Origin: a virus | Taxonomy: Duplodnaviria > Caudoviricetes | IMG/VR virus record: IMGVR_UViG_3300044266_000273 | Location: 31,902 to 95,901 of that record | Reading direction: 5' to 3' (one strand) | DNA length: 64,000 nucleotides | Notes under the pieces: model-generated | What the model was told of the DNA's origin: nothing | The model's database searches: none | The model's input: only the letters and a program-made list of their open reading frames with translations | Shown here: piece after piece, positions 1 through 64,000 of the stretch | Position numbering within the stretch: the first letter of the stretch is position 1 | Layout of the letters: each line of letters begins with the position of its first letter | Position numbers and translations under genes: made by a program

Positions 1-1620
1 ATTGGCCAAAACGGCGCAGGTAAATCCACTATTCTGGATGCTTTGTGCTTTGGTTTGTTTGGAAAACCTTTTCGTAAAATAAATAAGCCACAACTTGTAA
101 ATTCCATCAATCAAAAAGATGCACTCGTCGAGGTGGAGTTTACGATTGGAAAGAAAGATTATAGAATTGTTCGTGGTATTAAACCAAATGTGTTTGAAAT
201 TTATTGCAATAGTGTCCTGCTGAACCAAGATGCAGCTGCAAAAGACTATCAAGACATACTAGAGAGTCAGATTCTCAAATTAAATTTTAAGTCCTTTACG
301 CAGGTTGTCATTCTTGGTTCAGCATCTTTTACACCTTTCATGCAGCTCTCGGCTGCCGATAGACGCACACTCATAGAAGACCTTTTGGATATTAAAATAT
401 TCTCTTCTATGAACACTCTTCTCAAAGAGAAATCGTCACAACTAAAAGACCAAACTTCAACAAACAACTACAGTATCTCTTTGACTGAAGAAAAAATTGA
501 ACTACAAAAACAGAATATTGAAGAGAATAAAAAACACAACGAAGAAGAAATACAAAAGAAACAAATTGAAATTGAACAATCAGTAGAACAGATTGCTACA
601 TTAGAAAAGGAAATTGGATTGATTCAAAAACACGTAACAGTGTTGATGAAAAAAGTATCTGATGAATCTTTGGTGAGTTCAAAACTTAAAAAGCTTTTTC
701 AACTTGAAGCCAAGATTGAAAACAATATTAAAAAGAATGAAAAGGACATACAATTCTATGAGCAAAACGACAATTGTCCAACCTGCAAACAACAAATTGA
801 ACAACACCACCGAGAACAACAAGTCGAAGAACGTAAAAACAAAGTCACTCATCAACAAACGGGCCTTAAAGAAATTGAGGCGGAAGTTACTAAACTCACC
901 GGAAGAGTGACAGAGATAGAAACGGTAAACAAACATATTAATGCACATAACAATGAAGTTGTGAAACATAACTCCACAATTAGTGCGTTGAATAATTATA
1001 TTACCAAAGTAAACAAAGAAATCAAAGAACTTTCTGCCAAGAAAAATAATTTGGAAGAAGTCAACGAAAAATTAAATGCACTTAAACTTGAACTCGAAGA
1101 ACTATTAAAAACCAAAGAACAGTTGGTCATTGAAAAACATTATTATGAATATGCGGCAACGTTACTTAAAGACAATGGCATTAAAACCAAAATTATTAAG
1201 CAGTATTTGCCTATAATGAACAAGCTGATTAATAAGTATTTGACAGCAATGGATTTCTTTGTCAACTTCAACATCAATGAAAATTTTGAAGAGACGATCA
1301 AGAGCAGGCACCGTGATGAATTCTCGTATGCAAACTTTTCTGAAGGTGAAAAGATGCGTATCGACCTGGCACTGTTGTTCACTTGGCGCCAAGTGGCCAA
1401 ACTAAAGAATTCTACAAACACCAATCTATTAATATTAGACGAAGTGTTTGACAGCAGTCTTGACACAGGTGGCACAGAAGAGTTTTTGAAACTTATACAT
1501 GAAATGGGGCAAGATACAAATATATTTGTTATCTCACATAAAGGTGACCAGTTGTTTGATAAGTTCAGAAGCGTAATTAAATTTGAGAAAAAAGGTAACT
1601 TTTCAAGGATTGCAAAATGA
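1..1620 (+). CDS. 46: Recombination endonuclease subunit gp46 (Rad50/SbcC-like ATPase), 5'-truncated by the window
   Basis: Frame open from base 1 with Walker A GQNGAGKST, coiled coil with CPTC hook, FSEGE signature and LILDE Walker B. Confidence 0.95.
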   Translation: MGQNGAGKSTILDALCFGLFGKPFRKINKPQLVNSINQKDALVEVEFTIGKKDYRIVRGIKPNVFEIYCNSVLLNQDAAAKDYQDILESQILKLNFKSFTQVVILGSASFTPFMQLSAADRRTLIEDLLDIKIFSSMNTLLKEKSSQLKDQTSTNNYSISLTEEKIELQKQNIEENKKHNEEEIQKKQIEIEQSVEQIATLEKEIGLIQKHVTVLMKKVSDESLVSSKLKKLFQLEAKIENNIKKNEKDIQFYEQNDNCPTCKQQIEQHHREQQVEERKNKVTHQQTGLKEIEAEVTKLTGRVTEIETVNKHINAHNNEVVKHNSTISALNNYITKVNKEIKELSAKKNNLEEVNEKLNALKLELEELLKTKEQLVIEKHYYEYAATLLKDNGIKTKIIKQYLPIMNKLINKYLTAMDFFVNFNINENFEETIKSRHRDEFSYANFSEGEKMRIDLALLFTWRQVAKLKNSTNTNLLILDEVFDSSLDTGGTEEFLKLIHEMGQDTNIFVISHKGDQLFDKFRSVIKFEKKGNFSRIAK

Positions 1621-2216
1621 GTGATGATGTAATTGTATTTGATACTGGTGCTTCACTAGATATACCTCCACCAAAAAAACAAAAATTATTTTTGGTGCAT
1701 GAAGATTCTTCAATCTTAAAAGAAGTGATGCCAGAATTTGATTTTAAAAATCCACCTTTTGATCATATCGCACTTGTAAATGAAATGATTGAATTGTGTC
1801 AGAAAAATAATGGTTATGGACTTTCGGCAAATCAATGTGGCGTTAGAGCACGTGTCTTTGTCGTGGGTGCGAATGATGAATATGTGGCATTTTTTAATCC
1901 TAAATTGATTGGTTATTCAGGTGAAACTCATATGTCTGAAGGTTGCCTTTCTTTTCCTTTGTTGGCACTCAGTATTACTAGGCCAACAAACATTGAAGTG
2001 GAATACCAAGACTATGATGGTAATACCAAATACATGAAATTAGGTGGCATAAGTGCAAGATGTTTTCTCCATGAGCTTGACCACATGAACGGTATACTGT
2101 ATACTGAAAGAGCCAAACCAATGGCTTTGCAATCTGGCAAGAAAAAACGTGAGAAAATTTTAAAGAATGTAATGAAGCATGGCAACAAATTCAAAGAAGC
2201 TTATACTTACCGTTGA
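1617..2216 (+). CDS. def: Peptide deformylase
   Basis: GLSANQCG, EGCLS and HELDH motifs. Confidence 0.95.
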   Translation: MSDDVIVFDTGASLDIPPPKKQKLFLVHEDSSILKEVMPEFDFKNPPFDHIALVNEMIELCQKNNGYGLSANQCGVRARVFVVGANDEYVAFFNPKLIGYSGETHMSEGCLSFPLLALSITRPTNIEVEYQDYDGNTKYMKLGGISARCFLHELDHMNGILYTERAKPMALQSGKKKREKILKNVMKHGNKFKEAYTYR

Positions 2217-3459
2217 TGAACAGTGGGATCAGTGGCAAAAACTAAATGATCCTGCTCGGTTTGAAAATATTAGAACCGACGAACTCAAAGAAATTCTCAT
2301 CAAGGACCTATCTTACGCATCACAAATGGATGTGCGTGAGTATACTTTGTATCAGAAATGGTGCGAAGTAAAAGAAAAATATCCAACTAAAGAATGTTCA
2401 ACTCTATTTGAACCTGAGACGGTACAACTAATTGATGACCATCAAATGGATATTATCAATCAAGTTAAAAAGAACTTTTGGATGCCCAAGACACCAGAAG
2501 ATTATGAGAATCTCAGACCTAGATTGATTCTTTCCAACGAAAAACAAACCGATATCTGGAATGCAATACGTACATTTTCTTCCACGATGAAGAACAATTC
2601 AAACATTGGGCGCAATTTATATTACACGATTGTTGATGATGTAACAGGCAATTATCTTGGTGTAATTTGTATCTCATCCGATTTCTTGGACTTGACACCA
2701 AGAGATTCTGCAATTGGTTGGGAAAGAACCTTGAAGACACAAGGGCGAATGATTAATCATACGGCCATCGGTTCTACGATTGTGCCTTTGCAACCTCTCG
2801 GATTTAATTACATGGGTGGCAAGCTATTGGCTCTATTGTGTCTTGCTGATACAGTTCAACGTGACTGGAAAAACAAATATGGTGATGTCTTAGTTGGTGT
2901 CACAACCACTTCTTTGTACGGCAACACCAAGTCCAATGGGCTCTCACAGTATGATGGGCTAGAACATTGGAACAAAATGGGTTTCTCTTCTGGTTCTGTG
3001 GCATTTGAACCAACCAGAAAAACTATGAATATGGTATTTGATTGGATCAAACAACACCACACATACAAATACTTTGAGTGGTGGGAAGCCAAAAATCCAC
3101 AAGGGCTTCCTTTGAAACGAGATCACAAAAATCGTTCGTTGAACTTTGCATATTCAAAGTTAGGCATTCCAAAAAATCTAATACGAACCGAACATCAGAG
3201 AGGCATCTATTTTTCACCTCTCTATGACAACACCAATGAATTCTTGAGAAAAGAAATTGGTGAAGACCAACTGGTAAAATCTTTCGATACCAGTGAAGAC
3301 ACTTTGGCAAATATCTGGAAAACCAAATATGCCAAAGGTAGAATATCAATGTTGAAAAAGAAGAACAATGTTTCATATGAAACACTGTTCTATGATGACT
3401 TGATATTCCTTTCTTGGGAAGAAACCAAGAACAAATATCTGCCGCAAGTTGGCAGATAA
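2179..3459 (+). CDS. DUF4338/DruA-like protein, paralog 1
   Basis: PLGFNYMGGKLLA, TTTSLYG and SQYDG motifs, shared with 27171..28277. Confidence 0.6.
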   Translation: MATNSKKLILTVDEQWDQWQKLNDPARFENIRTDELKEILIKDLSYASQMDVREYTLYQKWCEVKEKYPTKECSTLFEPETVQLIDDHQMDIINQVKKNFWMPKTPEDYENLRPRLILSNEKQTDIWNAIRTFSSTMKNNSNIGRNLYYTIVDDVTGNYLGVICISSDFLDLTPRDSAIGWERTLKTQGRMINHTAIGSTIVPLQPLGFNYMGGKLLALLCLADTVQRDWKNKYGDVLVGVTTTSLYGNTKSNGLSQYDGLEHWNKMGFSSGSVAFEPTRKTMNMVFDWIKQHHTYKYFEWWEAKNPQGLPLKRDHKNRSLNFAYSKLGIPKNLIRTEHQRGIYFSPLYDNTNEFLRKEIGEDQLVKSFDTSEDTLANIWKTKYAKGRISMLKKKNNVSYETLFYDDLIFLSWEETKNKYLPQVGR

Positions 3460-3481
3460 TATAAGTGTACCACAAAAACTG

Positions 3482-3510
3482 TTGACAAGTTCACTACATA
3501 ATAGTATGAT
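3482..3510 (+). promoter_or_regulatory. Sigma70-type promoter
   Basis: TTGACA-17-TATGAT upstream of an AGGAG RBS. Confidence 0.7.
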
Positions 3511-3564
3511 GTGAGTATCTTGTGACAACAAGATTTTTGTTTTATAATTTAGGAGTTGATAATT

Positions 3565-3834
3565 ATGAAGACTGTTTCCGCTAAGCAAAAGATCCTCAAC
3601 TATCTGAGCAAGTCTGAGGGATATAACACACTGAGCGTTGCTCAGGCTCGTGCTCGTTTTGGCATCCAAAACGTTTCTGCTCGTATCGAAGAACTTCGTC
3701 AAGAAGGTCATTGCATCTACACCAACACCAAGCGCCGTGCTAACGGTAGCAAGGTTTCCGTTTATCGTCTAGGCGCACCAACCAAAGCTATGGTTCGTGC
3801 TGCTCTGCGTGGTGGATATAGCTTTACGGCTTAA
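3565..3834 (+). CDS. Small winged-HTH DNA-binding protein
   Basis: Basic protein with SARIEELRQEGHCI wHTH-like pattern; has its own promoter and terminator. Confidence 0.65.
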   Translation: MKTVSAKQKILNYLSKSEGYNTLSVAQARARFGIQNVSARIEELRQEGHCIYTNTKRRANGSKVSVYRLGAPTKAMVRAALRGGYSFTA

Positions 3835-3849
3835 TCGGTGTGAACTAAG

Positions 3850-3875
3850 AGGAAGGTTTAACGGCCTTCCTTTTT
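3850..3875 (+). terminator. Intrinsic terminator
   Basis: AGGAAGG/CCTTCCT hairpin followed by a T run. Confidence 0.7.
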
Positions 3876-3890
3876 ATCTTTGGAGTACAA

Positions 3891-4688
3891 ATGGAAATTT
3901 CTGTTAAAAAAGAAGACCTACAAAAGAAAAGTATTTTTGTGGCTACACCAATGTATGGTGGAATGAATCATGGTTTGTACGCCAAGGCTTGCCTTGATTT
4001 ACAATCAGTTTGTATTCAATACGGCGTCAATGTTAAATTTTCTTTTCTATTTAATGAATCATTAATTACACGCGCAAGAAATTATCTTGTAGACGAATTC
4101 CTACATCGTTCGGACTGTACTCATCTGTTGTTTATTGACTCAGATATTCATTTTGATCCGAGGGATGTTATTGCTATGTTAGCACTTGATAAAGATGTTA
4201 TTGGTGCTCCATACCCTAAGAAAGCCATCAAGTGGCGATCAGTTAAAAAAGCTATTGAAAAGAATCCAGATATTGAAGCACAACTATTGGAACGTGTGAC
4301 TGGAGATTACGTATTTAATCCTGTTAAAGGTACTGCACAATTTTCTGTGACCGAACCACTTGAAGTTCTAGAAATTGGAACTGGATTCATGATGGTGAAA
4401 CGTGAAGTGTTTCCTAAATTTGAAGAAGCATATCCAAATTTGAAATATCGGCCAGACCATGTGGGACAAGCTAACTTTGATGGCACACGATACATTCATG
4501 CATACTTTGATACTGTGATTGATAAAGATTCAGAACGTTATTTGTCTGAAGATTATATGTTCTGTCAGTGGTGGAGAAACATCGGTGGAACAATTTATCT
4601 TTGCCCATGGATGCGTACTGACCATATCGGCACCTATCACTTCAAGGGAGACATGCCAGCAGTGGCCAATTTCGTTGGAGAAATGTAA
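3891..4688 (+). CDS. GT-A-fold glycosyltransferase-like protein
   Basis: FVATPMYGG, FIDSD, GTGFMM and LSEDYMFC motifs. Confidence 0.7.
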   Translation: MEISVKKEDLQKKSIFVATPMYGGMNHGLYAKACLDLQSVCIQYGVNVKFSFLFNESLITRARNYLVDEFLHRSDCTHLLFIDSDIHFDPRDVIAMLALDKDVIGAPYPKKAIKWRSVKKAIEKNPDIEAQLLERVTGDYVFNPVKGTAQFSVTEPLEVLEIGTGFMMVKREVFPKFEEAYPNLKYRPDHVGQANFDGTRYIHAYFDTVIDKDSERYLSEDYMFCQWWRNIGGTIYLCPWMRTDHIGTYHFKGDMPAVANFVGEM

Positions 4689-5365
4689 TGATTGTCGGCG
4701 TTCTCGGATTCATTGGTTCGGGTAAAGGTACTGTTGGAGATATTCTGAAAGACACATTAGGCTTCCGCAAGGCCAGTTTTGCTGGACATTTAAAAGATGT
4801 GGCAGCTTTAATGTTTGGATGGCCAAGAAACTTATTAGAAGGTGATACAAAAGAATCACGTGAATTCCGAGAACTAACCGACAAATATTGGTCACAAAAA
4901 ATGGGCAGAGATTTCTCACCGAGAATTGCCATGCAACTATTGGGTACAGAAATTGGCCGTAATTTTTTTAGTGAAAATTTTTGGATTGATTGCCTTGAAA
5001 AACAAATCAAAAAAGATAAAGGCAACTATGTTATCACAGACGTAAGATTCAAAAATGAAATTGAATGGGTCACCAAACAAGGTGGGATTTTAATTGAGGT
5101 GCGGAGAAATACTACGCCTCACTGGTATGATATTGCATCAAAAGCCAATAGAGGTTCCGAAGCAGCCGAAAGATATATGTTGGATTCTGGTGTACACCAA
5201 TCTGAATGGAGATGGATCGGCAGAGATGTTGATTTTACCATAGACAACGAAGGAACTCTGGAAGACTTGCGTGAAAAAGTATTAACATGCTTGAAAACAT
5301 GTTACGGTATCAGTATAATTGAAGATATGTTACAACAACAAGGAGTATATAATGAAACTGTCTAA
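4688..5365 (+). CDS. 1: Deoxynucleoside monophosphate kinase (gp1-like)
   Basis: GFIGSGKGT P-loop, ITDVRF and HQSE motifs. Confidence 0.9.
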   Translation: MIVGVLGFIGSGKGTVGDILKDTLGFRKASFAGHLKDVAALMFGWPRNLLEGDTKESREFRELTDKYWSQKMGRDFSPRIAMQLLGTEIGRNFFSENFWIDCLEKQIKKDKGNYVITDVRFKNEIEWVTKQGGILIEVRRNTTPHWYDIASKANRGSEAAERYMLDSGVHQSEWRWIGRDVDFTIDNEGTLEDLREKVLTCLKTCYGISIIEDMLQQQGVYNETV

Positions 5366-6023
5366 CGACACTTTGACAATCCTGAAAAACTTTGCAAACA
5401 TCAATGCAGGTTTGGAATTTCGGAAAGGTAACAAACTAGCTACCATTTCTCCATCTAAGACTGTGTTGGCCAAGACCACACTTGCAGACCAATTTCCAGA
5501 AGACTTTTGTGTGCATGATTTGAACGAGTTTCTATCTGTGCATTCTCTATACAAAGATCCTGTTTTGGACTTTGATGATGTGAATGTTGTGTTTAGGAGT
5601 GGGCGAAACAAAACCAACTATCGTAAAACTTCTAAGACTGCAATCGTAACTGTTCCAGAAAAAGAACTTTCACTTCCTACAGTTGAAGTTTCTTTTACTT
5701 TGAAAGAAGAAGACTTCCAGTTTGCAATGAAGACATCAAGTGTATTGAAGTCTCCTAATATTGCTATTGAATCTGATGGTAAAAAAGTTTATCTGTCTTG
5801 TTTCAATGCCGTAGATAATGGTGCTCATACCAATTCTACTGAAATTGCTGACGGTAACGGCAATGAATTCAAGGCTGTATTCAGCACAGAAAATTGGAAG
5901 ATGATTCCTGGAACTTACAATGTAGAAATTTCTTCTAAAGGTTTGGCGTTGTTCAAGAGTGCCAATATGGATCTTCAGTATTGGATTGCCGTCGAAGCTA
6001 AGTATTCTAAATTCGGAGGTTAA
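5352..6023 (+). CDS. 45: Sliding clamp gp45
   Basis: MKLSNDTLTILKNFANIN start, C-terminal YWIAVE, synteny with gp44/62. Confidence 0.93.
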   Translation: MKLSNDTLTILKNFANINAGLEFRKGNKLATISPSKTVLAKTTLADQFPEDFCVHDLNEFLSVHSLYKDPVLDFDDVNVVFRSGRNKTNYRKTSKTAIVTVPEKELSLPTVEVSFTLKEEDFQFAMKTSSVLKSPNIAIESDGKKVYLSCFNAVDNGAHTNSTEIADGNGNEFKAVFSTENWKMIPGTYNVEISSKGLALFKSANMDLQYWIAVEAKYSKFGG

Positions 6024-6025
6024 GA

Positions 6026-6298
6026 ATGAAAGTTAATACCATTTTTGGTTCTTTTGATGAGGAACAATTGTCTAAACTTAAAGATTACATCAACGAAACT
6101 GTTCGTGTGTTGCAGAGTATGGACACCAAGAAAGTTGAATTGCGGGATGTAATCAATGCTGCACACGAAGACATGAAGATTCCTAAGAAAATTATTCGCC
6201 GTATGGCCAAAGTTCAAATGAATCAGTCCTTCCAGGAAGAAGTTGCTGAATATAAAGAGTTTGAAGCTTTGTTTGAAGGAATGAATGAGGCAAAATAA
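6026..6298 (+). CDS. Probable dsDNA-binding protein (T4 DsbA-like)
   Basis: 90-aa helical protein with IPKKIIRRMAK...SFQEE pattern. Confidence 0.5.
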   Translation: MKVNTIFGSFDEEQLSKLKDYINETVRVLQSMDTKKVELRDVINAAHEDMKIPKKIIRRMAKVQMNQSFQEEVAEYKEFEALFEGMNEAK

Positions 6299-6660
6299 TG
6301 AATGAACGCAGAAAATTTCTTCGTGGTGTAGGACTTTTCGGTGCTCTTGCAGCCGGTGCAACAGCTGCTAAAGCAAATGTTGCACCTGTAGTCATCAATA
6401 ATAATTATACTACAGTGACTGGTGATGAATTTCCTACTGAAGAGTTGGAAAAACAAATTGAAAACAAACCAGTTTTGATGTTACAAGCAACATATGGTAC
6501 ACCAAAAACACCAAGTAGTGACCCATATAATCCTTATATGATTGCTGGATTTGGTGAAAATTATGTTGAGGGTACAAAAAAACAAGTTCAAGTGCAAATT
6601 GTACCAGGTCCTGATGGAAAACTTTACGTCAAAGAGAATGACACCTGGCGTAAGTTGTGA
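6298..6660 (+). CDS. Hypothetical protein with twin-arginine (Tat) signal
   Basis: ERRKFL, hydrophobic stretch and AKA cleavage site. Confidence 0.6.
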   Translation: MNERRKFLRGVGLFGALAAGATAAKANVAPVVINNNYTTVTGDEFPTEELEKQIENKPVLMLQATYGTPKTPSSDPYNPYMIAGFGENYVEGTKKQVQVQIVPGPDGKLYVKENDTWRKL

Positions 6661-6692
6661 TATGATTATGTTTTATATTATGGAGATTGTGA

Positions 6693-7628
6693 ATGAACGA
6701 CGAACACATTTTGTGGGTGGAAAAGTATCGCCCTAAGACCGTTGAAGAATGTATTCTTCCTGATAACATTAAAGAGACGTTTCAGGAATATGTAAATCGT
6801 AAAGAGATTCCCAATCTCTTGTTGGCTGGCACCGCAGGTGTTGGTAAAACTACAATCGCTAAGGCCCTTTGCAATGAAGTTGGCTGTGACTACATGGTCA
6901 TCAACGGTTCTGATGAGAACGGTGTAGAAACTGTACGAGTCAAAATTAAAAACTATGCATCCACAGTTTCATTGGCTGGTGGTCGCAAAGTTATTATTCT
7001 TGACGAAGCTGATTATCTATCACCTAATGCACAAGCAATTCTACGTGCAGGCATTGAAGAGTTTGCTGGTAATTGTTCCTTTATTTTCACGTGTAATTAT
7101 AAGAATCGTATTATTGATCCGATTCATTCACGTTGTACGGTTGTTGATTTTAAAATCAATGGCAACAAAGCCAAACTCGCATCACAATTTTTCAAACGTG
7201 TTGAATGGATTCTTGGTGAAGAAAATATCTCATGGGAAAAAGAAGCTGTTGCAGCGGTCATCACCAAATATTTTCCAGACAATCGCCGAGTTCTAAATGA
7301 ATTGCAACGTTATTCGGTTTCCGGTGTCATTGACAAGGGCATTTTGGCCGTAGTTAGTGATGTTCAGATTGTTGAACTCATCAAGTCATTAAAAGACAAA
7401 GATTTCAGTTCGTGCCGCAAATGGGTCACAAATAATCTAGATAATGATCCATCTAGAATCTTTCGCAAACTTTATGATTCGTTGTATGAACAACTAAAAT
7501 CAAACTCTGTACCGCAACTGGTACTCATTCTTGCCAAATATCAATATCAGGCAGCTTTTGTTGCAGACCATGAAATCAACCTAATGGCCTGTCTGACTGA
7601 GGTGATGGTGGAGTGTGACTTCAAATGA
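6693..7628 (+). CDS. 44: Clamp loader large subunit gp44
   Basis: LWVEKYRP, GTAGVGKTT, DEAD and SRC motifs. Confidence 0.96.
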   Translation: MNDEHILWVEKYRPKTVEECILPDNIKETFQEYVNRKEIPNLLLAGTAGVGKTTIAKALCNEVGCDYMVINGSDENGVETVRVKIKNYASTVSLAGGRKVIILDEADYLSPNAQAILRAGIEEFAGNCSFIFTCNYKNRIIDPIHSRCTVVDFKINGNKAKLASQFFKRVEWILGEENISWEKEAVAAVITKYFPDNRRVLNELQRYSVSGVIDKGILAVVSDVQIVELIKSLKDKDFSSCRKWVTNNLDNDPSRIFRKLYDSLYEQLKSNSVPQLVLILAKYQYQAAFVADHEINLMACLTEVMVECDFK

Positions 7629-7999
7629 GCCCGTTTGATTATGTGAATCTAATTCTCCATAATAAAAAACAAGATGGCGAATTAGATTTTGTGGACTATG
7701 CTCCATATATTGTCAATCGGTCACTATCTTTTCATTTAGATTGTGTGCCTTACGTTCAAGAAATGAATATCTATTCTAGTCTTGATAAAGATATGCAATA
7801 CCAGTATCTTCTAAATAGTATCAGGCCTATGAAACGGAAGTTTGTTCCGTGGCAGAAAGCTAATGTAGACAAGGATATTGAATGTATTAAGTTATATTTT
7901 GGTTATTCAAATCAAAAAGCCAGAGAAGCACTCCTTATCCTTACAGATGAACAAATCGCTGAAATAAAAAAAAGAACAGATAAAGGCGGAGTGAAATGA
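7625..7999 (+). CDS. 62: Clamp loader small subunit gp62
   Basis: YAPYIVNRSLS and YFGYSNQKA motifs; synteny. Confidence 0.9.
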   Translation: MSPFDYVNLILHNKKQDGELDFVDYAPYIVNRSLSFHLDCVPYVQEMNIYSSLDKDMQYQYLLNSIRPMKRKFVPWQKANVDKDIECIKLYFGYSNQKAREALLILTDEQIAEIKKRTDKGGVK

Positions 8000-8403
8000 T
8001 TGACATAAAGGATTTAGTTGAAGTTACACTGAACGAAAAGGATGATTTCTTAAAAGTTCGTGAGACACTTACCCGTATCGGTGTTGCTTCCAAAAAAGAT
8101 AAAATATTATACCAATCTTGCCACATCCTCCACAAGCGTGGGCAATACTATGTGGTACATTTCAAAGAACTGTTTGCACTAGACGGAAAACCTACGGATA
8201 TTACCGAGAGTGATCTGTCACGTAGAAATGCTATTGTAAATCTATTGGAAGACTGGGGATTAGTGTCCATTGTCAAAAAGGAACAGACAGAAACCCCACC
8301 ACCAATTTTTCTTTCACAGATTAAGATTATCTCGCACAAAGAAAAGAAAGATTGGCAACTGGTACCTAAGTACAGTATTGGTAAAAAACCACAAAAAGAT
8401 TGA
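7996..8403 (+). CDS. regA: Translational repressor RegA
   Basis: DDFLKVRETLTRIGVAS and LYQSCHILHK motifs. Confidence 0.97.
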   Translation: MIDIKDLVEVTLNEKDDFLKVRETLTRIGVASKKDKILYQSCHILHKRGQYYVVHFKELFALDGKPTDITESDLSRRNAIVNLLEDWGLVSIVKKEQTETPPPIFLSQIKIISHKEKKDWQLVPKYSIGKKPQKD

Positions 8404-8429
8404 CAAACTAGTATAAATACTAATATAAT
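8400..8429 (+). promoter_or_regulatory. Overlapping sigma70-like and T4 late promoters
   Basis: TTGACA-18-TATAAT with internal TATAAATA at 8412-8419. Confidence 0.55.
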
Positions 8430-8488
8430 CATGGTGCCGTGCCATATTGGGCGGCAGTTTCAAACTCGCTTAACTAAAGGAGCAAAAA

Positions 8489-8920
8489 ATGACTTTTTTA
8501 CCTAACCTCGACCTGGCTCGTCTTGATCCATTCACCATTGGATTTGACAAAATGTTCACGGAACTGCAACAAGCAACTAAGAACGTTACCAACTATCCCC
8601 CATATAATATCAAACAAGTTAAAGAAAACAAGTACGTCATTGAAATGGCTGTTGCTGGTTTTGCTAAGTCTGATATTGAAATCACGATTGATGGTAATAC
8701 TCTTATTATCAAGGGTGCAACCGAAGATGACAAAGCAGCCGATGAAGAATCCTTCATTTGGAAAGGAATTGCCAACCGCAATTTCAACCGTACATTCAAG
8801 TTGGCAGACAAGATTGAAATCAAAGATGCCGAACTTGTAAATGGTATGCTTCGAATCTGGTTGGAAAACATGGTCAAAGCCCAAGACGCTATTAAGAAAA
8901 TTTCCATCAAGGAAAAATAA
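8489..8920 (+). CDS. Small heat shock protein Hsp20
   Basis: YPPYNI, EMAVAGF and GIANRNF motifs. Confidence 0.95.
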   Translation: MTFLPNLDLARLDPFTIGFDKMFTELQQATKNVTNYPPYNIKQVKENKYVIEMAVAGFAKSDIEITIDGNTLIIKGATEDDKAADEESFIWKGIANRNFNRTFKLADKIEIKDAELVNGMLRIWLENMVKAQDAIKKISIKEK

Positions 8921-8926
8921 TGAAAT

Positions 8927-8964
8927 GAAGGGGGCTTGACAAGAGCCCCTTTTTATTATACAAT
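8927..8964 (+). terminator. Terminator hairpin overlapping a sigma70 promoter
   Basis: AAGGGGGCT/AGCCCCTTTTT hairpin; TTGACA(8936)-17-TACAAT. Confidence 0.65.
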
Positions 8965-8973
8965 TGATGTATT

Positions 8974-9168
8974 ATGAAAAAATACAATCAAAAGCCATCA
9001 ATACGCAAGGTTCGTTCTAAGGCGAATCAGGACGTTTATTACACTTCACCTCAATGGGAAACCAAAGAGATTGAAGGCGTAGTATTCATGCCTGTCGTAA
9101 AAATGCCCACAATGGAAAAACAAAATATCCATTGGATGCGTAAAGATAGCATGGAATATATCAAGTAG
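8974..9168 (+). CDS. Hypothetical protein
   Basis: 64-aa ORF directly downstream of a promoter. Confidence 0.55.
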   Translation: MKKYNQKPSIRKVRSKANQDVYYTSPQWETKEIEGVVFMPVVKMPTMEKQNIHWMRKDSMEYIK

Positions 9169-9243
9169 CGCTTGTAGCTCAGTGGTTAGAGCAGAGGACT
9201 CATAATCCTTTGGTCGTGGGTTCGAATCCCCCCGAGCGCACCA
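9168..9243 (+). tRNA. tRNA with CAT anticodon, probably Ile2 (lysidine)
   Basis: Cloverleaf with encoded CCA; D and anticodon arms resemble proteobacterial tRNA-Ile2. Confidence 0.85.
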
Positions 9244-9261
9244 TATAATTAAAGGAGTATC

Positions 9262-9711
9262 ATGTCTGTTACACTAAAGAATCTGGAGTCTGCATTGGCA
9301 GGTGAGTCTATGGCTCACATCAAGTACCGTTATTTTGCCAAGCTTGCTCGAGCTGAAGGTTACGAAGAAGTGGCCAAACACTTTGAACACACCGCAGATC
9401 AAGAATTACATCATGCGTGGAGTCATCTTGAGTTGTTGATTGGTACGCCTTCAACCAAAGAATGCTTGGAAAAAGCTATTGCAGGTGAAACATACGAATA
9501 CACTGAAATGTATCCTCAGTTCCTTGCAATTGCCGAGACAGAATGCAATCATCATGCAGCACGAATTGCAAAAGAGCAAATTATGGAAAGTGAAGAACAT
9601 GCTTTGCAGTTTATGGAAGTATTGAAGAAGGCCGAAAAACGTTTTGCTGCACTTGAGAAAGTTGAGAAGCGTCATGCGGAAGCCTATCAAAAAGTATTGG
9701 AGGGTCTATAA
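9262..9711 (+). CDS. Rubrerythrin (ferritin-like)
   Basis: AGESMA..Y, ELHHA, GETYE and ESEEHA di-iron motifs. Confidence 0.9.
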   Translation: MSVTLKNLESALAGESMAHIKYRYFAKLARAEGYEEVAKHFEHTADQELHHAWSHLELLIGTPSTKECLEKAIAGETYEYTEMYPQFLAIAETECNHHAARIAKEQIMESEEHALQFMEVLKKAEKRFAALEKVEKRHAEAYQKVLEGL

Positions 9712-9866
9712 TGTCTGAACAAAAAGTTATACATGTTTGCCCTGTATGTGAATATGTGCATGAAGATAATTCCGTTGTAACTTGGGAAAATTTACCTGAT
9801 GACCATCCTTGTCCAGCTTGCAGTGTTGAAAAAATGTTCTTTGAAGAAAGAGTTGTGACTGTATAA
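9711..9866 (+). CDS. Rubredoxin, 51 aa (missing from the ORF track)
   Basis: CPVCEYVHE...WENLPDDHPCPAC; ATG overlaps the rubrerythrin stop codon. Confidence 0.88.
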   Translation: MSEQKVIHVCPVCEYVHEDNSVVTWENLPDDHPCPACSVEKMFFEERVVTV

Positions 9867-9875
9867 TTTCACATT

Positions 9876-10304
9876 ATGAAACAGAAATTTCGTGATGTTT
9901 ATATGAAAACGGCCGAGGTGTTCGCTGAACTATCCTCGGCTCGCAGACTTCATGTTGGTGCGATTGTTGTAAAAGATGACCGCATCATTTCTATTGGTTA
10001 CAATGGCATGCCATCTGGTTGGGACAATAACTGTGAGATTGAATTGAAACAACCAGTTAATCGTGTGAATTTGGTTACAAAACCAGAGGTGCTTCATGCT
10101 GAAACAAATGCAATCGCTAAGTTGGCAAAATCTACTGAATCTGGCAGCGGTGCTACTCTTTTTGTCACTCATGCTCCTTGTCTGGAATGCGCCAAGTTGG
10201 TTTATCAGTCTGGTATTAATTCTGTGTACTATAGGAATAGTTACCGTGATACGAATGGCCTGGATTTCCTACAAAAATGCAATGTTACAGTGGAAAAAAT
10301 TTGA
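9876..10304 (+). CDS. cd: dCMP deaminase
   Basis: GYNG, HAETNAI and PCLEC motifs. Confidence 0.93.
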   Translation: MKQKFRDVYMKTAEVFAELSSARRLHVGAIVVKDDRIISIGYNGMPSGWDNNCEIELKQPVNRVNLVTKPEVLHAETNAIAKLAKSTESGSGATLFVTHAPCLECAKLVYQSGINSVYYRNSYRDTNGLDFLQKCNVTVEKI

Positions 10305-10374
10305 AGAAGACATGTGGAGGATGTTGTAGACCTAAATACTGGCATTGAGTTTGCGAAAACTTACTGGAGAACCC

Positions 10375-10881
10375 ATGAAAGTTAAGGTAACTAATTGTCC
10401 AGATAAAGATTTTAAACCTTATGTGGAAAAGGCAGTTACATTTTTCGCCGAACAGTTGATAACAAATACCAGAATACGCAATAATTGCCACACTACAGTC
10501 CGATTTAATTCTGCACTGAAAGATTTTGGATCCGCAGTAGTCGCAGGAACAAACAGTAGAAAACAACCAAGAACTTTTATCATAGAAGTTCATCCTGGTA
10601 TACAAGTAAGAAATATATTGTCCACACTTGCACACGAAATGGTGCATATCAAACAATTTATATACGGTGAAACGAATGACCAACTTTCAGTATGGAAAGG
10701 TAAGAGAGTCAATTCGGAACAAATGGATTATTGGATACACCCTTGGGAAATAGATGCACATGGACGAGAAGTTGGATTGTCAACTAAGTTTGCAGTGGCC
10801 GAAAAATTATGGGATGTGTTTGATGGGTTCAAAAATCCAGATTTACCTATCGTATCTGTTCCTATAAAATGGAAAAAATAA
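10375..10881 (+). CDS. Putative zinc metallopeptidase
   Basis: LAHEMVH and PWEIDA motifs. Confidence 0.7.
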   Translation: MKVKVTNCPDKDFKPYVEKAVTFFAEQLITNTRIRNNCHTTVRFNSALKDFGSAVVAGTNSRKQPRTFIIEVHPGIQVRNILSTLAHEMVHIKQFIYGETNDQLSVWKGKRVNSEQMDYWIHPWEIDAHGREVGLSTKFAVAEKLWDVFDGFKNPDLPIVSVPIKWKK

Positions 10882-11385
10882 ATGAGCCACGTGAATTGGG
10901 GACACAAAACATATGGCGCTGAGAAGATAGAGGTTTTTCAGTGGGGTGAAGGTGCAAAATGTCACATAGGAAAATATTGTTCTGTTGCTGATAAGGTTAA
11001 AATATTTTTAGGTGGTGACCACAAAGTAAATTGGGTCAGTACATTTCCACACAAACAACAAACAGGAACAAAAGGTGATATAATTATTGGCAACGATGTT
11101 TGGTTGAGTCATGGTGTGACGATTATGTCTGGTGTAACCATAGGTGATGGCGCAATCGTAGCAGCCAACTCACATGTAGTGAAAAACATAGAGCCATATA
11201 CAATTTGTGGTGGCAATCCTGCAAAGTATATAAGACACAGATTTAGTGGTGATGTTATAGATTTGTTATTAAGATTAAAGTGGTGGGATCTGCATGACAA
11301 CCAGGTAAGTGAAATACATGATGTATTATGTGCCGAACCAAATTTAGAAGAATTGAAAAAAATAGTTGAGAAATACCAACGGTAA
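10882..11385 (+). CDS. Hexapeptide-repeat O-acetyltransferase (CatB/Vat-like fold)
   Basis: IGKYCS, IGNDVW, GVTIGDGA and GGNPAK motifs. Confidence 0.88.
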   Translation: MSHVNWGHKTYGAEKIEVFQWGEGAKCHIGKYCSVADKVKIFLGGDHKVNWVSTFPHKQQTGTKGDIIIGNDVWLSHGVTIMSGVTIGDGAIVAANSHVVKNIEPYTICGGNPAKYIRHRFSGDVIDLLLRLKWWDLHDNQVSEIHDVLCAEPNLEELKKIVEKYQR

Positions 11386-11432
11386 TTAAAAAAGTTTACT
11401 ATATACCTTTATAACTTTTGATGGAGTTTTAA

Positions 11433-11537
11433 TTGTTACACATATCCAAACCCGTTACAACCTGTGAGTATCGCACACCATTTATTGGTAGCGATAATCA
11501 GTCATGGCTACACGGCAAAGGGGTATGTGAAACCTAG
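11433..11537 (+). CDS. Possible 34-aa leader peptide (TTG start)
   Basis: GGAG RBS upstream; followed by a terminator. Confidence 0.3.
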   Translation: MLHISKPVTTCEYRTPFIGSDNQSWLHGKGVCET

Positions 11538-11565
11538 TAAAACCTAAAAAGTAAAAAAATTTCAC

Positions 11566-11596
11566 AAGCCCCACCCTAAAAAAGTGGGGTTTTTTG
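11566..11596 (+). terminator. Intrinsic terminator
   Basis: AAGCCCCAC/GTGGGGTTT hairpin with T run. Confidence 0.75.
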
Positions 11597-11681
11597 TTGC
11601 TTTTTTGCAACACACGTATTGACAAAGTTCTAGAACTGTGTATAATTCGTGATTCGTTCTTAAAAAATTTAAAGTAGTTTG
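11595..11681 (+). promoter_or_regulatory. tRNA operon promoter P1 with upstream palindrome and boxA-like leader
   Basis: TGTTG-N8-CAACA; TTGACA-16-TATAAT; 29-nt leader TTCGTTCTTAAAAAATTTAAAGTAGTTTG. Confidence 0.75.
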
Positions 11682-11682
11682 T

Positions 11683-11759
11683 AGCCGCTTCGCCAAGTCC
11701 GGTAAGGCACTTGATTTTGATTCAAGCATTCGGTGGTTCGAATCCATCAGCGGCTGCCA
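11683..11759 (+). tRNA. tRNA-Gln(TTG)
   Basis: Cloverleaf with encoded CCA. Confidence 0.9.
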
Positions 11760-11853
11760 TATTGAAGCACATTATAGTGACGCATGAGCAGGTCATTAAC
11801 TTCCGCTGGTTACGCCAATCGTAAGTGAGTGAAGATAGTGTGTTTCAATATGG
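11757..11853 (+). ncRNA. Stem-bounded cassette A1
   Basis: Arms CCATATTGAAGCACATT / AGTGTGTTTCAATATGG enclosing a unique 63-nt insert. Confidence 0.7.
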
Positions 11854-11859
11854 TTTATT

Positions 11860-11950
11860 GGAAACGTGGCAGAGTCCGGTTTATTGCAACAGTCTTGAAA
11901 ACTGTCGAGCGCATCATGCTCCGTGAGTTCGAATCTCACCGTTTCCGCCA
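11860..11950 (+). tRNA. tRNA-Ser(TGA)
   Basis: Cloverleaf with long variable arm and CCA. Confidence 0.92.
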
Positions 11951-11956
11951 ATTTTC

Positions 11957-12046
11957 CGAGAACGGGCAGGACGGTAATGCAGCGGATTGCTAATCCGTAG
12001 ATTCATGAAAATGGATCACAGGGTTCGACTCCCTGGTTCTCGGCCA
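11957..12046 (+). tRNA. tRNA-Ser(GCT)
   Basis: Cloverleaf with long variable arm and CCA. Confidence 0.9.
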
Positions 12047-12063
12047 AGTTGTGTTGCAACTGA

Positions 12064-12110
12064 TTTGAGGAACTCCCGTACACCTCAAAAAGAATGACAA
12101 AAAAACGGGG
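12064..12110 (+). ncRNA. Predicted H-type pseudoknot 1
   Basis: TTTGAGG/CCTCAAA stem; loop TCCCGT pairs with ACGGGG after an A-rich linker. Confidence 0.5.
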
Positions 12111-12114
12111 CCAT

Positions 12115-12206
12115 GCCAGCGAGACTTGGTAGTCAGAGAGGTCTTATAAGCCTTTTAGCGCCAGATTAGCGTTCTTGAGAGTGTTCGATTCACTCCGCTG
12201 GTACCA
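12115..12206 (+). tRNA. Atypical tRNA with TAT anticodon and long variable arm
   Basis: 7-bp acceptor stem, GACT-TGGT-AGTC D arm, CTTATAA loop, long V arm, CCA. Confidence 0.75.
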
Positions 12207-12211
12207 ATTAT

Positions 12212-12287
12212 GTGCGTGTGATCCGAATGGTTAGGAAGCGGATTGCAAATCCGTATTATGCAGGTTCGACTCCTGTCACGCACTCCA
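12212..12287 (+). tRNA. tRNA-Cys(GCA)
   Basis: Cloverleaf with U discriminator and CCA. Confidence 0.9.
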
Positions 12288-12292
12288 ATAAA

Positions 12293-12378
12293 TGTTGTAT
12301 TTGTACAACAGCTGGTTGACAAACCTTCCAGTTCATGTACAATACATCTTTCGTTCTTAAAAAATTTAAAGTAGTTTG
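12293..12378 (+). promoter_or_regulatory. tRNA operon promoter P2 with palindrome and identical boxA-like leader
   Basis: TGTTG-N8-CAACA; TTGACA-16-TACAAT; same 29-nt leader at 12350-12378. Confidence 0.75.
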
Positions 12379-12453
12379 CTCGGTTCGTCTATCGGTTTAG
12401 GACGCTAGCCTTTCACGCTGGAAAGACGGGTTCGACTCCCGTACCGAGTACCA
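12378..12453 (+). tRNA. tRNA-Glu(TTC)
   Basis: Cloverleaf with CCA. Confidence 0.92.
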
Positions 12454-12574
12454 TTTGTTTTGCTGATTGTAAGCCATGGGCTTGATCATGCCTGAGTAAC
12501 TATGTATATAATTGCGGTAATTCTAGACAATCCCGCATGAGCATAGCAAATAGTGCAGTCAGCAAAACAAATGG
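12451..12574 (+). ncRNA. Stem-bounded cassette B (different arm sequence)
   Basis: CCATTTGTTTTGCTGATTG / CAGTCAGCAAAACAAATGG, a 19-21 bp stem around a structured insert. Confidence 0.65.
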
Positions 12575-12580
12575 TAATAG

Positions 12581-12656
12581 GCGGGTATAACTCAGTTGGT
12601 AGAGTAACTGGCTTTTAACCAGTAAGTCCTCGGTTCGAGCCCGAGTGCCCGTACCA
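12581..12656 (+). tRNA. tRNA-Lys(TTT)
   Basis: Cloverleaf with CCA. Confidence 0.92.
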
Positions 12657-12663
12657 AGTTTTT

Positions 12664-12756
12664 GGGTGTCTTGATGCTAAGGCGTGTGCATCACCAGACT
12701 GTAAATCTGGTCCCTCGTGGTAAACATTCGCGGTTCGACTCCGTGGACACCCACCA
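12664..12756 (+). tRNA. tRNA-Tyr(GTA) with extended D arm
   Basis: CCAGA-CTGTAAA-TCTGG anticodon arm and CCA. Confidence 0.85.
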
Positions 12757-12765
12757 AATTATAAT

Positions 12766-12842
12766 GCCCTGGTGACGGAATTGGTATACGTGTTGGTCTT
12801 AGAAGCCAAATTTTGAGAGTTCGAGTCTCTCCTAGGGCACCA
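12766..12842 (+). tRNA. tRNA-Leu(TAG) with short variable loop
   Basis: 77-nt cloverleaf with CCA. Confidence 0.85.
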
Positions 12843-12918
12843 TATTGAAGCACATTCTTTGAGGTCTTGGTCGTTACCGGCGTATGCAAAAACGGCGACA
12901 GAGTGTGTTTCAATATGG
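12840..12918 (+). ncRNA. Stem-bounded cassette A2
   Basis: Same arms as A1 around a unique 45-nt insert. Confidence 0.7.
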
Positions 12919-12990
12919 TGAGAGTAAGGGTGGTATGTAGGTGTTCTCTCAACACTGAGGACTGGGATTCCCTGGCCAGCAACACTGGCG

Positions 12991-13070
12991 CCATATTGAA
13001 GCACATTATCAATGTAGGTTCGATTCCTCGCCATTGATCCGGTTGCTGGTGTTAGTGTGTTTCAATATGG
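12991..13070 (+). ncRNA. Stem-bounded cassette A3
   Basis: Same arms as A1 around a unique 46-nt insert with a T-loop-like hairpin. Confidence 0.7.
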
Positions 13071-13143
13071 TCTCAAAGTGTTCATGGACGCACGTATGCC
13101 TGTCACGCATAAAGAAGGGGATCGTTACCCCTTGGGACCGCCA
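13069..13143 (+). tRNA. tRNA-Asp(GTC)
   Basis: Cloverleaf with non-canonical T loop ATCGTTA and CCA. Confidence 0.85.
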
Positions 13144-13159
13144 TAAATATTTTTTCTAT

Positions 13160-13234
13160 TCCCCAATAGCTCAGTGGTAGAGCAAAGCACTGTTAATGCT
13201 TGGGTCCGAGGTTCGAAACCTTGTTGGGGAGCCA
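13160..13234 (+). tRNA. tRNA-Asn(GTT)
   Basis: Cloverleaf with CCA. Confidence 0.92.
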
Positions 13235-13240
13235 AATAAA

Positions 13241-13317
13241 CGGAGTGTAGCACAGCCTGGTAGTGCGCTTGCTTTGGGAGCAAGAGGTCCAAGGTTCGAA
13301 TCCTTGTACTCCGACCA
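13241..13317 (+). tRNA. tRNA-Pro(TGG)
   Basis: Cloverleaf with CCA. Confidence 0.93.
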
Positions 13318-13321
13318 ATCT

Positions 13322-13361
13322 CGCCTTGACTGACGGCGTACAGAAGGATAAATTGTCAGTT
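13322..13361 (+). ncRNA. Predicted H-type pseudoknot 2
   Basis: CGCC/GGCG stem; loop GACTGAC pairs with GTCAGTT downstream of GATAAAT. Confidence 0.45.
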
Positions 13362-13366
13362 TATAT

Positions 13367-13441
13367 GGGCTGCTAGTGATAATGGGAGCACGCCGGCTTT
13401 GCACGTCGGAGGTTGGAGTTCGATCCTCCAGCGGTCCACCA
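13367..13441 (+). tRNA. tRNA-Ala(TGC)
   Basis: Cloverleaf with G3-U70 pair and CCA. Confidence 0.9.
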
Positions 13442-13445
13442 TTAC

Positions 13446-13520
13446 GGTTCAATGACGTAGACGGATGCGTACCGGTTTCATAAGCCGAGGAGATTGGATC
13501 GTTACCAATTTGAACCACCA
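13446..13520 (+). tRNA. tRNA-Met(CAT), probably elongator
   Basis: Cloverleaf with TTCATAA loop, T loop ATCGTTA and CCA. Confidence 0.8.
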
Positions 13521-13525
13521 AATTT

Positions 13526-13600
13526 CGGTCTTTGGTGAAACGAATATCACGTAGGGCTACGGACCCTAAGTTAGGGGTTTGATTCCTCTAGGACCGGCCA
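13526..13600 (+). tRNA. tRNA-Arg(ACG)
   Basis: TAGGG-CTACGGA-CCCTA anticodon arm and CCA. Confidence 0.85.
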
Positions 13601-13602
13601 AA

Positions 13603-13676
13603 ACCCGCGTAGCTCAATGGTAGAGCAAAGTGCTGATAACGCTGAGACACAAGTTCGATTCTTGTCGTGGGTACCA
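13603..13676 (+). tRNA. tRNA-Ile(GAT)
   Basis: Cloverleaf with CCA. Confidence 0.88.
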
Positions 13677-13681
13677 GTAAT

Positions 13682-13755
13682 TCCGGGGTAGTATAATGGC
13701 AGTGCGGCGGTCTCCAAAACCGTTAGTGGGGGTTCGATTCCCTCTCCCGGAGCCA
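13682..13755 (+). tRNA. tRNA-Trp(CCA)
   Basis: Cloverleaf with CCA end. Confidence 0.9.
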
Positions 13756-13778
13756 ATATATAATAACAAGAGGTTAAT

Positions 13779-14261
13779 ATGAAAAAATTAGATATTGCTG
13801 AAGTTAAAAAATTCATTCAGGCACAAAGCCCTGATACTAAGATTTATCTTGGTGCTGATTCCGAACGTTTTAGAATGGACGGAAAATGGTATGCAGACTA
13901 CACTTTGGCAGTTGTTGTTCATATTAACGGCCGCCACGGGTGTAAGATTTTTGGTGAAGTTCAACGTGAGTTGGATTATGACCAAAAGAAAAGTAAGCCT
14001 GCATTACGTTTGATGAATGAAGTATATAAAGTTGCTGACTTGTTCAATCAACTTATTGATGTAATTGAAGATAGACACGTAGAAGTTCATTTAGATATTA
14101 ATCCTGATGAACACTTCGGTTCTTCATGCGTTATTCAACAAGCGATTGGTTATATTCGTGGCACATGTAACGTGGTGCCAATGGTTAAACCAAAAGCGTT
14201 TGCTGCGTCATATGCTGCTGACAGATTAAAACATGTCATGGCTATGTCTAAAGCTGCTTAA
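13779..14261 (+). CDS. RNase H-like YkuK (DUF458) family protein
   Basis: IYLGADS, RLMNEV, EVHLDIN and AASYAAD motifs; GAGG RBS. Confidence 0.8.
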   Translation: MKKLDIAEVKKFIQAQSPDTKIYLGADSERFRMDGKWYADYTLAVVVHINGRHGCKIFGEVQRELDYDQKKSKPALRLMNEVYKVADLFNQLIDVIEDRHVEVHLDINPDEHFGSSCVIQQAIGYIRGTCNVVPMVKPKAFAASYAADRLKHVMAMSKAA

Positions 14262-14264
14262 TAT

Positions 14265-14339
14265 GGTGTCTATGGTGTAGTGGAAGCATTACTCTCTGTG
14301 AAAGAGTAGGTACGAGGTCGGTACTCGTTAGACACCCCA
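14265..14339 (+). tRNA. tRNA-His(GTG)
   Basis: G-1:C73 pair, GTG anticodon and CCA. Confidence 0.88.
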
Positions 14340-14355
14340 ACAAAAGGAATAGATT

Positions 14356-14595
14356 ATGATCCCACTTAATAATAATGTAATTGTTAAACGTTCAGAAAAA
14401 AAGTTAACAACTGAATCTGGAATTATATTGCAACGAAATGATGATGCAGATTTTGCGGATGTTATTTCTGTTGGGCCAGATGTCGTTGATGTGACTGTCG
14501 GTGAAAAAGTGTTGTTGGATTGGAACAAAGCAATAAAAATTGACAAAGAAAATTTTAAAATTTCTGTTGACAACATTATTGCAGTTGCAGTATAA
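14356..14595 (+). CDS. groES: Co-chaperonin GroES
   Basis: PLNNNVIVK, TESGIIL and VGPDV motifs. Confidence 0.88.
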   Translation: MIPLNNNVIVKRSEKKLTTESGIILQRNDDADFADVISVGPDVVDVTVGEKVLLDWNKAIKIDKENFKISVDNIIAVAV

Positions 14596-14605
14596 TTAAC
14601 TCATC

Positions 14606-14679
14606 GCCTCCTTAGTTTAATGGTAGAACTCCGTCTTTACACGGCGGTTACGGCAGTTCGATTCTGTCAGGAGGCACCA
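14606..14679 (+). tRNA. tRNA-Val(TAC)
   Basis: Cloverleaf with CCA. Confidence 0.9.
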
Positions 14680-14682
14680 ACG

Positions 14683-14756
14683 GCTCTCATAGTATAAAGG
14701 TATTACACATCCTTGGTAAGGCTGAGACACAGGATCGTTACCTGTTGAGAGCACCA
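14683..14756 (+). tRNA. tRNA-Thr(GGT)
   Basis: Cloverleaf with T loop ATCGTTA and CCA. Confidence 0.85.
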
Positions 14757-14760
14757 ATAT

Positions 14761-14836
14761 GCCGCTATGGTGAAGGTGGTCCTCACGCTGGTCTGAAGTA
14801 CCAGAGAACTCTGATCGTAACAGAGTGGCGGCACCA
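14761..14836 (+). tRNA. tRNA-Phe(GAA)
   Basis: CTGGT-CTGAAGT-ACCAG anticodon arm, T loop ATCGTAA and CCA. Confidence 0.82.
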
Positions 14837-14838
14837 TA

Positions 14839-14913
14839 CTGGCGTTAGTTCAATGGACAGAACAGTAGCCTTCTAAGCTATTAATAGAGGTTCGATTCCT
14901 CTACGCCGGACCA
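14839..14913 (+). tRNA. tRNA-Arg(TCT)
   Basis: Cloverleaf with CCA. Confidence 0.92.
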
Positions 14914-14917
14914 ATTA

Positions 14918-15007
14918 GCCCGAATGGTGAAATAGGTAGACACAAGAGACTTAAAATCTCTCGCTTCCGAAAGGGGCGTGCCGGTTCGATTCCGGCTTCG
15001 GGCACCA
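14918..15007 (+). tRNA. tRNA-Leu(TAA)
   Basis: Cloverleaf with long V arm and CCA. Confidence 0.93.
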
Positions 15008-15025
15008 AGTTTACCAAAATTGTAC

Positions 15026-15054
15026 TTGACTTATTAAAAAATACACTATATAAT
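15026..15054 (+). promoter_or_regulatory. Internal sigma70-type promoter P3
   Basis: TTGACT-17-TATAAT. Confidence 0.65.
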
Positions 15055-15063
15055 AATGACATT

Positions 15064-15136
15064 GCGGGTGTTCTCCTGGGAGAGGACTTAGCCTTCCAAG
15101 CTAAAGAAGCCGGTTCGAATCCGACCACCCGCTCCA
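15064..15136 (+). tRNA. tRNA-Gly(TCC)
   Basis: Cloverleaf with U discriminator and CCA. Confidence 0.88.
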
Positions 15137-15144
15137 AAATTTAA

Positions 15145-15218
15145 GCCCTTTTAGTATAATGGCATTACGTCGGTTTTGTAATCCGAATACGGGAGTTCGA
15201 TTCTCTCAAGGGGCACCA
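15145..15218 (+). tRNA. tRNA-Thr(TGT)
   Basis: Cloverleaf with CCA. Confidence 0.9.
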
Positions 15219-15223
15219 AGATT

Positions 15224-15297
15224 GCGGGATTAGTTTATTGGTAAAACGAAACCTTGCCAAGGTTTAGTGATCAGTTCGATTCTGATATCCCGCTCCA
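15224..15297 (+). tRNA. tRNA-Gly(GCC)
   Basis: Cloverleaf with CCA. Confidence 0.9.
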
Positions 15298-15300
15298 GAA

Positions 15301-15495
15301 CGTGCCGTCTAATCAACGGCTAGTGTGACCCACATGACAGGAAGTGGCGTGATAACCACGGGTGGTAGTCTTTAAACCGAAAGGCCGCTGGCAATGCGTA
15401 AACGGCCCTTGTCGAGGAGCGGGTGGAAGGTATAGTGAGGGGCTAAAAGCCTGATGCATATACTACAATTACCGCCGAGGGGCGTCAGAGCATTT
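15301..15495 (+). ncRNA. Unclassified ~195-nt GC-rich structured RNA
   Basis: Multiple stems (GCCGT/ACGGC, GGTGGTAGT/ATTACCGCC, CC-GAAA-GG, GGCCG/CGGCC) between two tRNAs; no ORF in the track. Confidence 0.6.
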
Positions 15496-15500
15496 TATTT

Positions 15501-15575
15501 CGCGGGATGGGAAAGTAGAAATCCGCTTGGCTCATAACCAAGAGATCGGTGGTGCGAATCCACCTCCCGCAACCA
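15501..15575 (+). tRNA. Initiator tRNA-fMet(CAT)
   Basis: C1:A72 mismatch, CGCGGG 5' end, CTCATAA loop and CCA. Confidence 0.88.
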
Positions 15576-15577
15576 AA

Positions 15578-15853
15578 CTACTTTAAATTTTCTTCTCTAC
15601 AGGACCTCTCACGGTATACTTTACCTTCGGGCGTCTGTATTTCTTTCCACTCGGTGCACACAATTTGTTTTTCCACCACGATTGGTTGTTGCGATTTGAC
15701 TATTTCATAGACAACTACACCACTAACGATTGATGGAATAACCCAACCCATACCTGGTTTCCAAACCCAATGTGGATGTGGTTGTTGATGTCTATATTGT
15801 GCCGATGCACTCAGTGAAACAACTGCAAGTAAAAGAACTACGAACTTTTTCAT
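15578..15853 (-). CDS. Small secreted hypothetical protein
   Basis: Sec signal peptide (ASA site) and two Cys near the C-terminus. Confidence 0.65.
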   Translation of the reverse strand: MKKFVVLLLAVVSLSASAQYRHQQPHPHWVWKPGMGWVIPSIVSGVVVYEIVKSQQPIVVEKQIVCTEWKEIQTPEGKVYRERSCREENLK

Positions 15854-15862
15854 GTTATCTCC

Positions 15863-17866
15863 TTATTTGCTTGTTGCTCTGTACACACCATCCCATGTAG
15901 ATGGTTTACCTTCTCTCAGGCGTTCAAGCATAGCTTCATAATATTTGTGCAATTCTGACCCGTCTTGTATTGCTTTTTCGGCAATTTCTATTGCCTTGTC
16001 CCAATCGCCGTTGTAATATGCATCTAAGAATTGTTCTTGTGTGATGGCTTGGCCTAATGTATAAATCTTCACGCCTTCCTTCTTTCCTTTAACTGCAATA
16101 CAATCCAATTCAACAACAGGATATTCATCTTTAACCTGTTCTGCGGTGAGTGTTCCTAAAACAATTTTGACACCGTATGGTTTACTTTGGCCTTCTAGGC
16201 GTGATGCGAGGTTAACATGATCGCCAAGACATGTATAATCAAAACGCTGAGAAGAACCCATATTGCCAACAACGACAACACCTGTATTAATACCAAGTCC
16301 CATTCCGAAAGCTGGAACTCCTTCTGCAGCAATTTCTTTATTGAACGCATCTAAACTATCCATCATTTGTATTGCTGTTTTTACGGCCATCTTTGCATGG
16401 TTGGGTTCATCTAACGGTGCGTTCCAGAATGCCATCTGAGCATCGCCAATATATTTATCTAAAGTTCCGTTATTTTCAATAATTTTTGCGGTCATTGCTG
16501 TCATGTAACGATTCATAATTTTGGTGAGCCCCTGAACATCCTTACCATAGTGTTCGGAGATTGTTGTGAAACCACGAACATCGGTAAACATAATCGACAA
16601 TTCACGTGATTCGCCACCAAGAACCAACAGTTCCGGATTCTTCTGTAATTTTTCTACCAGTGCTGGGCTTAGATATGTTCCAAATTGTTTTTTGATTTGG
16701 AGCTTTTGGCGCAACTCGACAAGGAACTTGACAACATATCCATGGACGCTAACCAACCCAATGGCGAGTATCGGAAATACAGCATCAAGTAGATAACCTG
16801 ATCGTAAAAATAATTCAATCCCTGCATAGTAGGTAGCGACTGCCAAGGAGATTGTGAAGATGTAGCCATGTGTGAACCTTGTAATAAAGAACAGAGATAA
16901 TACAGATATAAGAGCAATGAATAAAAGTTCACTTACAGTTGCCCAATCCGGTCTACTGATATTTGTACCTGATGTAACTGTATCTAACACACTGGCTTGC
17001 AGATGGTGTGGAAACACTTCTCCTTTGGCAGTTGCAACTGGATTGTTAAGACCCTTGCCTGTGATGCCAACGATTACGATCTTGCCACCAAAATCAGCAG
17101 GTAATTCGGACAGAGAATATTCTTTTGCTTTTGATGACCAATCAATCCAAATTCTACCAACATTGTCTGTTGTTATCTTACCAAATTTAGGTATACGTAA
17201 CGCTTCAATTGACCCGTCGTTTACCTTGACCTGAAAACTTGGATCGCCTGCAGCAACACGAAGTGTTTCCATTGACATACTTGGATATAACAAGTCATTT
17301 GTACGAACGACCATCGGTATACGGCGAGTAACACCATCAATCTCCGGCAATACGTTGACTACACCAATACCAGCAGCAGAGTCATTTAGAACTTTGATGT
17401 TTGGTTGTATTGTACCGTAGTTGATACCAACATCACCTTCACCAATGATGGAAACACCTGGCCTAAATGGTTCGTAATTTCTTGTTGATTTATCAGATGT
17501 AGCTACGTGAGGTAGAACAACTGGATATTTTTTTATTGCAGCAGATAACGCAGCATCGCCACCAAACCTATCAGGCTCAGGCATATAGACGTTAAACACA
17601 ACCAACCCAGCACCACGAGCGTAGATATCAGCAATAATGGCGGCATATTCCCGACGGGGGAATGGGAACTGTCCTTTTTGTCGAATAGTTTCGTCATCTA
17701 TGTTTACCACGGCGACTTGTTGGGACTCCGTGCTCTCTTTTGAAGTGATGAGTTGGTCAAAATATCTAAGCCTGACCGACTCAACGAAAGACGGATCTTG
17801 CACTCTAATAAACAAGACAAGTAGTAGAGTAAGCAAGGCCATCCAAGGAGATAATAATTTTTTCAT
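15863..17866 (-). CDS. CHASE2-sensor class III adenylate/guanylate cyclase
   Basis: VVNIDDE/FPFPR and DGVTRR (CHASE2), three TM segments, FTDVRGFT, DKYIGDA and GDHVNLASRLE. Confidence 0.93.
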   Translation of the reverse strand: MKKLLSPWMALLTLLLVLFIRVQDPSFVESVRLRYFDQLITSKESTESQQVAVVNIDDETIRQKGQFPFPRREYAAIIADIYARGAGLVVFNVYMPEPDRFGGDAALSAAIKKYPVVLPHVATSDKSTRNYEPFRPGVSIIGEGDVGINYGTIQPNIKVLNDSAAGIGVVNVLPEIDGVTRRIPMVVRTNDLLYPSMSMETLRVAAGDPSFQVKVNDGSIEALRIPKFGKITTDNVGRIWIDWSSKAKEYSLSELPADFGGKIVIVGITGKGLNNPVATAKGEVFPHHLQASVLDTVTSGTNISRPDWATVSELLFIALISVLSLFFITRFTHGYIFTISLAVATYYAGIELFLRSGYLLDAVFPILAIGLVSVHGYVVKFLVELRQKLQIKKQFGTYLSPALVEKLQKNPELLVLGGESRELSIMFTDVRGFTTISEHYGKDVQGLTKIMNRYMTAMTAKIIENNGTLDKYIGDAQMAFWNAPLDEPNHAKMAVKTAIQMMDSLDAFNKEIAAEGVPAFGMGLGINTGVVVVGNMGSSQRFDYTCLGDHVNLASRLEGQSKPYGVKIVLGTLTAEQVKDEYPVVELDCIAVKGKKEGVKIYTLGQAITQEQFLDAYYNGDWDKAIEIAEKAIQDGSELHKYYEAMLERLREGKPSTWDGVYRATSK

Positions 17867-18894
17867 CGTGATATTTGTTTTATAATAATTTTGTTAGTTG
17901 TAGAATCTTGATTCTTAATGTACAATGTGGTACTATCCTGAATCAACGTAATATCATATCCTCTATCTTTATTTATGAGTATGGTCGCTAAGTCTTTGAC
18001 GCGGCGTTCTATGTACCAATAGGTATTACGGTCAAGTATGTAGAGTTGTGTAGTTGGATTGTAACCTACAGGAAACGAACTGATATCAAATATGTTTTCC
18101 AATGCGTTTGTCAAATTATTCGTATCAAGGTCGTTGATATTCAATTCATTGAACTTGAGTTCATCTTTGAATACTTGTTCGTTTAGTGGATTATAATCTA
18201 ATGCGTTAAAAGAAAGTGGATTATTATCTCTTGTGTTTTCTTCTTGCAGTGCCTTGACAATTTCTTTTGGTGGTTTGACTATCAACATATTGTCAATCAT
18301 AGACTCCGTTAGATTCAAAATTGCAGGCGCAAGAGGCTTTGCTTCAGCTAGGCCAGCATATGTGGCTTGAAATGCTTTGTTTAAAGTCACAGACCCCATT
18401 GCCGTGCGGACTTCAATCTCCCCGACGGTGCCATCTTGATTTGGAAGAAGAATAATTGTCGATGCACCTACTTCATCCACTGTCATAGAGAAAGCAGTAC
18501 CTCGCACCGCAACTGTTGCTGTCGGCGTCTTCACATCAACATTCTTGTTATTCTCTTTGGCTATATTACCTGAAGCATATCGTACTGTGCCGAGTGCAAC
18601 TTTCATTGCAAGTTTGCCAGTACCTTTTGATTTAGGATCATATACGAAATCATCAATCACCAATTTTGAATGTTGTGTGACACGTACTTTTGTGTCGTCC
18701 TCAAACGTAATTCCAACTATACCGTTGGCCGTTTGAACGCTATCCATAGACTCGACGCCAGCATTCATCTTGGCGTCGAGTTTCAACTTATTACGAACTA
18801 TCTCACTACTTCCCTTTTCTTCAGTTACTTTACCAATAGATGCAAAACAATTAATGCTGAGTGATAGTAGTAGTAGTGCTATTACCCGTAACAT
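17863..18894 (-). CDS. FecR-domain periplasmic protein
   Basis: Signal peptide and TPTATVAVRGTAF motif. Confidence 0.85.
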   Translation of the reverse strand: MLRVIALLLLSLSINCFASIGKVTEEKGSSEIVRNKLKLDAKMNAGVESMDSVQTANGIVGITFEDDTKVRVTQHSKLVIDDFVYDPKSKGTGKLAMKVALGTVRYASGNIAKENNKNVDVKTPTATVAVRGTAFSMTVDEVGASTIILLPNQDGTVGEIEVRTAMGSVTLNKAFQATYAGLAEAKPLAPAILNLTESMIDNMLIVKPPKEIVKALQEENTRDNNPLSFNALDYNPLNEQVFKDELKFNELNINDLDTNNLTNALENIFDISSFPVGYNPTTQLYILDRNTYWYIERRVKDLATILINKDRGYDITLIQDSTTLYIKNQDSTTNKIIIKQISR

Positions 18895-19564
18895 TCAGAT
18901 TGATGATGTTAGGAGTTGTAGTTCCGTTTTGTGTAATTGAAACGGTGTTATTATTACCAATGATTGTGCTTGTAATTTTGTGTCCAGGTGTATTTGCTGT
19001 ACCATCAGCACCATTCTGAACAGTGGTGTAACTATTATAGTTGCCTGTCAATGTAATATTGTTCACAATGTACTTGCTGTTCATTGTGCTGGTCACTGTA
19101 TTGTGATTGCCACCAATAGTCAGATTGTAGAGGTAGTTTGATGTATCAGCAGTCGATGCCATCGTAAACGACACGGTGTTGTTGTCACCAGTCTTGGTCA
19201 CAGTCATACTTCCAGCGTTGGTGCCAAAGTTACCTTGTGTCAAACTAAATGAGTTCGTTGAACCAGTTTGCGTGATGCTCGCCGTTGAATCACCACCAAT
19301 AAAATTACCAACAATAGAGTTGTTCATACCGTCTTGGACGATAGTCAACGCCATGTTGTTGCCGTCAATCAAGAATGCTGGTTGTAGAATAGCACTTCGA
19401 TCACCGACAGCATTACCTGATCCGGTCTGTGTAATTGTTACAGTTGAATTATCAGCATTAGTTTGATCAATATACACAGAGTTGTTACCAGAGTTTGTTG
19501 CTAAAACACTTGTAACAAATAACAAAGACATAATAAACGCAAAAATGCGATTTGTCTTTTTCAT
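18851..19564 (-). CDS. Curlin-like repeat protein (CsgA/CsgB-like)
   Basis: Signal peptide; N/T/G-rich repeats of the IxQxGxxN type. Confidence 0.75.
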   Translation of the reverse strand: MKKTNRIFAFIMSLLFVTSVLATNSGNNSVYIDQTNADNSTVTITQTGSGNAVGDRSAILQPAFLIDGNNMALTIVQDGMNNSIVGNFIGGDSTASITQTGSTNSFSLTQGNFGTNAGSMTVTKTGDNNTVSFTMASTADTSNYLYNLTIGGNHNTVTSTMNSKYIVNNITLTGNYNSYTTVQNGADGTANTPGHKITSTIIGNNNTVSITQNGTTTPNIINLNVTGNSTTTTITQH

Positions 19565-19573
19565 AGTCCTTCC

Positions 19574-20362
19574 TTATTCAGGTCTTTTAAAAGGTTGTTT
19601 AAATTTCCAGAGGCCTTTTTCCTCACCTTGATATACCATTTCTTCGACAGCTAAATCAACAGCTGCCTTTACAGCATATATAGTCGGTTCGGTACTTGTA
19701 CTTCCTATTTCATTTTCAAATGAACGTGTTCCTTGATTGAAAAATTTAAATGTGGCCACAGAAGTTGCAACACTCAATAACGTTTTTTGTGTATTCACAG
19801 TTAAAATAACTTCTCCTGTTTGCACATTCACCGCTCTCAAGGATACAGTCACTATATCTTCTTGGTATTGTGTCATTGGCCCAATACCCAAATAACGCCA
19901 TCCAAAACCACCAGTTCTTTTATTCGTATCGTAAGATACAATAGAACCTTCAATAATCATTCCTGCATATAAAATAGGTCTTAATATATTTACATCTTTT
20001 GCCTCTTCACGTGCGGACCTAATTAATTGTCTTTCTTTGAGCAAGTTATCTAAACCAACTCGCTCAACAATACGAAACCATTTACCATCTCCAACATCTG
20101 CTAACGCCTTGAGTAATAATGATTCTGCACCTTGTGTGACTGCGGATGATAATTTGGCAACGCCACCACCATCTTTTCTTTGACCAGTCTTGTCGGTGAA
20201 GTTATAAACCGCAACTACAATAGGCTGTGATGTTTCGGGCTCAGGAAAGGGGCGCTTGAATTTTGTCGGCTCAACTTTCTCTGCATCCTGAGTGTCCCAT
20301 ACCATAGGCAACTCAGCACATCCAGCAAATAATACCAACAATAAAAGTATAATTTTTTTCAT
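19574..20362 (-). CDS. csgG: Curli secretion pore lipoprotein CsgG
   Basis: FAGC lipobox, DKTGQRK, SSAVTQGA and LLKERQLIR motifs. Confidence 0.92.
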   Translation of the reverse strand: MKKIILLLLVLFAGCAELPMVWDTQDAEKVEPTKFKRPFPEPETSQPIVVAVYNFTDKTGQRKDGGGVAKLSSAVTQGAESLLLKALADVGDGKWFRIVERVGLDNLLKERQLIRSAREEAKDVNILRPILYAGMIIEGSIVSYDTNKRTGGFGWRYLGIGPMTQYQEDIVTVSLRAVNVQTGEVILTVNTQKTLLSVATSVATFKFFNQGTRSFENEIGSTSTEPTIYAVKAAVDLAVEEMVYQGEEKGLWKFKQPFKRPE

Positions 20363-20808
20363 CAGAACTTAAATTGAGCTATAGGAATAGTAATTTGTGT
20401 AACACTACCATCCGCACCAACGACAGTGAGACTAATTTCATCACCATTTTTTGAGTATGTGATTGTGTTGCCAGATATGACAACTGATCCAGAATTTTTT
20501 GGATTTTCTCCGAATAAATTATTTACCAATTGAGAAGAAAGCTGTGCATACACACGTGATTCAAAGTTATTTAGAAACTTGGCCAAATTGGTATTGCCAG
20601 CTGCGGCCGCAGCATCTTTTGCTGCCTGAAGTTTTGCATTTTCAATCGCATCTTTACGAGTCTTTTCACTGTTCTCAATCGTTTGTACGTGGGCTGAATA
20701 ACTGATACCGTTGAAAGCCGGAGATTTAAACGTCTGTACTAATTCTGCATATACTGAACTACTTAGGATCAGTAGTGGTATCAATAGATAGTTCTTTATT
20801 CTTTTCAT
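20362..20808 (-). CDS. csgF: Curli assembly protein CsgF
   Basis: Signal peptide then ELVQTFKSPAFNG; adjacent to csgG. Confidence 0.8.
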   Translation of the reverse strand: MKRIKNYLLIPLLILSSSVYAELVQTFKSPAFNGISYSAHVQTIENSEKTRKDAIENAKLQAAKDAAAAAGNTNLAKFLNNFESRVYAQLSSQLVNNLFGENPKNSGSVVISGNTITYSKNGDEISLTVVGADGSVTQITIPIAQFKF

Positions 20809-21043
20809 CTTTTAACTCCCTCAACATCAATACGATGTTTACCTTTTGGTTTAAACGTATTAAATCGTTATCTAACATACGTATGCGGTCAATCAATGCT
20901 ATGAGTGTGCTGTTGGCTTCACCCAAAACAGGCTTGATTTCTTTTGTTACCCAAGTCCATACGTAGTATATGAAATATCCCATGCCAGCAGCACTGACGA
21001 TTGGGAATCCATACTTATTAATCAGTTCCGCTAGATCGCCCAT
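20759..21043 (-). CDS. Small membrane protein (paralog of 21197..21475)
   Basis: GFPIVSAAGMGYF TM segment and DRIRMLDNDLIR motif. Confidence 0.65.
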   Translation of the reverse strand: MGDLAELINKYGFPIVSAAGMGYFIYYVWTWVTKEIKPVLGEANSTLIALIDRIRMLDNDLIRLNQKVNIVLMLRELKDEKNKELSIDTTTDPK

Positions 21044-21197
21044 CTTGCACTTTCTTAAACATAATACGGCCATCTCTTGTCACATGTGCAACAAACTTAT
21101 CTCCGTTTTTTACTTTTATACTTTCGGGACTTAACTCTTCATCCATAAGAATCGTTCCATCATCAAGCAATTCAAACAAATAATCAGCAAATAACAT
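21018..21197 (-). CDS. Hypothetical protein, 59 aa (missing from the ORF track)
   Basis: MLFADYLFELLDDG...; start overlaps the stop of the upstream gene. Confidence 0.55.
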   Translation of the reverse strand: MLFADYLFELLDDGTILMDEELSPESIKVKNGDKFVAHVTRDGRIMFKKVQDGRSSGTD

Positions 21198-21475
21198 CAG
21201 TCTCTCCTTGCATCATTTTTGCCATCAGCACGAGCAATTCTATCCACATCGGGCTTTACACCGAGTGCATTCGAAACGAGAGTGTCAATTCGGATTACAT
21301 CATGATTCATCGTTTTAACACGATTGTCTAAGGCCATAATTATGCCTTTGATGCCATTGACAGATCCTGTAACACCTTGTAAAATAAACTTCAGTGTCAG
21401 GAAAACAAAATAACCTGCTGCAAGAGCAGCTGCAATAGGAAAACCTACTTCCGCAACTAATTTGAAAAAATCCAC
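21197..21475 (-). CDS. Small membrane protein
   Basis: GTG start after AAAGGTG; GFPIAAALAAGYF and DNRVKTMNHDVIR motifs. Confidence 0.65.
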   Translation of the reverse strand: MDFFKLVAEVGFPIAAALAAGYFVFLTLKFILQGVTGSVNGIKGIIMALDNRVKTMNHDVIRIDTLVSNALGVKPDVDRIARADGKNDARRD

Positions 21476-21613
21476 AACGTCACCTTTTCTTATTATTTTT
21501 GGTGGCAATGTTGTTGCCTGACACTTGTATGTTCTGTTCAAGCCATATATAATATAGTACAACATCTATTTATGCGAAGCCTCCTTTTCGCACAACCTTT
21601 AGGATTTCACATT

Positions 21614-21919
21614 ATGAAAATACTTGCACTAAAATTGATCACCCATGAAGAAGTGTTGGGTGAAATAGAATCGGAATCTGAAACTGAATTTGTACTGGTA
21701 AATCCAGTTGGAATTGCAGTGGTTCGCGGTAAAGACGGTATGCCTAACGTTGGATTTTCACCTTTTCCATTACATGCCGAACAAAAAACGGGTACAACTA
21801 TTGTATTGGCCAAGAAACATGTAGTATACTCCTACACTCCAGCTGAAGATTTTGTAAATAATTATAATCAAATTTTTGGTTCTGGAATTGTTCTACCTTC
21901 CAAACAACTTATCATCTGA
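21614..21919 (+). CDS. Conserved T4-like hypothetical protein (possibly Sm-like fold)
   Basis: LKLITHEEVLG...FGSGIVLP; immediately precedes gp43. Confidence 0.65.
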   Translation: MKILALKLITHEEVLGEIESESETEFVLVNPVGIAVVRGKDGMPNVGFSPFPLHAEQKTGTTIVLAKKHVVYSYTPAEDFVNNYNQIFGSGIVLPSKQLII

Positions 21920-24480
21920 TGGCTCATTTCTATACCAGCGTACAATGTATCGGTAATTACATTCTGTACCGTGGCGTAAAAGACGGTAAAAGAATCAAAC
22001 AGAGAATTGACTATTCTCCTTCATTGTATCTGCCTGCACGTAAACGTACACAAGCAACACACAAAACCCTTGATGGATTAGACCTGGATCGCAAGGAATT
22101 CGAAGACATTCGTTCCGCCAGAGACTTTATTAAACAGTTCGATGGTATTCCTGGTGCACCAAAAATCTATGGTAATACTCGATATGAGTATGCATATATT
22201 GCCGACCAACACGAAGATATGGTGGATTGGGACCAAGAACATATATTGATTGGTATTGTCGATATTGAGGTCGGTTCGGAAAATGGATTCCCTGATCCAT
22301 ATGAGGCGAATGAACCAATAACGGCTATTACCATTTCTTATTTGAATGGTCATACTTATGTCTATGGTTGTGGTGATTATCAAAACAATGATCCAGAAAA
22401 CATCAGTTATCACAAATGTAAAGATGAATGGTCACTTTGCAAAAGTTTCCTTCTAGCGTGGATGAACAAAACACCAGATGTCATTACTGGTTGGAATACG
22501 AAGTTCTTTGATATTCCATACATCATCAACCGTTTTCGTAAAATCTTAGGTGAAGATGAAACCAAGAAGTTATCGCCTTGGAATTATATCTCCGAAAGAA
22601 ATACAGTAATCAATGGTCGACCACTAAAGGCGTATGAAATGTCTGGTATCGCATCACTTGATTATATTGAACTCTACAAATGGTATGCGCCAGGTGGAAA
22701 ATCACAAGAATCATATAGGCTCGACAATATTGCCAACGTAGAACTGGGTGAAGGTAAAATCTCTTTTGATGAATATGATAATCTGCACCAACTTTACAGA
22801 TTAAATTATCAGAAGTTCATTGAATATAATATCAAAGACGTACATCTGATTATCAAACTTGAAGATAAGTTGAGGCTGTTGGAATTGGCTTTGACTCTTG
22901 CATATGACACCAAATCAAATTATGAGGATGTATTTGCACAAACAAGAATGTGGGATTCTCTGACATATTCATATCTGTTGAAACAGAATATTGTGGTTCC
23001 ACCAAAAGAAGTTAAAGAGAAAGATGCCGCATTTGAAGGTGCTTATGTTAAAGATCCACAAGTTGGTATACATGAATGGGTTGCTTCTTTTGACTTGAAT
23101 AGTCTGTATCCACATCTGATGATGCAATATAACATTTCACCAGAAACATTGGTTCAGCCAGAAAATTATACGGAAGAAATGCGTAATGTTATTTCTCAAG
23201 GCGTAAACGTTCATAAATTACTGCTTAAGTCGGTTAATCTGTCAAATTTGACTGATGTGACGATTACCCCAAATGGTCAATTCTTCCGCACTGATATTCA
23301 AGGGTTCTTGCCAAAGATGTTAGAAGAAATGTATGAAGATCGCAAGAAATTCAAAAAAATGATGATTCAGGCAAAGAAAGACTATGAGGTTGAAACTGAT
23401 GATTCTAAAAAATATGAACTAGAGAAAAAGATTGCACGATTAAATAATCTTCAGTTGGCCAAAAAAGTATCATTGAACTCAGCTTATGGTGCGCTTGGTT
23501 CACAATACTTTAGATTCTATGATTTGAGAATGGCACTTGGTGTTACCACTGCTGGTCAGTTGTCTATTCGGTGGATTGAGGCTAAAATCAACGACTACAT
23601 GAATAAGATTCTAAAAACGGAAGATGTTGATTATGTCATTGCTTCTGACACAGATTCAATTTATTTGCGATTGGGTGATTTGGTTCATAAGGTTTATGGT
23701 GCAGATAAAGCTGCATCCTCACCTAAATTGAAGACTATTGAATTTATGGATAAGGTCTGTGAAGAACGATTGCAGCCATATATTGACAAATCTTATAAAG
23801 AATTGGCAGAATATGTACATGCGTATGCACAGAAAATGCAGATGAAACGTGAGGGTCTTTCTGATAAAGGTGTCTGGACGGCCAAGAAGAGATATATCTT
23901 AAACGTATATAATAATGAGGGTGTTCAATATAAAGAACCGCACATGAAGATTATGGGTTTGGAAATGATTAAGTCTTCCACACCTTCCGCCATCCGTGAA
24001 AAGATGACAGAAACAATTAAGATCATGATGACTGGTACCGAATCTGATGTGCAAAATTTCATACAAGAGTTTAAAGATAGGTTTAAAAAGTTGCCACCAG
24101 AAGAGATATCCTTTCCTCGTGGTTTGAATGGGCTCAAAACATATTCGGATCCGGCATCTTTGTATACGAAAGGTACACCAATTCACGTAAAAGGTGCCAT
24201 TCTATATAATCATTACCTCAAACAGTATGGTCTGACTAAACGGTATCCATTAATTCAAGAAGGTGAGAAGATTAAGTTTACCTATCTCAAGACACCAAAT
24301 CACTTCAAAGATACCGTAATTTCATATCCCGGTAGGTTACCAAAAGAGTTTGAGCTTGACAAATACATTGATTATGATTTACAATTCGAAAAAGCATTTC
24401 TGGAACCCATCAGAGTTATCTTGGACTGTGTGAAATGGAAAGTTGAGAAGACCAGTTCATTGGAAGATTTTTTCAGTTAA
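21919..24480 (+). CDS. 43: Family B DNA polymerase gp43
   Basis: DIEV exonuclease motif, SFDLNSLYP, LNSAYG, SDTDS and KKRY. Confidence 0.98.
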   Translation: MAHFYTSVQCIGNYILYRGVKDGKRIKQRIDYSPSLYLPARKRTQATHKTLDGLDLDRKEFEDIRSARDFIKQFDGIPGAPKIYGNTRYEYAYIADQHEDMVDWDQEHILIGIVDIEVGSENGFPDPYEANEPITAITISYLNGHTYVYGCGDYQNNDPENISYHKCKDEWSLCKSFLLAWMNKTPDVITGWNTKFFDIPYIINRFRKILGEDETKKLSPWNYISERNTVINGRPLKAYEMSGIASLDYIELYKWYAPGGKSQESYRLDNIANVELGEGKISFDEYDNLHQLYRLNYQKFIEYNIKDVHLIIKLEDKLRLLELALTLAYDTKSNYEDVFAQTRMWDSLTYSYLLKQNIVVPPKEVKEKDAAFEGAYVKDPQVGIHEWVASFDLNSLYPHLMMQYNISPETLVQPENYTEEMRNVISQGVNVHKLLLKSVNLSNLTDVTITPNGQFFRTDIQGFLPKMLEEMYEDRKKFKKMMIQAKKDYEVETDDSKKYELEKKIARLNNLQLAKKVSLNSAYGALGSQYFRFYDLRMALGVTTAGQLSIRWIEAKINDYMNKILKTEDVDYVIASDTDSIYLRLGDLVHKVYGADKAASSPKLKTIEFMDKVCEERLQPYIDKSYKELAEYVHAYAQKMQMKREGLSDKGVWTAKKRYILNVYNNEGVQYKEPHMKIMGLEMIKSSTPSAIREKMTETIKIMMTGTESDVQNFIQEFKDRFKKLPPEEISFPRGLNGLKTYSDPASLYTKGTPIHVKGAILYNHYLKQYGLTKRYPLIQEGEKIKFTYLKTPNHFKDTVISYPGRLPKEFELDKYIDYDLQFEKAFLEPIRVILDCVKWKVEKTSSLEDFFS

Positions 24481-24489
24481 GGAAATAAC

Positions 24490-25530
24490 ATGAGTATACT
24501 TGACAAAATTAAAAAGAACACATCAATCAAAGATTCAGCCATTCTGGCTAAATCGAAGTTTTTTACAAACAAGGATATGATTCCCACTCCTATTCCTGTT
24601 GTTAACGTTGCACTATCTGGCAAACTAGATGGTGGGTTAACGCCAGGTCTAACAATGTGGGCAGGTCCATCCAAACACTTCAAGACAGCATTTTCATTGT
24701 TGATGGCCAAGTCATATATGGACAAGTATGAAGATTCTGCTTTGTTGTTTTATGATTCTGAATTTGGCACACCGCAATCCTACTTTGATTCATTTGAGAT
24801 TGACAAAGAAAGAGTTTTGCATACACCTATTACCGACATTGAACAATTGAAGTTTGATATCATGGGACAACTTTCAAACATTGAACGTGGCGAACGTTTG
24901 ATTATTGTGATTGATTCAATTGGTAATCTGGCATCCAAGAAAGAAGTTGAAGATGCACTAGAAGGAAAATCTGTTGCAGATATGTCCCGTGCCAAACAAA
25001 TTAAATCATTGTTTCGTATGGTGACCCCGCACTTAACACTCAAAGATATTCCCATGATTGTTGTCAATCATACTTACAAAGAAATTGGAATGTTCCCCAA
25101 AGACATTGTTGGTGGCGGCACAGGCAGTTATTATTCTGCTGATAACATCTTTATCATTGGTCGTCAACAAGAAAAAGATGGGCAAGAAATCACTGGTTAT
25201 AATTTTATCATTAACGTAGAGAAGTCTAGATATGTCAAAGAAAAATCTAAAATACCTGTTACTGTATCTTTCAACGGTGGTATCAGCAGGTGGTCTGGCC
25301 TACTTGACTTGGCTCTTGAGTCCAAACATGTGGTTAAACCATCCAATGGGTGGTATTCTAAGGTAAACGTCAAGACTGGTGAAGTTGAAGATAAAAAATA
25401 CCGAGAAAAGGATACTGATACCAAAGAGTTCTGGTTCGACATTCTTGCCGATCCATCTTTTGCTGAATTTATTGAAAGCAAATACCGCGTGGCATCTTCC
25501 GAAATCATAAATTATGAGGATGAAGAATGA
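24490..25530 (+). CDS. uvsX: RecA-like recombinase UvsX
   Basis: GPSKHFKT, YDSEFG and DMSRAK motifs. Confidence 0.97.
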   Translation: MSILDKIKKNTSIKDSAILAKSKFFTNKDMIPTPIPVVNVALSGKLDGGLTPGLTMWAGPSKHFKTAFSLLMAKSYMDKYEDSALLFYDSEFGTPQSYFDSFEIDKERVLHTPITDIEQLKFDIMGQLSNIERGERLIIVIDSIGNLASKKEVEDALEGKSVADMSRAKQIKSLFRMVTPHLTLKDIPMIVVNHTYKEIGMFPKDIVGGGTGSYYSADNIFIIGRQQEKDGQEITGYNFIINVEKSRYVKEKSKIPVTVSFNGGISRWSGLLDLALESKHVVKPSNGWYSKVNVKTGEVEDKKYREKDTDTKEFWFDILADPSFAEFIESKYRVASSEIINYEDEE

Positions 25531-25850
25531 TTGAAGGTATTGATTATTGTTTTGTCTATCCTAAAAATGACGGCACTTCGGTACATGTTCGTTTATTGAC
25601 CGGACCATATAAAGATACCTTGTTCAAATATGGCAAGGTAAAGTTTGACGAAAAAGACGGTGATATGTATTTACTTTTTCGTTATGATGTGTTAGAATCT
25701 ACAGTGATGAAACCATCAAAGATGGAAAAGGACGCAAACGTCAAACAATACCTCGGTGACTTATTGGTTGAAATCATGTCATCTAACATTGAACAGGATA
25801 TTATTGATGAGACTGGAACAGACGATACTGAAAAATCTAATCTTCAATGA
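25527..25850 (+). CDS. Hypothetical protein in the gp40 position
   Basis: Lies between uvsX and gp41; YGKVKF motif. Confidence 0.6.
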   Translation: MIEGIDYCFVYPKNDGTSVHVRLLTGPYKDTLFKYGKVKFDEKDGDMYLLFRYDVLESTVMKPSKMEKDANVKQYLGDLLVEIMSSNIEQDIIDETGTDDTEKSNLQ

Positions 25851-27174
25851 AGATTACCTTAGAAAAGTTTTACCGTTTTTAAAAGACGAGTATTTTACCG
25901 ATAGAACCGAAAAGACACTCTTTCATGAAATTACATCGTTCACGGAAAGTTACAATACTACAACGAACATTGAAGCGCTTCTATTGGCCGTCAAAGAAAG
26001 GCGTTCTCTCACAGATGACGAGGTGGAGAAGTGCAAAACTTATCTACAGGAAATTGAGAAGACTAAAAACGAAGAATCCAAGGTTCAATGGCTTGTTGAC
26101 AAAACGGAAAAATTTTGCCAAGAAAAGGCGATATACAATGCTGTACTCGGGTCTATTTCTATACTGGACGGAAAAGACAAAACGCACGACAAAGGTCAGA
26201 TTCCCAAGATATTATCGGACGCCTTGGCGGTAAGTTTTGATAATTCGGTTGGCCATGATTACTTGGAGAACTCAGATGCACGATATGAATTCTATCATCG
26301 ACATGAAAGTAGAATACCTTTCGATTTAGATTATTTCAACAAGATCACAAAAGGTGGGCTTCCAAATAAAACACTGAACATCGCCTTGGCTGGTACAGGT
26401 GTCGGTAAATCTCTTTTCATGTGTCACGTGGCTGCTGGTGCCATGGTGCAAGGCAAAAATGTATTGTATATCACGTTAGAAATGGCCGAAGAAAAGATTG
26501 CAGAACGTATTGATGCAAATCTTTTGAATGTAACTGTAGATGAACTTTCAGAACTGCCAAAAGAATTATATGATAAGAAAATCAAAAAGGTCCGTGATAA
26601 GACTGTTGGTAAACTTATCATCAAAGAATATCCGACTGCATCAGCTTCAACGACACACTTTAGAACATTATTGAATGAACTGAATCTCAAAAAGTCTTTT
26701 GTACCAGATATTATTTTCATAGACTATTTGAACATCTGTTGTTCTTCACGCATCAAAGCTGGTGCCAACGTTAATTCATATACATACGTTAAAGCGATTG
26801 CAGAAGAGTTACGTGGTATGGCTGTCGAATTCGATGTTCCAATTGTTTCTGCCACACAGACTACAAGAAGTGGTTTTACAAGTAGTGATCCTGGCCTAGA
26901 AGATACGTCTGAATCTTTTGGTTTGCCAGCAACTGCTGACTTGATGTTTGCTCTCATCTCGTCTGAAGATTTGGAAGAGCTTGGTCAAATCATGGTCAAA
27001 CAATTGAAAAATCGTTATTCTGATCCAACACAGTATAAAAGATTTGCTGTGGGTATTGACCGTGCAAAGATGAGACTGTATGATGTTGAACAATCTGCAC
27101 AAAATGATATCATAGATTCTGGACCAACACAACAGAAGCCACAGAAAAAATCATTTGATGGTTTTAAAGTATGA
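25807..27174 (+). CDS. 41: Replicative helicase gp41
   Basis: AGTGVGKS, IIKEYPT, SESFGLP and KQLKNRY motifs. Confidence 0.97.
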   Translation: MRLEQTILKNLIFNEDYLRKVLPFLKDEYFTDRTEKTLFHEITSFTESYNTTTNIEALLLAVKERRSLTDDEVEKCKTYLQEIEKTKNEESKVQWLVDKTEKFCQEKAIYNAVLGSISILDGKDKTHDKGQIPKILSDALAVSFDNSVGHDYLENSDARYEFYHRHESRIPFDLDYFNKITKGGLPNKTLNIALAGTGVGKSLFMCHVAAGAMVQGKNVLYITLEMAEEKIAERIDANLLNVTVDELSELPKELYDKKIKKVRDKTVGKLIIKEYPTASASTTHFRTLLNELNLKKSFVPDIIFIDYLNICCSSRIKAGANVNSYTYVKAIAEELRGMAVEFDVPIVSATQTTRSGFTSSDPGLEDTSESFGLPATADLMFALISSEDLEELGQIMVKQLKNRYSDPTQYKRFAVGIDRAKMRLYDVEQSAQNDIIDSGPTQQKPQKKSFDGFKV

Positions 27175-28277
27175 ATCTAAACAAAGAGGAGGCTTTGCAT
27201 TGTGCAAAGGTATTTCATGACTACTTTTCCAACTTTCACCGAGTGGATGATTATATGCGGGATCAGAAATTGGCATCTCTGCGTGATCTTCCTTCAAATC
27301 CTCTTTTTCCTCTAGAAGACGATTTATTCTCCGATTTCTCCATGCATCCACAAGACATGGACTTTGAAGTATGTGAAATACAACAAGAAACATGGGAAAC
27401 ACTACTCAATATTACCTCTTCACATATCAATATTTCACCAGTTGGCCGTCAAATTAGGCTGGCGGTATTGGAAAAAAATACAAACAAATATGTTGGATTT
27501 CTAAGATTAGGTTCACCAGTTATAAACTGTAAACCACGAAATGAATTTTTAGGTCAAGTGTTCACACAGAAACCGGAATGGGCCACCAGATTCAACAATT
27601 CATCAATGATGGGATTCGTCATTGTGCCATCACAGCCATTTGGATACAATTATTTGGGCGGTAAACTTTTGGCTGCCATTTGTTGTTCACATGAAGTGAG
27701 AGAAATGGTCAACAAAAAATATGGTATGAACTTGTGTTTGTTCGAAACCACAAGCCTCTATGGCAGTTCAAAACAAGTTTCACAGTATGATGGTATGAAA
27801 CCTTACATACGATATAAAGGACTTACAGACAGTGATTTTGTTCCGTTGATGCACGGCAAAACGTATGAAGACCTGAGAAACTTTGTGGAAAATAAGATTG
27901 GTGAAATAGTTGATCCGGATTCTTCAAGTAAAAAACTTAAAACTACCATGAGAATCGTGGCCTTGGTAAAATCAGCACTTAAAGGATCACCTGAGGCAGC
28001 AGCATTCTTGGAAACGATTGAGAACGCCAAAAGGTTGACAGAAAAGAAAAGATATTATACTTCAGATTATGGTTTCAAGAACAGTGTGGAATATGTTAAC
28101 TGTTTGTCCGATAAGTTAATTCCCGGAGAAAACTACGAAAAACATCATTTGGTAAACTTGGTTTCTTGGTGGAAAAACAAGGCTTCAAACAGATATGAAA
28201 CTTTGAAGAATGAAGGAAGAATGAAGACTGAATTGGAAGTGTGGACGTCCGGGAAAGACATACAGATAATCAGATAA
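27171..28277 (+). CDS. DUF4338/DruA-like protein, paralog 2
   Basis: PFGYNYLGGKLLA, ETTSLYG and SQYDG motifs. Confidence 0.6.
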   Translation: MNLNKEEALHCAKVFHDYFSNFHRVDDYMRDQKLASLRDLPSNPLFPLEDDLFSDFSMHPQDMDFEVCEIQQETWETLLNITSSHINISPVGRQIRLAVLEKNTNKYVGFLRLGSPVINCKPRNEFLGQVFTQKPEWATRFNNSSMMGFVIVPSQPFGYNYLGGKLLAAICCSHEVREMVNKKYGMNLCLFETTSLYGSSKQVSQYDGMKPYIRYKGLTDSDFVPLMHGKTYEDLRNFVENKIGEIVDPDSSSKKLKTTMRIVALVKSALKGSPEAAAFLETIENAKRLTEKKRYYTSDYGFKNSVEYVNCLSDKLIPGENYEKHHLVNLVSWWKNKASNRYETLKNEGRMKTELEVWTSGKDIQIIR

Positions 28278-28300
28278 ATACTTTTATTTGAGGTTTTCAC

Positions 28301-29251
28301 ATGGCTTCTAATTTAGCTCCTTCGGAATTATATAAAAAAGGTAGAGAAGAAAGAATAGTTATCTTTATACAGAAATATGAACGCGGAGATGAATTCGAAC
28401 TTGTCACATCAATTAATGGAAAAAAGAAAGTTAAACTCATCTTTGATTTGAGTATTCATAAAAGATTAAAAAATAAAATTAATCCAGGCACAATAGTGTT
28501 TCAAACAAATTTAGGTAAAGAAATAAAATTATCCAATTTAGCTAAAACATCAGAATTTGGTGGAATGGCCGATAAAAAAATAAGCACGACTCATATTGAA
28601 GAAAAAGAAATTATTTCAATTCGTGAACAGTTGATAGATATAAAGAAAAAATTAGCAACAACAACTGTTCCAATTAAAATAAAAAATACTATTTATGAGG
28701 TTTATGATATACAAAAAACTCCAGGAACACCAAAATCCGATTTTCATTTCTTAGATATAAATGGAAAAGAAATTGTTTGGATGTCACATAAAGATGGTCG
28801 AACCGCAAAGGACTTTCAACAATGGGGGGGAATTTCTAAAAATGTTCCAAACACACACAATCATAAAGAAACAAAAGAATTTTTAAAATCATTAAAGGAA
28901 AATTTCGATGATGGGTTACCAAGAGGTGCGAATGTTGTTAAAGAAATTAAAGATAATAATTTAAAAAATAAATCTGTATATGGTGATGACTTCAAACAAG
29001 GAAGTAGACAATATGGAAGAGATAATGTGCAACTTGTTTTGCAGGGTCCAGTCAAGCTTGTTAAAAAGAATTCTTATTATGAAATTGATGCCAATCACAC
29101 CAGTGAAAATGGAAAAATTATGAAAGGCGATTACGAGCCGACCTTTACAGCCCAATATCGAAGTGACAGAAATGATCCTGTTCCACATTCAAGATCATCA
29201 ATTTGGCCGAAATATGTGGAAAAAAGAAAAAATACCATAAAAATAAAATAA
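28301..29251 (+). CDS. Putative PD-(D/E)xK-type nuclease
   Basis: TPKSDF...SHKDG...FQQWGG; very AT- and Lys-rich. Confidence 0.45.
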   Translation: MASNLAPSELYKKGREERIVIFIQKYERGDEFELVTSINGKKKVKLIFDLSIHKRLKNKINPGTIVFQTNLGKEIKLSNLAKTSEFGGMADKKISTTHIEEKEIISIREQLIDIKKKLATTTVPIKIKNTIYEVYDIQKTPGTPKSDFHFLDINGKEIVWMSHKDGRTAKDFQQWGGISKNVPNTHNHKETKEFLKSLKENFDDGLPRGANVVKEIKDNNLKNKSVYGDDFKQGSRQYGRDNVQLVLQGPVKLVKKNSYYEIDANHTSENGKIMKGDYEPTFTAQYRSDRNDPVPHSRSSIWPKYVEKRKNTIKIK

Positions 29252-29267
29252 CCATGATTGAAATATT

Positions 29268-29981
29268 ATGACAGCAACAGTGATTATACCAACAACTGGT
29301 TCACCAGATTTGAAAACCTCTTTAGAGAGTGTACTAAATCAAACATACCCAACAAAATGTTATGTGGTGATTGATGGTGATAATTTTTCACCGAAAGCAA
29401 AAACAATCATCAGCAACTATCTTGGTAATAAAAACCTATACGTATGCCAACTTCCAATCAACGTTGGTGCCAATGGTTTCTATGGGCATAGAGTATATGC
29501 TGCATTCACGCATTTGATAGACACCGATTATGTACTATATCTGGACCAAGACAATTGGTTTGACAAGAATCATGTGCAGTCTTGTGTTGAAATGATTGAG
29601 TCAAAAGATTACGACTGGTGTTTTTCACTCAGAAAAATATGCGACAAAGATGGACAATATGTTTGTGATGATAACTGTGAATCGCTTGGTCGTTGGCCAA
29701 CGTATCATGGATTAAATCATATAGACACCAATTCATACTGCATCAAAACAAAAGTTGCACAATCTCTGGCGCAAGTCTGGCATGGTGGCTGGGGTCAAGA
29801 CCGAGTGTTCTATAGTGTGTTGGATAAACACTATAATAACTATACATGTACTGGTCAGTATACTGTAAATTATCGTGTTGACGGTAATCCAGGATCCGTC
29901 ACATCAAGCTTTTTTATTAATGGTAACAAAATAATGAATGAAAAATATAATGGGGAATTTCCATGGATAAGAAAAATCTAA
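29268..29981 (+). CDS. Glycosyltransferase family 2
   Basis: VIIPTTG, SVLNQTY and YLDQD motifs. Confidence 0.85.
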   Translation: MTATVIIPTTGSPDLKTSLESVLNQTYPTKCYVVIDGDNFSPKAKTIISNYLGNKNLYVCQLPINVGANGFYGHRVYAAFTHLIDTDYVLYLDQDNWFDKNHVQSCVEMIESKDYDWCFSLRKICDKDGQYVCDDNCESLGRWPTYHGLNHIDTNSYCIKTKVAQSLAQVWHGGWGQDRVFYSVLDKHYNNYTCTGQYTVNYRVDGNPGSVTSSFFINGNKIMNEKYNGEFPWIRKI

Positions 29982-30829
29982 TTATTGGTGGCATACAAAA
30001 CTATAACATCAATCAAATAAAGCCTTGGGTGCTTTCAATCAATGAAGTTTGTGATAAAAATGTTGACAAGGTAGTTTGCATCAGCAATCTATCACAAGAA
30101 ACAAAAACTTGGTTACAATCACAGGGATTTATTCTGGTTGAAATGGCCCAAGATTCCAGAATACCGATACACGTTTTGCGATTTCTTTATATTTACGAAT
30201 ATCTCAAAGAAAAACATACCGAATATCAATACGTCATCACCACAGACGTAAAAGATGTGTATTTTCAAAAAGATCCATTTGAACACATGCATAAAATGTT
30301 GGCGAGTACCAACAAAAAACTAATTGCTGGTTCGGAAGGTATGTTGTACAAGGACGAACCTTGGGGTAACGAAAATTTACTTCAAGCTTATGGTCCATAT
30401 GTGCATGAAATTTTTAAAGATAATGAAATCTATAATGTTGGAACATTAGCTGGCCATGCAGATTACATTAAGGATTTAGTATTCAACATCTTCACCAATG
30501 GCATCAACAGACCAATTCCTATTGTTGACCAGGCCGTCTACAACGTTCTTATAAACACACAACCATATAAAGACGTTACACTATTCTTAAAACAAAAATC
30601 TGGATGGGCCATGCAAGCTGGAACAACAGTGGATCCATCTAAGATAGATATGTTTAGACCGTTTCTAACAGAACCTGAACCTATTTTTGAAAATGGTCGT
30701 GTGAAAACTAGAGACAAAGTAGAATTCACGATTGTACATCAGTATGACCGTGTTCCCGAATGGAAAAAACATGTGATGCAATCATATGGCCAACAAGATG
30801 AATCTGATTATTTTATTTACAAGGTGTAA
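29963..30829 (+). CDS. Glycosyltransferase-like protein
   Basis: TDVKDVYFQ, DQAVYN and HQYDR motifs. Confidence 0.65.
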   Translation: MDKKNLIIGGIQNYNINQIKPWVLSINEVCDKNVDKVVCISNLSQETKTWLQSQGFILVEMAQDSRIPIHVLRFLYIYEYLKEKHTEYQYVITTDVKDVYFQKDPFEHMHKMLASTNKKLIAGSEGMLYKDEPWGNENLLQAYGPYVHEIFKDNEIYNVGTLAGHADYIKDLVFNIFTNGINRPIPIVDQAVYNVLINTQPYKDVTLFLKQKSGWAMQAGTTVDPSKIDMFRPFLTEPEPIFENGRVKTRDKVEFTIVHQYDRVPEWKKHVMQSYGQQDESDYFIYKV

Positions 30830-30832
30830 AAA

Positions 30833-31405
30833 ATGAGTGAAACTATTACGTTCAATACTATCGAACAAGCATTTGGTACCAAAAAAATAACAACATTTAA
30901 GTGTTCTGGTTTTGGGTTGGGTGAATTGATCAAAGACCTAAAAGACCCTGTTGGATTAGAAATTGGTTGTGATATTGGAGACACTTCACAATTTTTAGTT
31001 GAATCTAATCCTAGATTATATTTGTATTCTATTGATCCATATGAAAATTATGTGGACTGGAATGGCAGGCCATTAAATGAACGTGAAGAAGTGTTTCAAA
31101 CAATGATGAAGCGAATGGAACCACACACATTGAGATTTGAATTGGTCAGAAAAACTTCAGACGATGCTGTTGAACTATTCGAAGAAAATATGTTTGATTT
31201 CATCTTTATTGATGGTCTACACACTTATGAACAACTCACAAAGGACTGTAACAATTATTATAAGTTCTTAAAACCTGGTGGTATCTTTTCTGGCCACGAT
31301 TTCACAGCAATCGAAGGTGTAAACCGTGCCGCAAAAGAATTCGCTGAGAGTGTCAATAAAGAAATTCTCACAACAGAATGTGATGTTTGGTACTGGTACA
31401 AATGA
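30833..31405 (+). CDS. Class I SAM methyltransferase (Methyltransf_24-like)
   Basis: LEIG, IFIDGLH and LKPGGIFSGHD motifs. Confidence 0.88.
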   Translation: MSETITFNTIEQAFGTKKITTFKCSGFGLGELIKDLKDPVGLEIGCDIGDTSQFLVESNPRLYLYSIDPYENYVDWNGRPLNEREEVFQTMMKRMEPHTLRFELVRKTSDDAVELFEENMFDFIFIDGLHTYEQLTKDCNNYYKFLKPGGIFSGHDFTAIEGVNRAAKEFAESVNKEILTTECDVWYWYK

Positions 31406-32094
31406 AAAATAAAAATTGTATTGTTTTGTCTGGTCAATATAGAACTTTCGACCAGACAAAAGAAAACATCCGTAAATTTATTGAGATTAATAATATGGAT
31501 GTATATTGTCATCTTTGGTCTATGGATACCGAAGAGATCGACAATATCAAACACACACTACAACCAAAAGCTATTTTATGCGAAGACTGGAAAAATTACA
31601 AAGAAGAATTTGACGACATAGAAAAAAGAGTGCGGTCTTCGAATCCCAAAAATGCACCAAACGATAAAATTGCCGGAAATGCTTCTATGAATTTTAGCCG
31701 AAAAAGAGCATTTGAATTGGTTGACAAAGAGTATGAATCTCTAGTATATTGTCGTTACGATATTACATTTAAATATCCATTTGGTTTCGAATTTGCGGAT
31801 AGAGTGTATACGCCTATTGAAGAATCTTATAATTTAATTTCTGATATCTTTGCAATCATGCCATTTCAAATGGCCAAAAATTATTTCATATATGATAATT
31901 ATGAGAAGTTGCACTCAACACAATTTGAACCTGTCTTTGAAGACTACTTGAGATTCAAGAAGAATTATGGTGAAGAAAATATCCGTATACATAAGTACGA
32001 AAGGTATTGCCCACACATGATGTTACTTCGTAACCTTGTAATGACAAATACACCATTTAGCGTTGTTGATTTACCTGTGAGTTTACAAAGATGA
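31402..32094 (+). CDS. Putative glycan-modifying protein
   Basis: LSGQYR and RYD motifs; related to the next gene. Confidence 0.55.
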   Translation: MKNKNCIVLSGQYRTFDQTKENIRKFIEINNMDVYCHLWSMDTEEIDNIKHTLQPKAILCEDWKNYKEEFDDIEKRVRSSNPKNAPNDKIAGNASMNFSRKRAFELVDKEYESLVYCRYDITFKYPFGFEFADRVYTPIEESYNLISDIFAIMPFQMAKNYFIYDNYEKLHSTQFEPVFEDYLRFKKNYGEENIRIHKYERYCPHMMLLRNLVMTNTPFSVVDLPVSLQR

Positions 32095-32768
32095 AAATTG
32101 CATTGTGTTTTTCTGGTCAAGCCAGATCATTTGAAAAAGGTTATGAATTCTATAAAAAAAATCTCCTTGATCACTACGATGTGGATGTCTATATCCATAG
32201 TTGGAAGTTTGATAAACAGAGAGAACTATTACAATTATACAAACCACTGAGTTATGAATTTACAACTCCACCACTAGGTGATTTTGATCGTAGATACACA
32301 AACACTCCTAATGCAGAAAAACATCCTCCTAGATTTACATGGAGAATGTTGTATTCTATGTACTTGTGCAGTGAATTAATTTGTCGTCAATATGATTGGG
32401 TCATCAAATCTCGCACCGACTATGCACTCAATACCGTTATACCTTTCAATGAACTAGACAATACAAAATTGTACATACCAAATTGTCGTATGGTTCCAAC
32501 CAGAGATTTTGGAAACGACCAATTTGCATTTAGTTCACAATCAAATATGAAAAAGTATATGTCCACATTTTTGAACCTGGACAAATATTATGACGCAGGA
32601 AATCAATTTATTGGTGAAGACCTCATGAGGGCCAATCTACACGAACATAATTTGTTCGGTGAGAATTTGGTTTATGTCAATATGAATAATCCTTTTCCTC
32701 CTGGCCAACACAACGGCACTTGGCATTCTTTGATTCGTGACGATTACGATATATGGAAGACATTGTAA
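32091..32768 (+). CDS. Putative glycan-modifying protein
   Basis: MKIALCFSGQAR, SRTD and NDQFA motifs. Confidence 0.55.
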   Translation: MKIALCFSGQARSFEKGYEFYKKNLLDHYDVDVYIHSWKFDKQRELLQLYKPLSYEFTTPPLGDFDRRYTNTPNAEKHPPRFTWRMLYSMYLCSELICRQYDWVIKSRTDYALNTVIPFNELDNTKLYIPNCRMVPTRDFGNDQFAFSSQSNMKKYMSTFLNLDKYYDAGNQFIGEDLMRANLHEHNLFGENLVYVNMNNPFPPGQHNGTWHSLIRDDYDIWKTL

Positions 32769-33496
32769 AATTTTCAGGCCATTCTGGTTGCGAAATTTAT
32801 CTAAAGAAATATCCGACCGGCAAACCATATGTTCTCAAAATCGGTGAAATAAGACGAAACACCGAGAGACTGTGGGCACTTAGATTTGGTGGATATCCTG
32901 TGCCAAAGATATATGTACAATCATCAAATTATTTTGAGATGGAATATATTCACGGCCTCGATATCAAAACATATTTGATTCACAATCCAATACGAAAGTT
33001 GTCTAAGTTTATTATTGACACATTGGAAAATTTTCAAAAAGATATTGAAGACAAAGATTATACTGACACATACAATACGAATCTAAAATGGATTGACAAT
33101 ACGTCCGAATTGCCTTTTACCAGAGAAGAACTTGTCAACAAATTACCAAAAGTATTGCCAAAGTCTATGTATCATGGAGACATGACATTAGAAAATCTAA
33201 TCAGTTCGGACAATGGATTCTATATGATAGACGCCGTTACCGTGCCTTATGATTCGTATGTGTTTGATGTTGCCAAAATGCGGCAAGATATGGAATGCAA
33301 ATGGTTTCTGAGAAACGAAAATGCCAAGATTGATGTGAAATTAAAATTGTTACAGGAAAAAATATTAAATAAATTTCCTATTGCAAATAATGATTCATTG
33401 TTAATTTTGATGTTGTTGCGTGTACTAGTGCATTGTAAAAAAGACGATTCCAATTATAATTTTATTATGAAAGAGATACACAGATTATGGAAATAA
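32753..33496 (+). CDS. APH/choline-kinase-like phosphotransferase
   Basis: GHSG, MEYIHG, HGDMTLEN and MID motifs. Confidence 0.8.
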   Translation: MEDIVKFSGHSGCEIYLKKYPTGKPYVLKIGEIRRNTERLWALRFGGYPVPKIYVQSSNYFEMEYIHGLDIKTYLIHNPIRKLSKFIIDTLENFQKDIEDKDYTDTYNTNLKWIDNTSELPFTREELVNKLPKVLPKSMYHGDMTLENLISSDNGFYMIDAVTVPYDSYVFDVAKMRQDMECKWFLRNENAKIDVKLKLLQEKILNKFPIANNDSLLILMLLRVLVHCKKDDSNYNFIMKEIHRLWK

Positions 33497-34512
33497 TTAT
33501 ACCTGCTGCAGGATTATCAAGCCGGTTTCCAAATATGAAACCAAAATATCTATTGTATGATTACAAACATGAGATGATGTTGATGAATGCCGTCAAGCCA
33601 TACCTGAATCATGGTGTAACCGTAGGTATTTTAAAAGAACACGATGAAAAATATCATGCGAGTGATTTCATAAGACATGATTTTGGTGATAAAATCAATA
33701 TCGTTATCTTGGATAAACCAACGAGTGGGCCGGCAGAAACTGTGGTCAAAATAATTCAAGAACGAGGTCTAAAAGAAGAACCAATTCTCATTAAAGATTG
33801 TGATAGTTTCTTTGAACACCAGGTGACTGAGGGAAACTACGTCTGTGTTTCAGATATCAAGAATCATGAGGTTTTAAAAAAACTTGCTTCTAAAAGCTTT
33901 GTTGTCTGCAATGAAAATGGCATCATCACAGATATTATAGAAAAAAATGTGGTGTCTGGAACCTTTTGTGTTGGCGGTTACAAGTTCCAATCAGCAAACC
34001 TTTTTGTCGATGCATTCGACTCTTTAGGAAAAAATTGCAACGAAATATTTGTTTCAAATGTGATTGAGCAATGTCTTGATCACAATATACTTTTTACTAA
34101 AAAAGATGTAACAAATTATATTGATGTGGGCACCGCACAAGATTGGTTTGAGTACAATGACAAGCCTGTAATTTTCTGTGATATAGATGGAACTTTGGTT
34201 GTCAGTCAATCTAGAGTCGGCGAAAATTCTTATTCCACGTTACCAGTAGCATTAATGAATAATGTAACACGAATGTTGCATTTTCAGAAAAACGGTGCAC
34301 AAATTATTTTCACTACCGCCAGATCATCGACGTTACGTGATATGACTGAAGAGATGTTGAATAATCTTGGTTTCAAAAATTACCAATTAATCATGGGATT
34401 ATTAAACAGCAGAAGAATACTGATTAATGATTTCAATGAAGCCAATCCTTTTCCTAGGGCTGAAGCTGTAAATATTCGGAGAAACTCCGACACACTGAGT
34501 GACTACCTATGA
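33487..34512 (+). CDS. Sugar nucleotidyltransferase fused to a HAD phosphatase
   Basis: PAAGLSSRF...PK N-terminus; DIDGT and TTAR in the C-terminal domain. Confidence 0.85.
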   Translation: MEIIIPAAGLSSRFPNMKPKYLLYDYKHEMMLMNAVKPYLNHGVTVGILKEHDEKYHASDFIRHDFGDKINIVILDKPTSGPAETVVKIIQERGLKEEPILIKDCDSFFEHQVTEGNYVCVSDIKNHEVLKKLASKSFVVCNENGIITDIIEKNVVSGTFCVGGYKFQSANLFVDAFDSLGKNCNEIFVSNVIEQCLDHNILFTKKDVTNYIDVGTAQDWFEYNDKPVIFCDIDGTLVVSQSRVGENSYSTLPVALMNNVTRMLHFQKNGAQIIFTTARSSTLRDMTEEMLNNLGFKNYQLIMGLLNSRRILINDFNEANPFPRAEAVNIRRNSDTLSDYL

Positions 34513-35207
34513 TACCAGATAAAAATCTTTTTATTATTACGTCAGCCGTCAAACCTGTTATGGGAGCATTTTCCCACGAAGAAAGGTTTCAACAAACCGT
34601 AGACTCTTTAATTTCATTACAAAAAAATACCAAAGATTCTATACTTATGTTAGTTGATGTGTCTGTTGCTTCACCGCTAACTGACGAAGAAAAGAAAATA
34701 CTTTCCGATAATTGCCACATTTTTATTGATGTGAGTGATATACCTCTAGTCCGAGATTTGTCGGCCGGAGCTCATAAAAGTCATGCTGAAAATGCACTGA
34801 TTTACAACGTACTCATGAATCTGAAATATGATATTCAGATGCAAAAGATAATGCAACCGGTCAAAAGAATATTTAAGTATTCATCCAGAACCACAATAAC
34901 TGAAGATTTCAATCTCAGTGATTATGATAATTTATTTGGAAAATTCGTATTCAAAAAGAGAATACCAACTTGGATGCAACCAATACAAGGTGATGCCACA
35001 CACCTTCTAATAACTAGAATGTTTTCTTTCTGCCCATCCTTAATTGACACTTATATTGACGTTATCCGCAAAAATTTTGAAATATTAAATTATGTTGATA
35101 CTGAACACGCTCATTTTGTGAATATACCAAAAGAATATTTGGTAGAGTTTGATACGATTGGATGTGAGGGTTTCTTGGCCGGCAACAGAACTATTGAACG
35201 GTATTAA
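34509..35207 (+). CDS. Hypothetical protein in the glycan cluster
   Basis: 232-aa ORF coupled to the upstream gene. Confidence 0.6.
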   Translation: MIPDKNLFIITSAVKPVMGAFSHEERFQQTVDSLISLQKNTKDSILMLVDVSVASPLTDEEKKILSDNCHIFIDVSDIPLVRDLSAGAHKSHAENALIYNVLMNLKYDIQMQKIMQPVKRIFKYSSRTTITEDFNLSDYDNLFGKFVFKKRIPTWMQPIQGDATHLLITRMFSFCPSLIDTYIDVIRKNFEILNYVDTEHAHFVNIPKEYLVEFDTIGCEGFLAGNRTIERY

Positions 35208-35243
35208 ATCCAAGATTTTCACGCTATATATTAAATCAAATAT

Positions 35244-35284
35244 TTGACTTTTCTGTAAATCTGTGTTATAATTTCGTATAAATA
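35244..35284 (+). promoter_or_regulatory. Sigma70 promoter plus T4 late promoter
   Basis: TTGACT-17-TATAAT and TATAAATA at 35277-35284. Confidence 0.65.
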
Positions 35285-35325
35285 AATCCACGGGCAACCA
35301 AAGTGTGTTGCATTCTGGAGACTTG

Positions 35326-36501
35326 ATGTATTCATTTAAGAATTATATTGTAGAGCAGGCCGAAGAGGAAACAAAGCTCAAACACATTACCCACACGGAA
35401 GACAGACCCCTGCAAAAAGGCGCTGAGGGTTTTAAACACGCCTTTGGTGCACTCAATCAAGCCCACGAGCACATTAAATCTGGTGGAAACAGTTCCGCTT
35501 TGACCATGAAGTATGACGGTTCCCCGTCTCTTGTTTTTGGTCATAATCCAGAAAACGGAAAGTTCTTTGTGGCATCTAAGTCTGCATTCAACGTCACTCC
35601 TAAACTAAATTACACTCACGCCGACATACTTAAAAACCACGGACACGCACCAGGTTTGATGGCCAAACTGCACGATTCACTTAATCACCTAAAGAAAGTT
35701 GCACCTAAAACTGGTGTTTACCAGGGCGATTTGATGTTTTCTGGTGAAGACAAGAAAGAAACAAAGCGTGGCGTTTCGTTCACACCAAATACAATAACAT
35801 ATACAGCTAAAGGTGAACAAGGCGACCAAATTAAAAAAGCCAAGTTAGGCATAATTGTTCACCACACATATCATGGAAAGAACTTGGCTTCCATGAAAGC
35901 TGATCCACATCCAGACTTACACAACTTTAAACACAATCCTGACGTTTGGCAAAAGTCTGCGAATATGGACACAAGACAGGTTCATTACTCAGACAAAGAC
36001 CAAGAACAGTTCCGTAAACACATGGAAGCTGCAAAAAAGATACACGATCAACATGGTAAAGATATGTACCGAGCCGCAACTCCACATTCTGGTGCAGGTG
36101 GGCATTTAGAACAATATATAAACAATACCGTTAGAACTGATGAGACTCCTTCGGCTGAAGGTATGCAAAAGTTCATACAAAATAAAGTAGCCAAAGAATC
36201 AGCTAAGTTAAAAACTCCTGCAGCACAAGGTCGCAAAGAAGCGGAAGCCAAGGCTCACATTAAACATATACAAGCTAATAAAGAGCACTATAATAATCTG
36301 TTTAAGATGCACGACCACTTACAGAAAGCTAAAGATACTTTAGTTAATGTGTTGAACCAACATACCGGTGGCCTCGAACATGATATTGATGGAAAGAAGA
36401 CAGATCCAGAAGGATTCGTCATTCATCATGCTGGCGAACCATCAAAACTGGTCAATCGCAAAGAGTTCAGTAAAGCCAATCTTTTAAAAGTACGCAAATG
36501 A
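35326..36501 (+). CDS. Ligase/capping-type nucleotidyltransferase-like protein (DUF6267-like) with capsid-targeting N-terminus
   Basis: KYDG, YQGDLMF, EGFVI and KLVNR motifs; MYSFKNYIVE start. Confidence 0.6.
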   Translation: MYSFKNYIVEQAEEETKLKHITHTEDRPLQKGAEGFKHAFGALNQAHEHIKSGGNSSALTMKYDGSPSLVFGHNPENGKFFVASKSAFNVTPKLNYTHADILKNHGHAPGLMAKLHDSLNHLKKVAPKTGVYQGDLMFSGEDKKETKRGVSFTPNTITYTAKGEQGDQIKKAKLGIIVHHTYHGKNLASMKADPHPDLHNFKHNPDVWQKSANMDTRQVHYSDKDQEQFRKHMEAAKKIHDQHGKDMYRAATPHSGAGGHLEQYINNTVRTDETPSAEGMQKFIQNKVAKESAKLKTPAAQGRKEAEAKAHIKHIQANKEHYNNLFKMHDHLQKAKDTLVNVLNQHTGGLEHDIDGKKTDPEGFVIHHAGEPSKLVNRKEFSKANLLKVRK

Positions 36502-38369
36502 AGACATTTTTACAACTGGTAGAAGAAGACCAATCCAAAGAAAAACATCACGTAATGGCCTTTGGTCGTATGAATCCTCCAACTACCGGACACCTAAAAC
36601 TTATTGACAAAGTTAAGGAAGTAGCACATAAAGTTGGTGGTAAACACAGTGTTATCTTATCACACTCACAAGATACCAAAAAGAATCCTTTAAGTGCTGA
36701 ACAAAAAGTTAAACATTTGAAAAGATATTCTCCAGGAACACACTTTGTGTCTTCCTCTAAAGAAAAGCCTACACTTTTACACCATGCGGCCGAGTTACAC
36801 AAACAAGGTGTAACACATCTGCACGTAGTCGGCGGTTCTGACCGTGTCAAAGAATATCATGATCTCTTACACAAATATAATGGTAAAAAAGCTGGTCACG
36901 GTGAATACAATTTTAAGAAAATAACCGTACATTCTGCTGGACACCGTGATCCTGATGCTGAAGGTGCGGAGGGTATGTCTGGTACAAAAATGAGAGAACA
37001 TGCCAAGAATAAAGATTTCTCTTCTTTCCGTCAAGGTGTTCCGTCTCATGTTGCTGATCATCATGCAAAAGAATTAATGCATGACGTTCGTAAAGGTATG
37101 GGTCTGCATGAATCCGTTGACCGTGGCATCTTCAAGGCAGTATTTGTCACTGGAGGTCCAGGTTCAGGTAAAGACATTATCATCCGTGAGGCCATACCAC
37201 ATTCAAAAATGGTAGAAATGAACTGTGTGCAGATTTTAGAATATCTAATGGACAAACAAAAGTTGTCCGAAAAGACAAATGATTTCCGTAGAGAATCAAT
37301 TCGTAACCGTGCGCCACTCATTATTAATGGTCCAGCCGATGATGTGCAAAGAATGACTTTAGTTAAAGAAGAGTTGGAAGAACTAGGTTATACAACAGCC
37401 ATGGTCTTCGTCAATACAACAGACGATGTAAGCAAGAACCGTAACGAAAAATTAAACAAGACAATTTTGGAATCTGTCCGACAAGATAAGTGGAAAAAAT
37501 CACAGTATAACAAAAACAAGTATTCCGAAAGTTTCAATACTTTCATATACTTGGATAACAATTCTTCAGTAACCGATTTGGAAGAAGAAATTACAGATAC
37601 TTATCAAAAACTAAATATGTTTATTGAAAAGAGAATTTTCAATGACGTTGCAATATCATGGTTGGAAAACCATGGTAAATTAAACATCAATGAGTCCCTT
37701 AATTATTTCTTGAAGGAAAATCAAAATGTTGAAAAAACTTCTAAATCTATTCAAAAAGCCAACATCAAAGGTAGATACAACCCCAGTTTCCGAAGTGAAG
37801 GAAGTGGCCCAACCCTCAAGTCCGGTGGTATCGGAAGTGCCCCAGGTCCAGGAGACATTACCCCAGACAACAGAGCAGGTGACACCAACGACGGAGACAT
37901 TAAGTGGAACGCCCCAAGAAAAAGAGGTAGTTACATCTTCAGAACCTACTCCGAGTCCAACAGAAGCGGAAGCAAAACCAGCACGCAAGAAGAAGAGTCC
38001 AGGTTCAGCCAAGACAAAGAAAAAATCAAAGTAAAAAAGAAAAGATTTTCTGATGCCCCTACAGTCAACCAAAGAATGAGAAATACGGATGGTGTAGGTC
38101 AAGAATTTGATACCAGACAACAAGGCACAGTTTACCCAATGTCTGGTCTTGGTGATGTAACATACCGAGAAGAAAAGAACTTTAGAAGTTTTAGAAATAC
38201 GATAAAGGAAGCCATTGATGACCCTGGAGCTTACGACATGGGTGTTGGTGGCGTTCTTGGTGGAGCAAGTAATAAAGAACCATTGGTGACACCGATGGAT
38301 AAATTTGGGCAATCTGGTATCTCTATTAAAAAGAAGAAGAAAACGGAGAACAAAAATGATCAATCTTAA
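36498..38369 (+). CDS. HxGH-type cytidylyl/adenylyltransferase fused to a P-loop kinase
   Basis: FGRMNPPTTGH, KNPL, GSDR and MSGTKMR; GGPGSGK; MKTFLQLVEE start. Confidence 0.85.
   Translation: MKTFLQLVEEDQSKEKHHVMAFGRMNPPTTGHLKLIDKVKEVAHKVGGKHSVILSHSQDTKKNPLSAEQKVKHLKRYSPGTHFVSSSKEKPTLLHHAAELHKQGVTHLHVVGGSDRVKEYHDLLHKYNGKKAGHGEYNFKKITVHSAGHRDPDAEGAEGMSGTKMREHAKNKDFSSFRQGVPSHVADHHAKELMHDVRKGMGLHESVDRGIFKAVFVTGGPGSGKDIIIREAIPHSKMVEMNCVQILEYLMDKQKLSEKTNDFRRESIRNRAPLIINGPADDVQRMTLVKEELEELGYTTAMVFVNTTDDVSKNRNEKLNKTILESVRQDKWKKSQYNKNKYSESFNTFIYLDNNSSVTDLEEEITDTYQKLNMFIEKRIFNDVAISWLENHGKLNINESLNYFLKENQNVEKTSKSIQKANIKGRYNPSFRSEGSGPTLKSGGIGSAPGPGDITPDNRAGDTNDGDIKWNAPRKRGSYIFRTYSESNRSGSKTSTQEEESRFSQDKEKIKVKKKRFSDAPTVNQRMRNTDGVGQEFDTRQQGTVYPMSGLGDVTYREEKNFRSFRNTIKEAIDDPGAYDMGVGGVLGGASNKEPLVTPMDKFGQSGISIKKKKKTENKNDQS
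37726..38034 (+). CDS. Possible overprinted protein nested in another frame
   Basis: AAGGA RBS; amphipathic start, P/T/E-rich linker and Lys-rich tail. Confidence 0.45.
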   Translation: MLKKLLNLFKKPTSKVDTTPVSEVKEVAQPSSPVVSEVPQVQETLPQTTEQVTPTTETLSGTPQEKEVVTSSEPTPSPTEAEAKPARKKKSPGSAKTKKKSK

Positions 38370-39759
38370 ACAAAAGGATTCTGTTGCTGATGCTGTCAAA
38401 GAAATCATGCAACAAGAAGAAAAACATCTTTCACCTAAACAGAAAAAGATTGCAAAGATGGCTGGCGATCCTGAAAAGATTGATGCTGCCGACTTGGCCG
38501 CTCTTCGTGCAGGTAAGAAACCGGTAAAAGAAGAAAACGTGGGCGAGTCTTCAAATCCATTTAGCCCCAACTACAAGAGTCAAATACCTTCAAAACCTGG
38601 CGAGAAAGCTGGTTTTGATTCCAAGAAAATTTCTACCGGTACAGTGTATTCTAAGAAGCACAAACCTGAGCCAGCAGAAAAAGAAACAAAAGAAGAATTT
38701 TCTTATTTCAAAGGCAAATTGATTGAATCTTTATTTGAAGAAGAAATTCTGGACGAAATGATCAACGAAGTTCTGTCAAAAGATGCTTCTGCTGGAGATT
38801 GGATTCACGATTTCGTGCATTCAGACAATCCAAAATTCAAAGGCAAATCTAAAGCTAAGCGTAAAGAAATGGCACTTGCTGCATATTATGCCAAGCAAAG
38901 AAATGAAGAAGTTGAACAGATTGACGAAGGCAAAATGGACCAAATGACACTGACACATTTGTGGCACCGTCATGCACATCATTCTTATGGTGCAGACCAG
39001 GGTTATGGCGGCGGGGAGCATGGTCATCACAGTAAACATGCAGCTACAGCTATTGAAAACCATGTTCGCAAACACTATGGTAATAAAGTAGCCGATGATA
39101 TGTGTCAACATTCAGATTGCCATGTTGCTCATGCTGAATATGTTGGCGGAAAAGAAGCCAAAGAAGTTGAAGATGAAGCCGCAAAATTAAGAAAAAAACA
39201 TGGAATAAAAGGTGATTTATATGGCCATCATGACCATATCAAAGAATCAACTGAGCAACTAGACGAATTAAAAAAGTCAACAGTAAAGTCATATATTCAG
39301 AAAAAGATGGATAAAACCCATTCTTCTCCTGCATCGGGAAAAGAAAAGGTTAAGAAAGATATGGATTCTTTACAACGTGGCCACGAGCGTGTTGTCGGTA
39401 ACAAACCAACATCTGAGGAAGTTGAGCAGATTGACGAAAAGAATTGGATTGCTGGTGCTATAAAGAAACCAGGAGCCGAAACTGCTGCAGCAAAACGTGC
39501 TGGCATGAGCGTACAAGCCTATGCACATAAACATGCACATGATCCGGGTAAAGCTGGAAAACGTGCTCGCTTAGCTCTGACATTGAAAAAAATGAAAGAA
39601 AATGTTGAACAAATTGAAGAGTCCAAGAGACCAGAAGACGACACAGTTCCTTTTGTAACAGACGATAGCAAACCTCTCGCTATGGCCAAAGATACTGCTA
39701 CGAAATCTCTGAAGAGAATGAAAAACGAAATGATGGGCAAAACAGGAACATCAGAATAA
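38356..39759 (+). CDS. Modular putative internal head protein
   Basis: GGAG RBS; repeated EEVEQIDE-like motifs. Confidence 0.65.
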   Translation: MINLKQKDSVADAVKEIMQQEEKHLSPKQKKIAKMAGDPEKIDAADLAALRAGKKPVKEENVGESSNPFSPNYKSQIPSKPGEKAGFDSKKISTGTVYSKKHKPEPAEKETKEEFSYFKGKLIESLFEEEILDEMINEVLSKDASAGDWIHDFVHSDNPKFKGKSKAKRKEMALAAYYAKQRNEEVEQIDEGKMDQMTLTHLWHRHAHHSYGADQGYGGGEHGHHSKHAATAIENHVRKHYGNKVADDMCQHSDCHVAHAEYVGGKEAKEVEDEAAKLRKKHGIKGDLYGHHDHIKESTEQLDELKKSTVKSYIQKKMDKTHSSPASGKEKVKKDMDSLQRGHERVVGNKPTSEEVEQIDEKNWIAGAIKKPGAETAAAKRAGMSVQAYAHKHAHDPGKAGKRARLALTLKKMKENVEQIEESKRPEDDTVPFVTDDSKPLAMAKDTATKSLKRMKNEMMGKTGTSE

Positions 39760-39768
39760 GGTTTTAAA

Positions 39769-40788
39769 ATGGATTCCAAAGCACAAAAGTTAAAAGCTAT
39801 TGTAAAAAACGCAGCACCAAAAGCACAGTATGGCAAGGATCCACGTGATCCTTGGTCCGCACGTGCCAACATTCCAGAAGAAACTTTGGATGAATGGTCC
39901 AAGAGCCCTGTGTTGATGCGTTACCTAAAATCTAAAGGTATTGATCCACGATATGTCACGAAAGACACGATGATCAGCCATTCAAAATCTGGTGAATTTG
40001 ATAAGTGGAAACGTGACCATATGTTTGAAACCATCACAACTCAACACTCACCCACACAGCAGAGACTGCATATATTGAAAAAATCAATACATATGCATAA
40101 AGAAATACCTTCAGATGGATTAAAAAAAGAAGAAGTTGACAAAAAAGACACCATTACTTTTGACATTCCATTATTAATTCGTGTTTTAGAGTTGGCCAGA
40201 GAAGACCTGAAGAGTGATCCTGACCTACACAAAGTGGTAGAAAAACTCATTAATATCCGCAACAAAGGTATGTTGACCATGGATGATTATGAGTATATTG
40301 CAAATATCAAAGAAGATTTTGAAATCACGGAACAAGACTGTAATTGCAAAATGAATCCCAAAGAATGGGAAAAATTAGCACAGGCAAGATCCGAAAAGTG
40401 GCGTAGAAAACAACTGAAGAAGATTGATGAAGATAAGTTCCAAGATTCTTATGCAGCCACACAAACAGTTGGTATGGAAGTCAATGGAGACTCCATGAAA
40501 AAAGAACGTTCCAAATCTGCTCGCATGATCAAAGCGATGTATAAAAAGCATCGTATGCATGAAGAGACGTATGACCACGAAAAAGAAGATAAGTCTGTTG
40601 CAACCTATGGTAAAAAACCAAAAACACAAAAAGTGGACGGTGTAGACAATTTAGGGCAGACTAAACCAAAGGCAGCTGCCGTATTAACTGGTGGCACCAC
40701 TCTCACAGGTCAAAAAAGAGACACAGTTGAAATTGATCCCATGATGAAAGGCCGTCCGGATCAAAAGCCAGAGAAAAAAGGCAACTGA
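39769..40788 (+). CDS. Hypothetical, probably virion-associated protein
   Basis: Charged modular ORF with DIPLLIRVLELARED motif. Confidence 0.6.
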   Translation: MDSKAQKLKAIVKNAAPKAQYGKDPRDPWSARANIPEETLDEWSKSPVLMRYLKSKGIDPRYVTKDTMISHSKSGEFDKWKRDHMFETITTQHSPTQQRLHILKKSIHMHKEIPSDGLKKEEVDKKDTITFDIPLLIRVLELAREDLKSDPDLHKVVEKLINIRNKGMLTMDDYEYIANIKEDFEITEQDCNCKMNPKEWEKLAQARSEKWRRKQLKKIDEDKFQDSYAATQTVGMEVNGDSMKKERSKSARMIKAMYKKHRMHEETYDHEKEDKSVATYGKKPKTQKVDGVDNLGQTKPKAAAVLTGGTTLTGQKRDTVEIDPMMKGRPDQKPEKKGN

Positions 40789-40828
40789 TAAATAGGTAAC
40801 ATAACCCTCGGTTAAAAGGAGAATAACA

Positions 40829-41506
40829 ATGTCATCTTGGGGAAAATACGACAACGCAGCCAATGCTCCATATTGGGCTGTGAATGCTTCGATTGTTAAA
40901 AACAATCCACAACAATCCGCTCCTACAGCGGCTAATGTAGCTTTACTGTACGGAAACACTACTGCTGATGTTTATGTGACCGGTGAAACTATTGGTCTTT
41001 TCGGTGTTGATGCACAAGAAGCTGCTGTTAATCAAAAGGTCGCTCATGCCGGTTGGGTTCTGAAAACCACAGGCTCAGGTGGAAGAGCTAACCGTGTACA
41101 ACAAGAAGTTCTAGTTGCTCTTAGCAACATGAATGGACCTGACGGCGATGCACAAGTTTATGCCAACGTTGCTATTACGTTGACAAGCCCATCGGCTGCA
41201 TCTGTAACATCCAACACTTCAAATGCAAACTTTGCTTCATTCTTGGTTGGAACATCGTTGAGGGGCAACACAAGTGCAACACTGACATATCAGTGGCAAG
41301 TCAACAGCAACACTGGTTCGTTGGGTTGGACAAACGTTGCAAACAACACACCAACTGCAACAGGATATCTTGGTGGAACAACAGACACACTCAAGGTATA
41401 TCCATACAACGCAACAGCAAACCAGTACGTTGTTCGTGCGATTGTTACCGCTGCAGACCAAGGTGTTTCCGCAACATCTTCGAACGCAACAATTACAATC
41501 ATGTAA
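40829..41506 (+). CDS. Virion structural protein with C-terminal Ig-like domain
   Basis: HAGW, EVLVA and LTYQWQ motifs; AGGAG RBS. Confidence 0.7.
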   Translation: MSSWGKYDNAANAPYWAVNASIVKNNPQQSAPTAANVALLYGNTTADVYVTGETIGLFGVDAQEAAVNQKVAHAGWVLKTTGSGGRANRVQQEVLVALSNMNGPDGDAQVYANVAITLTSPSAASVTSNTSNANFASFLVGTSLRGNTSATLTYQWQVNSNTGSLGWTNVANNTPTATGYLGGTTDTLKVYPYNATANQYVVRAIVTAADQGVSATSSNATITIM

Positions 41507-41515
41507 TTTTAAACC

Positions 41516-41541
41516 GGGGTGGCTTTTGGCCACCCCATTTT
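41516..41541 (+). terminator. Intrinsic terminator
   Basis: GGGGTGGC/GCCACCCC hairpin followed by ATTTT. Confidence 0.7.
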
Positions 41542-41545
41542 AATT

Positions 41546-41932
41546 ATGTTTGAAAATTTGACAGAAGATAATTTTATGATATATGCAATGAAGTGTTACA
41601 ACTCACCTCATTGCATATTATCTGAGTTTGAAGGAGATATTAAAAGAACAAAATATCTTAAAAGATTATTTCGTAGATATAAAATTACGAAGTGTTTAAA
41701 AGAGCGTTTGATTCTGAATCATATCATCTTATTGAACAATGTTTTTGGAAATGAAGCCACCGCAAGAATATTGTTCTATAAGACAGATGAGCGTGACTAT
41801 GATGTTTTAAAAACATTTTTATCATATTTAAATATTATGCCTGATACTGTATATGGAATTGGCGGCAAAAACATATACACACAAGATATTCCTATAGATA
41901 TTAACATTGTAGAAATACTGAGGAAGATATGA
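41546..41932 (+). CDS. Conserved T4-like hypothetical protein
   Basis: LKERLILNHIILLNNVFG motif. Confidence 0.7.
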   Translation: MFENLTEDNFMIYAMKCYNSPHCILSEFEGDIKRTKYLKRLFRRYKITKCLKERLILNHIILLNNVFGNEATARILFYKTDERDYDVLKTFLSYLNIMPDTVYGIGGKNIYTQDIPIDINIVEILRKI

Positions 41933-42357
41933 TAAAATTCAAAGAATTCTTAGAAGAAGTTAAAAAACCAACCGGCAAATTAAAAGATGCTTGCTGGACA
42001 GGTTATACTGCTGTTGGTATGAAAATGAAAGGTGGTCGCAAAGTTCCTAATTGCGTACCAGAAGAAGTTCAACAAGTTGATGAAGTTGCTGCATGGCAAC
42101 GCAAAGAAGGTAAATCGGAATCTGGTGGGCTAAACAAAAAAGGCATCGCATCCTATCGTAGAGAAAATCCAGGTTCTAAACTGTCGATGGCCGTAACTAC
42201 AAAGCCATCTAAATTAAAAAAAGGATCTAAAGCCGCCAATCGTCGCAAGTCATTCTGTGCCAGAATGGGTGGAATGAAGAAGCGTCTAACATCAGCCAAA
42301 ACTGCACATGATCCAGATTCACGCATCAATAAAGCATTGAGAAAGTGGAACTGCTGA
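41929..42357 (+). CDS. Basic hypothetical protein with capsid-targeting-like start (DUF6321-like)
   Basis: MIKFKEFLEE start; CWTGY...VPNCVP; RRKSFCARM. Confidence 0.7.
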   Translation: MIKFKEFLEEVKKPTGKLKDACWTGYTAVGMKMKGGRKVPNCVPEEVQQVDEVAAWQRKEGKSESGGLNKKGIASYRRENPGSKLSMAVTTKPSKLKKGSKAANRRKSFCARMGGMKKRLTSAKTAHDPDSRINKALRKWNC

Positions 42358-42557
42358 TGAAGACATTCAAAGAATATATTCTGGAAGATGGTATGGGTGG
42401 CGGAGCAATGTCTGCTGCACCGACAAATACAACTGGTTCGGGAAATGTGGCTGGAATGGGACAACCTCCAGGCAGTAAATTTGGAGAACCAGGTGTTGGC
42501 AAAAAACACAATCCGGTTCTGAAAGGAATCTTTAAAAGGAAACCACCAAAGATGTAA
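42357..42557 (+). CDS. Small protein with capsid-targeting-like start
   Basis: MKTFKEYILE resembles the T4 capsid-targeting sequence MKTYQEFIAE. Confidence 0.6.
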   Translation: MKTFKEYILEDGMGGGAMSAAPTNTTGSGNVAGMGQPPGSKFGEPGVGKKHNPVLKGIFKRKPPKM

Positions 42558-42566
42558 GGTGTTGTT

Positions 42567-43001
42567 ATGTGGATTCTTAAATGGTTACCGTTCTGGATAT
42601 TTTATGCTCTTCTCGCCATAGGAATTTTAGGTCTAGCCGCAACCTATCTTATGCGCTTCTTGCCCATTCCTGGGATATATCTTTATAAAACTCCAATACA
42701 ACTAGGATCAGTAGCATTGATTGTGTTGGGCACATATATGTCTGGTGCGATTTCAAATGAAGAATCTTGGTTGGCTAAAGTAAAAGAATTGGAAATAAAA
42801 GTTAAAGAGTCGGAGGAAAAATCTGCGGTAGAGAATGTTAAAATCGTAGAGAAAGTTGTAACAAAAACAAACGTCATCAAAGAAAAGGGTCAAGACATAG
42901 TTCAATACGTAGACCGTGAAGTTGTCAAGTTCAATGATAAATGCGACATACCCAAAGAAGCCGTAGTTGCTGTGAATAAAGCTGCTGAAGGTGTCAAATG
43001 A
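42567..43001 (+). CDS. Inner-membrane spanin (Rz-like)
   Basis: N-terminal TM segments, coiled coil and C-terminal Cys; next to the o-spanin. Confidence 0.7.
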   Translation: MWILKWLPFWIFYALLAIGILGLAATYLMRFLPIPGIYLYKTPIQLGSVALIVLGTYMSGAISNEESWLAKVKELEIKVKESEEKSAVENVKIVEKVVTKTNVIKEKGQDIVQYVDREVVKFNDKCDIPKEAVVAVNKAAEGVK

Positions 43002-43255
43002 GATTATTACTAATCGTCTTATTATTAACAGGTTGCAGCACCGCAGTTCCCGTTGCAAGAAAATTTCCAGATGCGCCTGAAACTTTGATGAAGCCTTGTG
43101 CAGATTTAAAAAAGATAGATAAAGAAAATCCATTGCTAAGTGAAGTAGTCAAATCGGTTACTGAAAACTATATGTTATATCATGAATGTGCTTTGAAAAG
43201 TGAATCGTGGATTGAATGGTATAACGTACAGAAAAAAGTATTTCAGATTGATTAG
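42998..43255 (+). CDS. Outer-membrane spanin lipoprotein (Rz1-like)
   Basis: LTGC lipobox; Pro-rich. Confidence 0.75.
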   Translation: MRLLLIVLLLTGCSTAVPVARKFPDAPETLMKPCADLKKIDKENPLLSEVVKSVTENYMLYHECALKSESWIEWYNVQKKVFQID

Positions 43256-43263
43256 GAGATAAA

Positions 43264-43887
43264 ATGGAATTAACATTAGCTCAACTTAAACAGTTGTTAC
43301 CAAAAAATCCATATGTTGAACATTGGCATAAGGCTTTGTCACAATTATTTCCCGATTATGAGATTAATACTCCTAAAAGAATAGCTGCTTTTGTTGCACA
43401 ATGTTCACATGAGTCTGGTGGATTTACGGTACTCAAAGAAAATCTGAACTACAGGCCTGCATCGTTACGCAAGTTATTTCCTAAGTATTTTCCTGACGAT
43501 GCGACTGCCAACGATTACTGTTCTCGCCCAAATAAACAAGAAGCAATCGCTAACCGCATTTATGCAAATCGTATGGGAAATGGACCAGAAGAATCTGGTG
43601 ATGGTTACAGATATTGTGGCCGAGGCCTCATTCAATTGACTGGCCGTGATAACTATAAATGGTTTGCTGCTTCATTACAAATCACACCAGAAGAAGCCAC
43701 AGAATATTTACAAACGTTTGAAGGTGCAGCACAATCAGCATGTTGGTTCTGGGAAACAAATAATCTAAATCAGTGGGCAGATAAAGGTGATATCGTTACA
43801 CTGACAAAACGGATTAATGGTGGTACGATTGGTCTTGACGACCGTATCAAACACTATGAACATGCACTACATGTATTAGGAGCATAA
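43264..43887 (+). CDS. Endolysin, glycoside hydrolase family 19
   Basis: HESGG, ENLNY, GRGLIQLTG and INGG motifs. Confidence 0.93.
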   Translation: MELTLAQLKQLLPKNPYVEHWHKALSQLFPDYEINTPKRIAAFVAQCSHESGGFTVLKENLNYRPASLRKLFPKYFPDDATANDYCSRPNKQEAIANRIYANRMGNGPEESGDGYRYCGRGLIQLTGRDNYKWFAASLQITPEEATEYLQTFEGAAQSACWFWETNNLNQWADKGDIVTLTKRINGGTIGLDDRIKHYEHALHVLGA

Positions 43888-43888
43888 A

Positions 43889-44161
43889 ATGCATGATAAA
43901 AGAATGTTTAAATGGCTAGCATTTCTTATTATTGTACCAGTTGCACTAGCTGTATTTGGTGGTGATAGATTTCGTTACCCATGCCAAGACCCAAATAATT
44001 GGGATAAACCAATTTGTCAGAAACCTACATGTGATGTGACAAGAACTTGCCCAGAACATGTATTTAAAGGTCAACGTGACCCAAGATTAGGACCCGTAGA
44101 TGAAACTAAACCTGCTGCAACTGCTGCACCGGCAGCCCAAGGAGTTAATTGTGGAAAATAA
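43889..44161 (+). CDS. Small Cys-rich membrane-anchored protein
   Basis: TM segment followed by RYPCQDP...C..C...C. Confidence 0.65.
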   Translation: MHDKRMFKWLAFLIIVPVALAVFGGDRFRYPCQDPNNWDKPICQKPTCDVTRTCPEHVFKGQRDPRLGPVDETKPAATAAPAAQGVNCGK

Positions 44162-44621
44162 TGTACCTTTCATTTATTCAGAAGAGCAGTTAATGGCTCG
44201 TCTGAAATTTTTCATTGGTGTTTGCCTTGCGTTGACTTTGACTGGTATTGTGTTTGTTGTTTTATATTCTCTTATCTTTGTAACACAACCATTAAATGCA
44301 ATTTCACCAATCGACCAAAAGTTCTTTGAATTGATTGTTCCTATTGCAACATTTTTAACTGGCACACTATCTGGCATCATGTTGTCCGGTGGAACAAAAG
44401 AAGAACAAGAATCTAAGATGGCCATGATGAAGATGGCACAAGACAATGCAGCAGCGGCCGCAAAATCTACCGCAACAACACTTGCAGCGACGATTGCTCC
44501 AGTAACGCCAAGCGTCAGCAGCACACCAGCACCAGCAGCTGCACCCAGCCAGCCTGCACCCGTAGTCACAGGATTCGGCGGCAAACTAGCACCACCAGCA
44601 GCACCACAACCGGAGATTTAA
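44151..44621 (+). CDS. Two-TM membrane protein (holin candidate)
   Basis: GTG start after AAGGAG; two TM segments; inside the lysis cassette. Confidence 0.55.
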   Translation: MENNVPFIYSEEQLMARLKFFIGVCLALTLTGIVFVVLYSLIFVTQPLNAISPIDQKFFELIVPIATFLTGTLSGIMLSGGTKEEQESKMAMMKMAQDNAAAAAKSTATTLAATIAPVTPSVSSTPAPAAAPSQPAPVVTGFGGKLAPPAAPQPEI

Positions 44622-44622
44622 A

Positions 44623-44841
44623 ATGAACTTTCTTTTTAGTCTACTCAAAGATGGTCATGATAGTACGTGGAGCTCTAAACGTGTAGTAACTTTCATGGCA
44701 TTTCTTTTGTGTGCGGTGGCATTTCTAGCTGACGTATTCTGGGATAAAACAATTACACAAGCACTATTTGATGGTATGATGTATATTGTTGTCGCTGGTC
44801 TAGGATTCACTGCCTCCGAAAAATTTGCAAGTAAACCATAA
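44623..44841 (+). CDS. Small two-TM protein (holin candidate)
   Basis: SSKRV followed by two TM segments. Confidence 0.55.
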   Translation: MNFLFSLLKDGHDSTWSSKRVVTFMAFLLCAVAFLADVFWDKTITQALFDGMMYIVVAGLGFTASEKFASKP

Positions 44842-44868
44842 GTCTAAATAAGTTATTTGGAGAAACAC

Positions 44869-45084
44869 ATGAAACAACTAATCGCTCTTATCGTTCTATC
44901 TCTGGCCACAACATTTGCTGTTGCTGCCGAAGAAAAGAAACCAGAAACACAAAAAGTTTGTGTCGATAAAACAACAAAAGATGGAAAGCCAGTCTTAGGT
45001 AAAGATGGTAAGCCAACTCAAGAGTGCAAACAAATGAAGGTGCACAAAAAACTTGAAGGTACGAAAGTTCCAGAAAAGAAATAA
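44869..45084 (+). CDS. Small secreted hypothetical protein
   Basis: Signal peptide and a Cys pair. Confidence 0.6.
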   Translation: MKQLIALIVLSLATTFAVAAEEKKPETQKVCVDKTTKDGKPVLGKDGKPTQECKQMKVHKKLEGTKVPEKK

Positions 45085-45509
45085 TGTCACCAGTTGGTAG
45101 TGAAATAGATGTGCGTGTTGATATAGGGGTACTTAAAACTCAAGTAAGTGCCATAACCGAACTTTGCCAAAAAATGGACAAAGTAATAGAAAAAATCGTT
45201 GACACGCACGACCGCCACCTCGTTAAAGTATACGAAGACATGGAAAAAAGAAGATCCGATACAGAAAAAGATATCAATGACATACATGATAGAATTGACA
45301 CTGTTTTAGATAAAGTTCAAATTACCGAACTGCGTTTAATGGAAGAATTAAAACAACTTCGTAAAGAAATTGCTGAACACAATCGTGGTGAGCGTCAATC
45401 TTTAGATCAAATATTACAATGGAAATGGATGTTAGCTGGCGGTATAATTGTACTATCATGGTTGATTTCACATGTTAAGTTTGATACAATTACGAGACTT
45501 CTGAACTAA
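45084..45509 (+). CDS. Coiled-coil protein with C-terminal TM segment
   Basis: 141-aa ORF. Confidence 0.6.
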   Translation: MSPVGSEIDVRVDIGVLKTQVSAITELCQKMDKVIEKIVDTHDRHLVKVYEDMEKRRSDTEKDINDIHDRIDTVLDKVQITELRLMEELKQLRKEIAEHNRGERQSLDQILQWKWMLAGGIIVLSWLISHVKFDTITRLLN

Positions 45510-45524
45510 ATTTATCTTTTTGTT

Positions 45525-46538
45525 ATGTCCGTTTTTATTGACCGAACGTTTCTTCTTAGAGTTTCTCCAAAACTTCAAAAATTCTCACAAAAAAAAGAGG
45601 ACCTGTATAACTTCAGATGTCCTCTCTGTGGTGATTCCTCAAAGAACAAAACAAAAGCCCGTGGTTATGTGTATCGGAAGAAAAACGATTATTTCTACCG
45701 ATGCCACAACTGTGGTGCGTCCACCACTTTTTATAATTTCTTAGAAAAGATTGATCCACATCTACTCAAAGAATATGCACTTGAGAGATACAAGAATAAT
45801 GAGGTAGGCAATCATAACTATACCAAACCCACATTCGATGAAGTTCGAGTAAAGCCAGTATTCAAGAAAAAATTAAATCTGCCATCTATCGCAGAATTAC
45901 CACCAGAACATTTTGCCAAATCATATGTTTTGTCCCGCAAGATTCCTGTTGATCACCATTGGGATCTATATTTTGCGGAAGACTTTAAGAAATTCGTGGA
46001 AGACTTGGGTATTGAAAAAGATGGTCTGAAAGAAAACGATCCACGATTGGTGATTCCATTTTATGATGCAGATAAGAATCTAACCGCATTTCAAGGCCGT
46101 GCTCTTGGTGAATCAAAGTTACGTTATATCACGGTAAAACTAGACGATGATAATTATAAAGTCTTTGGTCTTGATAGGATCAACCAGGACGAAATGATTA
46201 ATGTGGTGGAAGGTCCTATTGACTCTTTATTCCTGCCGAATACAATTGCCACGGCCGATTCAAATCTTCCATCCGTAACAAGATTATTTGATAAATCCAA
46301 GGTTGTTTTAGTATTTGATAACGAACCTAGGAATAAAGACATTGTAAAGATCATGGAAAAAGCCATTGAAGAACATTTCAATGTAGTAATATGGCCAGAA
46401 ATTGTAAGTGAAGAGAAAGATATCAATGATATGATTTTGAATGGGTTCTCACCAGATGAAATTCAAGACATTATAAGTACCCATACATTCGTGAATTTAA
46501 GAGCCAAGATGGAATTAATTAATTGGAAGAAAGTATAA
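45525..46538 (+). CDS. 61: DNA primase gp61
   Basis: CPLCGDS, CHNCG, EGPIDSLF and DNEPRN motifs. Confidence 0.96.
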   Translation: MSVFIDRTFLLRVSPKLQKFSQKKEDLYNFRCPLCGDSSKNKTKARGYVYRKKNDYFYRCHNCGASTTFYNFLEKIDPHLLKEYALERYKNNEVGNHNYTKPTFDEVRVKPVFKKKLNLPSIAELPPEHFAKSYVLSRKIPVDHHWDLYFAEDFKKFVEDLGIEKDGLKENDPRLVIPFYDADKNLTAFQGRALGESKLRYITVKLDDDNYKVFGLDRINQDEMINVVEGPIDSLFLPNTIATADSNLPSVTRLFDKSKVVLVFDNEPRNKDIVKIMEKAIEEHFNVVIWPEIVSEEKDINDMILNGFSPDEIQDIISTHTFVNLRAKMELINWKKV

Positions 46539-46540
46539 TT

Positions 46541-47194
46541 ATGAAAGTGAATTTAATATCATATTCAAAGGACATGGAAAACCGCAGTCTGATGGAGCAG
46601 GTGGCATATGTTGCACGTGTATCAAACCCCACAAATCAAAATAATGATGATACGGCAGAAAAGTTGGTCCGTTACCTCATCAAAAATCAGCACTGGTCTC
46701 CATTAGAAATGGTGAACCTTTGTATTGAAATTGAAACGACAAGAGATATTGCACGACAAATTTTGCGTCACCGGTCATTTTCGTTCCAGGAATTTTCACA
46801 ACGTTATGCTACAGCCACGCAACTTGGTTTTGAAACACGGGATGCTCGGATGCAAGATTTGAAAAATCGTCAAAACTCAATTGAAACAAATAATTCTCAG
46901 TTGCAGGAATGGTGGGAAGAGAAACAGCAAAAAGTTATTCGAGAGTGCCGTGATGCATATCAATGGGCACTTGATAGTGGCATTGCTAAAGAACAAGCAA
47001 GAGCTGTGTTGCCTGAAGGTATTACAATGTCTCGTATGTACATGAACGGAAGTCTTCGTTCTTGGATACACTATATACAACTACGAACAGGTAACGGCAC
47101 ACAAAAAGAACATAGAGAAGTTGCTATGGAATGTGCTAAAGTTATTCGTGTTATTTTTCCTATGATTATGGAGTTTGTCTGTGAACAGTCGTGA
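46541..47194 (+). CDS. thyX: FAD-dependent thymidylate synthase
   Basis: HWSPLE and RHRSFSFQEFSQRY motifs. Confidence 0.96.
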   Translation: MKVNLISYSKDMENRSLMEQVAYVARVSNPTNQNNDDTAEKLVRYLIKNQHWSPLEMVNLCIEIETTRDIARQILRHRSFSFQEFSQRYATATQLGFETRDARMQDLKNRQNSIETNNSQLQEWWEEKQQKVIRECRDAYQWALDSGIAKEQARAVLPEGITMSRMYMNGSLRSWIHYIQLRTGNGTQKEHREVAMECAKVIRVIFPMIMEFVCEQS

Positions 47195-47549
47195 TGATGT
47201 AAAAAAATTTATGACAGCTTGTGATCAAACCAAAGTTGGATTCACACAACAATCATCACTATATTATCAATTAATTGTTGAAGAATTTTGGGAATTAAAA
47301 CAAGCTTTTCAAAATAATGATTTAGTTGAAATTGCTGATGCCTGTGCCGATTTAAAATGGGTTATTGAAGGCCTAGAGCATTCTCTTAATATACCACAAC
47401 AGGAGGTATGGGATGAAGTAGCTAGAAGCAATTTGAGTAAGATCAGTTCGAGTGGAAAAGTTATCAAAAGAGAAGATGGAAAGGTTTTAAAACCGGATAC
47501 ATATTCTCCCCCAGACATTAAAACAATCATAGAAAAAATTAGGACATAA
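47175..47549 (+). CDS. MazG/PRA-PH-like NTP pyrophosphatase
   Basis: EEFWE, ADACAD, SNLSK and DGKVLK motifs. Confidence 0.85.
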   Translation: MSVNSRDDVKKFMTACDQTKVGFTQQSSLYYQLIVEEFWELKQAFQNNDLVEIADACADLKWVIEGLEHSLNIPQQEVWDEVARSNLSKISSSGKVIKREDGKVLKPDTYSPPDIKTIIEKIRT

Positions 47550-47553
47550 CCAT

Positions 47554-49338
47554 ATGGAATATCTTGGTATTAACATTGACTTAGAGAGAGACAAACTTTT
47601 TGATGAACTGGGTATCAAACGTTTACAAGAATCTTATATGCGAGAAGATGAAACTTCTCCACAACACAGATTCGCATTCGTATCTAAATCGTTCGGCTCT
47701 AATCCGGAACACGCACAGAGGTTATATGAATACTCTAGTCAGCATTGGTTATCTTATAGCACTCCCATTCTTTCTTTTGGTCGCTCTAAGCGTGGTATGC
47801 CTATATCATGTTTCCTTAACTATATTGAAGATACTGCGGAGGGACTAGTTGATAATCTTAGTGAAACTAATTGGCTTTCTATGCTTGGTGGCGGTGTCGG
47901 CATTGGCTTTGGTATACGTTCGGCGGATGATAAATCTACTGGTGTTATGCCGCACCTCAAAATTTACGATGCGTCTAGTTTGGCGTATCGTCAAGGTCGC
48001 ACTCGTCGTGGGTCTTATGCTGCCTATCTTGATATTTCCCATCCTGATATTATTCCCTTCCTTGAGATGAGAAAACCGACCGGCGATCCTAATGTTCGCT
48101 GTTTGAATCTACATCACGGTATTAATATCACAGATGACTTCATGCAAATTATTGAGAAGTGCATGGTTGATCCTAATGCGACCGATGAATGGCAACTAAA
48201 AGATCCACATACAGGTGAAGTAAGAGAAACGGTTTCGGCCAAGATGTTATGGCAGTTGATTCTAGAATTGCGTATGCATACTGGTGAACCATACATTCAT
48301 TTTATTGATACGAGCAATCGTGAGCTTCCACAATTTCTCAAAGACAAAGATTTAAAAATTCATCAATCAAATCTTTGTTCCGAAATTATTCTTCCAACAA
48401 ATGAAGACCGTACTGCTGTTTGCTGCTTATCTTCATTAAACTTGGAAAAATATGATGAGTGGAAAGATAACAAGTTATTTCTCAAAGACGTAGCAGAAAT
48501 GCTCGATAATGTACTGCAATACTTTATTGACAAAGCACCAAAAGAAATTAAACGTGCCAAGTATTCAGCTATGCGTGAAAGAAGTATCGGTGTCGGTGCT
48601 TTAGGTTTCCATGCATATCTACAAAAGAATCTTATTCCATTTGAAGGTGTTATGGCCAAAGTTGTTAATAATAGAATGTTCAAAAACATCAAGGAGGGTT
48701 TAGATGCGGCCAATTTCTCACTGGGACTGGAACGAGGTGAAGCGCCGGATGCGCTGGGCACTGGTCGTAGGTTTAGTCATGTTATGGCTATTGCTCCCAA
48801 TGCTTCTTCTTCCATTATCATGGGGAATACTTCTCCTTCTGTTGAACCTTATCGTGCCAACGCTTATAGGCAAGATACTCTATCAGGGTCTCACTTAAAT
48901 AAGAACCGATGGTTGGATAAACTAATTCGTGAAAAGGTTGAAAACGATAGTGATTACAATGATGTGTGGTCAAGCATTATCGCTAATGACGGATCAGTTC
49001 AGCATTTAGATATTCTGGACGAAAATCAGAAAGATGTTTTCAAAACATCCATGGAAATTGATCAACGTTGGGTAATTGAATTGGCTTCCGACAGGCAACA
49101 ATATATTGACCAAGCACAATCACTAAACCTTTTCTTTAGGCCTGATAGTCACATCAAATATATCCACGCCATACATTTCATGGCCTGGAAAAAAGGACTC
49201 AAGACATTATACTATTGCCGTTCGGAAAAAATTGGCAAGGCAGATAAGGTGTCTAAGAAAATTGAGCGACAAGTGATTAAAGAACTTGATATGGTTCAAC
49301 TTGCTCAAGGTAACGATTGTATAGCTTGCGAGGGTTAA
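47554..49338 (+). CDS. nrdA: Class I ribonucleotide reductase alpha subunit
   Basis: ISCF, SNLCSE, TLYY and C-terminal CIACEG. Confidence 0.96.
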   Translation: MEYLGINIDLERDKLFDELGIKRLQESYMREDETSPQHRFAFVSKSFGSNPEHAQRLYEYSSQHWLSYSTPILSFGRSKRGMPISCFLNYIEDTAEGLVDNLSETNWLSMLGGGVGIGFGIRSADDKSTGVMPHLKIYDASSLAYRQGRTRRGSYAAYLDISHPDIIPFLEMRKPTGDPNVRCLNLHHGINITDDFMQIIEKCMVDPNATDEWQLKDPHTGEVRETVSAKMLWQLILELRMHTGEPYIHFIDTSNRELPQFLKDKDLKIHQSNLCSEIILPTNEDRTAVCCLSSLNLEKYDEWKDNKLFLKDVAEMLDNVLQYFIDKAPKEIKRAKYSAMRERSIGVGALGFHAYLQKNLIPFEGVMAKVVNNRMFKNIKEGLDAANFSLGLERGEAPDALGTGRRFSHVMAIAPNASSSIIMGNTSPSVEPYRANAYRQDTLSGSHLNKNRWLDKLIREKVENDSDYNDVWSSIIANDGSVQHLDILDENQKDVFKTSMEIDQRWVIELASDRQQYIDQAQSLNLFFRPDSHIKYIHAIHFMAWKKGLKTLYYCRSEKIGKADKVSKKIERQVIKELDMVQLAQGNDCIACEG

Positions 49339-49339
49339 A

Positions 49340-49582
49340 ATGTTAAAACTACTACGTTTCACTTCATCCACATGTCAACCATGTAAAGTGTTATCTAAAA
49401 ATTTAGAAGAAGCAAAATTAAATCTTCCAATTGAAACTATTGATATTGATGTTCACGGCGATCTTGTATTAGATTATGGCATTCGTTCTGTTCCAACATT
49501 AATTATGATTGATGAATTTGTTGAAGTAAAAAGAATGAGCGGAGTAAAAACACCAGAACAATTAAGAGAGTGGGCACAATGA
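49340..49582 (+). CDS. Thioredoxin
   Basis: CQPC and SVPT motifs. Confidence 0.85.
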   Translation: MLKLLRFTSSTCQPCKVLSKNLEEAKLNLPIETIDIDVHGDLVLDYGIRSVPTLIMIDEFVEVKRMSGVKTPEQLREWAQ

Positions 49583-50565
49583 TTAAAAAAACAACATCGA
49601 GAATTACGGAAGACAGAACGTACTTTAAACCTTTCAATTATCCTTGGGCCTATGATGCGTGGTTAAAACATGAGCAGTCTCATTGGCTTCACACTGAAGT
49701 GCCGATGCTTGAGGATGTAAAAGACTGGAAGAAAAGATTAACGGACGAGGAGAAAAAGTTTCTCACTCACATTTTCCGATTCTTTACACAAGGTGACATT
49801 GACGTTGCTGGCGGTTATGTACGGAATTACTTGCCTTATTTTCCACAACCAGAAGTACGTATGATGTTGATGGGTTTTGCTGCACGTGAAGCTCTTCATA
49901 TCGCTGCTTATTCACACCTTATTGAAACTCTTGGTCTTCCAGAAACCTTGTATAATGATTTCATGGAATATCAGGCTATGAAAGAGAAACATGATTATGT
50001 CATGGATATTTCCCTACAGAATTCAACAAAAGAAAATACGGCCAAACACATTGCAGTTTTTTCAGCGTTTACCGAAGGTATGCAGTTGTTCAGTTCATTC
50101 ATTATGTTATTAAACTTTCCTCGCCATGGTAAAATGAAAGGTATGGGTCAAATTGTTACATGGTCTATTGTTGATGAAACCCAACACTGTGAATCTATGA
50201 TTAAGTTGTTTAGGACATTTGTACAAGAGAATAGTGAAATTTGGACGGATGAACTAAAGAGCAAGATTTATACAATGGCTGAAAAAATGGTAGAACTTGA
50301 AGATAAGTTTATTGATTTAGCCTTTGAAATGGGACCAATGGAAAATTTGACAATTGATGATGTTAAAAAGTACATTCGTTATATTGCAGACCGCCGTTTG
50401 ATTTCTCTCGGACTCAAAGGTGTGTTTAAAGTGAAAAAGAATCCTCTGCCTTGGGTTGAGGAAATGATTAACGCACCAACACACACTAATTTCTTTGAAA
50501 ATAGAGCCACTGATTATGCCAAAGGCGCACACACTGGAGATTGGGGTGACGTTTGGGCCAACTGA
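49579..50565 (+). CDS. nrdB: Ribonucleotide reductase beta subunit
   Basis: EALH, EGMQLF, DETQH and NFFE motifs. Confidence 0.96.
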   Translation: MIKKTTSRITEDRTYFKPFNYPWAYDAWLKHEQSHWLHTEVPMLEDVKDWKKRLTDEEKKFLTHIFRFFTQGDIDVAGGYVRNYLPYFPQPEVRMMLMGFAAREALHIAAYSHLIETLGLPETLYNDFMEYQAMKEKHDYVMDISLQNSTKENTAKHIAVFSAFTEGMQLFSSFIMLLNFPRHGKMKGMGQIVTWSIVDETQHCESMIKLFRTFVQENSEIWTDELKSKIYTMAEKMVELEDKFIDLAFEMGPMENLTIDDVKKYIRYIADRRLISLGLKGVFKVKKNPLPWVEEMINAPTHTNFFENRATDYAKGAHTGDWGDVWAN

Positions 50566-50573
50566 GGAAAAAC

Positions 50574-51563
50574 ATGAAAAAGATTTTATTTGGATTATTT
50601 GTAGCTGTTGCTTTTAATGTGAATGCACAAACCGTAAGCGGTGCTGGAGCAACTTTTCCAGCACCTCTTTATGCTAAATGGGCAGATGTATACAACAAAG
50701 AAACAGGAATCAAAATCAATTATCAAAGTGTAGGTAGCGGAGCAGGTATCAAACAAATTGAAGCAAGAACTGTTGCCTTTGGTGCGAGTGACATGCCACT
50801 CAAAGATGAGAAATTGAAAGAGATGGATGCAACACAATGGCCAATGGCTATTGGTGGTGTGGTGCCTATTGTTAATTTAAAAGATGTACCTAATGGTCAG
50901 TTGAGATTAACAGGTATGTTATTGGCCGACATCTATCTTGGGAAAATTACAAAATGGAATGATCCTCTTATCGCAAGATTAAATCCAACAATTAAACTTC
51001 CTGATGTTGATATTGTACCTATTAGAAGAGCAGATGGAAGTGGTACAACATTTATTTTTACTAATTACTTGAGCAAAGTCAATACGGATTTCAAAAAGAC
51101 AATTGGTGAAGGTACTGCCGTAAATTGGTTGGTTGGTGCCGGCGGTAAAGGTAATGAAGGTGTTGCACAGATGGTCAAACAATTATCAGGTTCTATCGGT
51201 TATGTAGAGTATGCATATGTCAAACAAACCAAAATGAATTTTGTTGTTATACAAAATCGAGAAGGCACTTGGCCACTACCTGATGATGATACTTTCAAGG
51301 CGGCCGCTGCTGGAGCTGATTGGAATAAATCATTCTATCAGATTCTAACAGATCAACCAGGAAAAAACAGTTGGCCAATTTCTGGCGCAACTTTTATTAT
51401 TATGCCACTCAAACACCATAAACCTGAAGAAGCAAAAGAAGCAATTAAATTTTTTAATTGGGCACTAGATAAGGGTGATAAAATGGCCGAAGATTTGGAT
51501 TATGTTCCTATGCCCAAAGCAGTCACAAACAAAATTAAATCTGAAATGGCAAAGATAAAATAA
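50574..51563 (+). CDS. pstS: Phosphate-binding protein PstS
   Basis: GAGATFP, GSGAG and RADGSGTT motifs. Confidence 0.95.
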   Translation: MKKILFGLFVAVAFNVNAQTVSGAGATFPAPLYAKWADVYNKETGIKINYQSVGSGAGIKQIEARTVAFGASDMPLKDEKLKEMDATQWPMAIGGVVPIVNLKDVPNGQLRLTGMLLADIYLGKITKWNDPLIARLNPTIKLPDVDIVPIRRADGSGTTFIFTNYLSKVNTDFKKTIGEGTAVNWLVGAGGKGNEGVAQMVKQLSGSIGYVEYAYVKQTKMNFVVIQNREGTWPLPDDDTFKAAAAGADWNKSFYQILTDQPGKNSWPISGATFIIMPLKHHKPEEAKEAIKFFNWALDKGDKMAEDLDYVPMPKAVTNKIKSEMAKIK

Positions 51564-51572
51564 GGAAAAAAT

Positions 51573-51761
51573 ATGTCACACAGAGCTGTAACCGGATCCT
51601 GCGATAGTTGCGAATCTTCTTTTACGATTTCATTTGAAGAAGCTTTCGTATCTGAAGACGATCCAGAATTTTGCCCTTTTTGTGGCGAAGTCATCGAAGA
51701 ATTAACTGAAGAATATATAGAGGATGAAGATTCTGAAGATGATGACGACAAATGGGATTAA
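51573..51761 (+). CDS. Zinc-ribbon acidic protein
   Basis: CDSC...CPFC. Confidence 0.7.
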   Translation: MSHRAVTGSCDSCESSFTISFEEAFVSEDDPEFCPFCGEVIEELTEEYIEDEDSEDDDDKWD

Positions 51762-52162
51762 ACTGGATATACAATAACAAAGATTTTACTGAAGATCAAA
51801 TTGGTGAGAACTACGGATTTGTTTATATCATTACAAACAATATAAACAATAAGAGTTACATTGGTAAAAAGTTTTTCTATTCTTCGAAAACTAAACAAGT
51901 AAAAGGAAAGAAAAAACGAATCAAAGTTCCCAGTGATTGGTTAAAATATTATGGTTCAAACGAAGAGTTGAAAAAGGATGTAAAAGAATATGGTGAATAT
52001 AATTTCAAAAGAGAAATTATACACCTATGTGCATCCAAAGGTGAATGTGGTTATCTAGAAGCCAAAGAGCAATTCGTCAAAGGCGTACTAGAAAATGATG
52101 ATTACTATAATACTTGGATTATGGTAAGAGTGAGAAAATCTCATATAAAGGGTTTACGATGA
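51752..52162 (+). CDS. GIY-YIG endonuclease
   Basis: GFVY...YIGKK and YYGS motifs. Confidence 0.85.
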   Translation: MGLNWIYNNKDFTEDQIGENYGFVYIITNNINNKSYIGKKFFYSSKTKQVKGKKKRIKVPSDWLKYYGSNEELKKDVKEYGEYNFKREIIHLCASKGECGYLEAKEQFVKGVLENDDYYNTWIMVRVRKSHIKGLR

Positions 52163-52521
52163 TTGAGTTTTTGAAAAAGATAGACCAAAAATTTGATGTA
52201 ATATTTTTTCTACCTCATGATGAGGATGAAAATGGTGTATATTTGGAATCAGCAACATATAATAAACCAGGAAAATTAATTGATGATGGACCAATTGGTC
52301 CCGCCTGGCACATATATCTTTTCCGGAAAACTGATGAAGGTGTTACTCACAAGGATTCTTTTGTTGGTATATTTTCGGATCCTAGGGAATATATTTCTAA
52401 TCTTATACCACAAGATTGGTATGGATTCGTTGCGAAAAAAACAACAACATCCAAAAAATTTATCAGTGAGACTATTGACAAGTTGAATGAAATATATTAC
52501 AATACGAACACTACAACTTAA
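52159..52521 (+). CDS. Hypothetical protein
   Basis: ORF coupled to the upstream gene. Confidence 0.55.
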   Translation: MIEFLKKIDQKFDVIFFLPHDEDENGVYLESATYNKPGKLIDDGPIGPAWHIYLFRKTDEGVTHKDSFVGIFSDPREYISNLIPQDWYGFVAKKTTTSKKFISETIDKLNEIYYNTNTTT

Positions 52522-52536
52522 CTTGGAATTTTCGTT

Positions 52537-53394
52537 ATGATTCTTGTTGACCTCAATCAAGTCCTGCTTTCTGGCTTGATGGCACAAATTGCTTCACAGA
52601 AGAATGTTAAATTGGAAGAAAGCCTCGTAAGACATATGATTCTGAATATCATCAGAACACACCTAAAAAACTTCAGGAATGAATACGGTGAAGTTGTGTT
52701 GTGTTGTGACAACAGAAAATATTGGCGTCGAGAATTCTTTCCTTTCTACAAAGCTGGCCGTAAGAAAACAAGAGAAAAGTCTGATTTGGATTGGCACATG
52801 ATTTTTGATATGTTGGCCAAGTTCAAACTCGAATTGAAAGAAAACTTCCCGTACAAAGTTGTTGATGTTGAAAATGCCGAAGCAGATGATATCATCGGCA
52901 CACTAGCACCAATTTATGTTGCACACGAAAATGTTCTTATTATTTCCAGTGACGGCGATTTTCTCCAGTTGCAACGACATAACAATTCAAAATACAAAAT
53001 TAAACAATATAATCCAGCTATGAAGAAATTTGTAGTTTCGGAAAATCCATTGTTAGAGCTAAAAGAGAAAATCATCAAAGGTGATAAAGGTGATGGCATT
53101 CCGAACATCATTTCTTCGAGCGATTGTTTTGTGAGAGAAGTGCGTCAAACACCAATACACAAGGCCAAACTTGATAAATTCTTGAACGAAGAATACACAC
53201 TTTATGCAACTGAAGCAAAAATTGGATTTACTCGTAATCAGACGTTGATTGATCTATCTTATATTCCTGAAGAAATCAAGCAGCGGATTATAAATATTTA
53301 CAACGAAACAAAACCAGCACCACGTTCTAAAATTCTGGATTATTTTATTTCAAATAAACTCAGGAATCTAATGGATGTTATTGAGGAATTCTAA
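52537..53394 (+). CDS. rnh: T4-type RNase H (5'-3' exonuclease)
   Basis: EADDIIG, SSDGDF and GDKGDGIPN motifs. Confidence 0.95.
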   Translation: MILVDLNQVLLSGLMAQIASQKNVKLEESLVRHMILNIIRTHLKNFRNEYGEVVLCCDNRKYWRREFFPFYKAGRKKTREKSDLDWHMIFDMLAKFKLELKENFPYKVVDVENAEADDIIGTLAPIYVAHENVLIISSDGDFLQLQRHNNSKYKIKQYNPAMKKFVVSENPLLELKEKIIKGDKGDGIPNIISSSDCFVREVRQTPIHKAKLDKFLNEEYTLYATEAKIGFTRNQTLIDLSYIPEEIKQRIINIYNETKPAPRSKILDYFISNKLRNLMDVIEEF

Positions 53395-53819
53395 TGAAAA
53401 ACATATATGAAATTTTTGATGAGTTTGAACAAGCAAAAAACAAAAAGGAAAGAATGTCTGTGATAGAAAAGAATCTATCACCCACACTCGTGCAGGTATT
53501 TGAGTTGGCATATCATCCCAACTATAAATGGAAAGTCAAAGAACTTCCAGAAAACTATAAAATACCAACTGACATTCTTCCAGGAATCACATTTGATAAC
53601 TTAAACGCACAACTGCGTAGATTGTATCTTTTCTTGGAAGGAGATCCAAGATCCGAACAATTAACAGAGAGACGTAGAAATGAAATTCTCGTTCAAATGT
53701 TAGAATCCATCGAACCCAGAGAAGCAGAAATTATTCTGGGTATTTTCCAAAAAGATTTAGGTGTAAAGGGCCTTGATTACAAATTTGTCAAGGAAGCTTT
53801 TCCAAATCTTTTGCCATAA
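53394..53819 (+). CDS. Conserved T4-like hypothetical protein
   Basis: RRNEILVQMLES...EAFP. Confidence 0.65.
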   Translation: MKNIYEIFDEFEQAKNKKERMSVIEKNLSPTLVQVFELAYHPNYKWKVKELPENYKIPTDILPGITFDNLNAQLRRLYLFLEGDPRSEQLTERRRNEILVQMLESIEPREAEIILGIFQKDLGVKGLDYKFVKEAFPNLLP

Positions 53820-53838
53820 ACTAAAAGGAGATTAGTAC

Positions 53839-54039
53839 GTGTCTAAATTTGTAGGTAAGTTTCGTAAAAATAAAGATTATAATGATGACTACGATTTTGA
53901 GAGTAAAAAAAGAAAAACCCGAAACGAACACTCGGAAATTAAAAAATTAAAAAACTACAATTATGACCAGATACTAGATATGTATGAGGAAGACGGTTAC
54001 CAAAAAGATAGCCGAAAAGCCGCAAGACGAATTAGTTAA
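53839..54039 (+). CDS. Hypothetical protein
   Basis: GTG start after AGGAG. Confidence 0.55.
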   Translation: MSKFVGKFRKNKDYNDDYDFESKKRKTRNEHSEIKKLKNYNYDQILDMYEEDGYQKDSRKAARRIS

Positions 54040-54092
54040 AGTTGTTTTTTTGCAACATTTTTGTTGCAATTTTTGTTGTGATGTGTTAGAAT
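54040..54092 (+). promoter_or_regulatory. Palindrome plus sigma70 promoter
   Basis: GTTG-N8-CAACA followed by TTGCAA-17-TAGAAT. Confidence 0.6.
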
Positions 54093-54122
54093 ATGAAGTT
54101 CCTATGTAAAGGAGTTCATATC

Positions 54123-54500
54123 ATGATGGTCTACACTCGTCCGGCAAAATCAAAACCCAAAAAAGCACCAAAAGCTCAACGCGAGCAATACGAAAAATGG
54201 CTCAAATCTCATCAGCCATCAAAATCCGTGAAGATTTTGCAAAAATCCTGTGCAAAAATCATTGAGCCACCTAAGGTTGTGCATCGGACTACAGAAAAAC
54301 TGCCTTCCTTAAATTCCTGGGTCACAGGACCACTGTCTAGAACAGGTATCATGCGAGACTATCACAAATATTCAGCTGAAGATCGTCAGAAAATTGATTC
54401 GATTAGCAAATCCGTTGCTCCCCTACATAAAAGCAATTACGTTTATGTCTCCGAAGGCATGAATCCCGCTTCACTAGGCCGAAAAAACGAAGTTTTATAA
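54123..54500 (+). CDS. Basic hypothetical protein
   Basis: AAGGAG RBS; APLHKSNY motif. Confidence 0.6.
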   Translation: MMVYTRPAKSKPKKAPKAQREQYEKWLKSHQPSKSVKILQKSCAKIIEPPKVVHRTTEKLPSLNSWVTGPLSRTGIMRDYHKYSAEDRQKIDSISKSVAPLHKSNYVYVSEGMNPASLGRKNEVL

Positions 54501-54502
54501 AA

Positions 54503-54676
54503 ATGCAACAAGAAAATCAATATTTTGTACAAAAATCTTTAGTTGATGACGACATTGAACCTTGGAAAAGACTGGAAAATGTAGTCCGAATATGGGCTGC
54601 ACAATCCGGATTCGAAAAAGACCAAGAATTTTACACTTATATGAAAATTGAAAATGCAAAAACGTTATTTTTCTGA
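54503..54676 (+). CDS. Hypothetical protein, 57 aa (missing from the ORF track)
   Basis: Fills the gap between neighbouring genes. Confidence 0.4.
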   Translation: MQQENQYFVQKSLVDDDIEPWKRLENVVRIWAAQSGFEKDQEFYTYMKIENAKTLFF

Positions 54677-54836
54677 AATAGTTGATGCCGATGATGGTTC
54701 CGGAGATGGAATTCTTACGATTCCTCCAGAAATCATTGAAGAGCTTAAGTGGACGCCTGGTATGCAGCTCACAATGAGTGTAGAAGAAGACGCCAACGGT
54801 GCAAATGTTATCATTTTGAAATCAAAAACGTTGTAA
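54654..54836 (+). CDS. AbrB/MazE-like small protein
   Basis: LTIPPEIIEELKWTPG motif. Confidence 0.65.
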   Translation: MQKRYFSEIVDADDGSGDGILTIPPEIIEELKWTPGMQLTMSVEEDANGANVIILKSKTL

Positions 54837-54891
54837 TTTTACAACACATGCGATTTTTTTGTTGATTTTTATGTGTGGTACGTGTTATAAT
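54829..54891 (+). promoter_or_regulatory. Palindrome plus sigma70 promoter
   Basis: GTTG-N8-CAACA; TTGATT-18-TATAAT. Confidence 0.55.
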
Positions 54892-54914
54892 ACAGTTATT
54901 GCACAGGAGATATT

Positions 54915-56981
54915 ATGAGTCTTACCGAATCCAAGTCACTTCTCGCCAAACTGATGGCCACCGAGAACCTGTTCATTGAACAGAAGAATGTACGTACAGC
55001 TTCTTTTGATGTGAAGAACCGTATTCTCACTGTTCCAATTTTGGATGAAAAGATTTCACCGGAACTGTATGACCTTTTTCTTGGCCACGAAGTTGGTCAT
55101 GCTTTGTATACGCCTGTTGAAGGTCTGATTAAAGCGCATGAAGAGAAAAAGAATATGAATGTTTTGAACATTCTGGAAGATTCACGTATTGAACGCAAAA
55201 TCAAAACCAAATATCCAGGCATTCGTATTTCCTTTCTTAAAGGTTATAAAGAACTCTTTGATAAAGACTTCTTTGAGACAAAACACAAAAGTGTTAACAA
55301 TCTAAATTTCCTTGATAAAGTTAATTTGTATTGCAAAGGTGGCGTACATCTCAATATCTATTTCACCGATTTTGAACGTGAATTAATTCGTGAGATTGAA
55401 TCAACTGAAACTTATGATGATGTGGTGGAACTTTATCAAAAAGTTCTTGATTATTGTAAGATGGAAGAACAACAAAAACAAAATGAAATTAAAATGTCTC
55501 GCCCATTGGAAGATGATGAAGACGATGATTATGACGACGAAGATGAAATTGAATATGACGAAAACGGAGAACCCGAAACTAAAGATGATGATTGGGAAGA
55601 AGAAAATAATTTTGACGACACAATGGAAGGTGAAGAGTCCAACGAGCAGGTAAGTATTCCGGTTGGTGATCATCATATTCGTTCATATACTGATGAAGCA
55701 TATCGTAGAAACGAAAGTCAATTGTTTGCCGACAAAGAAATGAATTATGTTTATATCAATATTCCAAAAGTTGATATCAAACAAGCCATCTTTGATTATA
55801 AAGATTTGTTTGCACGATATAAATCAGAAAGTCGACCAGTTTTAAGAGAAGAGTTCAACAAGTATCGCCGTGAATCAAATAAGGTCGTTTCATATTTGGT
55901 CAAAGAATTTGAACTTCGTAAGAACGCAGAACAAATGAAACGAGCCAGTGTTTCGAAAACTGGTGACCTGAATATGGATAAGATTTTCTCTTATCAGTTC
56001 AGTGAAGATATCTTTAAGAAGATGACTGTTGTTCCTGGTGGCAAATCACATGGATTGATTATGTTTTTGGATTGGTCAGGTTCGATGGCCAATCATATTG
56101 AAAACACTGTAAAACAATTATTCAATCTGGTATTGTTTTGCAAGAAAGTAAATATTCCGTTTGAAGTCTATGCATTTACTGATGCGACAGATTTTTCCAA
56201 ACCATATTTCCAAAAAGCAAAACCTGGTGATGCATATATGGGTTCATTTATTCTGATGAATATTCTTTCGAGCCGCATGTCTGCTTCAGAATTTACGGAT
56301 GCTGGCGGCGCTCTCATGTATATGACTAGTCATGTACATCACCAACCACATTGGTTCCGTCTTTCTGGTACTCCTTTGAATGAGGCGGTAATTACTGCAA
56401 TGGAACTTGTTCCATATTTCCAGAAAAAATACAAACTGCAAATCGTCAACACGGTATTCTTGACTGATGGTGATGGTGCCGCCATTCAAAACTATTACCG
56501 CCAAGATGGTGGTATTCAAAGTTTCGGTTATCGCCGTGGGCAAGAGCATGTGGTGTTTGTTGATCCTGTGAACAAACAGCAGGTCATTTATAAATCACAC
56601 GAATCATACTTTAAAATGACTGGGCTTCTGGTCGCATTATTGAAAGCTAGAACCGGAGCCAACGTTATCGGCTTCTATGTTGCAACGCCTAAAGAACTTT
56701 TAAGTAAAATGTATGACTTTTTTGGTCTTGAATGGAATAGTTCGGAACGTGAAAAACTGAAAGACACTTTCCGCAAAGACAAATATCTGGTTGCGACCAA
56801 AACTTTGTTTGACGATTATTATGTGCTTCGTTCAAACGCACTAGATACGAATGACGATGCAGAATTTATTGTCCGTGAAAATGCAACGACACGTGGGCTT
56901 GTTTCCGCATTTACCAAATACACGACCGCTAAGATCAACAATCGTGTGATTCTCAATCGTTTTATTGGGCTTATTTCTTAA
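54915..56981 (+). CDS. Metallopeptidase plus VWA domain protein (CobT-like)
   Basis: HEVGH, acidic linker, DWSGS MIDAS, GTP and LTDG motifs. Confidence 0.85.
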   Translation: MSLTESKSLLAKLMATENLFIEQKNVRTASFDVKNRILTVPILDEKISPELYDLFLGHEVGHALYTPVEGLIKAHEEKKNMNVLNILEDSRIERKIKTKYPGIRISFLKGYKELFDKDFFETKHKSVNNLNFLDKVNLYCKGGVHLNIYFTDFERELIREIESTETYDDVVELYQKVLDYCKMEEQQKQNEIKMSRPLEDDEDDDYDDEDEIEYDENGEPETKDDDWEEENNFDDTMEGEESNEQVSIPVGDHHIRSYTDEAYRRNESQLFADKEMNYVYINIPKVDIKQAIFDYKDLFARYKSESRPVLREEFNKYRRESNKVVSYLVKEFELRKNAEQMKRASVSKTGDLNMDKIFSYQFSEDIFKKMTVVPGGKSHGLIMFLDWSGSMANHIENTVKQLFNLVLFCKKVNIPFEVYAFTDATDFSKPYFQKAKPGDAYMGSFILMNILSSRMSASEFTDAGGALMYMTSHVHHQPHWFRLSGTPLNEAVITAMELVPYFQKKYKLQIVNTVFLTDGDGAAIQNYYRQDGGIQSFGYRRGQEHVVFVDPVNKQQVIYKSHESYFKMTGLLVALLKARTGANVIGFYVATPKELLSKMYDFFGLEWNSSEREKLKDTFRKDKYLVATKTLFDDYYVLRSNALDTNDDAEFIVRENATTRGLVSAFTKYTTAKINNRVILNRFIGLIS

Positions 56982-56994
56982 ACTGGAGTTTATT

Positions 56995-57192
56995 ATGTTG
57001 ATATCCGAATATAGTCACAAAAACAAAAAAGCCACCATACACAAACAGTTGGATGGTTATTCTGTGATGATGTATGAAAACCTACGCCTTGTAGAAACCG
57101 TCAACGGGCTCGGTTCTCTAGAGAGTGCCGAATATTTGGCTGACGGTTATATTGGTGTTGATGGTACTGATCCGGTGTTTCTCAATGAATAA
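56995..57192 (+). CDS. Hypothetical protein
   Basis: GGAG RBS. Confidence 0.55.
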   Translation: MLISEYSHKNKKATIHKQLDGYSVMMYENLRLVETVNGLGSLESAEYLADGYIGVDGTDPVFLNE

Positions 57193-57469
57193 AGAACAAA
57201 AAGAAATTTTCTTTATCACACAAGAAGAATGTGCCGAAGTGACTCAGGCCATTTCCAAAGTATTGCGCTTTGGCATGGACTCATATCATCCAGTCACCAA
57301 TAAATCCAATAAACATTCTTTAGAGGAAGAAATTGGTGATCTATTGGCCATGATTGAGATACTGATCCGGCGCGCAATTATCTCCGACTCAAACGTCAAC
57401 GAAGCTCGTATTCAGAAAATGGAGAAACTGAAGAAATGGTCCAAAATAAAATTAGAAAGTCATGCGTGA
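57185..57469 (+). CDS. MazG-like pyrophosphatase
   Basis: EECAEV...EEIGD. Confidence 0.8.
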   Translation: MNKEQKEIFFITQEECAEVTQAISKVLRFGMDSYHPVTNKSNKHSLEEEIGDLLAMIEILIRRAIISDSNVNEARIQKMEKLKKWSKIKLESHA

Positions 57470-57628
57470 ACGAGCCTCATACTCACGCAACAGACGGTCA
57501 ATATCCGCCGCATTCTTTGGATTTCTGGATTTAATATATGCTTCTATTTCGACCTGATGCATATCCTTTTGGAATGTCTGCATTTTGCCAATCAGTCTTG
57601 TGAACTTTTTGGAAATATATTTTAACAT
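57452..57628 (-). CDS. Small protein, DUF3563-like (missing from the ORF track)
   Basis: AGGAG RBS; IEAYIKSRNPKNAADIDRLLREY. Confidence 0.5.
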   Translation of the reverse strand: MLKYISKKFTRLIGKMQTFQKDMHQVEIEAYIKSRNPKNAADIDRLLREYEARSRMTF

Positions 57629-57685
57629 GTTTACTCCTAGTATTAACGATATTAGTGTTTATACTAGTATATAGAAGGAAAACAA

Positions 57686-57838
57686 ATGCGACTTATTTGT
57701 GATGATTTAATGGAAGTATATTATTGGGTATCCGACAACGATGAAAATGAGGAGTTATCTCCACATTTCGATTATGAGGATGATGCCCTTCTATGGAAAG
57801 AAAGATTGAAAAAAGAACTATATAAAGAATCTGATTGA
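57686..57838 (+). CDS. Acidic hypothetical protein, 50 aa
   Basis: AAGGA RBS. Confidence 0.45.
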   Translation: MRLICDDLMEVYYWVSDNDENEELSPHFDYEDDALLWKERLKKELYKESD

Positions 57839-57856
57839 CTTATGCATGGAAATAAA

Positions 57857-58882
57857 ATGAAAACAATAATGGTAACAGGTGGTGCTGGATTTATTGGGCA
57901 CCATATGATTCGTAGACTATTGAAACATCCAGAATATAATATCATTTCATTGGACCGTTTAGATTTTTCTGGTAATCTAAATCGTTTATCGGAGTTGGCC
58001 CAAGAGTTTCGCCCAGAAACCATGCGGCGCCTAAAAGTTATACACCACGACCTGCGAGCTGAAATTAATGCACAATTAGCCAAACAAATTGGTAACGTGG
58101 ATGTCATCATTCATATGGCCGCAGGCAGTCATGTTAATAGATCAATTCAAAATCCAATGATGTTTGTTATGGATAATGTTGTTGGTACTTGCAACTTGCT
58201 TGATTATGCGAGACATCATCTTCCAAATTTGGAGAAGTTTATCAATTTTGGTACTGATGAAGTTTTTGGTGATGCACCTGAAGGTGTTGAATTTTCAGAA
58301 TATGATAGATATAACAGTAGGAGCCCGTACAGTGCAACAAAAGCTGGCGGTGAAGAATTGTGTGTCGCTTATGAAAACACATATGGAATGCCAATATATT
58401 GCACACATACAATGAATGTTTTCGGTGAAAGACAATTGTCAGAAAAATTCATCGGTGTTGCAATGAAAAAGATTCTGGCTGGAGAAGAAGTTCCTATTCA
58501 TTGCGATGTTGAGACCGGCACAAAATCGGGATTAAGACATTGGGTTCATGCTGCTGATGTAGCTGATGCAACCATGTTTATCATGGATCTTCCACATAAA
58601 CAATTTGAACTTGCTGATACACATTTTACTTGCCCAAAATTTAACATTGTTGGCCAAAGAGAGATTTCTAATTTAGAAGTCGCACAAAAAATTGCCGACA
58701 CATTAAATCTTCCACTGAAATATAAAATGATAAGTTATGATGTACAGAGGCCAGGTCACGATTTTCGGTATGCGTTGAGTGGTGAGTATATGAAGAAACT
58801 TGGATGGGAACCAAAATACGATTTTGATACACGTATTGGTCAAGTTGTAAAATGGACAATGGAAAATAAAAGATGGATATAA
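57857..58882 (+). CDS. NDP-glucose 4,6-dehydratase (RmlB-like)
   Basis: TGGAGFIG, TDEVFG, YSATK and RPGHD motifs. Confidence 0.92.
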   Translation: MKTIMVTGGAGFIGHHMIRRLLKHPEYNIISLDRLDFSGNLNRLSELAQEFRPETMRRLKVIHHDLRAEINAQLAKQIGNVDVIIHMAAGSHVNRSIQNPMMFVMDNVVGTCNLLDYARHHLPNLEKFINFGTDEVFGDAPEGVEFSEYDRYNSRSPYSATKAGGEELCVAYENTYGMPIYCTHTMNVFGERQLSEKFIGVAMKKILAGEEVPIHCDVETGTKSGLRHWVHAADVADATMFIMDLPHKQFELADTHFTCPKFNIVGQREISNLEVAQKIADTLNLPLKYKMISYDVQRPGHDFRYALSGEYMKKLGWEPKYDFDTRIGQVVKWTMENKRWI

Positions 58883-60051
58883 TCAAAGAAAATACAAATT
58901 GTTTTGCTTGCGGCGAAACAGATTTATTTACTGTTTTAAATTTAAAAGAACAACCGTTAGCAAATTATTATCTTAATTCACCAGAAGATAAAGAGTATCG
59001 TTTTCCTCTAATGCTTAAGTTTTGTAAAAACTGTACGCATCTACAATTAAGTCACACTGTAAATCCAGATAATCTATTTAAGAATTATCTTTATGTTTCT
59101 GGCACAAGCCAGACTGGCATGGATCACTTTGAAAATTTTGTTGATATTTCGGAGAAGTATGTACCTAATGCTAAGACAGTATTGGATATTGCTTGCAACG
59201 ACGGTTCACAACTTTACTTTTACAAGAAAAAGGGATATCAGACATACGGTATTGATCCAGCAATCAATCTATATGATCTCAGTTCAAAACAGGGAAAAAT
59301 CATTTGTGATTACCTGACACAAGAAAATATAAAAAGTTTTGGTGTTGAATTTGATATGATATTGGCCCAAAACGTTTTTGCCCACAATGATTATCCTGTA
59401 GATTTTTTAAAGTATTGTAAATCAGTTCTTAGTGTGAATGGAAAAATATTTGTACAAACATCACAAGCAAATATGATTGAGAATAATGAATTCGATACGG
59501 TATACCATGAACACCTTTCTTTCTTTAATGTACGCTCAATGGCCGCCACTGTGCATAGAGCAGGTCTATCTCTGATTGATGTACTAAAAGTTCCTATTCA
59601 TGGCACAAGTTATATTTTTGTTATTGGTAAAGACGGTGATAGGTCAGAGGAATTAATTGAACAGGAAAAAGAAATCAATCTGACAACGATGATGTTTTAT
59701 TCCAATAATGTTTATAGTATTTTAAGCAATTTGTGGAAAACCATAGAAGAGTATAAATATAAAAAGTATAAGATTATTGGTTATGGTGCTGCAGCTAAAG
59801 GTAATACAATCTTAAATGCCAGTTATTTAAAATTTGATTACATCGTAGATGATAATCCACTAAAACATGGATTATATACTCCAGGTATGCATATACCAAT
59901 TAAACATCCAGATGTACTTAAAGATGAAACTGGAAACATCGCAATTGTTCCTTTGGCTTGGAATTTCTTCGACGAAATAAAAGAAAAAGTATTACAAAGA
60001 AATTCAAATGTTATTTTCATAAAATATTTTCCGGAGATAAGCATCCAATGA
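58873..60051 (+). CDS. NDP-sugar C-methyltransferase
   Basis: Zn-binding Cys pairs, DIACNDG, YHEH and GYGAAAKG motifs. Confidence 0.9.
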   Translation: MDIIKENTNCFACGETDLFTVLNLKEQPLANYYLNSPEDKEYRFPLMLKFCKNCTHLQLSHTVNPDNLFKNYLYVSGTSQTGMDHFENFVDISEKYVPNAKTVLDIACNDGSQLYFYKKKGYQTYGIDPAINLYDLSSKQGKIICDYLTQENIKSFGVEFDMILAQNVFAHNDYPVDFLKYCKSVLSVNGKIFVQTSQANMIENNEFDTVYHEHLSFFNVRSMAATVHRAGLSLIDVLKVPIHGTSYIFVIGKDGDRSEELIEQEKEINLTTMMFYSNNVYSILSNLWKTIEEYKYKKYKIIGYGAAAKGNTILNASYLKFDYIVDDNPLKHGLYTPGMHIPIKHPDVLKDETGNIAIVPLAWNFFDEIKEKVLQRNSNVIFIKYFPEISIQ

Positions 60052-60839
60052 AATACAAAGCTATAATACTTGTAATTGCTTCAGATGATGAATCTATAGT
60101 CAATCCAAAATATTTTCGCCCAAAGATGTTGGACGAATGGAAGCCTTTGTATCCAACAATGAAAAAAGTTTGGGAATCATACATGAATGAAAATTCATCC
60201 ATCAAGGTTGTTTTTGTTTATGGTAGTTCTAAACTAGAACAGAAAAATGATTATGATCTAGTATATCCGGAGGTAAAAGAAAATTCTTGGCCTGGAATTT
60301 TAAGTAAAACACTTAAAGCTTTTTCTGACATCGAATCTAACTATGATTATGATTTTATTATTCGGACAAATCTCAGTACATTCTGGGATTTAAATAAATT
60401 GGAACAAAGATTGAATGGTCTCAAAACGGAAAAGTCATTAACTGGAACACACATTAGAATAAAATCAAAAGACAATGTGGAATACAATTATATTGCGGGT
60501 TATGATATGGTTATGAGCCGAGATTTAATTCGTGGTGTAATTCCACACACAGATGAAATTCTGAAACAACCAACATTTGCAAAAATTGAAGATTTGGCAT
60601 TGTGTGATGCTTTTGAAAAATATCTTTCTGTAACTTATGATGACAGTGATTCAAAAAATAGAGCTACACCTGTTAATCAATCCATTTTGAATGCGCCTAA
60701 TGCTTATGAAAATGTTATAAGAATTCATAAAAAAAGTGGTCGAGATCATTTTAGAATCAAAACACCAGAAAATAGAAATTTTGACAAACAAACTTTGAAA
60801 GAATTATTATTGGATTTCTATGGAAAAACCATATCATAA
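60048..60839 (+). CDS. Putative glycosyltransferase, paralog 1
   Basis: RTNLSTFW, ED and DHFRIK motifs. Confidence 0.6.
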   Translation: MKYKAIILVIASDDESIVNPKYFRPKMLDEWKPLYPTMKKVWESYMNENSSIKVVFVYGSSKLEQKNDYDLVYPEVKENSWPGILSKTLKAFSDIESNYDYDFIIRTNLSTFWDLNKLEQRLNGLKTEKSLTGTHIRIKSKDNVEYNYIAGYDMVMSRDLIRGVIPHTDEILKQPTFAKIEDLALCDAFEKYLSVTYDDSDSKNRATPVNQSILNAPNAYENVIRIHKKSGRDHFRIKTPENRNFDKQTLKELLLDFYGKTIS

Positions 60840-61563
60840 ATTAATTGTACTTGTTCTTGCATCACACAACGAAGAAGTTTATAGAAAACAAAGAAAAATA
60901 TATCAAGAATATTATAATGTAGATCCAGATATCAAAGTATTTTTAATTTACGGAAATCCAGGACCAGAAAATGCACATGAGAGTGACCTTATATTTCCAG
61001 ACATAGAAGAAAACTATTATCCTGGAATGATTATGAAAACAGTGAAAGCAATGGATTTTGTTCACTCCAATTACACATATGATTTTCTATTGCGTACAAA
61101 CATCAGTACATTCTGGGATTTTCCCAGATTAATAGATCGAATTAAAACTTTTTCGGCCGAGAAATGTTTTACGGGCAACTTTAGAAAGTGTAAATATAAA
61201 GACCAACAATCTCCAAATTATGTGGCCGGAATAAACTTGATATTAAGTTACGATTTAGTTGAGTGTATTGTACAGAACCAAGAAGAAGTTTGTAGACCAG
61301 ATTTACCCGAAGATTGGGCATTGAGTCAATTTCTGATTGATCGTGGTTACAATCCAAAGCACACAATACCCAGAGCATTACATTTCATGGAACATTTGAA
61401 ATATCCACTGGACGAGGATCTGGTGTTGAAAGAAATCCAGGATGCACGAAAAGAAAATCGTGACCATTTTCGTATTAAAAGCAGGGCCAATCGTAATTTG
61501 ATTGATGCTGAAATTGCCAATATATTACTGCGTGAATATTATGGAAAACAAGCCGTACTATAA
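60820..61563 (+). CDS. Putative glycosyltransferase, paralog 2
   Basis: RTNISTFW, ED and DHFRIK motifs. Confidence 0.6.
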   Translation: MEKPYHKLIVLVLASHNEEVYRKQRKIYQEYYNVDPDIKVFLIYGNPGPENAHESDLIFPDIEENYYPGMIMKTVKAMDFVHSNYTYDFLLRTNISTFWDFPRLIDRIKTFSAEKCFTGNFRKCKYKDQQSPNYVAGINLILSYDLVECIVQNQEEVCRPDLPEDWALSQFLIDRGYNPKHTIPRALHFMEHLKYPLDEDLVLKEIQDARKENRDHFRIKSRANRNLIDAEIANILLREYYGKQAVL

Positions 61564-62320
61564 ATGCATACTTTTAGTTCTTGCATCCGAAAATCTTCCT
61601 ATATATTCTGCTTTTAAAAGAATATGGGAATCATATATGTTCCGGCATCAGAACGTCAAGGTTCTTTTTGTATATGCTGGAGACATTTCTTTTCAACCAA
61701 AAGAATATGATTTACATTATCCCGACCTCAGAGAAACCGTGAGGCCACCATGGACTACAAGAAAAGTAATCCGTGCAATGGAACATATAGAGAATCATTA
61801 TAATTACAATTATCTTGTCCGAACTAATCTGAGTACCTTCTGGTATTTCAAAGGCCTCCTAGAAAGGCTTTCCGCGCTTCCGGGGTCTTCCTGTTTTTCC
61901 GGCACACCCAGTATTTTTCCCTTAGAGAAATCCGGAAAACATATCGTGGGTACCGGTATGATCATGAGCCGCGATATTATACAAAAAATTATCAAACACG
62001 CTTCGATGATTAATATACATCATCCGAAATATATCGCAGAAGATAAAATGCTCAGTGATTTTGTCATACACACTTTAGGTATTACTCCACACATCAACAC
62101 AACACACTTACTGCGTTTCGAAAGTGTAACACGATTTAATGACAAAGAAATCTATAAAATACTGTGTCAACCCCAAAATAAAGTCTGCGACCATTTTCGT
62201 ATCAAGAATCCAGATTCTCGAATGCAAGTTGATATACCATTAATGAAATTATTGAAAGACCTCTATTATCCCTCAGTAATGAGTTATAATAAGAACTTGT
62301 ATTACAGAAAGGGATTATAA
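61541..62320 (+). CDS. Putative glycosyltransferase, paralog 3
   Basis: RTNLSTFW, ED and DHFRIK motifs. Confidence 0.6.
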   Translation: MENKPYYKCILLVLASENLPIYSAFKRIWESYMFRHQNVKVLFVYAGDISFQPKEYDLHYPDLRETVRPPWTTRKVIRAMEHIENHYNYNYLVRTNLSTFWYFKGLLERLSALPGSSCFSGTPSIFPLEKSGKHIVGTGMIMSRDIIQKIIKHASMINIHHPKYIAEDKMLSDFVIHTLGITPHINTTHLLRFESVTRFNDKEIYKILCQPQNKVCDHFRIKNPDSRMQVDIPLMKLLKDLYYPSVMSYNKNLYYRKGL

Positions 62321-62449
62321 TATGGGAAGACTTTTTGAGAGAATTGTACGGACATTCGGATCCATAAGAACCGTAAAAACAATGAATAAAAGAACTGGCA
62401 AAATGTCAGTAAAGAGAACCAGAGTAAAAACTAAACCAAGGAAAAGAAA

Positions 62450-62656
62450 ATGAATGAAATGTATAATATAATGAGTGAACCGCAGAATGATATCATCGAA
62501 TCTATGGAAGATACTGATTGGTACATGTACTCACTCTTCTTAGAGCTTCATACGGAAGACCTAGAGAAAGAGACACAAGAATTGGAATGTATCAATAACC
62601 TACTGAAGACCGTGAAAGAACATAATCCTCACGATTTCTATAAACACAGTAGGTAG
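62450..62656 (+). CDS. Acidic hypothetical protein
   Basis: 68-aa ORF with AAGGA RBS. Confidence 0.45.
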   Translation: MNEMYNIMSEPQNDIIESMEDTDWYMYSLFLELHTEDLEKETQELECINNLLKTVKEHNPHDFYKHSR

Positions 62657-62902
62657 TGGCAGGGGCTCCCGAAAAAAATTTCAGATTTTCGAAAACTGGC
62701 CGGAAAAATAAAAAATGGAGAAAAAGAATTTGACCTGGTGGGGCTTTTTTTAGCTTTCACCCCACCAACAGTCAGGCCACCGTCAGGCAGCCCCTGTACA
62801 ATGCTGAGCCCTCACCGAATCCAGACCAGCCAGTCCAATAGAATGACCACCGTGGCCAGCGCATACACCACACCGAACACCAAAGCTTCATGCTTTTCCA
62901 TA

Positions 62903-63142
62903 TTATTCTCCAAGCCTTTCCTCATTCCATTCTACTTGATTCGCCAGCTCTTTGAGAGCCTTGGGGCTCATGGCGGCCATCTTGATCATCATGCTGGACA
63001 GGTAGCCCAGAGCGAATGCGTTAGCCGATGCATTGTCGTGGAGCCCGTAGACAGCCTTGGCCTGGTCAGAGGTCAGGTTGTCGGTGAGGCGGCGGACCAG
63101 CTGTTCAGCCTGGATGCTGCGTTGATAGGTCTTCATGTCCAT
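62903..63142 (-). CDS. Hypothetical protein (probably early)
   Basis: AAGGAG RBS. Confidence 0.6.
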   Translation of the reverse strand: MDMKTYQRSIQAEQLVRRLTDNLTSDQAKAVYGLHDNASANAFALGYLSSMMIKMAAMSPKALKELANQVEWNEERLGE

Positions 63143-63282
63143 GGTTTACTCCTTATTCATCCAACGGCGGAAACTAGGTGACACGGTGGACAACACCTTC
63201 ACGGTGACGACCACCACCAACAACATTGCCATAACCGTTTCAATCATTTTCCGTTCCTTTGTTTGATTGATTCAATGGTTGG

Positions 63283-63341
63283 ATTATGACAGAACCACGG
63301 GGAATGGCAAGTATTTTCGGAATAGTTGACCGGAATGGTCA
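63283..63341 (-). promoter_or_regulatory. Promoter with TGACC-N5-GGTCA palindrome
   Basis: On the minus strand: palindrome-16-TTGCCA-16-CATAAT. Confidence 0.65.
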
Positions 63342-63578
63342 GACTAGATCCTCTGCCGTGATTTTGTGAGCTTTCATCAGCGTCCGGATCTGCTTCTTGG
63401 CATCCCGAAGCGCACCACGATATTGTTGGACCTGGAAGGCCTTTTCGATTCGCTCAGCCTCACGAGCCTTGCGGACTTCAGCCTTAGCGGCTTCGAATTT
63501 GGCCAGAGCCTTGTCCAATTCGGACTTGATTTGGACTTGGACGGAATCCAGCTGGGATTGGAGGGATTGTACGGACAT
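63339..63578 (-). CDS. Coiled-coil hypothetical protein
   Basis: AAAGGA RBS; C-terminal KITAEDL. Confidence 0.6.
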   Translation of the reverse strand: MSVQSLQSQLDSVQVQIKSELDKALAKFEAAKAEVRKAREAERIEKAFQVQQYRGALRDAKKQIRTLMKAHKITAEDLV

Positions 63579-63588
63579 TGTGTTTCCT

Positions 63589-63720
63589 TTACTTAGAGAA
63601 AAAAGCGACCAGTTGGATCAGGGCAATGCCACAGACCATGCCGGTCAGAAAATTAATAATGAACAGGAGGTTTTCGATCTTGGTAGCATTGTCGAATTTG
63701 GTACGGAGGTTTTCAGTCAT
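63589..63720 (-). CDS. Small membrane protein, 43 aa
   Basis: AAGGA RBS directly after a promoter. Confidence 0.45.
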   Translation of the reverse strand: MTENLRTKFDNATKIENLLFIINFLTGMVCGIALIQLVAFFSK

Positions 63721-63749
63721 TTTGTTTCCTTTTCGATTTGATGGAGTCT

Positions 63750-63808
63750 ATTGTACAGGTTTCGGTAGGATTGGCAAGCACCTTTTGGATACTTGACCAA
63801 TCCGGTCA
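63750..63808 (-). promoter_or_regulatory. Promoter with TGACC-N5-GGTCA palindrome
   Basis: On the minus strand: palindrome-16-TTGCCA-16-TACAAT. Confidence 0.65.
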
Positions 63809-64000
63809 GACTTCCTCAGTCTCTTCCTCTTCCTCAAAATGCTCCAAAAGCTCCTCCCAGTTTACGGCATCAAGGTACAGCATATCCTTGAGGGCACCAT
63901 CCGGCATTGCATCATACTGGTCCTCCAGATAGGACCGAGCAAATTCTACGTCCTCACGGGACTCCGGATTGAACCATACATTCACCAACCAGGTCTCACG
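63806..64000 (-). CDS. Acidic hypothetical protein, probably 5'-truncated by the window
   Basis: Open frame VNVWFNPESRED...VNWEELLEHF. Confidence 0.55.
   Translation of the reverse strand, partial: RETWLVNVWFNPESREDVEFARSYLEDQYDAMPDGALKDMLYLDAVNWEELLEHFEEEEETEEV

What the first reader, a model, noticed from the sequence alone, without database searches (positions are those of the whole stretch)
11757..13070. Constant-stem, variable-cargo small-RNA cassettes fused to tRNA CCA ends (top candidate new system)
Seen: three cassettes (11757-11853, 12840-12918, 12991-13070) have identical 17-nt arms CCATATTGAAGCACATT and AGTGTGTTTCAATATGG around unrelated inserts of 63, 45 and 46 nt. The arms pair fully only if two G-U wobbles are allowed, and the wobbles are the same in all copies, which favours an RNA helix over a DNA terminal inverted repeat. 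The 5' CCA of each arm is the CCA end of the preceding tRNA (Gln, Leu) or of a CCA-ending element, and the last GG of cassette A3 is the start of tRNA-Asp. The inserts contain their own hairpins. Inference: the array works as a polycistronic platform in which tRNA processing and/or RNase III releases scaffolded small RNAs with interchangeable cargo (guides, antisense RNAs or decoys for defence proteins). Alternatively the stems gate tRNA 3' maturation by sequestering CCA. I know of no described family matching this, but could not search.
Basis: partly seen in the sequence, partly recalled or inferred. Interest (0 to 1): 0.88.

Follow-up and report, generated by a model that had tools for sequence, protein, structure and literature searches.

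The report
RNase III-type stem cassettes in phage tRNA array
An uncultured T4-like phage, like more than a hundred uncultured relatives, places hairpins with one shared 17-base-pair stem and very different folded inserts between its tRNA genes. The stem looks like a cutting site for the host enzyme RNase III, so it probably frees both the tRNAs and a large, undescribed set of small phage RNAs.

Summary
Three cassettes (11757-11853, 12840-12918, 12991-13070) have identical 17-nt arms around unrelated inserts of 63, 45 and 46 nt. They start on the CCA of tRNA-Gln, tRNA-Leu and a CCA-ending RNA, and the third ends on G1-G2 of tRNA-Asp.

The family is real and widespread. The exact 5' arm occurs in at least 119 IMG/VR contigs. 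I found 241 cassettes carrying 133 unrelated insert families, always on the tRNA strand. None occurs in 596 Gb of prokaryote genomes or in GenBank phages, and there is no Rfam match.

The stem is an RNA helix with strong covariation, and the G.U wobbles lie on the tRNA strand only. The inserts also show compensatory changes, and T-loop motifs are enriched in them.

Measured against the published E. coli RNase III rules and the T7 R1.1 site, the stem carries both recognition boxes at the right spacing, plus a second, mirror-image proximal box that includes the CCA. One position departs from the rules.

My best reading (about 0.55) is a host RNase III "cut-here" adaptor that releases tRNAs and stem-capped small RNAs whose function is unknown. 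No RNA data could be obtained.

Other agents of this scan reported the same family in other genomes. I found no published description.

The parts
11757..11853 (+). Cassette A1. 5' arm 11757-11773, insert 11774-11836 (63 nt), 3' arm 11837-11853. Predicted RNase III cuts at 11763|11764 and 11848|11849.
   Evidence: -37.2 kcal/mol, z = -6.1. Covariance model R1 scores 53.6 bits on + against 36.3 on -. The cut sites are inferred from the box mapping.
12840..12918 (+). Cassette A2. Arms 12840-12856 and 12902-12918, insert 45 nt. Predicted cuts at 12846|12847 and 12913|12914.
   Evidence: z = -6.1. R1 scores 65.6 bits on +. The same insert occurs in L002/L189 and L118.
12991..13070 (+). Cassette A3. 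Arms 12991-13007 and 13054-13070, insert 46 nt with a T-arm-like hairpin. The last GG is G1-G2 of tRNA-Asp. Predicted cuts at 12997|12998 and 13065|13066.
   Evidence: R1 scores 57.8 bits. Fourteen nt of the insert are identical to the T-arm of tRNA-Arg(tct) at 14888-14901.
12451..12575 (+). Cassette B. A variant 21-bp stem starts on the CCA of tRNA-Glu. The ~87-nt insert is 94-99% identical to inserts that carry the canonical arms in other contigs.
   Evidence: In alignment A2 the insert and the top 4 bp (AUUG/CAGU) are shared and the lower stem is replaced. The closest relative, L168, has the same variant.
12919..12990 (+). X element. A conserved ~72-nt structured RNA lies between cassettes A2 and A3 and ends in hairpin + N + CCA.
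   Evidence: Homologs in at least 9 loci are always bracketed by a 3' arm and a 5' arm. It has three covarying helices: 93% paired, 8 of 15 pairs changed on both sides, 0 of 500 shuffles as high. No Rfam hit.
11683..11759 (+). tRNA-Gln(ttg). Its CCA is the first 3 nt of A1.
12766..12842 (+). tRNA-Leu(tag). Its CCA is the first 3 nt of A2.
13069..13143 (+). tRNA-Asp(gtc). G1-G2 are the last 2 nt of A3. The T-loop is atypical (AUCGUUA).
   Evidence: ARAGORN only; not found by Rfam. The acceptor stem was checked by eye.
12378..12453 (+). tRNA-Glu(ttc). Its CCA starts cassette B.
11619..11646 (+). Consensus sigma-70 promoter (12 of 12) driving the unit Gln-A1-Ser-Ser...
   Evidence: A terminator-like hairpin lies at 11573-11590 upstream.
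12316..12343 (+). Sigma-70 promoter (11 of 12) driving the unit Glu-B-Lys-Tyr-Leu-A2-X-A3-Asp...
   Evidence: The same leader sequence follows as after the first promoter.

Best explanation
The cassettes are RNA elements transcribed as part of the phage's tRNA operons. Their shared stem is a double-stranded RNA processing signal of the type cut by host RNase III, as at the T7 R1.1 site.

The enzyme would cut both strands about 7 bp above the base: CCAUAUU^GAAG... on the 5' arm and ...UUUCAA^UAUGG on the 3' arm. The upstream tRNA, or other CCA-ending RNA, would be left with a 4-nt trailer for exonuclease trimming. The downstream tRNA would be left with a 3-10-nt leader for RNase P. The insert would be released as a small RNA capped by a helix of at least 10-11 bp with a 2-nt overhang.

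Shown here: the RNA-level helix, the family, its context, and the sequence fit to the RNase III rules. Inferred: the cleavage itself, the identity of the enzyme, and any function of the released inserts. The inserts are structured and under selection, and some mimic tRNA T-arms.

The repeated stem probably also serves as portable homology that lets cassettes be gained, lost and swapped between phages.
For: RNA helix on the tRNA strand:
- 241 cassettes were found, and 239 have the wobble-compatible orientation on the tRNA strand.
- 98.4% of cells are paired, with 64 double compensatory cells against 4.2 for shuffled partners (maximum 12 in 1000 shuffles).
- The tool count on alignment A1 gives 11 of 17 pairs changed on both sides and 0 of 500 shuffles as high.
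- Position 11 is G.U, G-C or A-U and never A.C.
- Model R1 scores 54-66 bits on + against 36-40 on -.

Fit to the E. coli RNase III consensus (PMC1540722) and to the T7 R1.1 stem read from NC_001604:
- U17-A matches distal box position 1 and U16.G matches distal box position 2.
- A 4-bp spacer follows, as in the consensus.
- G11 matches proximal box position 1, A10-U position 2 and A9-U position 3.
- A10-U is invariant in 177 of 177 and 45 of 45 arm pairs. A9-U holds in 92-96%.

Second, mirror-image proximal box:
- On the 3' arm, read downward, U-A-U-G fits W-A-W-G.
- The most conserved pairs (3, 4, 9, 10) are therefore symmetric about the predicted dyad at bp 6.5.
- The least conserved, mismatch-tolerant pairs (7, 8) sit at the predicted cut.

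Helix length: 84% of insert families add at least 1 bp above bp 17. That gives the 11-bp minimum between cut and helix end (PMC1540722).

Context:
- The cassettes lie inside promoter-driven tRNA units and carry no terminator tail.
- In complete relatives they are confined to the RNA locus.
- No phage RNase III gene was found in three records that are at least 92% complete. A review (PMC4810235) reports that E. coli RNase III takes part in T4 tRNA maturation.

Inserts appear to be functional RNAs:
- Compensatory changes occur within insert families. In family C5, 7 covarying pairs sit under an invariant loop.
- GGTTCGA occurs in 11 of 133 insert families against 0.5 expected.
Against:
- The host is unknown, and the box rules are from E. 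coli. The same paper says distal boxes may differ between species.
- Proximal box position 4 is G-C in the window copies and in 79% of exact-arm cassettes. In E. coli a G-C there suppresses catalysis without blocking binding.
- In relatives sampled through a protein, U16.G falls to 53% and position 11 is A-U in half. The two boxes are therefore less strict than in uR1.1.
- Among 28 unrelated-looking CCA...UGG stems, only 9 have the U.G/U-A pair, which is only modestly above chance.
- Cassette B is not independent evidence. It shares its top 4 bp with canonical cassettes by descent.
- Most tRNAs in these arrays are separated by 1-9 nt with no hairpin, so the stems are not needed for tRNA release as such.
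Confidence: 0.55

Rival explanations
1. Clamp stem recognised by some other factor. The constant helix mainly protects and presents the insert, or is bound or cut by a phage protein. A candidate is the RNase H-fold YkuK-like (PF04308) protein encoded inside the array (13779-14261), or an unknown host protein other than RNase III.
For: - Sequence conservation of the stem exceeds what pairing alone needs.
- The PF04308 ORF lies within the tRNA array on the same strand. It has 240 IMG/VR relatives and was seen in 27 of 119 arm-selected loci.
- The family is placed in the RNase H1 clade of endonucleases, with unknown function (PMC3985635).
- The G-C at the position next to the predicted scissile bond is unfavourable for E. 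coli RNase III.
Against: - 42 of 80 loci that carry the PF04308 gene have no canonical-like cassette within 8 kb. These include the window's closest relatives, L167 and L168.
- No dsRNA-binding domain or TROVE/Ro60 gene is present in the record.
- The two-fold symmetric conservation pattern and the box spacing are explained specifically by RNase III.
Confidence: 0.2
2. CCA gate. The stem's purpose is to sequester the CCA end of the upstream tRNA (and G1-G2 of the next one). This would delay or regulate maturation or charging of particular tRNAs, and the insert would be a mere loop.
For: - 89 of 214 cassettes share the CCA with an ARAGORN tRNA, and 27 share the GG with the next tRNA.
- Non-tRNA neighbours also end in hairpin + N + CCA more often than control CCA sites do: terminal hairpins of 5 bp or more occur at 33% against 9%.
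Against: - The upstream tRNA varies (Gln, Leu, Glu, Lys, Ile, Arg, Tyr...), and syntenic arrays lack the cassette at the same junction.
- Some cassettes start 3 nt after the CCA, with UU...AA ends (L002).
- The inserts are long and conserved and show covariation, which a passive loop does not need.
Confidence: 0.08
3. DNA-level element only. The cassettes would be miniature inverted-repeat transposons, or recombination sites (attC-like or PeSL-like), with no function as RNA.
For: - Cassettes are present or absent, and their inserts differ, at the same tRNA junction in syntenic arrays.
- The same insert appears in different tRNA contexts and with different lower stems.
- T4-type phages are known to shuffle modules through repeated stem-loop motifs called PeSLs (PMC2839356, PMC4122927).
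Against: - The G.U wobbles are strand-specific and always on the tRNA sense strand.
- No target-site duplication appears at filled versus empty sites.
- No promoter hexamers or U-tract are present in the stems.
- The cassettes are confined to the RNA operon in complete genomes rather than dispersed.
- The inserts covary as RNA.
- A recombination role can coexist with the RNA role.
Confidence: 0.07
4. Decayed tRNA genes. The cassettes would be remnants of tRNAs whose acceptor stems were replaced or extended, carried along without function.
For: - T-loop motifs are enriched in the inserts.
- One 66-nt insert family (C11) reads as D-arm, anticodon arm and T-arm without an acceptor stem.
- The A3 insert copies the T-arm of tRNA-Arg.
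Against: - Only about 10% of insert families carry a T-loop motif.
- Inserts range from 25 to 115 nt and fall into 133 unrelated families.
- Compensatory changes show ongoing selection.
- The stem itself is under strong selection.
Confidence: 0.05

Closest known systems
Phage T7 RNase III processing signals (R1.1; minimal substrate uR1.1; Pertzev & Nicholson 2006, PMC1540722)
   Same: - Both are hairpins inside a polycistronic phage transcript.
- The 5' strand ...AAG-4 bp-UU with U.G then U-A at the top matches T7 AAGGUCAUU at 8 of 10 positions, with identical spacing between the proximal and distal boxes.
- A second proximal box lies on the other side of the cut, as in R1.1[WC].
- The helix length of 18-20 bp is similar.
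   Different: - The T7 sites separate mRNAs and carry a short apical loop. Here the apex is a 25-115-nt structured RNA drawn from more than 130 families.
- Here the base of the stem is built on a tRNA CCA end and often on the next tRNA's G1-G2.
- The pair next to the predicted cut is G-C.
- Cleavage was not tested here.
Phage T4 stable RNAs rnaC and rnaD (species 1 and 2) in the T4 tRNA cluster
   Same: - Both are small non-tRNA RNAs of unknown function encoded directly after a tRNA in a T4-type tRNA cluster.
- rnaC carries a T-arm-like hairpin and paired ends.
   Different: - rnaC and rnaD have no shared long stem and no sequence similarity.
- T4 has two fixed genes rather than a modular family.
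- rnaD shows no significant fold (z = -0.8).
PeSL motifs of T4-type phages (PMC2839356, PMC4122927)
   Same: Both are a repeated conserved stem-loop motif bracketing variable modules in T4-type genomes, associated with gain, loss and replacement of modules between relatives.
   Different: PeSLs are promoter-plus-terminator DNA motifs around protein-coding ORFs. The stems here have no promoter or terminator features, enclose RNAs, and show RNA-type covariation.
Bacterial and phage Y RNAs (YrlA type) bound by Ro60/Rsr (from my own knowledge, not checked in a paper)
   Same: Both have a conserved stem formed by the 5' and 3' ends plus a variable module that can mimic tRNA T and D arms.
   Different: There is no Rfam Y_RNA or YrlA match even at E up to 5. 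There is no TROVE gene in the record. The stem sequence is unrelated, and most inserts are not tRNA-like.
HDV-like theta ribozymes downstream of phage tRNAs (PMC10879173, seen; not read)
   Same: Both are an RNA element placed directly at the 3' end of phage tRNAs that would free the tRNA end.
   Different: That element is a self-cleaving ribozyme with a fixed core. Here inserts as short as 25 nt and of unrelated sequence exclude a common catalytic core, and there is no Rfam ribozyme hit.

Membership tests
E. coli-type RNase III processing site (T7 R1.1-like) | Double helix of about two turns, with at least 11 bp between the cut and the end of the helix | tested here: met
   The constant stem is 17 bp. 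84% of 133 insert families add at least 1 bp, giving at least 11 bp above the predicted cut at bp 7|8 (rule from PMC1540722).
E. coli-type RNase III processing site (T7 R1.1-like) | Distal box: U-A (position 1) next to U.G (position 2) | tested here: met
   All three window copies have U17-A and U16.G. In the exact-arm set the frequencies are 96% and 86%. In the protein-sampled set they are 98% and 53%.
E. coli-type RNase III processing site (T7 R1.1-like) | Proximal box: position 1 G-C, position 2 AU/UA, position 3 A-U, position 4 AU/UA, lying 4 bp below the distal box | tested here: inconclusive
   The spacing is exact. Position 2 (A10-U) is invariant and position 3 (A9-U) holds in 92-96%. 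Position 1 is G.U, G-C or A-U. Position 4 is G8-C in the window, an antideterminant in E. coli, and is the most variable pair. The mirror box on the 3' arm (U-A-U-G) fits fully.
E. coli-type RNase III processing site (T7 R1.1-like) | Cleavage by RNase III leaving 2-nt 3' overhangs | not testable with these tools
T4 rnaC/rnaD stable RNAs | Sequence or structure homology to T4 species 1 or species 2 RNA | tested here: not met
   T4 L166:1909-2172 was read and folded. It has no long terminal stem and no similarity. Only the genomic setting is shared.
Any Rfam 15 family | Covariance-model match at or near the gathering score | tested here: not met
   Only tRNAs match at the gathering threshold. 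At E up to 5 over 11400-15700 nothing credible overlaps the cassettes. Fourteen related loci gave only tRNAs, one GOLLD and one tmRNA.
MITE / terminal-inverted-repeat transposon | Target-site duplication; strand-neutral inverted repeats; dispersed copies | tested here: not met
   No duplication appears at filled versus empty Gln-Ser and Glu-Lys junctions. The wobbles are only on the tRNA strand. Copies are confined to one RNA locus in complete genomes.
PeSL (promoter-early stem-loop) shuffling motif | Composite promoter plus terminator stem-loop flanking ORF modules | tested here: not met
   No promoter-like hexamers or U-tract occur at the cassettes, and they flank RNAs rather than ORFs. The shuffling behaviour is similar.
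Y RNA / Ro60 system | Ro60 (TROVE) gene and a Y RNA covariance-model match | tested here: not met
   No TROVE match was found in the 95.9-kb record, which is 57% complete. There is no Rfam match.

The most novel reading that the evidence does not exclude
The shared stem is a portable expression-and-release adaptor. Through it, a whole clade of T4-like phages would deploy a large, rapidly exchanged repertoire of structured small RNAs: at least 133 insert families, plus bracketed RNAs such as the X element. Many of these would act as mimics or decoys, for example T-arm or anticodon-loop look-alikes, against host tRNA-targeting defences or RNA-binding proteins. That would amount to an RNA counterpart of the accessory-gene cassettes of phage hyperplastic regions.
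Probability: 0.25. Interest if true: 0.85.

Novelty: new variant of a known kind. Interest (0 to 1): 0.66.

Why it matters
Phage tRNA arrays are usually annotated as tRNAs plus "spacers". Here the spacers contain a widespread, undescribed family of structured RNAs that share one processing stem.

If the stem is an RNase III site built onto the CCA end of a tRNA, three things follow:
- It explains how long phage RNA operons that mix tRNAs and non-tRNA RNAs are resolved.
- It gives a simple search handle (the stem) for cataloguing hundreds of new phage small RNAs.
- It offers a natural, compact scaffold for releasing defined RNAs from tRNA operons.

The released inserts are conserved, covarying and sometimes tRNA-like. 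That makes them candidates for phage-host conflict functions, and these can now be tested one at a time.

Tried and rejected
- GenBank phages: no record holds the arms or the cassette B insert. Only tRNA similarity was found.
- Prokaryote genomes: 40 exact 17-mer hits in 596 Gb. None has a partner arm, so they are chance matches.
- Antisense targets: the four window inserts and X were compared with the whole 95.9-kb record. Only 8-14-nt matches at chance level appeared, apart from the T-arm copy.
- Phage-encoded RNase III, dsRNA-binding domain and Ro60: none in this record. None of three near-complete relatives has an RNase III gene.
- Distal-box motif in unrelated stems: only 9 of 28 families have it, which is weak. 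Cassette B was dropped as independent support after one search showed shared descent of its top 4 bp.
- Self-cleaving ribozyme: rejected, because 25-nt inserts of unrelated sequence cannot hold a common core, and Rfam is negative.
- Integron attC, retron ncRNA and CRISPR-like repeats: considered from memory and rejected. There is no core site, no reverse transcriptase or integrase context was seen, and the stem length does not fit.
- Literature: searches found no description of this family. The IMG/VR structured-RNA catalogue (PMC10690425) does not describe it in its text.
Full report
**What is in the window.**
The region lies in a 27-tRNA array on the + strand of a 95.9-kb IMG/VR virus record that is 57% complete. 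The phage is T4-like: its DNA polymerase is about 50% identical to gp43 of cyanomyophages, and UvsX, a DnaB-like helicase and SbcC are nearby.

The three cassettes are exactly as described:
- Identical 17-nt arms enclose inserts of 63, 45 and 46 nt.
- Each first CCA is the CCA of tRNA-Gln, tRNA-Leu or a 72-nt CCA-ending RNA.
- The last GG of the third cassette is G1-G2 of ARAGORN's tRNA-Asp.

Each cassette folds as one long stem with inner hairpins (z about -6). Consensus sigma-70 promoters at 11619 and 12316 place all of the cassettes inside tRNA transcription units. None is followed by a U-tract.

**A large, virus-only family.**
In about 110 of them the partner arm follows after 25-115 nt of highly diverse sequence.
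- Allowing up to 3 mismatches per arm, I found 241 cassettes in 119 loci plus the window. They fall into 133 insert clusters, 82 of them singletons.
- The 40 exact hits in 596 Gb of bacterial and archaeal genomes all lack a partner arm.
- GenBank phages have none.
- Rfam gives nothing, even at E up to 5.
- In complete relatives the cassettes are confined to the RNA locus.
- I also sampled relatives independently of the arm, through the RNase H-like protein encoded in the array. In that set 38 of 80 loci have such cassettes, and the arms vary more: only 8 of 70 have the exact 5' arm. "Constant" therefore really means one dominant variant of a stem family. The window's closest relatives (L167, L168) have only the variant cassette B.

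**The stem is an RNA helix.**
- The wobble-compatible orientation coincides with the tRNA strand in 239 of 241 cases.
- Over 177 non-redundant arm pairs, 98.4% of cells pair.
- There are 64 double compensatory cells, against 4.2 when partners are shuffled.
- On alignment A1, 11 of 17 pairs change on both sides, no shuffle out of 500 does as well, and sliding the partner destroys the pairing.
- Position 11 is G.U, G-C or A-U and never A.C.
- The covariance model scores the + strand about 20 bits higher than the - strand.
- More diverged stems keep pairing through multiple compensatory changes.

**The inserts look functional.**
- Within insert families from diverged phages, helices covary while loops stay fixed. 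In family C5, 7 pairs change on both sides among six sequences beneath an invariant loop.
- The T-loop motif GGTTCGA occurs in 11 of 133 families against 0.5 expected.
- One family reads as a tRNA without an acceptor stem.
- The A3 insert copies a tRNA-Arg T-arm.
- I found no antisense target in the record.

**Modularity.**
- Syntenic arrays (L063, L069, L102) have no cassette at Gln-Ser. They have other inserts, or none, at the Glu and Leu junctions, and there is no target-site duplication.
- The cassette B insert is 94-99% identical to inserts that carry canonical arms in other contigs. The exchange point lies inside the stem, below its top 4 bp.
- Non-tRNA RNAs such as the X element (12919-12990) are always bracketed by cassettes. 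X itself has three covarying helices.

**Mechanism.**
A note from another agent of this scan claimed that the stem equals the T7 R1.1 RNase III site, and I tested that claim.

The published E. coli rules (PMC1540722) are:
- an 11-bp helix between the cut and the helix end;
- a distal box of U-A then U.G;
- a proximal box of G-C, W, A-U, W, with the cut next to position 4.

T7 R1.1, read from NC_001604, is AAGGUCAUUC-GCAA-GAGUGGCCUU.

The stem here maps onto these rules as follows:
- It reads G8-A9-A10-G11-C-A-C-A-U16-U17, with U16.G and U17-A.
- This gives the same boxes at the same spacing. Eight of ten positions match T7.
- The 3' arm read downward (U-A-U-G-G) forms a second proximal box that includes the pairs made by the tRNA's CCA.

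The conservation profile fits a dimeric enzyme:
- Pairs 3, 4, 9 and 10 are almost invariant and symmetric about bp 6.5.
- Pairs 7 and 8, at the predicted cut, are the most variable and tolerate A.C.
- 84% of insert families extend the helix to at least 11 bp above the cut.

No phage RNase III gene exists in this record or in three near-complete relatives, so the host enzyme is implied. RNase III is reported to take part in T4 tRNA maturation (PMC4810235).

**Weak points.**
- The pair at position 8 is G-C, which is a catalytic antideterminant in E. coli.
- The U.G at position 16 drops to 53% in the protein-sampled set.
- The host is unknown.
- There are no RNA data.

**Rivals.**
The rivals are weighed in their own sections. 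They are:
- a clamp recognised by another factor, for example the array-encoded PF04308 nuclease-fold protein, which occurs without cassettes in 42 of 80 loci;
- a CCA gate;
- a purely DNA-level element;
- decayed tRNAs.

**Comparison and novelty.**
The stem works like a T7-type RNase III signal, and the cassettes sit like T4 rnaC/rnaD. However, no known family combines:
- a shared processing stem built on tRNA ends;
- more than 130 exchangeable structured inserts.

I found no published description. The same family was reported by other agents of this scan in other genomes, so this window adds a further member and an independent check. I rate it a new variant of a known kind.

Noticed in passing
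window 12919-12990 (+); homologs e.g. L064:875-951, L015:2568-2644, L009:12401-12477(-): X element: a conserved ~72-nt RNA that always lies between two cassettes. It has invariant stretches (AGGGUGGUAUGUAG, GAGGACYGGGAUUCC) and three covarying helices, two of which cross (a pseudoknot or alternative folds). It ends in hairpin + N + CCA. There is no Rfam match.
   Followed up: partly
window 13069-13143, 13446-13517, 14683-14756, 14761-14836 (+): Four tRNA genes have an atypical T-loop, AUCGUUA or AUCGUAA, instead of UUCGAAU. This swaps the usual 54/58 bases. Rfam's tRNA model misses two of them (Asp, Phe), and ARAGORN misses the one at 13446-13517.
   Followed up: no
window 12114-12206 (+): A 92-nt tRNA-like gene that ARAGORN calls Ile(tat). 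It has a long extra arm. Its best Rfam match is tRNA-Sec at 33 bits, below the cut-off. The fold is good (z = -3.1).
   Followed up: no
window 13779-14261 (+): An ORF of the RNase H-like YkuK family (PF04308, E = 1e-14) lies inside the tRNA array on the tRNA strand. There are 240 relatives in IMG/VR, at up to 89% identity, at the same place in the arrays checked.
   Followed up: partly
L070:2411-2870 (-); L046:3991-4252 (-): RNA loci of related contigs also carry a GOLLD RNA (225 bits) and a permuted tmRNA (118 bits). These phage 'tRNA arrays' are therefore mixed RNA operons.
   Followed up: no
window 11619-11682 and 12316-12377 (+): Two copies of a promoter-plus-leader module: a near-perfect sigma-70 promoter followed by the same ~28-nt leader, just before the first tRNA of each unit. 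Further consensus promoters lie at 14567-14596 and 15026-15054.
   Followed up: partly
related loci, e.g. L029, L048, L058, L061, L004, L003: Several other conserved non-tRNA RNAs of 80-130 nt lie between cassettes. Each ends in a 5-7-bp hairpin, one base and CCA, which resembles a tRNA 3' end.
   Followed up: partly
L205 and L207 inter-tRNA spacers: A second recurring spacer hairpin type begins CCAAGUUUUAGGAU..CAUUCAGCAA and closes with ..AUCCUGU. It is different from the cassettes studied here.
   Followed up: no
window 15863-18894 (-): The phage record encodes a CHASE2-sensor adenylate/guanylate cyclase (667 aa) next to a FecR-domain protein. Elsewhere (8489-10304) it encodes Hsp20, rubrerythrin and a dCMP deaminase.
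   Followed up: no
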